Below, piece after piece: positions 1-64,000 of a stretch of DNA of 64,000 nt (position 1 is the stretch's first letter; each line of letters begins with the position of its first letter). Position numbers and translations under genes: made by a program. This stretch comes from Octopus bimaculoides (lineage: Eukaryota). The stretch is from assembly GCF_001194135.2 (NCBI RefSeq), contig NC_068995.1, forward strand, positions 50,154,852 to 50,218,851, given 5' to 3'. The notes under the pieces were generated by a model. It did no database searches. It had not been told where the DNA came from and saw only the letters and a list, made by a program, of their open reading frames with translations.

Positions 1-320
1 AATAAAATAGGATCTGACGTTTTTTGAGAACTGTCTTTTTATCAAAGAAAGACAAACAAAACCTTTCCAGTCTCTCTCTCTCTCTCTCAGATAAAGTGAT
101 AATCCCAAAGTCTTACATTCCTTTTCTCCCTGCAACATACAAACTGATCTAAATTCCTGAGCTTTATTATGTAATTTTTGCTGATGTAAACCACCATGAG
201 TTTACCAGTCTGTTATCTTTCTGCTGAGTAATCTGTTTGCCTTTTGGAGTGGAGTAAAATAGAAAGACTGTAGCAAGGACACCATGCCTCCTTAACTCGA
301 CTGAATTAATGGTTTTGTTA

Positions 321-351
<31 letters not shown>

Positions 352-356
352 GCTAC

Positions 357-577
357 TTATTTCTTTATTGCCCACAAGGGGCTAAACATAGAGGGGACAA
401 ACAAAGGAATTAAGTCGATTACATCGATCCCAGTGCGTAACTGGTACTTAATTTATCGACCCCGAAAGGATGAAAGGCAAAGTCGACCTCGGCGGAATTT
501 GAACTCAGAACATAACGGCAGACAAAGTACAGCTAAGCATTTCGCCCGGCGTGCTAACGATTCTGCCAGCTCGCCGC
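357..577 (-). mobile_element. Family C SINE, representative copy
   Basis: ggcgagctggcagaatcgttagcacgccgggcgaaatgcttag...gagttcaaattccgccgaggtcgac. Copies at ~19452-19670, 26706-26920, 39480-39680(-), 41860-42035(-), 57545-57740, 58700-58860. Confidence 0.85.
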
Positions 578-2500
578 TGCTACTACTACAACAATTACTA
601 CTACTACAACAACTACTACTACTACTACAACAACTACTACTACTAGAGACCTGGCTTCAGAGAAACAGACTAAAATAAAATTATCAATATTAGAAAATCT
701 GCCAGGGAAGCCTTCCACGTAAAGAACATATGATTAAATATAGGCTGACACAATGGAGTGAACCCAAAAAGAAATTTTGATCAATGGAAAGGTTATGTCA
801 ATGATGTTAATGGCAAGTCTTTGTCAAAAAAGGCAAAAGAGAGAATCCTGTGATATTCAAATTGAAAATTTAATTTAAAATTGAACAGGATTGTCTAATC
901 TTTGGTTTGGTAAAGAAGTAGAAAACCTTAGACATGTCTTGTTTATCTTATTAAACCTTCTCAGTGAAATCTCTAACACACGTCCATACCAGAAATTAGA
1001 ATGACTGAGGTGGTGGTGGTGATGGTACATAAAATTATTTCTGTCAAAAAATATCCATAAACAACAGCATTGTCAGCAACAGTTGCAGCTGTTGCCACAA
1101 CGTGATGATGTAACCTATATTTCGTAGTTTGTGGCAATTTGTTATGATTATGTCACTGCAGACAAGTCTGACATAATCCATAATAACGGTGACATGTTAT
1201 TAGAATATAAATGGTGGTGTTTCTTTTCATGTGGTCCGAGTGTGGTGCTTTCTTCTATAATTCATGTGAGCTGTAAATGTCAAAGAAATGTTGAATGCAA
1301 TAATTATTAGCATTTTGGCGTGGTTCGTTCATGTTGTAATTGTTGTTCAGCTCCAGATCAGCCCTGCTTGGACAGTCCTTTGGTCTGAGACATTCTAGTC
1401 ATGCCCATCTTGCACAATATCTATGACAACAATATCTAATGTACTGCTTCCTTACTTAAGACAGTAGGGTATGATCTGAAGGAAATTTGACTGCTATATC
1501 TAGCTGGTTGAGTGACCACTTAGCATCTTTGTTGGCTCACAATTAGACACATATCAATCATGATCAAGTAGACCTCTTATTAAAGACAGTCCAGCCATGA
1601 CCATTCAGTGTGTTTGTACAACAGAGAGTACATTGTATGATGTGTCATTATTAATGACCTGTCAAGCATGCTCCACATCTCACCTCCCTACCCATCCCCA
1701 TTGCTTCAAGGCACATATAACGTCCCCTAATTCTTTATTCTACCAGTTACAGCCATTTCCCCTACTTCCATCCATCATTCTCATTAGCATCCCTTCCCAT
1801 AGGCATCCAACTATCCCCTGCTTCATAATCTCTCTCCTTTGCCATACTTCATCTTAAAACTGCTCATATCTGCTAGCATTCCCAACGCCAGCTGAGTGGA
1901 CTGGAGCAATGTGAAATGAAGTGTTTTGCTCAAGGACGTAATGTGTTGCCCAGTCCAGGAATTGAAACCACAATGTCAAGATCATGAGTCCGACACCCTA
2001 ACCACTAAATCACATGCCTCCACAATGCAATGGATGGACAATGTCAAGGGCTTGTTGGGCAAGAATGATGAGACAGCAGGAGAACTTGTGCTTAATTGGG
2101 AAGACTTCCATAGTAGTGTCATCAATGCACTGCAGGTGTATAATACACCACAAGTGATGCTTGTGGTGGTGGTGGTGCTAATGATGCTTGTGGTGGCAGT
2201 GGTGGTGGTGGTGGTGGTGGTGGTGCTAGTGATGCTTGTGGTGGTGATGTTGGTAACACTTGCTATTGATATGACCCAACTCCTATTAATGACGGTGGTG
2301 GGAAAAATCCAGAGTCACTTTTCACGTCATCATTACCATTATCACAAAACTCTCTCACATTAGAGAAGGACAACATTTCACACTTTGCACAAACAAAAAA
2401 CCCAGTGAAACATCAAAAGTGTCTTCTACAATAACATCAGATCAACCAAAGTCTTGTGAGTACATTTGGTAGATAGAAACTGAAACAAGTCAGACATGGG

Positions 2501-2510
2501 CGTGTGTGTG

Positions 2511-2541
<31 letters not shown>

Positions 2542-2550
2542 ATGTGTGTG

Positions 2551-2619
<69 letters not shown>
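2501..2619. repeat. (TG)n microsatellite
   Basis: Direct reading. Confidence 0.97.
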
Positions 2620-2622
<3 letters not shown>

Positions 2623-5398
2623 TCTCCTTGTCTTGACATCAAGTGATAGTTGGGAGTGTCACTCTCATACAAGCAGTCATTCTTTTTGAATATTCTGTGT
2701 GAACATATCTGGCTGTCAGGAAATATTACCTTATTTGGAAACAGGTGGGGGGGTGGCAACAGGAAAGGCATCCAGCTGTATATGCCTCATGTAAACTGTT
2801 CAATCCATGTGAGCATGGGAAACAATGATGATATTGATGATGATGATGAAATTACATCCATAATGAAAGGCCAAGTCACTGGTGATAATGATTGGTCTTG
2901 TCATGAAAGGCAAAGGAAAGAGCTCAGTGAAAATTAAATGGGGTTGTCTGGTCTTTGGTTTGGTAAGAATAAGGAAAACTCCAGACATGTTTTGGTGTTA
3001 TAAAACCTCCTCGGTGAGACACCTAAGACACATATAGACCCTGGTTGAGATCCACTACTCCAGATTCACTCAGATTGAGCAGACATATAAGTAAAAGCAT
3101 TCCAGCCACGATCATCCTGTATTTTAAGGGATTTTCTATGCCAACAATATCTAAAGATCCACATGGAAGAAATAAGAAAAAACACACGCAAACAAACGAA
3201 AAAGACCCATACATGCCATTCTAACTTCAGTTGACATCTGGAATGCTTTTGTTTCACTACACTAGTCACTAGTCATACACTCTTGTAATTGAGAGTGTGC
3301 AAGTTATTCTAGGAAAAGGACTTGAAAAAAAAATTACTAGATGAAGTACCTCACTTACCAAGTCCAGTATTACGCACAGAAATAAATGTGCCCTATTTAT
3401 TATTCAACCAGGATGTAAATCAATTACTAAATCAAGGATGTAATTTAGTAAGTACGAATGTTTAAAATTATCATCACCATCATCGTTTAACATCTGTTTT
3501 CCATCCTGGTATGGGATGGACGGTTTGACTGAGGTCTGGAGAGCCAGTGGCTGCACCAGGTTCTAATCTGATCTGGCAATTTTTCTACAGATGGATGCCC
3601 TTCCTAATGCCAACCACTCCGAGAGTGTAGTGGGTGCTTTTATGTGCCACTGGCACAGGAGCCAGTCAGGTGGCCCTGGCATTGATCACGTTTGGATAGT
3701 GATTTTTACGTGCCACCAGCACAGGGGCCAGTCAGGGAGTACTGGCATTGATCATGTTCAGATGGTGCTTTTTATGTGCTACTGGCATGGGAGTCAGCCA
3801 GAGGGTACTGGCATTGGCCATGGCTAGACACTCGCCCATGGTGCCACGCAGTGGGACTGAACCCGGAACTATGTGGTTCATAAACAAGCTACTTACGACA
3901 CAGCCACTCATACACACACTCGTGTTCATAGAACATGATCAACGTTTTATTTTACTGAACCCTCATTTGTTGTTCACAACAAGAGAATCCATTTTCGAGA
4001 CCTTGACTACTGACCGAGACCTTTGGAAATGTGCTGTGCGTGAGAAGACCCGGCAAGCCAAGTAAGATCGTTGCCAGTGCCCCTGGACTGGCTCTTGTGC
4101 GGGTGGCACATGAGATGCACCATTTTGAGCGTGGCCGTTGCCAGTACCGCCTGACTGGCTCCCGTAGGATTTTCGAGTGAGATCGTTGCCAGTGCCCCTG
4201 GACTGGCTTGTGCGGGTGGCACATAAAAGACACCATTTCGAGCGTGGCCGTTTTCGTGCAGGTGACACGTAAAACCACCCACTACACTCTCTGAGTGGTT
4301 GGTGTTAGGAAGGGCATCCAGCTGTAGAAACTCTGNNNNNNNNNNNNNNNNNNNNNNNNNNNNNNNNNNNNNNNNNNNNNNNNNNNNNNNNNNNNNNNNN
4401 NNNNNNNNNNNNNNNNNNNNNNNNNNNNNNNNNNNNNNNNNNNNNNNNNNNNNNNNNNNNNNNNNNNNNNNNNNNNNNNNNNNNNNNNNNNNNNNNNNNN
4501 NNNNNNNNNNNNNNNNNNNNNNNNNNNNNNNNNNNNNNNNNNNNNNNNNNNNNNNNNNNNNNNNNNNNNNNNNNNNNNGTGTGTGTGTGTATGTATATAT
4601 ATATATATATATCATCATCATCATCATCATCGTTTAACGTCCACGTTCCATGCTAGCATGGGTTGGACGATTTGACTGAGGACTGGTGAAACCGGATGGC
4701 AACACCAGGCTCCAATCTAATTTGGCAGAGTTTCTACAGCTGGATGCCCTTCCTAACGCCAACCACTCAGAGAGTGTAGTGGGTGCTTTTACGTGTCACC
4801 CGCACGAAAACGGCCACGCTCGAAATGGTGTCTTTTATGTGCCACCCGCACAAGAGCCAGTCCAGGGGCACTGGCAACGATCTCACTCGAAAATCCTACG
4901 GGAGCCAGTCAGGCGGTACTGGCAATGGCCACGCTCAAAATGGTGCATCTCATGTTGTTCACAACAAGAGAATCCATTTTCGAGACCTTGACTACTGACC
5001 GATAAGAAGTCAGAATAAAAATATGTAATTAATCAGAAAAGCAGGAAACTCAGGAAAGTGATTCATAGTAATTCTTCACAGATAAGAACTGAGCACCAAA
5101 CACCAGCCCCAGAAACAGCTGTAAAGGATTACCCCTATTCATTGTTCTCTCATTTGTGAGGTTCAAGTATGAACTCTATGAACTCAATGAAGAATGGCTT
5201 TGCAGGACTAGTCAGCCCAAGGCTATTATAGAAGATACAGATATTTGCTCAAAACGCCATATAGTTGCTTCTGCTAAATATTAATAATAATATACAAATA
5301 CTCATATTTTGAGCTCTGTTTTTTCTGTTTGCACCACCATATCTATATATACAAATAAATATAAATTCCTTTATGACTATGTATGCATGCCAACTTAC

Positions 5399-5478
5399 CA
5401 GGTTCAAACAATGACAACATCAGATTTGACTTTTTCTTGCTGTCTGCCCAAGAATATAACATTCCATACCAGTTTTCC
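5399..5478 (-). CDS. INTS14: INTS14 coding exon 6; later exons probably lie left of the window
   Basis: gtctcag|(G)ENWYGMLYSWADSKKKSNLMLSLFEP(G)|gtaagt; 80 nt, phase 2/1; resembles WHGMLYSQADSKKKSNLMMSLFEPG. I found no next exon in 1-5398. Confidence 0.93.
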
Positions 5479-5889
5479 CTGAGACATGAAAGAAGAAAAA
5501 TCAAGAAACAGTAAAAATACAATGGAAAATGGAATAAACCATAAGGAAAACTCTAGTAAACATGCTTGGCTCAATGTTAGTCTTATTCTGATACATACAT
5601 ATATATATTATTTGATAAACACAATATATGATCTTATGTGTTACTATTAGTTTCATGTGCTGAGAACATGCCAGAAAGTATTTTTTGTTTTACCAGTTTC
5701 CGCACAAAGCTGTCACCATATTGGGGTACTGCCGGTTTGCTACACTGTTATTATTGAGAGCCTCCTCTGATATGTGGCATTTGGTGAATAAGGGAGTTTG
5801 ATGTCACTACCCTTATTTGCTCCTCCTGTCGTGAGGCAGGTTCATCTGGGACTCTCGACAGGTAGAGATCCAGTTTTGATTTGAAAACA

Positions 5890-7012
5890 CATACATCCAA
5901 ACCCTAAAACCTTCTATAGATATGCAAAAGAATCTGCTTCAGTATGGTACAAAACAGTGCCACTACTTGAAGAAAATGGCTCACCGATTGCATACCCCCA
6001 GACGATCAGTGAAATACTGAACGTGCAATACAAGATTACTTTCACCCCCCCCCCCNNNNNNNNNNNNNNNNNNNNNNNNNNNNNNNNNNNNNNNNNNNNN
6101 NNNNNNNNNNNNNNNNNNNNNNNNNNNNNNNNNNNNNNNNNNNNNNNNNNNNNNNNNNNNNNNNNNNNNNNNNNNNNNNNNNNNNNNNNNNNNNNNNNNN
6201 NNNNNNNNNNNNNNNNNNNNNNNNNNNNNNNNNNNNNNNNNNNNNNNNNNNNNNNNNNNNNNNNNNNNNNNNNNNNNNNNNNNNNNNNNNNNNNNNNNNN
6301 NNNNNNNNNNNNNNNNNNNNNNNNNNNNNNNNNNNNNNNNNNNNNNNNNNNNNNNNNNNNNTGTTATGCCTGATGAGTTCTTTGGCTCCACAGATCTACA
6401 CAACAAAATGGCAATTATTGACAGCATCAACATAGAGGAAACTGATGTGATATCATCCATTGATGAGATGAGCACAAACTCATCAACAAGCCCTGATGGA
6501 TTCCTAGAAATCCTCCTAAAGAAATTCAAAGGGGCTCTAGCCAGACCACTTCAGATTCTCTTCCAGAGCTTCCTCACAATAGGGAGACTTGCCAAAAAAG
6601 TTAAAGGAAGGCATTATATGCCCTATCCAAAAGGGAGGTAGCAGAGCAGATGCTAAGAATTATAGACCTGTCTCTCTAACTTCTCATGTCAGCAAAGTCA
6701 TGGAGCGCATTGTCAGGAAGAAACTAATTGCATTCCTTGAAGATAATGACAGCTTTTTAATATTCTCCCAAAGAGCCTGGGGAACCTGTACAAAGTAGAT
6801 GTAGGCGTTTTTAAATCAAGGCTGGACCTCTTTCTGCTGAGAGTCCCAAATGAATCTACCTCATGGCATGAGGTGCAAATGAGGGTAGCTGCATCAAACT
6901 CCGTTCTTCACCAAGTGCCACATATTAGAGAAGGATCTCAGTAAAAATAGGGTAGCAAAACAGCAGTGCTCCAGCATGGCCACAGCTCTGAGCTGAAACT
7001 ACAAAAAAAAAA
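5890..7012 (+). mobile_element. CR1/L2-like non-LTR retrotransposon remnant, gapped and internally deleted
   Basis: RT N-terminal motifs (SPDG, CPIQKGGSRADAKNYRPVSLTSHVSKVMERIV) jump at ~6752 to the C-terminus (FNILPKSL...VFKSRLDLFLLRVP...AASNSVLHQ*), followed by a 3' UTR and an A-tail at ~7003. Confidence 0.8.
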
Positions 7013-7048
7013 TGTATATATGTGCATATTTATATATGTGTCTGTGTA

Positions 7049-7090
<42 letters not shown>

Positions 7091-7489
7091 TAGTCAAACT
7101 GTGCAACCCATGCCAGNNNNNNNNNNNNNNNNNNNNNNNNNNNNNNNNNNNNNNNNNNNNNNNNNNNNNNNNNNNNNNNNNNNNNNNNNNNNNNNNNNNN
7201 NNNNNNNNNNNNNNNNNNNNNNNNNNNNNNNNNNNNNNNNNNNNNNNNNNNNNNNNNNNNNNNNNNATATATATATATATATATATATATATAAATCGGA
7301 CTGGAGCCTGGTGTTGCCATCCGGCTTCACCAGTCCTCAGTCAAATCGTCCAACCCATGCTAGCATGGAAAGCGGACGTTAAACGATGATGATGATGATG
7401 ATGATACATATACATATATAAATACATAACGCAAACATACACGTAGTATAGTATAAACAGTGATGTCATCCTCTGGTGTGTTATGTTAT

Positions 7490-8423
7490 GATTATGTAAG
7501 TGAAGGAATGAATGAAATGTTTTGCTTAATAAAAAACAAATGCAACTTCAACCATTATGAAAAAGCATCCAGCTGTGGAAACAATGCCAAAATTAAATGT
7601 GCAAGTGAAACACAGGTCACTGACCTGTTTAAGAGAAGAGCAAGTCGAAACAACAACTTATTCCATGCTGACCTGTCCAACACACACACACACAAATCTT
7701 ATCTTTTATCTGTTACTTGCACCATGTTCCACATTACGTTCTTTATTTCGCCTTCAGCTCTTCAGCTATGTTGCCTCCGAGAATCCTTCTAACGTGATGA
7801 AATTAATGGAAGTTTATGCGCCAATGTGGTTCACAATTAAATGCAACTCTTCCTTGAAAAATGGGGCTCAAAATGTGTTTGAGATGATTGAGTCTTTGAG
7901 AGAAATGGATCAAGCAGTACAAGACATTGTACTTCCAGTTATACAATGGAATGCTTGCTTCGCGCACCCAGAAAATATTTTACTGGCCATGATAAACGAT
8001 GAATGGAACAACATTGAAGAACTAACATGGAGGCACATAAAGCAGGCTTGAACACAGCATAAAGGGAAATCTGTGTGACCTTTCAAAATTCCTACCCTAA
8101 ACTCTGCTGTCTCAAACGATATGGACATAATTAATTGGCAGGACATTAGTGTTACTCAACCATCTCTAACAAAGGTATTTTCCAATGAAGAAATTGATAC
8201 CTTCATTCAACAGTGGCATTTGATGCAACTGGGAAAATTATCATGCCACACCCAAGTGGTGGAGAGATGTGTAAAACTTGTGATAGAAGCATTGTCTAAT
8301 GTTTGTAGTGAGAACAGTCAAGATGGTTTCATTAGGAGTCGAATCAAATCAAGAGAAAAAATTCCAGTTTTCAAGACAAAAAACGACTTCAAACTGAAAG
8401 GTAATACAGCAATAATCAATTAG
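7490..8423 (+). mobile_element. Degenerate DNA-transposase-like ORF remnants
   Basis: Broken ORFs 7557-8051 and 8121-8423 with VYAPMWFTIK, NACFAHPENILLAM and CHTQVVERCVKLV...DGFIRSRIKSR, motifs I recognise from a widespread invertebrate transposon-derived family; superfamily not assigned. Confidence 0.6.
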
Positions 8424-10271
8424 AATTGTTTAGTTGTAGCTATTTTGAACATAATAAACAATTAGCATTATGTTATTTTAGGAATTTCCAAAACAACAAA
8501 TTTTTAACTATTCCATTCTTTATTTGAGAGTGAGATGTTAATTCTTGTCTATGAAAACTGCATATCAAGTTTATTAATTCATTGTGAGTTATTTAAATTC
8601 TTGTTGAGTTTATTAATTCCTCGTGAGTTGTTCCTATCCTAGTCGAGTTTATTAATTCCTTGTTGCCACTGTTATATCCTTAAAATGCTGGATTGCTATA
8701 ACATCATTTCGGTATACAGCATACTTAGTAAAACCAGTAAAGACACGATTATCTCTGATTGTCTAACACATACTCTCATAGCTCTCATCCTTCTCTTTAC
8801 TTATAGTGACTAGGTAATTCTATTTATCTCATAGGAAGGGTGTATGATTATTATTAATTCTCTACAAACAGTAGTACAAAAAAAAAAAGAAGAAGAATTG
8901 GATTAAATTGGTCCGTAAGGAAGGAAGTGGGTGAGTGTCTGAATTTCATAAATTTCTAAAATTACTTTCATAAAAAGCACTCCCACCACATTATCTGCAA
9001 GGGTGTGGACATCCAACTTCCGTGGGAGTACGATTCTGCCAAGGCACTCTTTTGTAAAAAATTACCCAGCAACTAAGAAGATCTGAAGAAGGGATTGTAT
9101 TCCGAAATATCATTGGACTATAGATAACTAAATTACAACAAGTACATAGTCCATTTTTTGTATATATAGTGCATTGTTGTACCATTCAAAAAACTTTTTA
9201 TTCTTTACAAATATATATATATATATATATATGCATACACACACACAAAACATGAGAAAACGTGGCATGAACTTATGTATTGCTTCATTCAATGTGACAT
9301 TTTATGGTTTATATATGTGAATAACCCAACAAAATAGATTATTAACAATATGTAAGGAAATGCACTCTCATGAAACATTGGAAATAAAGACATAAATGCT
9401 CTGCCTAAAATTCATTGAACTACTGTGAGAATTGCAGGTTTCCTTTCTTCCCTGGCCATGTTTCCTATAATAGCTTTTTCAAAATATATGTACAGAAATT
9501 ACATAAGTGGTCTCATGAAAATGGGAAAAGTGTGGGATACTTCCNNNNNNNNNNNNNNNNNNNNNNNNNNNNNNNNNNNNNNNNNNNNNNNGTACCATTC
9601 AAAAAACTTTTTATTCTTTACAAATATATATATATATATATATATCATCATCATCGTCGTCGTTTAACGTCCGCTTTCCATGCTAGCATGGGTTGGACGA
9701 TTTGACTGAGGACTGGTGAAACCAGATGGCTACACCAGGCTCCAATCTGATTTGGCAGAGTTTCTACGGCTGGATGCCCTTCCTAACGCCATATATATAT
9801 ATATGTATATAAATATATAGACACACACACATATATGTATGTATATACCTCATGGAGCTTTAGGTGTTTTCGCTCAATAAACACTCACAACGCCCGGTCC
9901 GGGAATCGAAACCGCGATCCTATGACCGCAAGTCCGCTGCCCTAACCACTGGGCCATTGCGCCTCCATGTATAAACACGTACACACACACACATGCAGAC
10001 ACATAAATCAACTGCTGAAAACACTTTGTTGCAGCTTACCTGGAGGATTGTGGAGGTGTGGTGATAGCCATACATGTAATAGCTGTAGTGACATTAAAGC
10101 AGACTTCACACAAACATCTTCTGTCATACACACACACACACGGTCCATGGCATGTTCAGACTACTGTTGTGTATCCCATACGACATGATCAGACAAAGCC
10201 ACTAAGATACGATATTTATATCCATTCCAACGATAGCAAAAGGGTTTAAGCTTTAAGACTAAATCAATAAT

Positions 10272-10693
10272 TTAATCCTTCAGCGTTTCAACTCTCATAT
10301 CTTGCCACCAAAATAAAATACCTGTTATGTGTGCAAACTGGCCTCTAGAACCTACCCAGGTATGTTTGACTTAATCTTTCATACTTTTTGGTGGGGGGGT
10401 AGCCGTAGGGTCAAAGTAATCAACTTGCCCTCCACCAACATAGCGGGCCTTATGCCTAAATTCAAAACCAACGCTAGTATTCAGATTATTCTCCCGAATC
10501 TAATGTTTATTTATTCACATTATTTTGAATTTGTCATCCATTATCTTCTAGCTTTGATATTTTGATGACATGATTGTTTATTTTAAGAATGACATTATAG
10601 GATAAGCGTGAGAGGCCGGATCTGGTCAGTTTAAGCATAAAACAGATAGAATATTTGAGCCTGACATGGTCAGTTTAAATATTAAAGGATTAA
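10272..10693. mobile_element. piggyBac-like MITE with an internal SINE fragment
   Basis: TTAA-tcctt...aagga-TTAA termini; related sequence at ~11315-11450 and 53946-54183. Confidence 0.5.
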
Positions 10694-11037
10694 TGAGTTA
10701 AGTAAAATAAAAGATACCCTCCCCCACTTTTTTTTTTAGTACAGATGAGCCTCCTACCTAAAGGTTCTAATGTATTTGCAGTCTGCTCCAATACTGGAAA
10801 GGTTCCTTGCCACTAGCCAAGAAATTGCAGCCAAATATCCCTCACTATCTTTAAAAGGAGAAATACATCAAATAAAGTAATCCTATGTACACTCAGCCTG
10901 AATAAAATCTAAAAACAAACAGGATGGTCACAGCTGGAATGCCTTTCAAATTGCACTCAATACAAGTCAATAAAACACTGTACGACAGTCGGTGTCATAT
11001 GGAACTGAAGAGAAAGAAACATGACATGGCAACTTGT

Positions 11038-11143
11038 CATGTGATTTTAGTCAGCTGGTCATGTGATTTTAGTCAGCTGGTCATGTGATTTTAGTCAGCT
11101 GGTCATGTGATTTTAGTCAGCTGGTCATGTGATTTTAGTCAGC
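11038..11143. repeat. 22-nt tandem minisatellite, about 4.8 copies
   Basis: Unit gtgattttagtcagctggtcat, perfect copies. Confidence 0.95.
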
Positions 11144-12920
11144 CGTCTCAGAGTTATATGTCTGCTCAAGATTTTATTGATGTTGAGCACCAGGCACATC
11201 CTGATTGACCAGATTTATGATGAAAGGCATTCTAGCCATGACCCTCCAACCTTTTCTGATATAGTTTATCTCAGGTTATGTTATTTAATATGGTCTTCAT
11301 TTTTTTTCTTTAACATTTAAACCAGCCGCAACAGGTCCAAATATTCTACCTGTTTTATATTCATTCAAAACAAACCAGATCTAGCCTCTTACACTTACCC
11401 ACCAATGTCATTGTAAAAGTAAATAATCATATCAACAAAATCTAGAAAGTTACCCTCGAAAGCACAAGTCCAGGTAAGGTTGTTTATGAAAGACTAGCAG
11501 TTGTCCATGTATACCAGCCTCCGTTCTCCATGTCACTGATGTTATTCAAGGGAAAGGCAAAGGCTGATGCCGCTTGACACCAGTGACACTGCAACTCATT
11601 TCTACGGTGGAGTGAACTGGAACAATCTGAAATTAAGTGTCTTGCTCAAGAACACAACACACAACCTGGTCCAGAAATCGAACTCAATACCTCATGTTTG
11701 TGAGCCTGATGTTCTAACCACCCAGTCATGCACCTTCACAAGCTACAAGGTAATGCACAATTAATTCCAAAACAATGTAAATAAAAAAGCAAAACACGCT
11801 CTTGCAGCCAGCAGGATGTGATTTGAGATTTGTTTATTATTTCTAGCAAGTCAAGTCACCATATAAATCAAACATGAGTAAGTGTTTTCCTAGCAGCAGA
11901 CCTTGTGATATATCATAAGTCATAAATCAAGTCATCTCTAAAGCAATAAACATCATATGTTGTACACTATGACTTACATTAAATAAATCATTAAAATTTA
12001 TTAGTATGACCTACAAATTATATTTAGAAAGTTTTGGCAAAATTTGTTGTTCATCATCATCATCGTTGATGTCCTCATCAGATCATTTTTATGTTCATTT
12101 TTTTTGCATGCAGGAATGAATTTGACAAGACTTTTTGGGGCAGTATTCTAAGGCAGGACACCCTTCTGTTACCAACCATTTACCTGTTTTTCACTGGTCT
12201 TCAACATATTGAAATTAAGCTAGGGGACATACGGCTTATTGGACGAGAAAAACTAATATCACTATTTTGCTCAAACAGTAGTTACGCGAAAACACATGGA
12301 AAGAAACACACATACATCTTCACACACAAACAGACCAGCTTCTATACTGCTTCCATCAGCCAAATTTTGCTCACAAAGCTTTGGTCAGCTCAGTTATAGT
12401 AGAAGAATATTTACCTGTGGCCGCTGCTACTGTTGCATACCTGGCACCTGCGCCGGTGGCATGTAAAAAGTACCCTTCAAACTTTAGGCATCATGGAGGC
12501 AGTGACAAGAGAGACTGTAGTCATGGCTGATGCTGGTGTTTCTTGACAGACACCTGTGCTGGTGGTACATAAAAAGCACCTACTCTCGGAGTGGTTGGCG
12601 TTAGGAAGGGCATCCAGCTGTAGAAACTCTGCCAGATCAGATTGGAGCCTGGTGTAGCCTTCTGGCTTGCCAGTCCTCAGTCAAATCGTCCAACTCATGC
12701 TAGCATGGAAAGTGGACGTTAAACGATGATGATGATGAAACTTTGAATTTAGTTCATGGACCTCCAGTACTACCTTTGCGGACCACCAGGAGTCTACAGA
12801 CTACCAGGGATCTGCGGTCCATAGATTGGGAACTACTGCACTAAGCTATGCACCTTCACACCTGCATCCACAAGCTGTAATAATAGTAATGATAGTTTTG
12901 AGAAAATAAGAAGAACTCAC

Positions 12921-13125
12921 CCTACTTCAGTAAGGGCAACCATGCCTTCCACTTTCAAACTTCCATGTAGTAAGACACTAAAAGACGGTGCTTTGCCTCC
13001 TTCTGCAGCAGCTGCAGCTGCTGCCGCTGCCGCTGCAGCTTTCCCTGCCTCGTCTGTGGTTGATGAAACAACATCTTCATCTCCGTCTTTGGATTCTTTG
13101 TTGTTGTTAGTTTCACCATTTGATT
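12921..13125 (-). CDS. INTS14: INTS14 coding exon 5 (poly-Ala insertion)
   Basis: atttcag|(E)SNGETNNNKESKDGDEDVVSSTTDEAGK-A12-EGGKAPSFSVLLHGSLKVEGMVALTEV(G)|gtgagt; 205 nt, phase 1/2; conserved LLHGSLKVEGMVA. Confidence 0.93.
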
Positions 13126-14669
13126 CTGAAATAAGTATAAAATTTCACAGCAAAAGGAAAAAAATCCGAACATTTTTATAATTTGAACATCAATTTATGT
13201 CAATAATGCTGCACTGGTATGAGTATTAAAATCTTTTTGAAAACTAATGTTATCTGTCACTTGTACCAACAGTGGTTCATCGCAAACTTCACACAACTGC
13301 CATATACACTGTCAGTGGCACATTTTCATAATTTGAGAAAATGTTTCATTCTGCATATTTGACATGGTTTTGAGGATATTTAAATAATGCAAGTGCTAAT
13401 ATGAAAGACTGATTATGAAATATTGTAAAAATGCAAAAAAATTACATTCCTTTGTAATTAATCTGTATGCATTGTGACTGGAAATACATGGCCTCACCAG
13501 TGAGTTCCAGTAACAGGCTGAGGCAGTTAACATGTTAAAATGTGAGGTAAAGATAGTTTGCCAACATAACATGGCAGTCCTGGTTTAGGACGAATGTCAT
13601 TAGTTTCACCATGTTATGTTGGCAAACAATCTTTAATACAAAGTACTGTTGCTGAATATCTCTTGTTGTGAGATTTTAAAATAGTAATTTTTTAATTTAA
13701 AATGTGCTTAGCTAACGAATATCTGAAAAAATTCAGAACTTTATCAAGCCTATCAAAAGGCCTTTGACCTCAACATGGCCTTTGGCCCTGCAAAATATTG
13801 TCGGATGAATGCCACTGGCATTTATTTTATTGCCCTATCACCCAGCCATAGAAGAAAAACAAAGCAGATTTCTGAAGAGATTGATAAAAGAATTCTTTTC
13901 TAGGCATCATCATATCTGCAGTAGAAAATATTTACGAGTTAAAAAATCAATAAGGCTGAAAGGTGGCACAATCTGGAATCAAACTTAGTCATTGAGAACA
14001 ATGTCATTATCTTCCAGGACAAATCTATTCATATAGATAAAGTGATAAAAATTAACAAGCCTGAGATCATTTTTAAGAGGCACATATCTATCTGTGTGGC
14101 CATATTGTCTGAAAGAAATACCTCCATGAAAGTACAAATATGTGAAGAGTGAAATCGAAAGGATTGGGAGTGTAGCAACCAAAACAGGCCATGTCAGATA
14201 CTTCTAAAGAACTCATATCACCATTCTTCTTTTGTGTGTCACTTGAAAAAAACTTTTGAAATTAAGGTATTACATGGATTTAAGTCATTGAAAAGAAAAC
14301 TGTTGCCAGAGTTCTGAGTAAATAAGTTCTGCCGACACAATCTTGAATAGGGTGTGAGAAACATGTCTTGACGAGATTAGGAAAGAATGTGTCAACAAAA
14401 AATAAAAGAATGACAAAACTCAGAGTTAATCCGTCCACTAAAAATAGAGTATTTAGTTGTGAATGCCAATAGAAGGGGAGTTACATGTAAACTAAGTTCA
14501 TAACTCACTTCTCAGGCTTTTTTCGATGAACTCATTCCAATTGATAAAAAGTTGATGAGGGACCAACTTTAGGGTAGCTTTGAATTCTAGAAATATCAAC
14601 CAAACTCACTTCATGTAACACTGAGGAGAAGGACATAAAGGAAGAAGACAGGACACCAACAGACTAGAG

Positions 14670-15068
14670 CAGTGTTTCTCAACCTCTTTACTCTTGCATA
14701 ACCCTTAAAATAAATTACACGTCTCAAGGAACCCCTGTACAGAAGCTTGTGGCCCTTCAATACTAGCCTCATCCAAATTTACTGAATGTTTTCGCTTCAA
14801 AAACCACCACATTGGGTTATTAGGTGTAAAAATAAAGAAAAAAAATACAGGGTGTCCATAAATTACAGACATCACTAAATATATCCTCAATGGTTGTTAT
14901 ATTCTTTTGATAACATAATAGGCTAGATAGGATGATGTCTATATTACAATAACCAATAATATGTTATACATGTATAATATTACAATCATGAAATTAGCAT
15001 TAGCTTATCTCACTCTTTCTCGCGGAACCCCTAGGAACCTTTTGAGGAACCCCAGCTGAGAAACGCTG
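14670..15068. mobile_element. hAT (Charlie-like) MITE
   Basis: TIRs cagtgtttctcaac / gctgagaaacgctg; perfect 8-bp TSD gactagag (14662-14669 and 15069-15076). Confidence 0.85.
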
Positions 15069-15231
15069 GACTAGAGGCTGGAGCGTGTCCAAAGAAAGAA
15101 GATAGGATATCTATTGACTAGTGGCTGGCGTATGTCCAAAGGAAGCAGACACGACACCAATGGGCTAGAGGCTGGAACATGTCCATTAGTGATTGAGTGT
15201 GAACAGATTAGAGAGGTTATCAAAGATAGAA

Positions 15232-15278
<47 letters not shown>

Positions 15279-15641
15279 TATATATATAGCGTTTAACTCT
15301 ATTACTTGCATTTTTTTGCTCACAATGAGGAGGAGAGTCAACAAGATTATATAATGTTTCAACAAATAGTTACACAATCCTGGCAGAAATTTGATAAGGT
15401 GTGTGTATGTTTTATAACGCATAAGATACCAATTGTTTCCTACATTTTACGAATGCGATAACATGACTCATATTTTGCCCACTAGCCTATCCTGTGGATT
15501 GATGCCCCTACATCATACTGTAATAGATATGAGTGGAGTGTGGGTTCTACTACTCAGCCTGAAATTGGTTACATGTCAAGTTTCACAGTACAAATATATT
15601 CTCTCTCTTTCTCTTCCTATGTATGTATGTATGTGTGCGTG

Positions 15642-15719
<78 letters not shown>

Positions 15720-16214
15720 TATATGCATGTATATGTATACACAAACACACACATCGTCATCATCATCGTTTAATGTCCGTTGTCCATGCTGGCATGGTTT
15801 CTATGGCTGCATGCCCTTCCTAACGCCAGCCACTTTACAAAGTGTGCTGGGTATTTTCATGTGGCACCACATGGGCACTTTTACATGGCACTGCCACAAG
15901 TGCTTTCACCACCAGAGGGACTGGTCTTGACACTTCTGCTGTGGAGTACGGGTCTTCTTGAGTACAGCAAGGTGCCAAACATCTCGGTCCTTTGTCATCT
16001 CGCCTACCTGACCACAGCTGTCTTAACCCACCGAGTCACTGTGGTCAGACCTCCAAGCCTAAAGTGTGGGGTCAGATTGCATGGCTCTCACTTTAAAACT
16101 AAGCACAGGCAGGGAGAAAACCCATGCAGTGATGGAGAAGCATTGAAAGTGACAGGTACTGGATGGTACTGGCAGTCACAGGCTCAACTCTACATGTAGG
16201 CAGTCTCTGTCTTC

Positions 16215-16460
16215 CTCATAACATTCAGAAATAGAAAGAAAAAAACTGCCGTCAAACAGTTACTCGACCCAGATTAGAAGTTCAGGTTTATACCTGTAAT
16301 TATTGGGGCACTGGGATATGCAACAAACTGTCTAAGCACCAATCTTGAGAAATTAGGCTTCTCAAAACTAGAAAGAAGAAAGCTGATTCCAAGACTACAA
16401 ATCCAAGCCACCACTGGAACTGTAAAAATTAGTAAAACTTTCCAAAGGTTTACCATTTAA
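16215..16460 (+). mobile_element. 3' remnant of a restriction-like-endonuclease (R4/HERO/NeSL-type) non-LTR element
   Basis: FRFIPVIIGALGYATNCLSTNLEKLGFSKLERRKLIPRLQIQATTGTVKISKTF; PV.IGALG is typical of REL-domain C-termini. Confidence 0.5.
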
Positions 16461-17153
16461 GTATATCTGTACATATCTAAACATGCAACTATACACAAGA
16501 GAATACAAACATAAAACAAAACACACAAATCTGACTCCAAACACTGCAAACACACACACCTACTAAAATACCCTGCTGATGTTGATGACATTCCAATGAA
16601 AGAGCTTTAGATCTAGGTTAGAAACTGGCTCTTTCTCTATTGGCAAGAAATCTTGAAATAAAACTGAACAATGAAACACACACACACATACATTAATAAA
16701 AGAAAAATAAATAAATTCTTAGGTTGTTATTTTTCTCATTTATAAACATTCCCGTGAACCTGGTTTCTTATAACTATTTTGGTGAACCTGGAATCGCATG
16801 GGCGGAACATGTGTATCTGTTTCTGAAACAGGTTAGATTAAACTTAAAAGTTTAAGGCTAGGCAGGTTAGTAGGTACTCAGTATTGTTAGAATATATTAT
16901 CACAATGAATCATACTTAAATTTATTTTTCAACAGATAATAGCTAATCTGAAAAGTACCTAGTAACAGATAAAATTATACACAAATACGCACACAAATGC
17001 CAAATACACCCACACATGTACACAAACTATATCACACCATTGTGACATTTTTCAGGCAGAATTTGGTTGAAGCCATCTTTATACATACTATATACTTCCA
17101 TTTTTCAGACAGGTTTAGCTGCTGTTTCTAGCAGGTTGGGTGACTGTGTAGAA

Positions 17154-17379
17154 CAGCGTTTCTCAAATGGAGTCCATATAAGATTTTGTAGTTAAAATTG
17201 GTTATACATCAACAACACTTTTAACAATTTTTAACAATTTGTTTTCATACAATTCCTAAATAATATTAAACTATAAAAATATAATAGGATTTTTTAAACA
17301 TCAAATGGCTATGAAGGTTCATCTAAGTAAAATAAGAATCAATGGGGTCCTCAAGGCAAAAAATGGCTGAGAAACACTG
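17154..17379. mobile_element. hAT (Charlie-like) MITE
   Basis: TIRs cagcgtttctca / tgagaaacactg; 8-bp TSD gtgtagaa / gtgtagat (7 of 8 match). Confidence 0.8.
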
Positions 17380-17513
17380 GTGTAGATCTCTCCTCAGATT
17401 AGTAGAGTAGATTTTGGCTATGAAACATAATACTATTATCTCTCAGATCCATTTCTTGTAGCTACCACTATGAGCTGTATTAAATACCATCAAATAAGCT
17501 TGTACATTGTTTT

Positions 17514-17548
<35 letters not shown>

Positions 17549-18480
17549 TTGTGCCACAATGTCTGTTTTGGCATGGTTTCTATGGCTGGATGTCCTTCCT
17601 AGTGCTAATCCCTTTACAATGTGTACTGGGTGTTTTCTTTGTGACCCCCAACACTAGTGAGGTTTCCATGCAAGAGTAAAGCTCTTTTCGACTGAGTGGG
17701 GCTACAGTAGAGAGGGAAGCGACTTGAAACCTTGCTAGATCAGATTGGAGCCTGGTGCAGCCTCCTGGCTTGCCAGTCCCTAGTCAAACCGTCCAACCCA
17801 TGCCAGCATGGAAAACGGACGTTAAACAACAGGTTTCTTGCTGCAGAGGAGGTACATGACTACTCACATTATAGAAGAGAGGATAGGATTGACCAAGGTA
17901 GAGCTGGAAGGTTATAGAAATAGTGATGAAATTCTGTATTGAATACCCCACCCAAACACAAATCAGTGTAAGAAAAGAACGTTTGTGTTGTGTGTGTGTG
18001 AATGTGTGTGGCTGAGTGAAAATAAATTACTTCACAATGTGTTTGAGTAGACATATAAAGTAGATCGTGAAAGAGTTTGAAAAACATTATCATGAGATGA
18101 AAGTAGAGTTTTACTTGAACAAAATGGATCTAGGATGTGAAAGAAATAGTGACCGAGCCAAATAAGTATGAGAAAATATTTCAATAAAGTGATGTAATAT
18201 TTCATCATCAACATTTCAACACCCAATTCTCCATGCTTGCATGGTCAGATGGAATTTGTTGAGGCATATTCTCTATGGCTAGATGCTCTTCCTCTTGCCA
18301 ACCTTCAACTACTTCCAAGTAAGGTAGTATTATTTCTCCCATGGTCAGACATGCTTTTCACAGAAGATCGGAAACAAAAGACACTGCCATATGACAGGGA
18401 CACTCATTTACAACTATCACGAGATATCAAGATAACAAGGTACCAACTAACACAAGCACACACACAAAGAAGCTTGTCTA

Positions 18481-18525
18481 ATGTATGTATGTATGTATGT
18501 ATGTATGTATGTATGTATGTATCTA

Positions 18526-18608
<83 letters not shown>
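18481..18608. repeat. Compound (ATGT)n(CTGT)n(CTAT)n microsatellite
   Basis: Direct reading. Confidence 0.97.
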
Positions 18609-18609
<1 letters not shown>

Positions 18610-18855
18610 TTCATATATANNNNNNNNNNNNNNNNNNNNNNNNNNNNNNNNNNNNNNNNNNNNNNNNNNNNNNNNNNNNNNNNNNNNNNNNNNNNNNNNN
18701 NNNNNNNNNNNNNNNNNNNNNNNNNNNNNNNNNNNNNNNNNNNNNNNNNNNNNNNNNNNNNNNNNNNNNNNNNNNNNNNNNNNNNNNNNNNNNNNNNNNN
18801 NNNNNNNNNNNNNNNNNNNNNNNNNNNNNNNNNNNNNNNNNNNNNNNNNNNNNNN

Positions 18856-18904
<49 letters not shown>

Positions 18905-19767
18905 TTTAAATTCATTTATGAGGAACATTTTGAATATGCAAATAAAACTGCTATTCTATTATGCTGGTTACAACCTAAGGATGCCAACAGGTAATACTGG
19001 TTCTTTTGGGTCCCACCGAACTATGTAGGATGAGTATAGTAATAAATTTCACCCGAAGAAATGAATGCAAGAACATGACATAACTGTTTCGCTCCGAGCA
19101 TGTAATGTTTGGTCAACCCATTTATTAAACATAATGCCACAAATGGACGAACAGACAAACAAAAGAAAGAAAAGAAGGAAGGAGGAAGAAAGAAAAATAA
19201 ATACCCACCTACCTACCCAATATACTATGTTAGTTTAAACACTTGTTAGACATGTCCAACCTAATGACACACCACCACATCAACAACCATGGTGATGATA
19301 ATGATGATGATGATGACAATGGAAATTAAGTTTGCCTTTCGTCTTTTTGTGAGTCAATAAAATAACATACCAGTCATGTACTAGTGTTGACTAACTTGAC
19401 TAACACCCTCCTCTCAAAATTCAAGGAGCTGTGCCTATGGCAGGAACAAATATTATGGCGAGATGGTAGAATTGTTAGCACGTTGGGCAAAATGCTAAGC
19501 AGCTTTTGTCCATCTTTACATTCTGAGTTCAAATTCCACCAAGGTCGATTTTGCCTTTCATCCTTTTGGGGGTCAGTAAAATAAGCACTAGTTATGCACC
19601 GGGGTCAATGAAATCGACTTACTCCTCCCCGTAAGATTGCTGGCCTTGTGCCAAAATTTGAAACCGTTATTGTCACTGCTATTACTACCACTAATATCAC
19701 CGACACCACTACTAACATTTTCATAACCAACTTCAAAGGTATTTCTAACACCTCCAACCACCATTTA

Positions 19768-19875
19768 ACAACAACAACAACAACAGCAGCAGCAACAACA
19801 ACAACAGCAGCAGCAGCAACAACAACAGCAGCAGCAGCAGCAACAACAACAACAGCAGCAGCAGTAGCAGCAGCA
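19768..19875. repeat. (AAC/AGC)n trinucleotide repeat, intronic
   Basis: Direct reading; lies in INTS14 intron 4. Confidence 0.95.
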
Positions 19876-20714
19876 TTGTTATTATTGCTGACAACAACAA
19901 AGATAATCTTATTTTCGTCAATATTATCATTATGGCTTTGACAACAATGATATTTATTATCATTATTATTGGCTCAAATAAAGATTGCAAAAGGTTATGG
20001 ATACACCAAGAAAGCACCATGTGTTTTTTAAACATGTGTTGTAGATTGTTGTTATTGCCGTTCTTATTTTAGATCTGTTCTTTTCTTTCTCCCCATGGCA
20101 GCATCAAGTAAAAAGCACCTGTATTGATGTCACATTAAGACCGCCCCTGCTGATGCTATGTTAAGTGCACCTATGCTGGTGTCACATAAAAAGCACCCAT
20201 GCCAGCACCGAATATATAGCACCTGTGCCAGCATCATTTAAAAAGTACCCATGCTGGCACTATATAAAATAGCACCTGTGCTGGCACTATATAAAATAGC
20301 ACCTGTGCTGGCACAATGTAAAGAGCAATGTGCTGGCACCATGTAAAAGGCACCTGTGTTTGTGCCATGTAAAAAAACACCTGTGCTAGCGTCACATAAA
20401 AAGTACCCATGCTGGCACTATATAAAAGGCATCCACTACACACTGTGAAGTGGCTGGTGTTAGGAAGGGTATATATTCTGGTTAAATTTACAATTCAAGT
20501 ATTGGATAAAGTCTTTATAGGAATTTATCAAGGAGTTAGCGTGAAAAAACCTCATAAGGGAAAAATCCATCAATTATTCCCTATAAATATATTTATTTAT
20601 ATTAAGGGCTTACTATACATAAATGCCTCACGCTAGGAGGGACTCTAAAAGTCAAACTACCACTTCATGCTAATTACTTGATAAATTCTTATAAAAACTT
20701 TATCCTATACTTGA

Positions 20715-20752
<38 letters not shown>

Positions 20753-21550
20753 AACCCACCACCATTCTTCCCAGCATCCCTCTATCTTCCCCAACTCCAG
20801 ACTCATTGGTATCACCCTACCCAATTTTTATATTTGCAGACTGCTTCCCCATCCCTTCATCCCATACAATCTTGCACTCCCCACCAACCTACCTCACTTC
20901 TATTCACTTTATGCTTTGAGGGGGCCACCTGGGTACCTCATCTTCCTTATCTATCTTTTCTCAGCCCCTACTGACCATTCTCTCCCTCCCCAACTAATTG
21001 TGAAGATCTTCTACAAGAATACGTCCTACCCCCCACCCCAGCCTCTCACACACTTCCATCTCTCATCTCCTAGCTTAAGGTTAACCATCCGCATCCTCAG
21101 GTTTCCCATCTTCATTGTACATCCTATTAGCCAGAATTTTTGCATGGAGTGCTAACAGGTATTTACCTGGATTTCTTCAGTCCCTACTTCCTATCACAAC
21201 ACACACACACACACACACGACAGGTTTCCATGAGGGGGCATAACTGAGTGGTTAGAGTGTTGCACTCAAGATCACAAGATCATGGATTCAATTCCAGATC
21301 CAAGTGATACATTACTTCTTCGCACATTACTCTGCAATCATTTCAACACCTGACAAATGGTACACCACCATGCACCTCTTCAGGCAACGTTGATTTGATG
21401 GAGGAAGTGAGCTAATGTATGTGTTGTACATTTAATCACTATAAACAAATAATTTGTGTAGATTGTTTCCAACAACTTTTACTCACAGGCCAAAGGTTCA
21501 ACACAGTAAGATTGAACCCAGAACCATTTCATTGTCAAATTACAACTTAC

Positions 21551-21693
21551 CTTCTTTATGCTTGTCTTTGACGCAGGGTAAGACAAGATGTCGTGAAAGA
21601 ATTGGTGGACTGGCTATATCGGCAATATCCAAAAAGCCGCAGATTTCTAATTTGGAACCAATTTTGGCATCGATAATATCAAAGTCTTTTACT
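21551..21693 (-). CDS. INTS14: INTS14 coding exon 4
   Basis: cacttcag|VKDFDIIDAKIGSKLEICGFLDIADIASPPILSRHLVLPCVKDKHKE|gtaagt; 143 nt, phase 2/1; resembles LEIVGFIDIADISSPPVLSRHLVLP. Not in the ORF track. Confidence 0.93.
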
Positions 21694-22399
21694 CTGAAGT
21701 GAGAAGATGAAGAAGTGGTGACATCAAAGATAGCTTTTAAAGTGAGTTCAAGGAAGTAGATTGAAATTTTTTAAATGTTTGTAAAAACTGGTTATTTTTT
21801 AAAACTAATACTATTCTTTCGTCAAAATAAATTTAGAACTGGATATAGAATACATTTATGTATTTCAGTCAAATGTGAGTGCAAGAACACATGAAAGAGA
21901 ATCAGACAACTAGAGTATTATGTAAGAGAGACAGCTTTTAAATTGTTCTTTACTAACAAGTAAAGATGTCCACACTGTAAAATGGTTGGCCTTTGGAAGG
22001 GCATCCAGTTGTAAAAACCCTGCTAAAACTGACCTTGCTTGTGTTCATGTCATGTAAAAAGCACTCAGTCCATTCTGCTGGTGGTTGGTGTTAGGAAGGG
22101 GATCCAGCCATAAAAACCCCTGCCAAAACAGACACAGAAGTCTGGTGCAGGCTCCTGCTTGGCCAGTTCCTATCAAACTGTCCAACTCATGCCAGCATGG
22201 AAGGCGGATGTTAAATGATGATGATGATGAACAAAAGTTCTGCCAGTCACTTGCACAGCATGTTGAAAAAAACCAGCCAAACTTTATTTCCTTCAATCCA
22301 TATCCTAGCAAGGAATGTACTAGAAAACATAGTCCACACACACTACGTCGAATAAAACAGATGAGATGGTCAAGGCTGGAATAGCTCGGGGATTAGGGA

Positions 22400-22690
22400 G
22401 TCTCTCCAGGTCAACCCACTACCGAGAAGTCACAGGTCTGGTATTATGGACAAATAATTAGAATGATGTATAAAAGAATAACAAAATGGATTCGCCAAGC
22501 TGAGCCAACCAGCAAGAGACTGAGGGGTAGACCAAGAATGATTAGGGTTGGACAATATCCTTAGTCTTGGTTGGTCACACTTTGCAATCCAGGTGGAAAG
22601 TGTAATGACTACTGCTTCTGACAAGTCTCTATGGGGGAGGTGCTGAAGACTACCCACAATACCCTTCCATGAGGCTGTAAAGAGATGTGT
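22400..22690 (+). mobile_element. RTE (Expander/Rex3-like) LINE fragment
   Basis: Degenerate KRLRGRPR...W...LAW-like C-terminal segment. Confidence 0.4.
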
Positions 22691-24465
22691 GTTATTTAAA
22701 ACCAAAAATAAAAATAAAAAATAGAGGTAGATTGAAAGGAAAGTCAAAGACTGAGAGGCAGCCAAAGCAAGCGAAAACAGAGTTAAAGAAAGAGGAGCTT
22801 ACACTGCTATCAAGAAATAGACATGGAAGGATGGACAGATGGACTGATAGACAGATATACAGAAATAGATAGACTGAGTATTTGACATTATAACTAACTA
22901 AATGGCAGGTACAGAAGATAACAACATCAGACGAACAATAGCAGATATTTTGTTTCTTTGTTATTTACTGATCATTATTTTGATATCTGCTATATGTTGA
23001 GCATATTTTTAAAAAATGCTGGAAGGTCAAAGTGTCAACAGGAGTGTTAAGTGGTCTCCAAAAATCAAACATGATTAGGTAAGTTAGTAAAGCAAAGAAG
23101 AGCAGTGTTGATGTGTTTAGCCAACCATCCCATACTGGTTGTGCCCAATCTAAATATATACAGGACAATGTCCTAAAGATAAAACTGTAAACACAGTCTG
23201 GTTTACATTATTGCAACAGAATGGCATCTATTAAAGACATTAAAAAAACAAGGCAGGGATTTAGAACAGATATATGCAGACAGGCATTCCAGTTATGACA
23301 ATCCTGTCGTTCCCTCTCTATCCCTCTTTTGTGTTTTTGTCAAGACAGTCTATCATGGACAACATTATCCAATGAGATTTTTTCCTCTTTAAGATGTTAG
23401 GATATGATTAGTGTGATGTAGGTTTGTCAGAAGTAGATGGAGATTTTTTTCTTCTGCACTCTTTGTTGTAAACCAAAGCAGTCAGTAAGTTGTTGTATGT
23501 GATAACGTGCAGTGTCCATTGTCTGGTTATGAAACCAATCCTAAAAGCGGACATTGAAGTTTGAAGTTTACTATAAACATAATATATTGATTGTTGAACT
23601 CAAAATATCTTGCTTCAAGTACTTTGACAAGGTTCTTGAGTTAAAAGTGGCTCAATAGCTCCATGCTAGTGCAGAGTGGTTTGTAGGCAGCTCTGATAAG
23701 CCGTTTCTAGACAGAAAGTCAGTAGTGGGGGTGCTAGAAAAAGAATAGCCTGGGCAAAGGTCAGAGAGCTCCTACCTCTGCTGGTAACAAAGGGCCTCTC
23801 ACTCAGTCAAACTGTCCAACCCATGCCAGCATAGAAAATGGATGTTAAATGATGATGACGCTGATATATATGTGTGTGTGTGTGTCTTTGTGTTCATGTT
23901 TGTCCTCCACTACCACCACTTAACAAGTGCTGGTTTGTTTACATCCACTTCACTTATGAAGTTAACAAAAGAGGCTGATTGAATAAATATCCAGGCTTTC
24001 AAAAATAAGTGCCAAGGTCAATTCTTTCAACTTATCTGATCATTCTGGTGCACAGAATATAAAGCATTTACGAAATTTTGTTGCAATCTTAATCAGATAA
24101 TCTGAGATTAGCCATTAATGTTCAATTATGCATTCATAACCAGATACCAAAAACAGTTCTTGGTCATATGCATATTGTTGTTGTTGGCACTCCGTCGCTT
24201 ACGATGTCGAGGGTTCCAGTTGATCCGATCAACGGACCAGCCTGCTCGTGAAATTAACATGCANNNNNNNNNNCGGACCAGCCTGCTCGTGAAATTAACA
24301 TGCAAGTGGCTGAGCACTCCACAGACACGTGTACCCTTAACGTAGTTCTCGGGGATATTCAGCATACATGTCGAATTTTTCAGACCAAAAATTTACAGCC
24401 AAGAAGGTGGGTTGACTTATACACCAAGATAACTTTGGAGGAACAAAAATTATGAGTGAAATGCA

Positions 24466-24745
24466 GCAGGACATATGGCATAGTGGTTAAGAGCGCAGGC
24501 TACTAACCCCAAGATTCCGAGTTCGATTCCAAGCAGTGACCTGAACAATAGCAACAACAACAACAACAACAACAACATTGAAAAATATCTTAGGAATGAG
24601 AACCCAGGTTCAAAATTTCCCCAAAACACCTGAAGAAGGCTGGAGAGTATATCAGCCGAAACGTTGTGTTAACAACAAACAAGATGAAGACAAATATCCG
24701 TCAAATGTAAATAATGTACATAATTCCTCATCTCTTAAATATAGA
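24466..24745 (+). mobile_element. tRNA-headed SINE-like element
   Basis: A box tggcatagtgg, B box gagttcgattcc, then (AAC)n and ctgaagaaggc...gccgaaacg; does not form a convincing tRNA cloverleaf. Confidence 0.6.
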
Positions 24746-25200
24746 ACTGCACAGAATATATATTTTAAGAAACTTTGAACTTCAATATTTATTTGCCTAT
24801 GCATTTAATTCACCATTTAAATCTTACTCCATATTTTTTTTTAACTCCCCACTACTAGTAAAAGGATTATTAAAATTGGTCTGATTTGTGGGAGGAATGA
24901 CTGGGTTAATTGTTTTGGACAGGACCTAGGTGATACATAGTTGGAATGAGAAGAAGAAAAGACAGAGTTGAGGTTTTGTGTAAGCCAGGACAGAGGATGT
25001 GGGTATGCAGCCAGCTAGTCCAGAAGAGCAGTGGCTATTGTAGTAGCATAGAGGAGGCAAGGAGGAGTCAGTGAGCCTTTGGTGACACATGGCTGAGATG
25101 ATGAGATAATGACGAACAGGTGTCTTCCTCTCAGCTGAGCCCTTGACAGAGAAGCTATATAGCTAAAGCCAGAAGAATAACAGCTGTTGTAGCCATATAT

Positions 25201-25306
<106 letters not shown>

Positions 25307-27622
25307 AATGTGTCTGTGAATCAATGGCTGTAACGTGCTGATGATTGAATCTTAGGTAATTGTAAACAGTCACAGATGTTTGTATGGTGTAGCATAGTGC
25401 TGTCCCGGATATGTGAACAGTACTTTAACGTGTACCATACAGACATAAAATAGGCATACAAATATACAGACATACAAATATACAGGCATACAAACAGAGC
25501 TTCCCTTCCTTACATTTTAGTTCAGTATAATCAATATCAGGAGACATTTCGAATGACCTAAATAAACACAGGTAAGACAGATGTTCAATGAAAAGATAAT
25601 TTAACTATGCCAAGGACATCAAAACAAATAAAATTATGATAAAACATTAAATATATTTGTCCTGTTGTTTTCATCAGGAACATAGTATGAAATACCATAA
25701 GATATTTATTTCAGCTTTTCATGTTCTGAGTTCAAATCTTGCTGAGGTCAACTTAGCTGTTCATCCTTTCAGGAGCAGAAAAAATAAAGTAGCAGTCATG
25801 TACTAGGGTTAATGCAATCAACAAACCCTCTCCTGGCCTTGTACTTAAATCATAAACAATAATATAGGCAAGCAGGGCTGTGTGGTAAGAAGCTTGCTTC
25901 CCAACCACATGGTTCCGGGTTCAGTCTCACTGCGTGACACCTTGGGCAAGTGTCTTCTACTATAGCCTTAGGCCGACCAAAGCCTTGTGAGTGCATTTGG
26001 TAGGCAGAAAATGAAAGAAGCTTGTCGTATATATATATATATATATATNNNNNNNNNNNNNNNNNNNNNNNNNNNNNNNNNNNNNNNNNNNNNNNNNNNN
26101 NNNNNNNNNNNNNNNNNNNNNNNNNNNNNNNNNNNNNNNNNNNNNNNNNNNNNNNNNNNNNNNNNNNNNNNNNNNNNNNNNNNNNNNNNNNNNNNNNNNN
26201 NNNNNNNNNNNNNNNNNNNNNNNNNNNNNNNNNNNNNNNNNNNNNNNNNNNNNNNNNNNNNNNNNNNNNNNNNNNNNNNNNNNNNNNNNNNNNNNNNNNN
26301 NNNNNNNNNNNNNNNNNNNNNNNNNNNNNNNNNNNNNNNNNNNNNNNNNNNNNNNNNNNNNNNNNNNNNNNNNNNNNNNNNNNNNNNNNNNNNNNNNNNN
26401 NNNNNNNNNNNNNNNNNNNNNNNNNNNNNNNNNNNNNNNNNNNNNTATATATATATATTTATGTGTGTGTGTGTGTCTTTGTGTCTGTGTTTGTCCCGCA
26501 ACTAGCATGACAACCAATGTTGGTATGTTTACATCCCCATAACTTAGCAGTTCAGCAAAAGGGACTGATAGAATAAGTACAAGACTTACAAAGAATAAGA
26601 CCTGGAGTCCCCTCCCCCAAATTTCAGGCCCTGTGCCTATAGTAGAAAGGATTATTGTTATTAACATTATTATTATTATTATCATTATTATTATTATTAT
26701 TATAAAGGCAGTGAGCTGGCAGAATCATTAGGAAGTTTGGCAAAGTGCTAAGCAGCATTTCTTCAGGGTTTTTACATTCTTCTGTTCAAATCTCACCATG
26801 GCTGACTTTCGTCATTTCGTGTTTGATAAAATAAAGTACCAGCCGAGTACTGGGAGTCAATGTAGTCAACTCCCCGCCACTTTCCCTGCTAAAAATATTT
26901 CCGGGTCTTATGCCAAAATTTGACACTGTTATTATCATCATATTAAAAGTTCTATTGCTACAGACTGCAGCATTGGATTCACTTACATCGCATCTGTAAT
27001 AAAATAACAACAAAAAAGAAAAAAAAAATTAAATCCGTTAGTTGCTCTTATGACCTCCACTTAAATGTTTGTAGAACTAATTTGATTCTTGCTTCCTGTT
27101 GGAATATGTAAATATTTTACAAGGAAGAGCTGAACATTTACCCAATTTACCCTCTGTCTGTTTCTCTCTCTCTCTCTCTCTAAACATAACTTTACTGCAT
27201 TCGTTGTGAATTTATTCTCAAACTATTTCCTTTCGTTAATTGCCAACTAATTCTCTATAATTAAGTCATAATTACAGCATAATTATGTATGAGTTTTGCA
27301 GAACCCATGATCGGTGATGGTTACTGGCAGAATTGTTCTACACAAGTGGTGTCTTTATTCACCATTGTCAACCATGTTGCTGCCGTCACTGCCACCACTG
27401 CTATCATTACCATTAACCATCACCATCACCATCATTGAATCAGCATCACCATCATCATCATCATTGTCATATAACAAAAACCCACTTAAGGCATAATACA
27501 CAAAACATTTAATTTGAAAAATGACTACATAGTCACTCGACATGCTAATAATAGCAACCAAACTTCCTTTAAATCATACCACTCTGCAAAAAAAAATGGG
27601 AATCCCTTTGATTACAGATCTT

Positions 27623-27914
27623 CATCATCATCATCATCATCGTCGTTTAACGTCCGCTTTCCATGCTAGCATGGGTTGGACGATTTGACTGAGGACTGGT
27701 GAAACCAGATGGCCACACCAGGCTCCAATCTGATTTGGCAGAGTTTCTACAGCTGGATGCTCTTCCTAACGCCAACCACTCCGAGAGTGTAGTAGGTGCT
27801 TATACGTGCCACCAGCATGAAGGCCAGTAAGGAGGTACTAGCAACAGCCTTGCTCAACATGGTGTATTTTATGTGCCACCTGCACAGGAGCCAGTTCGGA
27901 GGCACTGGCAATGA
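27623..27914 (-). mobile_element. Family A: RTE 3'-tail repeat ending in (GAT)n, representative copy
   Basis: Core ggttggcgttaggaagggcatccagctgtagaaac...ggacgttaaac(gat)n. Copies at ~4018-4335(+), 4611-4955(-), 7293-7405(+), 9645-9790(-), 12580-12738(+), 29960-30178(+), 32110-32850(+), 37237-37530(-), 45635-45828(-), 50850-51090(+), 62260-62415(+). Longer copies begin with the RTE ORF end DRDLW..AV.EKTRQAK*. Confidence 0.85.
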
Positions 27915-28618
27915 TCCACAGGGAACATCAACACAAGGAAATGAAAAAATACAATAAAAGACAATCAAGACATGAAAGGGGATAGGGTTTGTTGCAGCAG
28001 TGAACCGGAACCATGACAGTCGCTGCCTCTACATGTATGACCACATCTAAACAACCCAGACACATCTACAACACTACTGTAACACTATCCGAGTGTATAA
28101 ACTTTCCATGTTCAGTCTGGACAAACATAAAATTTACCTCACACACACACACACACACACACATGCAGGTGTGGCTGTGGTGAGAAGTTTGCTTCACAAC
28201 CACATGGTTCCAGGTTCAGTTCCACAGCATGGTACTTTGGGCGTGTGTCTTTTAGTACAGCTTTGGACAAGCAAATCCTTGTAAGTGGATTTGGTTGGTG
28301 GAAACTGAAAGAAGCCTGTCATATTTGTGTATGTATTATACATACATACATACATACATCTATATACATACATACATACACATACACACATAGTTAGATT
28401 TTGTGGTATCTTTGGAGCATTATTATGTCAATAATAAACCCATACAGTAGTTCTATTATTCCTTAATTGCTTTACTACTTAATCAACTAATCAATTATTT
28501 GGTCAGTCACTCAATTAGTTAGGTTTGTCCAAGTCCTTTTCGTTGCCATTCACAACCGTTTCAAAAACAAAAACGAAAGACATACACACTCACACATATA
28601 TGTATGTTTGTATATATA

Positions 28619-28980
28619 GGCGTAGGAGTGGCTGTGTGGTAAGTAGCTTGCTTACCAACCACATAGTCCCAGGTTTAGTCCCACAGTGTGGCACCTTGGG
28701 CAAGTGTCTTCTTCTATAGCCTCAGGCCAACCAAAGCCTTGTGAATGAATTTGGTAGACGGAAACTGAAAGAAGCCTGTCGTGTGTGTGTGTGTGTTTGT
28801 ACCCCCAACATCGCTTGACAACTGATGCTGGTGCGTTTACGTCCCTGCAACTTAGCAGTTCAGCAAAATAGACCGATAGAATAAGTACTAAGCTTTCAAA
28901 GAATAAGTCCTGGGGTCGATTTGCTCAACTAAAGGCCGTGCTCTAGCATGGCCACAGTCAAATGACAAATAATTAAAAGA
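28619..28980 (+). mobile_element. Family B tRNA-derived SINE, near full-length representative
   Basis: Head ggcgtaggagtggctgtgtggtaag...ggtttagtccc, central (TG/TA)n, tail gtgctctagcatggccacag. Other copies at ~25868-26610, 28168-28325, 29630-29900, 38630-38920, 46925-47075, 58420-58590(-), 61020-61110(-). Confidence 0.85.
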
Positions 28981-30431
28981 AAATATATATATATACACAC
29001 ACACACACACAGGCACTATACGTATATAATTACTTACATAAATGTGCAGGTGTTTGTGTTAATAGATGATCAAGGATATATAGGCAAGGAAAAGAAAGGG
29101 AAAGAGGAAAACACAGTACATGTATTTCAGTTATGTATAGTTTAAAGAGATATTTATAGGAAAAAAATATGGAAGGGAAGGGAAGTAATCTAGAAAATTA
29201 CTTCCGCAGGTCTTAGCTTGGTAAGATGATTTTGTTGTTGTTTGGCCACAGGTCAGCATTGATCAGGTGTGCATTTGATCAGGTGTGCATTTGATCAAAG
29301 TGTTCCAACCATGGCCATCTTAGGGTATTTTCAAGCCTTGTATATAGGATTACAGTATCTCAGGTAGTCTTATTTAAGATGGTAAGCTATGGCTTGAAGG
29401 GAATTTTGCCGCTGTTTATAGCTGGTCAAACAACCACAGAGAAAGATTATGAAAGAGGAGGAATGATAAATGTTGGTGAGATAGCAACAGAAAAGGGGGG
29501 GGGGAACTAGTTTGAGGAACCAAGTCTTGGTGTGCACCACATACCAAAAAAAAAACTGTTACCATATTTAATGCCAGATACGATGCATTTTTATTTTTAA
29601 AAAATCTCACAAAATTCATGGGTGCAGACATGGGTGTATGGTAAGAAGCTCGCTTCCCAACTACATGGTTCCATGTTCAGTCCCACTGCATGGTACCTTG
29701 GACAAGTGTCTTCTACTATATCCTTGGATTGACCAAAACCTTGTGAGTGGATTCGGTAGATGAAAACTGAAAGCCTGTGATATATATAAATGTGTGTGTG
29801 TATGTGTGTCTCTGTCCCCCACCACTGCTTGACATTGGTGTGTTTATGTCCCTGTAACTTAGCGGTTCGGCAAAAGAGACCAATAGAATAAGTACTAACC
29901 TTGTGATTGCATTTGGTAGACAAACTGAAAGAAACCCATTGTACACACACACACGCACATATGCCGTTGCCAGTACTGCCTGACAGGCCTTCGTGCCGGT
30001 GGCACATAAAAGCACCCACTACACTCTCAGAGTGGTTGGCGTTAGGAAGGGCATCCAGCTGTAGAAATTCTGCCAGACCAGACTGGAGCCTGGTGAAGCC
30101 ATCTGGTTCACCAGTCCTCAGTCAAATCGTCCAACCCATGCTAGCATGGAAAACGGACGTTAAACGATAATGATGATGTATGTATATATATATCTACATG
30201 TGTGTGTCTTTGAGTATGTGTTTGTCCCCCACCATCACTGCTTGACAACCGGTGCTGGTGTGTTTACGTTCCTGTAACTTAGCATGGAGCAAAGAATAAA
30301 TAGATTCAATATCTTAAAGAAATTGTGCATCTACATAGATAATGTAGGCATCTTCTGCTATAGCCTCTCAGGCCAATGACAGCATTGGGAGTGAATCTGA
30401 TAAATGGAAACTAAAAGAAGTCCATTAAATA

Positions 30432-30476
<45 letters not shown>

Positions 30477-31448
30477 GTGCATGTGTATTTAACATACATA
30501 TGTATATACATACACTTTATGGTATTCCATAATAATAGTAATGTAAACATATGTGCGTGCGTGCATGTATGTACGTACGTAAGTACATAAATATGTACAA
30601 ACGGATGTACCCACCTATGTATGTAAGCACATACGTAAAGCAAATATACGTGTGTGTGCGTATGTATGTGTGTATGTATGTATGTGTGTATGTATGTATG
30701 TACATACATGTATGCATGCACACATATTTACTTTATTCTCATTATAGAATTGTAGGGCAAAAGTGAAAGTGTTTTTTTCCTCGGCATATAAAAAATAAAA
30801 AAACAAAACGATTTTTCTAGCCAAAAGTGAAAGTATTTTTCTTAGAAAATAAAGGAAAAATGTTTTTGTGTTTTCCTGAGCAAAAAGTAAAAACTGCATT
30901 TATTGTTTTTTTTTCAATAAAAAGGTTAAATAGATCCAATATCATAAAGTAATTGTTCACATCATGTATCTTTTAGCTTTTACTTGTTTCAATCATTAGA
31001 CTGTGGCCATGCTGGGGCACTGACTTGAAGGACTTTTCGTAGAACGAATCAACCCCAGGACTTAATTTTGTTAAGCCTCATACTTATTCTGTCATCCCTT
31101 TTGTTGAACCACTAAGTTGTGGGACATAAACACACCAGTCAGGCGGTACTGGCAACGGCCACGCTCAAAATGGTGTATTTTACGTGCCACCCGCACAAGA
31201 GCCAGTCCAGCGGCTGGGAGATTTGGCTACTATTTCTAGCAGGTCATATAATTTACTTCACTCCAACTATTGAGGATCCCTCATTGGTTTGTGAAAGAAT
31301 GTACAGCATTACATGTCACTGTACCATATCTTGTAACAGTAAAGAGGAGGAAAAGAAGCAAGGCAAAAGCTAACCAACAAAAAACAAAAAAAAATAGCAG
31401 TAATGTAAAAGAAATTAACAAAAAAAGCAACAAAAATAGAATACCTAC

Positions 31449-31840
31449 TTTTCATAAGGTTCTGGTGGTGGATATAGCTGGACTGTACATTTTAGCTGAC
31501 CACAGGTCAAAGTCATAACATAGGGAGAGAAGATGTCATCGGCAAATCTCTGGAACATCTGCTGGACAGATTTTGTAGAAAGGGCAGCATCAGGGGTATA
31601 AATGTCTCCGCCATATCCATTAATGTCAATTAACTTTTGAAAGAGCGGCAGAGAAACCCGGAGGTTAGGATCTGAGGGGGGCGCAATGCACATCACATAG
31701 AGTTTGCATCTTGTGTTGAAAGGTAACGGGAAATTTCCTTTCTCACTGTTGTTCTTTGATTCTCTTTTGTGATACTTTTGTAATGAATAGGACAAAGAAC
31801 CAGGACCAATGCCAGAACAACCATCGGTGATTAACAGAAC
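31449..31840 (-). CDS. INTS14: INTS14 coding exon 3
   Basis: ttttgcag|VLLITDGCSGIGPGSL...FPLPFNTRCKLYVMCIA...LTCGQLKCTVQLYPPPEPYE(K)|gtaggt; 392 nt, phase 0/2. Confidence 0.95.
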
Positions 31841-32025
31841 CTGCAAAACAAATTCAGAAGGAGGGTGAAAATGTTACAGAGGTAAAGGAATTTGTGTTTA
31901 TACAGATATATATGTGTGTGTGTATATATATATATTCTCTCTTTCCTTTCCTGAGCGTCCAATAATACTATCCATATCACGTCCTCACTTTGTTGTTTTT
32001 TTGTTTTTTTGTTATTGTTTTTTTG

Positions 32026-32092
<67 letters not shown>

Positions 32093-33008
32093 GCATGATT
32101 TTTGGGCCCCACGGAGGCAATGACTAGTGACCGAGACCTTTGGCATTGTGCTCTGCTTGAGAGAACCGATCAAGCCAAGTGAAATCGTAGTCATGGCTGA
32201 TGCTGGTCGCACATAAAAAGCACCTTTCGAGTGTTAAGCCTCATGGAGACAAAGTGGCTAAGCTCCTTTCAAATGTCTGGCCTCATGGAGGCAATGACCA
32301 AAACCATTGGCATTATGTCGTGCTTGAAAAGAAGACCCATCAAGCCGGGCAAAATTGCAGTCATGGCAGATACAAGTGTCAAGTAAATGGCACCTGTGGC
32401 TGTGGCATGTAAAAGCACCCATTACACTCTTGGAGTGGTTGGCATTAGGAAGGGCATCCAGCCATAGAAACCTTGCCAAATCAGACTGGAATCTGGTGCA
32501 GCCTTCCAGCGTGCCAGCCCTGGTCAAACTGTCGAACCCATGCCAGCATGGACAGCATCCATCTACCAAATCCACTCTCAAGGCTTTGTTCGGCTCGAGG
32601 CTACAGTAGAAGACACTTGCGCAAGGTGCCATGCAGTGGCTCTGAACCCAGAACCATGTGGTTGGCAAGCAAGCTACTTTGTGCCTATATATTTATTAGA
32701 AAGGGCATCCAGCTGTAGAAACCATGCCAAATCAAACAAGAGTCTGGTGCAGCCCCACCTCCCAGCTTGCCAGTTCTGGTCACATTGTCCAACCCATGCC
32801 AGCATGGACAACAGATGTTAAATGATGACAATGATGTTGATGATGATGATGAAATACATAATACATGTATAACCTATATATAATATATAAAAGAGACATT
32901 CTGTCTGTGTGTTTGTTTGTTTGTCCTCCAAAATGAAAGTAAGTGGCTTAAGGGAAACTATTATGCTTTTTGTTATCTTATCTTATCTTATATCTTATAT
33001 ATATATAC

Positions 33009-34441
33009 ATGAACCGCAAAAGAAACACAAGCCGTGTGTGACTATGAGATATGTTTTAATTCCATTATGTCAGAGATAAAGTTTGATAAACCTGATAAAG
33101 TTCATTTCTTTGAAACACTTTGACCACAGTCTATGGGTCATTATCATGTGTTTTGAGAGTGGGCGGATCCAGCACATTGAGATTGTAGGGTGCGACATGT
33201 TCAATACCGTGTATGCCCCTCCTTGGGTGTTCAAAACGACCATACACCGTTGGTACATGGAGTGCATGAGGCAGTTCACAAAAGCCAGTGGCACTTATGA
33301 TCACAGCCTAAGAAAAGCTGCCTCCATGTCCACACAAGTTGTTGGCCTTGGGACCACCTGGTTCTGATGTTGTGCTGATGCAAGAAGTCCATGGTGACCC
33401 TGGCTGGTGGGAGGGAGCATTGTCCTGCTGGAAAATGTGGCTATGGTGATGCACGAAGAAGGGCATGATGTAAGGTCTTAAGATCTGGTCAATGTGCTGG
33501 GCTGTGATGCCATTCCCTCTGCCTGCACATTTTGGAACATATGGGGCCTAATTCTCTGATTCAGGCCTACAGCACCTCAAACCATGCTACTTTGGCCACC
33601 CCATGCGTCTCTCTCCATGACATGTGTCTGTAGTGCTCACCTCTCCTACGCCACACCCTCACTCTGCCATCCAAGGTGGAAACGCAGTACTGACTCTCAT
33701 CAGGGAAGACTATCAACCTCCATTGTTGGTGCTGTGTAACCCACTGTAGTCATGCCTGACAGCGGTGGGCAGTGAGGACAGGATGTTGAGCAGGACGGCA
33801 GCAACGCAGGTTGTTGGCGGTCAGTCGACGTCGTACTGTGTCGTTGCTGATGGGTCACTGTCCAGTGCCAATGGTCTCACAAGCTGTCATGCTGACCGGT
33901 CTGAAGCGATCATGGAGGTGTTGCAAGTGAATGGAGTGATCCTGCCTGGGTGTGGTCACCCAGGGGCCCCTCTGAAGGCATGGTCTGCAGTGCTGTTGTT
34001 GTTGTAGCACTGTTGTAAGTGATAGATGGTGCTGACATGGACAGTGAAAGCTTTCGCATCAATCAGGGCACACAGCCCTATTTGCAATCGGCCAATAGCT
34101 TGTTCCCTCTATGCTGCTGACAATCAGGTCATACCAGATGCGTCCAAATTACAAATGCCAGGAACATGGTTCAAGTTGATTTTTATACCCATAACCTCCA
34201 CAAGATGCATGTGCATTTTGGTTTTCGTGACAATTGTTTGCAACTGCCACCCATGCCATTCAACACAGCTGCATTTTGACATCTTGTTTCAGGGAAAGTT
34301 GAAAGGTTACCTGCAATTTGGGTCTCTGCAATAAACCAGCATGTCTTGGAATATTTACACTTACATCCCCAAAATAAATTTTCAGAATTTACCATATAAG
34401 AATGACATTTGAAAAAATCATGTTTCTTTTGTGGTTCAGTG
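33009..34441 (-). mobile_element. Decayed Tc1-like transposon
   Basis: TIRs catgaaccgcaaaagaaaca / tgtttcttttgtggttcagtg, both next to TA. Minus-strand remnants include EQAIGRLQ.G, DES.YCVSTLDGRVRVWRRRGEHY, HIFQQDNAPSH and SMYQRC..V....GG. Confidence 0.85.
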
Positions 34442-34446
34442 TATAT

Positions 34447-34700
34447 GAGAGATTCTGTCCATCTGTGTGTTAGTTCATTTGTTTGTCCACCAAAATGAAA
34501 GTAAATGGTTCAAGGGAAGCTACTATGCTTTTTTTTTTATCTCCCGTTATGCTATTACCTAAGATGTCTAGAAAAAAATGGTACAACACTAATTGTACAC
34601 AAACCTATGAGGAACTGCATTGAGGCAAATATTCTCACTGGTTGTGGCAAAGGTGACACCGTCTTCGTTCCTTGCATACCAGTTATACCAGTTTCTGGAG
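34447..34700 (+). mobile_element. Helitron fragment (PIF1-like helicase remnant)
   Basis: NGTTLIVHKPMRNCIEANILTGCGKGDTVFVPCIPVIP resembles Helitron helicase LCNGTRLIV...VIEATILTG..KGE.VFIPRIP.IP; a related 5'-end copy lies at ~32872-32975. Confidence 0.7.
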
Positions 34701-35499
34701 AGATTACATATTTTCTTTGGTGGCATTTTTTTTCCAACATTGTAAACAAAAAATTATGAACAAAGAATAATACAATAATAGAGAAAGGGAGGGAGATATA
34801 TACAGAGAGACAGACACATATATATACACATACACAATATATATTCAATTAGTTTTACCCAGAAGATAGTTGAAACACTACATCATAACCTTCATAATTT
34901 TCTCTTTCTCTATTTTCCATTAGGTTAAGTTGGAGTTGGATCAGAGGATGGCCAAGAATTTAGAGAACAACCTAACAAATAAATCGAAAATGACTTCGAC
35001 CACACAGTCTCAGCTGTGAATCAGTTTTACACGGTCAAGATGAAGGGGGACAACTCCCGTCATCAGAGTGTCAGTGCGAAAACAAGAATTACACAAACGT
35101 GTATGTGTTGGCTATGGGCGGTGATGTTGCTGTAATTTCTCCTATCAATGGGTCAACGATGAATGGAAAAAAGAAATAGTAATAGGAAGTGTGTCCAAGA
35201 GTCTGGTGCAGCCCCACAGCTTAATAGCCCTGGTCAAACCTCTTCTAATGCTAGCATGGAAAATCTTATGTAAAAGGGAATGAAAAAGCTGTCATCATCA
35301 ATATCTGTACATAAATTTTTCTACTGTGGCATGGATCTGATGATTAGTGCAGTAATGAGGTTGTGTGATGGTTACACTTGAAGAAACCCATGGAACCTTA
35401 GTTAAGATTTTTAGTTAAATACACTAAAACAGACATTTAACATGCAGTTAGTATTAAATGTTTAATTAATATGATAAGAGTCTATTTAGGATAACTCAC

Positions 35500-35670
35500 C
35501 TGAGATGTGGCAAAGATACTCCACTCTTCAGTTATGATTGAATTCACTCCACTCAATGCTGTTTCAATGCAGGTTTTACTATATTCATCCACTTTGTTTA
35601 GAACCATTCTTATTTGTTCAACATCACGAGTAAATGGCACCAGTTGTTCCCATAAATAAGAAAACACTAC
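35500..35670 (-). CDS. INTS14: INTS14 coding exon 2
   Basis: ctcag|VVFSYLWEQLVPFTRDVEQIRMVLNKVDEYSKTCIETALSGVNSIITEEWSIFATSQ|gtgagt; 171 nt, phase 0/0. Confidence 0.95.
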
Positions 35671-36818
35671 CTGAGTGCAAAAAGAAATAAAAAAGATATA
35701 TTTCTGGGTAAAAAGAAGTTGCCTTAACTCATCCACAGGGGGCAGCCTGGTATGGTAGGGAATTTTATAGAGAGATAGTGTAGTGTCCCCTTTAATACGA
35801 TGCTTGTGTGTGTGTTTGTGTGTCTGTGTTTGTCCCCCCAACATCGCTTGACAAACAATGCTAGTGTGTTTACGTCCCTGTAACTTAGTGGTTCAGCAAA
35901 AAAGAGATAGAATAAGTATTAAGCTTACAAAGAATAAGTCCTGGGGTCAATTTGCTTGACTAAATGGTTATGAAGGTGACTAGGTATATATCCATAGAGA
36001 GTCAGATAGTGTTGATGTCTTCATGGCACTACAAGATATGGTAGGGAGTTTTTAAACAGTATATTATCTTTTCTCTACAATGCCTGGTTCATTGAGAAGG
36101 GCTCTTTCTGAGGTGTAATAGTAAATGAACAGCTGATAATCCTAGGTGCTGTCTGCCAAATTTAAAGGGCATATCCTCTCTGCTAGTTCAGCCTTTGTTG
36201 TAGGTACAATAGCATATGAGCTTAAGACTGTCACTGGCTGTGCGTCTGTTGTCAAAATGGGCAAAGTAAACTAGTCAGCTGGCAATAGGGGAGTAGCAGA
36301 GTTGACAACCATGCATTGCTATCTCCTGCCACATAGGGTGGCATAGAGTGAGAAAGAGGAATTGATAGAAGATATAGTAATGGAAGAGGGTTAGAGTGAT
36401 TGGAATGAGACAGTGACAAAAGAGAGAGAGAGATAGTGTGATAGACTGCTATATTTGATGGTTGTTAGTAAGAAACTTGAATAGAAGCAGACTAAGCAAG
36501 GGAGACCTAAAAGTAACTATTAAACATCCGAGCCAATCTTCCTGGGTGTTTCCAGCAATTGTGTTTGACACAGGCTGTTTTCCCAGTCTTCTGTGGAAAA
36601 AATATTTGGTGATGGGGGAAATATTGCTTTGCTTGGAAACAGGTGAGGGTTGTGAAAGGAAGGACAGCCAACCATACAAAAATCATCTGCCTCAATTTTT
36701 GCCTGTTCCATAGAAGCATGGAGAAATAGATAATAGATGATGATGATGTTGAGACATACACACACACTTACACACACATCAGAAAAATAAAAGCTATTGA
36801 AACGTAGAAGGATCTTAC

Positions 36819-36980
36819 AAGAGATGTAAATTCTAATTTACAATTGGTTCCCATATAATCCAGTAAAGTATTAATTCCTTGTATAGCTAGATGTCTCCTC
36901 TGTACTTCTTCTGAAAACTCAGGCAGGTTCACAGGACGGCTCATTGATAATGAGCAATCCAGAAGGATGATCGTTGGCAT
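36819..36980 (-). CDS. INTS14: Integrator complex subunit 14 (VWA9), coding exon 1
   Basis: MPTIILLDCSLSMSRPVNLPEFSEEVQRRHLAIQGINTLLDYMGTNCKLEFTSL resembles the INTS14 N-terminus as I recall it (human MPTVVVMDVSLSMTRPV...YKLEFTAL), with a MIDAS-like DxSxS. Acceptor tttacag|ctgtcaccATG (exon starts 36988); donor CTT|gtaaga, phase 0. Confidence 0.95.
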
Positions 36981-37599
36981 GGTGACAGCTGTAAATTACA
37001 AACATAAGGTCAAAAGTTAATATAAACAACCAAGATAACTTAATCATTATACATTTTAAAAACACAACAGCAAAAATGCAAATATAGAAATGCTTCCATG
37101 TCTAAGATAAATCATACTTGGATAAGCTGAAGTAGTTGATCTTGATAGTAAGCAACATTAAATCGATATCCTTCTGCTTGTGTGGATAGATTTTAGACCA
37201 CCTTCTGACTGTGTCACTAGATCTCACAATTTACGTCATCATCGTCGTTTAATGTCCGCTTCCCATGCTAGCATGGGTTAGACGATTCGACTGAGGACTG
37301 GTGAAACCAGATGGCTACACCAGGCTCCAATCTGATTTGGCAGAGTGTCTACAGCTGGATGCCTTTCCTAACGCCAACCACTCCAAGAGTGTAGTGGGTG
37401 CTTTTACGTGCCACCGGCACGAAGGCCAGTCAGGCAGTACTGACAACGGCCATGCTCAAAATGGTGTATTTTACGTGCCACCTGCACAGGAGCCAGTTCG
37501 GCAGCACTGGAAACGATCTCGCTCGAATGTCTTTACACATGCCATCTGGCACAAGTGCCAGGAGGGCGATGCCTCTCATATGCCTAATGCTAGTGAATT

Positions 37600-37960
37600 A
37601 TAAAAGCCGTCTCTGCTTTAGCTCGAGGAATATTGGTATCAGATTTCTGTAGATGTTACAAAGTGTTGAATATGATCTCCTACTGATGTTTTGTATCTTT
37701 CTGAGCAGGTCGGTATATGTTCCATCAAGTTGTTTTTCTAAGAGAGCCGATAAGGTCCAAGTCTCTGATCCTTAGAGAAGGACCGGCTCAATCAGTGTTT
37801 CTAAATATTTTAACTTTTAACGTGAGCAGAAGGCTTGAGTGCCAGATCTTATCAAGCCTGTTACATGCATCCCGAGCAAGAGCTTTGCGGATGCGAAAGT
37901 CCCTTTGGGAGTCTACTATGTATGATATCTGGAATCGTCAACGTTTTTGATTGATATATT
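37600..37960 (-). mobile_element. RTE-clade LINE fragment
   Basis: DFRIRKALARDACNRLDKIWHS...LKVKIF / EPVLL.GSETWTL...LEKQLDGTYT.LLRKIQNIS. Confidence 0.7.
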
Positions 37961-40012
37961 ATTGAGACAATTAAAACAGGTGGGTCGGGGTAAATGATGC
38001 AATAATCGCCAGTGTGGCACAACTACCGTTGACAGAAAATAGAATTAATTTATAGGATTCAAACTGAATGACATGAATTTGTGTTGCAAGATTCCTGATG
38101 TGAAGTCGTGTGTTGAAACAGATATTGTTGTATTTCGGTTATGTCATTTTTTTTCTTCCAAATAAACACTCGCACTGTATATTCGTTCTTCACTCGTTTA
38201 TTACTGTTCTTATTCTCATTCATTGTCCGGAAATCTTTCGTCACACATCTGAGACCTCCCAAGCGACACTTTCCGCAGAGCAAGGGCACATACCAAGACG
38301 GAAAGTGTCGCTGAGGAGGTCACAGATGTATGAAGAAAAATTTCCGGACATGAATTAGAATAAGAACAGTAATAAACAAGTGAAGAACGAATATATAGTG
38401 CTTGTATCTTTGGGGGGTGGGGAGACCATCCCGAGATATATGAATAACATGAGTTATCTCCCTTATATATATGTTTTCTTCTATTTTCAATTATTTAAAG
38501 TTTGCTTGAAGGGAACGAGCTGGTTTCTGATAAAGATACAAAGCTCCATCATTGGAATAGAGATAGTAAAAATGTCATATGTTGAACGTAAGCGCGTTTG
38601 GTCTTCAATTCCTTGAAAATAAATTAATATAGTGTGGCACTTTGGACAAGTTTCTTCGATTATAGTCTCGCGTTGACCAAAGCTTTGAGTGGATTTAGTG
38701 GAGGAAACTGAAAGGAGCCCGTCGTATGTGTGTGTGTTTGTCCACCACCATCGCTTGACAACCGGTGTTAGTGTGTTTACGTCTCCCTAACTTGGCGGTT
38801 CGTCAAACGAGATTTTTAAAAAAATAAGTACTGGGGTCGATTCATTCGACTAAAATTCGTCGAGGCAATGTTTTAGCAAGGCCTAAGTCTAATGGCTGAA
38901 ACACGTAAAAGATAAAGGAATATATATATTTCGTGTTTGTATCTAGTTTGCAATATTCTTTATGTGAATTCGTGCGTTGAAACAAATTTTGTTTTGTCTA
39001 GAGAGAGTCATTTATGCCAATATTATTGACACACACACTAGTTCGATTCCACTCTTTTATTATTAGTCAATTGGTTAAATATCCAGACTAACTAATCGAT
39101 TGTTTGGTTAAACAGTAAGTCATTTGTTTTGTTTTTGTTTGTCAATATTGGCATAATGATTCTCCCTAGACACAACAGCATATATATATGTAGCAAATAT
39201 TAGATCAAAACGAGATCTTATTTTCCTCATTGAAAAAAAAAATTCCCTGTAATTAATAAAACTGTCACGTATTTTGTTTGAGATATTGAATAAAAGGTGA
39301 TTTATTTTTTTAATATACGTGTAATAAATACTTTCTATTTCGTATTCTCGTTATATATACAAGAAATGCATTGTCAATTAATAATCGATTTTAAAAAAGA
39401 AATTATCTCTTGTACATCTATAAACAGATCGTTCGCACTTAGCCATCAACTGATAATCTATTAATATTTGCTTCAAATTTTGGCACTGGGCCAGCAATTT
39501 TTAGAAAGCGGAGAAGTCGATCATATCGACCCCAGTGTTCAGCTGGTACTTATTTTATCGACCCTGAAAGATTGAAAGACAAAAACGACCTTCGCAGAAT
39601 TTGAACTCGGAACATAAAGACGTATGAAATGCCACTGAACATTTTGTCCGGTATGCTAATGACTCTACCAGCTCGCCGCCTTCCTATTAACTATTAATAT
39701 TAAATACATGTGAAGTCTATTAAATCTATAATCACCAACAACTTTGCACAAGTGTTAAAAGAACACACGCATACACACACATATATATATATATATACAC
39801 ATATATATATATACACACATACACACAAACACGTTTGATGTATAGATTGGAGCAGTACTCAATACATGCGGCAGAGTTTATTTATCTAGGAGATTAATGA
39901 TTACATACAACGAGGAACTCTTGAGTAACGACGAAGTGAATTATATATATATGTATATAAAGTTACAAAAATATAATAAATGGTTGGCGTTTAATGAAGT
40001 AGTATTACTTAC

Positions 40013-40150
40013 AATAAAATCTGGTGGTATAGTATCTAGAATAATTTAAAAAGAGGAGGAAATTTTACAAAATCATTGATTCTTCATAAAATCCATGCCT
40101 CTTTGAATCTACGATCTTCCGCCAGTATTCTTTAAAACGAGACTATTTTG
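40013..40150 (-). other. INTS14: Candidate non-coding first exon of INTS14
   Basis: Coding exon 1 starts at an acceptor only 8 nt before the ATG, so an upstream exon is needed. A consensus minus-strand donor (att|gtaagt) lies at 40013/40012 in unique CpG-containing sequence, near a GGCGGAAG motif (~40116-40123). The 5' boundary is a guess. Confidence 0.4.
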
Positions 40151-40700
40151 TCAACATTATTTTGTTCCGGCGACCTAAATAAATCTCAACCATAAAATTG
40201 AAAATATATTAAGAAAGAATAATTCCCGTTATTAAAGATGTAAAAATTAACTAAAATAGATTCTCGGATTATTTGAAATATTTGCATATATCGTCAGACT
40301 TAATAACTTAAATTATTTTTAAAGGACTAATATTTTCGTGCAGCATAAAAATAATATTCACCGTTTTTCGTATTATTCGATGTACTTTCGTGTCGCGCTT
40401 TGTGCGGTTTTATTCGTGTGTTGTTGATGTTTTCTAGAAGGCTTGAATACCATAGAATCTAATTTTCCTTCTACAGTTGCCAGAAATAATTTTAAGGCGT
40501 ACAGCCGCACAAAGGTTTCGTTTTTTAGTTGTTATCTCACCTTTAACCGTGAATCTGTAATATATATATATATAATCAGAAACTAGTTAGGGTTTGGCGA
40601 TTTACAGTTAAAGTGTATAAATCTATTTTGCTTATATTTGGAATTAAAAAATTGTGTAACTTCTATACAACTATACCTTTTATAGGTAAATGGACATGGC
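40100..40700. promoter_or_regulatory. Putative bidirectional promoter region
   Basis: Unique sequence with retained CpGs (e.g. ttcgtgtcgcgctttgtgcgg at ~40388) between two divergently oriented gene models; possible plus-strand donors at 40515 and 40686. Confidence 0.35.
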
Positions 40701-54381: not shown

Positions 54382-55577
54382 GTAAATATAATTTATATCA
54401 CTTTGTCACTGTGTCAACTAGGTTATCAGATGTGGTTATACACCGCTAGTCACAATACACTTTCTCACATTATTATAGCTTTTGAATGATGTCACTCTGT
54501 GGCCAACATTATCTCTGAAAGGAAGGTCAGCGCATTTCAGGGTTACTTGCTTACAGCTTACTGGACTGGAGCTGTGTGAAATGAAGTGTTTGGCTTAAGA
54601 ACACAATGCACTACTGGTCTGAGAATTGAAACCATGATCTTGTGATTGTGAATGCAACACCCTAGCCACCCTAGCAGTGTCATTCGTTTCCAGTCTTCTA
54701 CAAAAACATGTCTGGTTGTAGGAAGATGTTGCCTTGCTTAGAAACAAGTGAGCGCTAGTGACAGGAAAGGCATCCAACTGTAGTAAATCTGCCTCAACGA
54801 ATTCTGTCTAACCCATGCAAGTAAGGAAAAGTGAATATTAGAACAATGATGATGATGATGATATTGATGGTGATGACATAGGCTGTATATTATGCTGGAA
54901 GCATAATCATGAAAATATTAAAGTTTCAACTTATGTTGACTTTTATATGAAGCTGTGTGGAATGACAACATTCCTAATTGTGGTTAAGATTGCAGCATAA
55001 CATGTTCAATACATTAACACTTCTGCCTACCAAACCACTATAATAATGATGATAATGATACTGGTGGTGGTGATGGAATTTTCCTTTAAACTTTTAAGTA
55101 TGGTTACTCCAGATGCAGCACAGAATTTTGTCAGTGAACAGGTCGCGGTCTCAAAGCGACGAAAATATTTTGACAAATTAAATTTAAATGTTGAAGTGAA
55201 TCTAACGGTTTTTGTGTGTTATTTTAAATGGCTTATAAACACCTTCTACGCTGCAGATGTTAACTATCTTATAAAGAAAAAAAAAGAAAAAATAGAATCG
55301 GTATTTTCTGCAAGTCACATTGCCTTAATAAACTTGACATATCTAAACAGAAAATAGCTTCAAACATGACTTTCCTCAACAAAAGAGAGACTGGTATATA
55401 AAATTGCTTTCTGTAGTTAAAGATTATCAAGTTCTAAGTGGATATATTTGATTTGTGCAGTAAAAGGGTTAATTTTTAGCCTAATCTTTTCTGGATTGTC
55501 ACACATTTAATTTCAAACTGTTTTTTTTCCTTCATCAATTTATTCTTATATTTATTTTTTCCTTTCATCAACAACAG

Positions 55578-55873
55578 ATGGAAAAAATCAAAGCCTGTTC
55601 CAGTAACATCACTGTCATCCCAACCAACTATTCTCAAAAGAAAACCTATAAATATCAGCAGATTAGATCTGAATCCACAAAACTTTGCTGGGCAGCAAAA
55701 TCCTGTCTATACAGTGCCAACTGTAATACAAACAGTTCCAAGCAGAAATCCAATTTCATATGAGAGGCAATCAAACAGGCCCCCTAACAAAGTTTGGCCA
55801 CCTCTTGGTCAGTTTTTAACGATGAATGATTCAGTTATGTGGTATCCAGTTGAGAATGCTACTGTTGTCCCTG
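55578..55873 (+). CDS. Unknown membrane protein, cytoplasmic exon
   Basis: acaacag|a WKKSKPVPVTSLSSQPTILKRKP...NPVYTVP...ISYERQSNRPPNKVWPPLG...MWYPVENATVVP g|gtaagt; 98 stop-free codons in AT-rich DNA, phase 2/1, matching the previous donor. Confidence 0.75.
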
Positions 55874-56932
55874 GTAAGTAAGATAACGTAATTTTGATTG
55901 ATTGGTTCAATCGTATTTCCTGTGATTACTCAGTCATTACATAGTTGAGATAAAATAGTTTCTTTGGTTCCTTAGTTTGGTTTAACCATTATGACTAAAG
56001 CTGTACTGAAATGTTGATGGAGCGGAGAATATTTGGGGTGTATTTTTGTTATTTGTAAGCTAGTTAGAAGGGGAGGGAGCAGGCAGTACTCATGGCTATT
56101 GCAGGACTTCCCGGCCTGGTGAGATTGATGCATTCAATGTTTGGCATCAACATTTTGTAGGTCAATGTTTGCAAGAAGAGCATGTGTGAAGAAGGAATTC
56201 CAAGTGATTGCCATCCTGGGGAAGGAAGAGAGAATTTGGCGAAGTGTTTGGTGAGGCTTCTTAAAAGTTAAAAGTTAGACACAATGGTGGAGAGAGGAAC
56301 ATAAATAGTTGAGTTGGGTGAGCTTGCATGGCAAGGGTGTGTGTGTGTGGTAAGGGTGAGCTTGTATGGCAATGGTATGCAGTTACCTAACTTACAAGTG
56401 TGATGATGGGACCACCATTGCCACATGTGTGAAGTAGATTGCAAAATACAGTAATATAAGACAGTCTCCATTGGTCAAAAGCTAATCATGTATCTGGACG
56501 TGTATACCCAAGTCTAGCAAGACTTTTATATGCTTTGAGTTCTACAGTTTTGAATTAATATATAAATGTGTGTGTGTGTGAGTGTATGTACATATGTGTG
56601 TGTGTGTATATATATATATTTCGAAACGTCTAGTTAGAATAGAGACAGCTAATGAAGGGATATTCCAAGTGGCTTTCCGTTTTCCATGTGTTCGTTCCGT
56701 TGTCTGTAGTTCATTGTTCTAACGTCCTGTGCCCTGATATGCATATATATACACATGTAGATGTATGTACATATGTGTGTATACATGTATATATACATGT
56801 ATATATATTCTTTGTATATATATATATGCACACACACATACACACATTCTAAAAGTGGTGTTAACAACCTGGTTAATTATAATTTGCTGTTTCTTTGTAT
56901 TATGTTTATTTTTTATTTTATTTTTTTTCCAG

Positions 56933-56948
56933 CCAGACAACAAGCTCA
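56933..56948 (+). CDS. 16-nt micro-exon
   Basis: Long poly-T tract ...ttttttttccag|CCAGACAACAAGCTCA|gtaagt; phase 1/2. Confidence 0.65.
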
Positions 56949-57295
56949 GTAAGTAATATCTTCATATATTTGTCTGTCATTTATTCTATAGCTTTTTTGT
57001 CTGCAACTGTTGTTAGAAGGTGTGTAGTATGTGATGAAATTTATTATCTATTTTTTTTTTCTCATTTTTGTTAATAAATTGGACAATGGAGTACAAATGT
57101 GTATTGATGGCCTTTCCTGTTCCTTAAAGACTAGTGAGATGGATATGGCCTGGGCATCTGTGGATAAATGTTTGCAAGATGGATGCAAGTAAGGAGGGAT
57201 CTGGGGATCTACTAGTCAGGTTTTACTCACACAGTGTCAACATGAAGACATGTTGCAACACCCACACACACATACACACTCACGTCTGTGTGTGA

Positions 57296-57330
<35 letters not shown>

Positions 57331-57823
57331 NNNNNNNNNNTGGGCTAGATGGTTTAACCGGGCTGGCATGCTGGAAGGCTGCGCCAGGCTCCAGTCTAGT
57401 TTGGCATGGTTTTCTACAGCTGGATGCCCTTTCTAATGTCGACCACTCTGAGAGTGTAATAGACACTTTTACATTCCACCAGCATGGGTGCCAATTTGCG
57501 TGACACCAGTGCTAAAATTTGAAACCAATATTATATATCTTGTAAGTGGGGAGCTGGCAAAATGGCTAGTACGTTGGGTAAGTGGTATTTCGTCCAACTT
57601 TATGTTCTGAGTTTATATTCTGCCAAAGTAGACTTTGCCCTTCATCCTTTTCAGGATCAATAAATGAATACCAGCTGAATACTTAGGTTGATGTGAATGA
57701 CTTATCCCCTCCCTTGGCATTGCTGGCCTTGTGCCAAAATTTGAAATTAATGTTACATATTTTGACTTTCATTAAAACAATTACTAAACAGTTTTTTTCT
57801 TTTTTTCTTTTTAACTCTTTCAG

Positions 57824-57830
57824 GAACTCA
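57824..57830 (+). CDS. 7-nt micro-exon
   Basis: actaaac branch-like motif, then gtttttttctttttttctttttaactctttcag|GAACTCA|gtgagt; phase 2/0. Confidence 0.65.
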
Positions 57831-58018
57831 GTGAGTACAATTTTATATTTTTCTCATAATTCATAACTTTATAAAATGTGTTACTATATAAAAATAGATT
57901 AAAACAAAAACAAACATTGAATAATTCTTTTATTGGAGATAGCACTCACTAATATAACAACAAACCAACAAAGTAGATTGTTGATTTTAACATAATTTAT
58001 TTCATATCTCTTTTTCAG

Positions 58019-58099
58019 AAAGAAAGACCTGAATATTTGAAGAGACAGAGAGACCCAGGCTTTGGATCAGTAGAAATTTTACCTGATTATGATGATGAT
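58019..58099 (+). CDS. Unknown membrane protein, 81-nt exon
   Basis: tctctttttcag|KERPEYLKRQRDPGFGSVEILPDYDDD|gtatgt; only phase 0 is open, the other two frames hit TGA. Confidence 0.7.
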
Positions 58100-58956
58100 G
58101 TATGTTATTGATATGATATGAATTGGTGTTAGATTTTAAGGAATAGCAGAGAGGAACAACAAGATGGGGGTGGAATGAAGAGAAAGAAATTTTTAAGGAG
58201 TTCACATGAATAATGTGAGAAAAAGATGCATATATATATATGTGTGTGTGTGTGTGTCTGTATACATGTATGTATGTATGTCTGTCTGTATGTATCTCTC
58301 TCTCTCTCTTTATATAAATACACACACACATGCATTTACACACATACACACGCATGCACATGAACACTCATGCACAAATGCACTCACGCACACACACGCA
58401 TGCACACACACACGTGTGCGCATACGCACACATGCCAGGATTCTTTCAGTTTCAGTCTTTTGAACCCATTTACAAGGCTTTGGTTGATCCAAGGCTGTTG
58501 TAGAAGACACTTGGCCCATGTGCCATTCGGTGGGACTGAACCTGAAAGCATGAGGTCTGGAAAGCAAACCCTTTTAACTGCACAGCCATGCATGTGTGTG
58601 TGTGTGTATCATCATCATAACATACATATAACATAAAGTAATATATATCTATAATATAACAAGGATACAGCAATGAGTTCTTAAAATTATTACTGCACCA
58701 GACAAAATGCTTAGCACCATTTCTACTGACTCTTTATGTTTCTGAGTTCAAATGCTGCTGAGGTTAGCTTTGATTTTTGTCCTTTTGGGGGGTCGACTAA
58801 ATAACAGTGTAATCGACACCGTCCACCTCCCAAAATCGTTGTCCTTGTGCTATAATTAGAAAGAATACACTTGTCTGGTTAAAGATAATTCTGCTATCAC
58901 TTTTTATTTTTACAAGAATATTTAAGGATATATATATATACACATATATATATATA

Positions 58957-60046
58957 TGAGGTGGTAACAAAAAGTTCCAGGAGTAGTTATGTTTAATAAA
59001 AAATAACTTATTCACTTGAGTTTTAACATCATCTCCTTCGAAATAGTCACCTTGTGACAGCAACACACTGGTTCCAGTGTTCCTGCCATTTTTGGAATCC
59101 AGTATCGAATCCAGAATTCTGGCCAAAATAGGATTAATGTAATGTAATATAAAGCTGAAGCAAATTAACACCAAATATACAGTGCATGTGTTTTTATTGG
59201 CTAAACTGGCAATATGACCATCCCCAAGTACAACAACATCTGTTTCAACACACGATTTCACATCAAAAATCTTGCAAAACAAATATATAGTATGGAAGTT
59301 GTTTTCCGTAATTGAGTTGAGGACCTTCTGTGATTCACTCTAGATCTCGATAACAGTGTTAAAATGGCAACCTTTGAGCTGCATTTTCATCTTGAGGAAG
59401 AGATGGAAGTCTGCAGGTGCTAAATCTGGCAAATAGGATGGGTGCAGAAGCAATACCATGTTGTTTTTGGTGAGAAACTCATGAGTGAGGAGAGATTGGT
59501 GACATGGTGAATTATCGCCATGAAGAATCCAGTTCTTCATGTTCCAGAGATCTGGTTGCTTTTGCTCCTTCAAACGCTTCAAAACATTGCAGTAGAACTC
59601 TTAATTGACGGTCTGGCCCTGGGGGGATGAATTCTCAATGAACAATACCATGGATGTTGAAAAAAATAATAAGCATGACCTTGATTGAGCTGCAGCACTG
59701 TCATGTGGTCATGCCACTGGAAGCATTGTGTACGACCCATTAACTCATCGGCATAAGCTTGCAGAAGCAACTTCAATGGCTCCGCAGTAGACTTCCCAAG
59801 TTTAATGCAAAATTTCACGTTGGCTCTTTGTTCCAACTTCCTGTCCATGACAAAAAATTGCAAACTATAGCATACATGTGATCACAAAAACACAAATTGC
59901 ACAACTTGCGAAGTAAACACAGTGATGTCACTTGGCACACTACACCATGAAGGTCACTGTTATCTCACACTGCATACACAACCATGTGCTGCCATCTGTT
60001 GGTGTGCTACAGAATTAGTTCGGGAACTTTTTGATACCCACTCCTA
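58957..60046 (-). mobile_element. Internally deleted mariner element with a nested insertion
   Basis: TIRs gaggtggtaacaaaaagttcc / ggaactttttgatacccactcc, next to TA. Remnants LEQRANVKFCIKLGKS, WILHGDNSPCH, HPSYLPDLAPADFHLF and QGDYFEGD. Confidence 0.88.
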
Positions 60047-60068
60047 TGTAGTTTTATATGTAAATACA

Positions 60069-60146
<78 letters not shown>

Positions 60147-61739
60147 NNNNNNNNNNNNNNNNNNNNNNNNNNNNNNNNNNNNNNNNNNNNNNNNNNNNNN
60201 NNNNNNNNNNNNNNNNNNNNNNNNNNNNNNNNNNNNNNNNNNNNNNNNNNNNNNNNNNNNNNNNNNNNNNNNNNNNNNNNNNNNNNNNNNNNNNNNNNNN
60301 NNNNNNNNNNNNNNNNNNNNNNNNNNNNNNNNNNNNNNNNNNNNNNNNNNNNNNNNNNNNNNNNNNNNNNNNNNNNNNNNNNNNNNNNNNNNNNNNNNNN
60401 NNNNNNNNNNNNNNNNNNNNNNNNNNNNNNNNNNNNNNNNNNNNNNNNNNNNNNNNNNNNNNNNNNNNNNNNNNNNNNNNNNNNNNNNNNNNNNNNNNNN
60501 NNNNNNNNNNNNNNNNNNNNNNNNNNNNNNNNNNNNNNNNNNNNNNNNNNNNNNNNNNNNNNNNNNNNNNNNNNNNNNNNNNNNNNNNNNNNNNNNNNNN
60601 NNNNNNNNNNNNNNNNNNNNNNNNNNNNNNNNNNNNNNNNNNNNNNNNNNNNNNNNNNNNNNNNNNNNNNNNNNNNNNNNNNNNNNNNNNNNNNNNNNNN
60701 NNNNNNNNNNNNNNNNNNNNNNNNNNNNNNNNNNNNNNNNNNNNNNNNNNNNNNNNNNNNNNNNNNNNNNNNNNNNNNNNNNNNNNNNNNNNNNNNNNNN
60801 NNTATATACACACACACATATAAACGCACACACACACATACACATATAAACACACACACATATATATATAGTTAAAAAAAGACAAAAAACAATAACAAAA
60901 AACAACAACGTGAGGACGTGATACGGATAGTCTTATTAGACGCTCGGGAAAGGAAAGAGAGAGAACACACATATATATATATACATGTGTGTGTGTATAT
61001 TCTTTTATTCTTTTATTTGTTTCCGTTATTTGGCTGTGGCCATGCTGGAGCACTGCCTTTAGTCGAACAAATTGACCCTAGGACTTATTCTTTGTAAGCT
61101 CAGTACTTATTCTATATATACATATATATACCCAACTCCTTATTTTCCCAGCAGTTCTTCAATATATTTTATCATAAGTTGACTCTTCATATATCTTGTA
61201 ATTTTGTAGTGCACCTGAGCACTATATGCAAGAAGTTCATTGTATATGACTAAAGAAAGTTCCTTCTACACACCTTCTTTATATCACTTTCTAATTTTGC
61301 CAAATAATATAAAAATAATAATATACAGTATTTATTCCTGAAAATAATGTATATCATATTTGTGTTACACCTACAAAATATTTACATGTAAAAGTAACAA
61401 AACATAAAATATAAAACATGGATATTGTCAAATGGTTTGTAGATTTATTGGATACAATTTTAAAAACAATCAAATAGAGAATGCACTCACACACATACAA
61501 GTAAAGATTACATATGATCATATATATATATATATATATATCGTCATCATCATCATCATCATCATCATTTAACGTCCATTGTCGATGCTGGTATGGGTTG
61601 GATGGTTTGACTGGGCTGGCACACTGGAAGGCTGTGCCAGGTTCCAGTGTGATTTGGCATGGTTTTCTACAGCTGGATGCCCTTCCTAACACCAACCACT
61701 TTGAGAGCGTAATGTGTGCTTATACTTGTCTCCTAGCTT

Positions 61740-62260
61740 CCCTTCTGGTTATCTGATACAGTTCCATGCTACCCCAACTCTTTTGGGCCTTCCAGGCCTN
61801 NNNNNNNNNGATTTGGCATGGTTTTCTACAGCTGGATGTCCTTCCTAACACCAACCACTTTGAGAGCGTAATGTGTGCTTATACCTGTCTCCTAGCTTCC
61901 CTTCTGGCTATCTGATACAGTTCCATGCTACCCCAACTCTTTTGGGCCTTCCAGGCCTGTTTCCTCGCTCTAACAGCCCTGTCTACGGTATTGTTCCACC
62001 ACCACATTATCCTAGGTCTGGAAGGGACTTTGCACCAGCCACAGATTTGGTCTGTGGCACTCAGCAAGCTATCCCACAGGAATTCCCAGTTGCCCACTAT
62101 GTCACAAGTTTGTAGCTGCTCCTCTCTCTCATCAAATTTCTCAATTAGGATGTCCCTAAATCTCTGACCATATGAAAGGTCCTTAAGCTTTCAAATCCTT
62201 TTCCATATTGGTCTGCTTCTTGACATTGTTCTGGCCTGGAGACTAAAGTTGCTAATATAT
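61740..62260 (-). mobile_element. RTE LINE ORF fragment
   Basis: DQICGWCKVPSRPRIMWWWNNTVDRAVRARKQAWKA...ELYQIARREARRQV. Confidence 0.7.
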
Positions 62261-62451
62261 ACTCTGCTGAGTGGTTGGGGTTAGGAAGGGCATCCAGCTG
62301 TAAAAATCCTGCCAAAACTGCCACAGAAATCTGGTGCAGGCTTTGGCCTGGCCAGCTCTTGTGAAACCATCCCACTCATGCTAGCATGGAAGGCAGACTT
62401 TAAATGATGATGATGCTAATGGTATAAGAAAAAGAATTCATATTGTTACAG

Positions 62452-62477
62452 AATTATTCTGGTGTTGTCTACAGAAA
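62452..62477 (+). CDS. Candidate 26-nt exon
   Basis: catattgttacag|NYSGVVYR aa|gtaatt; supplies the phase 0 to 2 shift the next exon needs; weaker donor. Confidence 0.4.
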
Positions 62478-62551
62478 GTAATTTTATTGGTAAAAATGTG
62501 AAGAACATTAGAGCACATTTCCTTGGCAAATTTCAGATTATCGTTTTTCAG

Positions 62552-62643
62552 CCTTCAACCATATTCCATTCTCTGCAAAAAGAAATATTTGCCCTCCTAT
62601 CTTAAGAGGAACCTAGAAAGAGAATTACCAGGAAATAAAGTCA
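62552..62643 (+). CDS. Candidate 92-nt exon
   Basis: cgtttttcag|c LQPYSILCKKKYLPSYLKRNLERELPGNKV a|gtaagc; only phase 2 is open; an in-frame alternative acceptor exists at 62537. Confidence 0.55.
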
Positions 62644-62736
62644 GTAAGCATTGAGATATTTCAATTGCTGATGAATGATGAAGTGTAACAATCAATATCA
62701 TGCGACTAATTAATGATACCTTTTAAAAAATTTCAG

Positions 62737-62749
62737 ATTCAGTCAAAAG
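62737..62749 (+). CDS. Candidate 13-nt micro-exon
   Basis: gactaat branch-like motif ~26 nt upstream, tttcag|ATTCAGTCAAAAG|gtaaaa. Confidence 0.45.
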
Positions 62750-62882
62750 GTAAAATCTTCTAATTTTTATAACAGTTACAAAAACTCATTTATAAGTGAA
62801 GAATTCTTACCTTGTCCAATGAAAATTTAGATTTCAAATAGTCAAAGTCATCACACAACACTTAAAATTCACTTTACTTCAG

Positions 62883-62925
62883 AAGATGCATTAACACTTC
62901 AAATGTCGATTTCCTATATCCCCAG
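62883..62925 (+). CDS. Candidate 43-nt exon
   Basis: actttacttcag|...ccccag|gtgagt (tandem CAGAAG acceptor). Open in phase 2 (RCINTSNVDFLYPQ) and phase 1 (DALTLQMSISYIP); phase 0 is closed. Confidence 0.5.
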
Positions 62926-64000
62926 GTGAGTTCCAAATTCATTTCTAACTATACTAGTGGGGCTGAGGGTACAGTAATAAACTATGCATTCAGCCAGCCA
63001 ACATGCAATCCAGTTTCAATTCCCAGTTGTATCGTCTAGACTTACCTCATTAATTGCATTGGAAAAAAATGTTATGATTCTGCTGAAAGGAACGAAGATC
63101 ACGTCTTTCCTAAGATTATCTGAGGTGTCCAGAATTCCCAGTGGAATAATGTGTTACATTTTATTTCGTTTGTGATTTTGCATTAAGGTAACAGTAATAA
63201 ATGTTTCATGAAAGAGATTCTATTAAATAGGAGATTATTAAAAACAATAATATTCTTCTACATATTTATCTCAGCTGAAGTTTAAAATAAATAAACTTAA
63301 AATGCAGATGTAGACTTCCAACAATTAACAAATGTAATTTGAAGTTGAATGGTTTGTAGTAAGAAAGACGTCCAGATTTCTTACAAAATTAGTGTGCAAA
63401 ATATTCTGAGAAAAAGTATTTTTTTCACTACAACATCACACACACATACACACATATATACACACAGGTGTATCTGTAGTAACCTGAGCTACTACAGATA
63501 GCAGCCAAACCTCTCTTAAAACACAGCCTTTCGTCAAAAGAAAGACACAGATTTACAGTATTTCAAGAAGAAGAAAAAAAGCAAAACTATGCAATGACTC
63601 TACTACATCAGAGGCAAATCTGGGCTAAACAAAACACAAATATACTTCACATTAGATTATCTACTAAATAATACTAATAAAGTTGACGGTATATCTTCAA
63701 AGTTTCATTCCCTCATAAAACTCCATGTATTCTAAACATTTTCTCATTATGTTCTATGTAAGACGTAAAGATAAGGGAAGCAGAGTTGCAGAAAACATAC
63801 TTTATTCGGTTGCTGAAAGATTATGGAAACATTTTGATACCTCACACGTCAAAATCGACAACCAGGTTTTCAAATCCATAAGGAACATATGTGCGCACAC
63901 ACACATACACACACGCACAAACTCTGTTTTATATATTAAGATTTCATATTCATATTATCTTACCTCGGTTTCCGGAGATTTCACAAATTTATATTTTCTG

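What the first reader, a model, noticed from the sequence alone, without database searches (positions are those of the whole stretch)
56933..57830. Two apparently obligatory non-3n micro-exons (16 nt and 7 nt) that hold the reading frame
The exon ending at 55873 ends in phase 1, and the exon at 58019 is open only in phase 0. Between them are two tiny segments, each with a long polypyrimidine tract and a consensus donor: ccag|CCAGACAACAAGCTCA|gtaagt and ttcag|GAACTCA|gtgagt. Together they give 16+7=23 nt, exactly the shift needed (...TVVP-ARQQAQNS-KERPEY...). Skipping either or both, or using the competing AG 4 nt downstream (56937, 12 nt), gives a premature stop. Both end in CTCA|GT. Regulated animal micro-exons are usually multiples of 3, so a frame-coupled pair would be either constitutive or an on/off NMD switch. 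Splice sites and phase arithmetic are seen in the sequence; actual usage is inferred.
Basis: partly seen in the sequence, partly recalled or inferred. Interest (0 to 1): 0.8.

Follow-up and report, generated by a model that had tools for sequence, protein, structure and literature searches.

The report
Two tiny coding exons, octopus gene
Two very small exons (16 and 7 bases) in an uncharacterised octopus membrane-protein gene are real, already sit in older public gene models, and are needed to read the conserved tail of the protein; the newest RefSeq models drop one or both, probably because a 7-base exon is hard to align.

Summary
Exon A (55578-55873) ends in phase 1, exon B (58019-) is open only in phase 0, and the 16-nt (56933-56948) and 7-nt (57824-57830) segments together restore the frame. 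The window is Octopus bimaculoides and the gene is LOC106870792, a 169-aa orphan protein with an N-terminal transmembrane helix.

The predicted peptide ...TVVPARQQAQNSKERPEY... is 100% identical to UniProt A0A0L8HHQ4 / RefSeq XP_014772478.1. The O. sinensis and O. vulgaris models use the orthologous 16+7-nt exons. So the pair is already annotated.

The pair is more than chance. It accounts for 2 of only 4 strict polypyrimidine-YAG-N(1-30)-GTRAGT sites in 128 kb. Exon B substitutions fall at third codon positions of frame 0. A distant homologue keeps the C-terminal motif.

"Obligatory" and "NMD switch" are not established. Current RefSeq isoforms X1 (143 aa, no 7-nt exon) and X2 (135 aa, neither exon) exist. 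These could be minor isoforms or aligner losses. Their stop codons lie in what is probably the last coding exon.

The N gap is intronic. No RNA reads could be searched.

The parts
54284..54381 (+). Coding exon 1 of LOC106870792: start codon plus transmembrane helix (MTLGIVAALTAASTIAAINFVFVIAIIVWRCK-R). Donor is AACG|gtaaat.
   Evidence: tblastn of P0001 matches at 100%. An in-frame TAG lies 15 nt upstream of the ATG. The block is 96.7% identical to O. vulgaris.
55578..55873 (+). Exon A (296 nt), cytoplasmic tail with the QNPVYTVP motif. It ends in phase 1 (CCT G|gtaagt).
   Evidence: The O. vulgaris orthologue has the same length and the same donor.
56933..56948 (+). Micro-exon m1, 16 nt, CCAGACAACAAGCTCA, encoding (A)RQQA + CA. 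A competing AG 4 nt downstream (exon start 56937) would give 12 nt and a frameshift.
   Evidence: Orthologues are CCAGACAACAAATTCA in O. vulgaris (L001:12489-12504) and O. sinensis (L005:12071-12086), with ccag|...|gtaagt kept. It is present in RefSeq isoform X1 and in the 169-aa models.
57331..57340 (.). Assembly gap (10 N), intronic, at the junction of a (TA)n microsatellite and a SINE-like repeat.
57824..57830 (+). Micro-exon m2, 7 nt, GAACTCA, completing Q and encoding N, S. The acceptor has a 20-nt polypyrimidine tract, with an ACTAAAC branch-point-like motif about 40 nt upstream. Donor is gtgagt.
   Evidence: Orthologues are CAATTCG (O. vulgaris L001:14184-14190) and CAACTCG (O. sinensis L005:14225-14231). 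All three substitutions fall at third codon positions, and cag|...|gtgagt is kept. It is absent from current RefSeq isoforms X1 and X2.
58019..58111 (+). Exon B: KERPEYLKRQRDPGFGSVEILPDYDDD, then VCY* if the gtatgt at 58100 is not spliced. It is open only in phase 0. An alternative AG gives exon start 58023, an in-frame bypass found in O. bimaculoides only. The stops of the skipping isoforms are at 58030-58032 (X2) and 58038-58040 (X1).

Best explanation
The two segments are real internal coding exons of Octopus bimaculoides LOC106870792. This gene encodes a small (169 aa), octopod-restricted, uncharacterised protein with an N-terminal transmembrane helix and a cytoplasmic tail.

The productive mRNA is E1 (54284-54381), exon A (55578-55873), m1 (16 nt), m2 (7 nt), then exon B (58019-58111). 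Together the micro-exons supply 23 nt, which is 3n+2. This carries the phase-1 end of exon A into frame 0 of exon B, the frame that encodes the conserved C-terminal motif RQRxPxxGSxxxLP.

Each micro-exon is probably recognised because it has an unusually strong 3' splice site (long U-rich tract plus CAG) and a perfect intronic donor half (GTAAGT, GTGAGT). This part is inferred. They behave as ordinary, probably constitutive or majority-included, exons that happen to be tiny.

The truncated RefSeq isoforms X1 and X2 are most likely minor skipping products, or the result of RNA-seq aligners failing on a 7-nt exon and sometimes on a 16-nt exon.

Shown here: the anatomy, the phase arithmetic, conservation of length and signals in three Octopus species, presence in public gene models, and the coding signature of exon B in frame 0. 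Inferred: actual inclusion levels and the mode of recognition.
For: - Phase arithmetic and all skip products were verified.
- There is a 100% match over 100% of the predicted peptide to A0A0L8HHQ4 / XP_014772478.1.
- O. sinensis XP_029646630.1/XP_036365729.1 (169 aa) and the O. vulgaris model read ...VVPARQQIHNSNERPEY....
- The orthologous DNA keeps 16 nt and 7 nt with the AG and GTAAGT/GTGAGT signals.
- m1 and m2 are 2 of only 4 strict micro-exon-like sites in 128 kb. They are the only plus-strand ones in the O. vulgaris (34 kb) and O. sinensis (22 kb) loci.
- Their acceptors rank 2nd and 3rd of 120 AGs in the intron.
- Between O. bimaculoides and O. vulgaris, 5 of 6 substitutions in exon B and 3 of 3 in m2 fall at third codon positions of the proposed frame.
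- A distant homologue assembled from RNA-seq (P0003, 167 aa) aligns through the C-terminus, W.P.EN...RQR.P..GS...LP.
Against: - No RNA reads or transcripts of Octopus spanning the junctions could be examined. The only direct transcript found is from a distant homologue of unknown species.
- Current RefSeq has four transcripts for the locus and none contains m2.
- The O. vulgaris annotation used O. bimaculoides UniProt proteins as evidence. Gnomon also uses cross-species proteins (my own knowledge). The models are therefore not fully independent.
- Introns are about 90-93% identical between the Octopus species, so conservation of the tiny exons is weakly discriminating.
- Overall CDS divergence (6.4%, 13 synonymous versus 16 non-synonymous codon changes) shows weak constraint.
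- The Argonauta hians homologue shows no comparable micro-exons.
Confidence: 0.7

Rival explanations
1. The pair is a regulated switch. Skipping m2 alone or both micro-exons is frequent in some tissues. It yields C-terminally truncated proteins of 143 aa (...ARQQAQKKDLNI*) and 135 aa (...VVPERKT*) that lack the conserved acidic tail. In transcripts spliced at 58099 it could instead yield NMD substrates.
For: RefSeq isoforms X1 (XP_052829278-80) and X2 (XP_052829281) are exactly the A+m1+B and A+B products computed. The exonic halves of both micro-exon donors are weak (CA|GT; PWM 4.8 and 5.5 versus 10.8 for exon A). The A. hians homologue is annotated with the analogous direct join, ERDC*.
Against: The truncated tails are not conserved: O. 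vulgaris would read E* where O. bimaculoides reads ERKT*. A 7-nt exon is below the reliable range of STAR, so X1 may be an artefact. There is no UGC enhancer-type motif near either 3' splice site. No expression data are available.
Confidence: 0.2
2. The micro-exons are annotation artefacts. Gene builders or protein projection picked two chance AG...GT snippets to rescue an ORF. The real product ends soon after exon A, and exon B is 3' UTR.
For: The relaxed scan finds other frame-restoring combinations. The models are partly interdependent. The newest RefSeq build lacks m2.
Against: Sites of this strength occur about once per 60-100 kb outside this intron. Length and signals are kept in three species, while the 7-nt exon itself changed at 3 silent-type positions. 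Exon B shows a third-position substitution bias in frame 0. The C-terminal motif is shared with a distant homologue's transcript.
Confidence: 0.07
3. The frame is kept without micro-exons by an alternative acceptor. Exon A would join to 58023 (aag|AAAGACC), giving ...TVVP-ERPEYLKRQRD....
For: The join is in frame and stop-free in O. bimaculoides.
Against: It needs an AAG acceptor 4 nt downstream of a strong CAG. The required AG is absent in O. vulgaris and O. sinensis. No public model uses it.
Confidence: 0.03

Closest known systems
Constitutive coding micro-exons (30-51 nt or shorter) in animal and plant genes, e.g. those surveyed by MicroExonator in mouse (PMC7821500) and in rice (PMC6600660)
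   Same: These are tiny internal coding exons with strong canonical splice signals. They are needed for the ORF and are often missed by aligners and annotators. [quoted passage not shown]
   Different: Here two such exons are adjacent, both are non-3n (16 and 7 nt), and one is at the extreme short end. The host gene is a lineage-restricted orphan.
Neuronal SRRM4/eMIC-dependent micro-exon programme of bilaterians (Irimia et al. 2014, from my own knowledge; Torres-Mendez et al. 2022, PMC8797185, listed)
   Same: The size class is the same, and the micro-exons lie in a coding region of a membrane-protein tail.
   Different: Exons of that programme are mostly multiples of 3 and alternatively included, and they carry UGC motifs just upstream of the 3' splice site. 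These two are non-3n, and neither has a UGC within 40 nt of its acceptor. Tissue specificity is unknown.
Frame-shifting cassette exons that switch C-termini or trigger AS-NMD ('poison'/essential exons)
   Same: Skipping either exon shifts the frame and creates an early stop. Such isoforms are listed in RefSeq.
   Different: The early stops lie in the exon that holds the normal stop, so classical EJC-dependent NMD is not predicted. There is no unusual conservation of the flanks.
Schistosome micro-exon genes (MEGs; from my own knowledge)
   Same: They contain consecutive very short exons in genes for small lineage-specific proteins.
   Different: MEG micro-exons are symmetric (3n), so they can be skipped freely to create variants. 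Here the pair is frame-coupled, and there are only two micro-exons.

Membership tests
Constitutive coding micro-exon | Canonical AG...GT borders with strong signals | tested here: met
   Pyrimidine content at -20..-3 is 89% for both. Acceptors are CAG and donors are GTAAGT / GTGAGT. The acceptors rank 2nd and 3rd in the intron.
Constitutive coding micro-exon | Needed to join the flanking exons in an open frame that is itself under coding constraint | tested here: met
   Phase arithmetic was verified. Exon B has 5 of 6 substitutions at third codon positions. The C-terminal motif is shared with P0003.
Constitutive coding micro-exon | Length and splice sites conserved in orthologues | tested here: met
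   O. vulgaris and O. sinensis keep 16 nt and 7 nt with the signals. This is not seen in the distant Argonauta hians homologue.
Constitutive coding micro-exon | Included in essentially all transcripts | not testable with these tools
   No RNA-seq access. Public models disagree: 169-aa models versus RefSeq X1 and X2.
SRRM4/eMIC neuronal micro-exon | Length a multiple of 3 (frame-preserving when skipped) | tested here: not met
   The lengths are 16 and 7 nt, and skipping gives stops.
SRRM4/eMIC neuronal micro-exon | UGC motif close upstream of the 3' splice site | tested here: not met
   The nearest TGC is 45 nt upstream of m1. There is none within 60 nt of m2.
SRRM4/eMIC neuronal micro-exon | Neuron-specific inclusion | not testable with these tools
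   No expression data.
AS-NMD switch exon | Skipping or inclusion creates a premature stop | tested here: met
AS-NMD switch exon | The premature stop lies more than about 50 nt upstream of a downstream exon junction | tested here: inconclusive
   In the 169-aa models, exon B carries the normal stop (VCY*, identical in 3 species), so there is no downstream junction. Only the O. vulgaris model splices at the equivalent of 58099, to a terminal exon with no O. bimaculoides counterpart.

The most novel reading that the evidence does not exclude
The 16-nt and 7-nt exons could form a combinatorial, frame-coupled switch. Both in gives a 169-aa protein with the conserved RQRxPxxGSxxxLP/acidic tail. m2 out gives a 143-aa protein. 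Both out gives a 135-aa protein. The switch would be used in a tissue- or stage-specific way to turn the C-terminal interaction motif of an octopod-specific membrane protein on and off. That would be an uncommon use of non-3n micro-exons as a protein-tail toggle rather than as 3n insertions.
Probability: 0.15. Interest if true: 0.45.

Novelty: already known. Interest (0 to 1): 0.25.

Why it matters
Biologically this is modest. It is an ordinary, if extreme, case of tiny coding exons in an orphan octopus gene.

Its practical value is as an annotation check. The older models encode the conserved 169-aa protein: A0A0L8HHQ4, XP_014772478.1 and the O. sinensis XP_029646630.1. The current O. bimaculoides RefSeq isoforms X1 and X2 lack the 7-nt exon and encode truncated tails. 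This is a concrete example of how exons shorter than 10 nt can be lost in modern short-read pipelines.

If the skipping isoforms proved real and regulated, the locus would be a neat example of frame-coupled micro-exons toggling a C-terminal motif.

Tried and rejected
1. Closing the gap from the chromosome-level O. bimaculoides assembly failed, because it has the same N run.
2. Spliced transcripts were sought without success.
- The exact-protein look-up of P0001 found no contig.
- The cluster holds no transcript-derived member.
- A degenerate junction pattern found nothing in metagenome contigs.
3. Deeper relatives were sought to test conservation.
- An exhaustive phmmer search gave only 4 hits.
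- Word-indexed searches with P0003 and with the family alignment added nothing.
4. The Argonauta hians homologue (L003) has no recognisable orthologues of m1 or m2 by BLAST or by signal scan. Orthology versus paralogy is unclear because the neighbouring genes differ.
5. Pfam gives only sub-threshold hits driven by the transmembrane helix (Cadherin_C_2, Syndecan). These were rejected.
6. The idea that the micro-exons derive from the local SINE or another repeat was rejected. Both contexts are unique in the window.
7. The shared CTCA|GT ending is not a meaningful motif, because it is not conserved.
8. The Albertin 2015 genome paper could not be read.

Full report
**What is in the sequence**

- Exon A (55578-55873) is open in one frame and ends ...ACT GTT GTC CCT G|gtaagt, which is phase 1.
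- Exon B starts at 58019 after tttttcag and is open only in phase 0: AAA GAA AGA CCT GAA TAT... = KERPEY....
- Between them lie ttttccag|CCAGACAACAAGCTCA|gtaagt (56933-56948, 16 nt) and ctttcag|GAACTCA|gtgagt (57824-57830, 7 nt).

I spliced every combination in a script.
- A+m1+m2+B is open and reads ...TVVPARQQAQNSKERPEYLKRQRDPGFGSVEILPDYDDD.
- A+B gives ...VVPERKT*.
- A+m1+B gives ...ARQQAQKKDLNI*.
- A+m2+B and the 12-nt m1 variant from the AG at 56935-56936 also run into stops.

**The assembly gap**

The 10 N at 57331-57340 sit inside the intron between m1 and m2. Frame continuity across them is therefore not at issue. The only risk is a hidden exon.
- The flanks are colinear with gap-free Octopus vulgaris DNA in a single BLAST HSP (window 57213-57946 to L001:13544-14312).
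- In the alignment the gap corresponds to about 43 nt at the junction of a (TA)n microsatellite and the 5' end of a SINE-like repeat.
- O. sinensis has a longer (TA)n and an insert of about 430 nt at the same spot.
- Neither relative has any strong exon-like site there.
- The chromosome-level O. bimaculoides assembly (CM046615.1, locus L002) is base-for-base identical to the window and carries the same N run.

**Which gene it is**

A protein search with the predicted peptide returned UniProt A0A0L8HHQ4_OCTBM (169 aa) at 100% identity over 100% of the query. It also returned an O. vulgaris protein reading ...VVPARQQIHNSNERPEY....

The 90% cluster of the first protein holds these members:
- RefSeq XP_014772478.1, O. 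bimaculoides LOC106870792, 169 aa, same sequence as A0A0L8HHQ4.
- O. sinensis XP_029646630.1 / XP_036365729.1, 169 aa, both micro-exons used.
- The current O. bimaculoides isoform X1, XP_052829278-80, 143 aa, ending ...ARQQAQKKDLNI.
- The current O. bimaculoides isoform X2, XP_052829281, 135 aa, ending ...VVPERKT.

X1 and X2 are exactly my A+m1+B and A+B products. So the micro-exon pair has been in public gene models since the first octopus annotation. The newest RefSeq build has lost the 7-nt exon in all four transcripts and the 16-nt exon in one of them.

The gene has a first coding exon at 54284-54381. Its ATG is preceded by an in-frame TAG, and the exon encodes a transmembrane helix followed by RCKRWKK. 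The rest of the protein is a low-complexity tail containing QNPVYTVP. Pfam finds nothing significant. An exhaustive phmmer search of 1.8 billion representatives found only two more relatives: a 167-aa protein from an RNA-seq assembly (Logan, SRR24189498, species unknown) and a 138-aa Argonauta hians protein. It is an orphan, cephalopod-restricted small membrane protein.

**Is the pair more than chance?**

A strict pattern scan required at least 80% pyrimidines at -20..-3, YAG, 1-30 nt, then GTRAGT.
- It gives four hits in the entire window on both strands, and two of them are m1 and m2.
- A slightly looser version finds only the orthologous m1 and m2 on the plus strand of the 34-kb O. vulgaris locus and the 22-kb O. 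sinensis locus. It finds nothing in the 26-kb A. hians locus.
- With a background of roughly one site per 60-100 kb, the chance of two sites in one 2.1-kb intron, on the right strand and with the right summed phase, is of order 1e-4.
- Both contexts are unique in the window and are not repeat-derived.

There is a caveat. With a crude PWM and low thresholds, 7 single and 17 paired alternative segments also restore the frame. The arithmetic on its own would not have been decisive.

**Conservation**

O. vulgaris and O. sinensis keep m1 as ccag|CCAGACAACAAATTCA|gtaagt. This is 16 nt with GCT changed to ATT (Ala to Ile). They keep m2 as cag|CAATTCG|gtgagt and cag|CAACTCG|gtgagt, both 7 nt.

All three m2 substitutions fall at third codon positions of the proposed frame, and two of them are synonymous. 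In exon B, 5 of 6 substitutions are at third positions of frame 0, and 4 of those are synonymous. For that frame the probability is about 0.02.

The distant homologue P0003, a spliced transcript, aligns through the C-terminus: W.P.EN ... RQR.P..GS...LP. The alignment has E = 6e-9 for the whole protein and E = 1e-3 for the last 55 residues alone. Exon B is therefore translated in frame 0, which requires 3n+2 nt between exons A and B.

Two limits apply. The Octopus introns are themselves 90-93% identical, so nucleotide conservation of the tiny exons says little. The gene as a whole is weakly constrained, with 13 synonymous versus 16 non-synonymous codon differences. The shared CTCA|GT ending is not conserved (TTCA, TTCG) and is a coincidence.

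**Obligatory? An NMD switch?**

1. RefSeq X1 and X2 show that models without m2, or without both, exist. They may be real minor isoforms. [quoted passage not shown] To my knowledge NCBI's current pipeline aligns RNA-seq with STAR. Loss of the 7-nt exon in every current transcript is what such an artefact would look like.

2. In O. bimaculoides only, joining 55873 to an AAG acceptor 4 nt inside exon B (exon start 58023) is in frame and gives ...TVVP-ERPEYLK.... The AG needed is absent in the two sister species, and no model uses it.

3. The 169-aa models end with VCY*, read through the gtatgt at 58100. GTATGTTATTGA is identical in all three species. The extra terminal exon used by the O. vulgaris annotation has no counterpart in O. 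bimaculoides. Exon B is therefore probably the last coding exon. The stops produced by skipping (58030-58032 and 58038-58040) would then give truncated proteins rather than classical EJC-dependent NMD.

**Independence of the gene models**

The O. vulgaris annotation combined Iso-Seq/PASA, STAR, ab initio predictors and Spaln alignments of O. bimaculoides UniProt proteins (PMC10700109). I could not read the 2015 genome paper. No Octopus transcript spanning the junctions is reachable with these tools. Actual usage remains inferred.

**Outgroup**

The A. hians homologue also ends its second exon in phase 1 (GCA G|gtaagc). It is annotated with a direct join giving ERDC*. No micro-exon candidates or sequence similarity to m1 or m2 are found in its intron. 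A GAG acceptor 2 nt downstream would open a long ORF. Its neighbouring genes differ from those in Octopus, so it may be a paralogue. The age of the micro-exon pair is unknown.

**Comparison with known kinds**

The pair behaves like constitutive coding micro-exons that rely on strong splice signals. It does not fit the neuronal SRRM4/eMIC programme, because the lengths are non-3n and there is no UGC near the acceptors. It only half fits an AS-NMD switch, because a premature stop is created but in the last coding exon. It also differs from schistosome micro-exon genes, whose micro-exons are symmetric.

**Verdict**

The 'obligatory / NMD switch' reading is only partly supported. Interest is low to moderate. 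The main value is flagging that the current RefSeq isoforms probably miss a 7-nt exon.

Noticed in passing
window 58019-58026: Exon B begins AAAG AAAG. The second AG gives an in-frame bypass, 55873->58023, that would delete ARQQAQNSK. It exists only in O. bimaculoides, not in O. vulgaris or O. sinensis.
   Followed up: partly
window 31445-35844, minus strand: Exons of an Integrator complex subunit 14 (INTS14) gene. Pfam gives IntS14_b-barrel at E = 6e-6 and VWA_2.
   Followed up: partly
window about 62540-64000, minus strand: The 3' part of a cytochrome P450 gene (516-aa product, PF00067), annotated on the identical chromosome-level record. The same neighbour is present in O. vulgaris.
   Followed up: no
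window 14610-14620 and 41928-41937, minus strand: These are the only other strict micro-exon-like sites in the window (11 nt and 10 nt). The one at 41928 resembles the SINE segment ...catcctttcag|..caataaa seen at 57640-57670, so it is probably repeat-derived. The one at 14610 is unexplained.
   Followed up: partly
window 57341-57740, and many other places (e.g. 4580-4640, 15780-15900, 45720-45830): There are copies of a SINE-like repeat that translates as ...LQLDALPNANHSE.... Several N gaps in the window abut such copies or microsatellites.
   Followed up: no
L001:10572-11265 versus window 56316-56379: A unit of about 36 nt that is nearly single-copy in the O. bimaculoides intron is expanded into a tandem array of about 700 nt in O. 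vulgaris.
   Followed up: no
L003:12194 and 16008-16110 (Argonauta hians): The homologue is annotated with a direct, early-terminating join (ERDC*). A GAG acceptor 2 nt downstream would instead open a 34-codon ORF, ARLLIIKRDEDYYF....
   Followed up: partly
L001:24203-24292 (O. vulgaris): The O. vulgaris model splices the equivalent of 58099 to a terminal exon 8 kb downstream that has no counterpart in O. bimaculoides. It also starts at an internal Met of exon A, so it looks like a partial transcript-derived model.
   Followed up: partly
L005:13150-13690 (O. sinensis): O. sinensis has an insert of about 430 nt plus an expanded (TA)n exactly where O. bimaculoides has its assembly gap. The site is an indel hotspot.
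   Followed up: no
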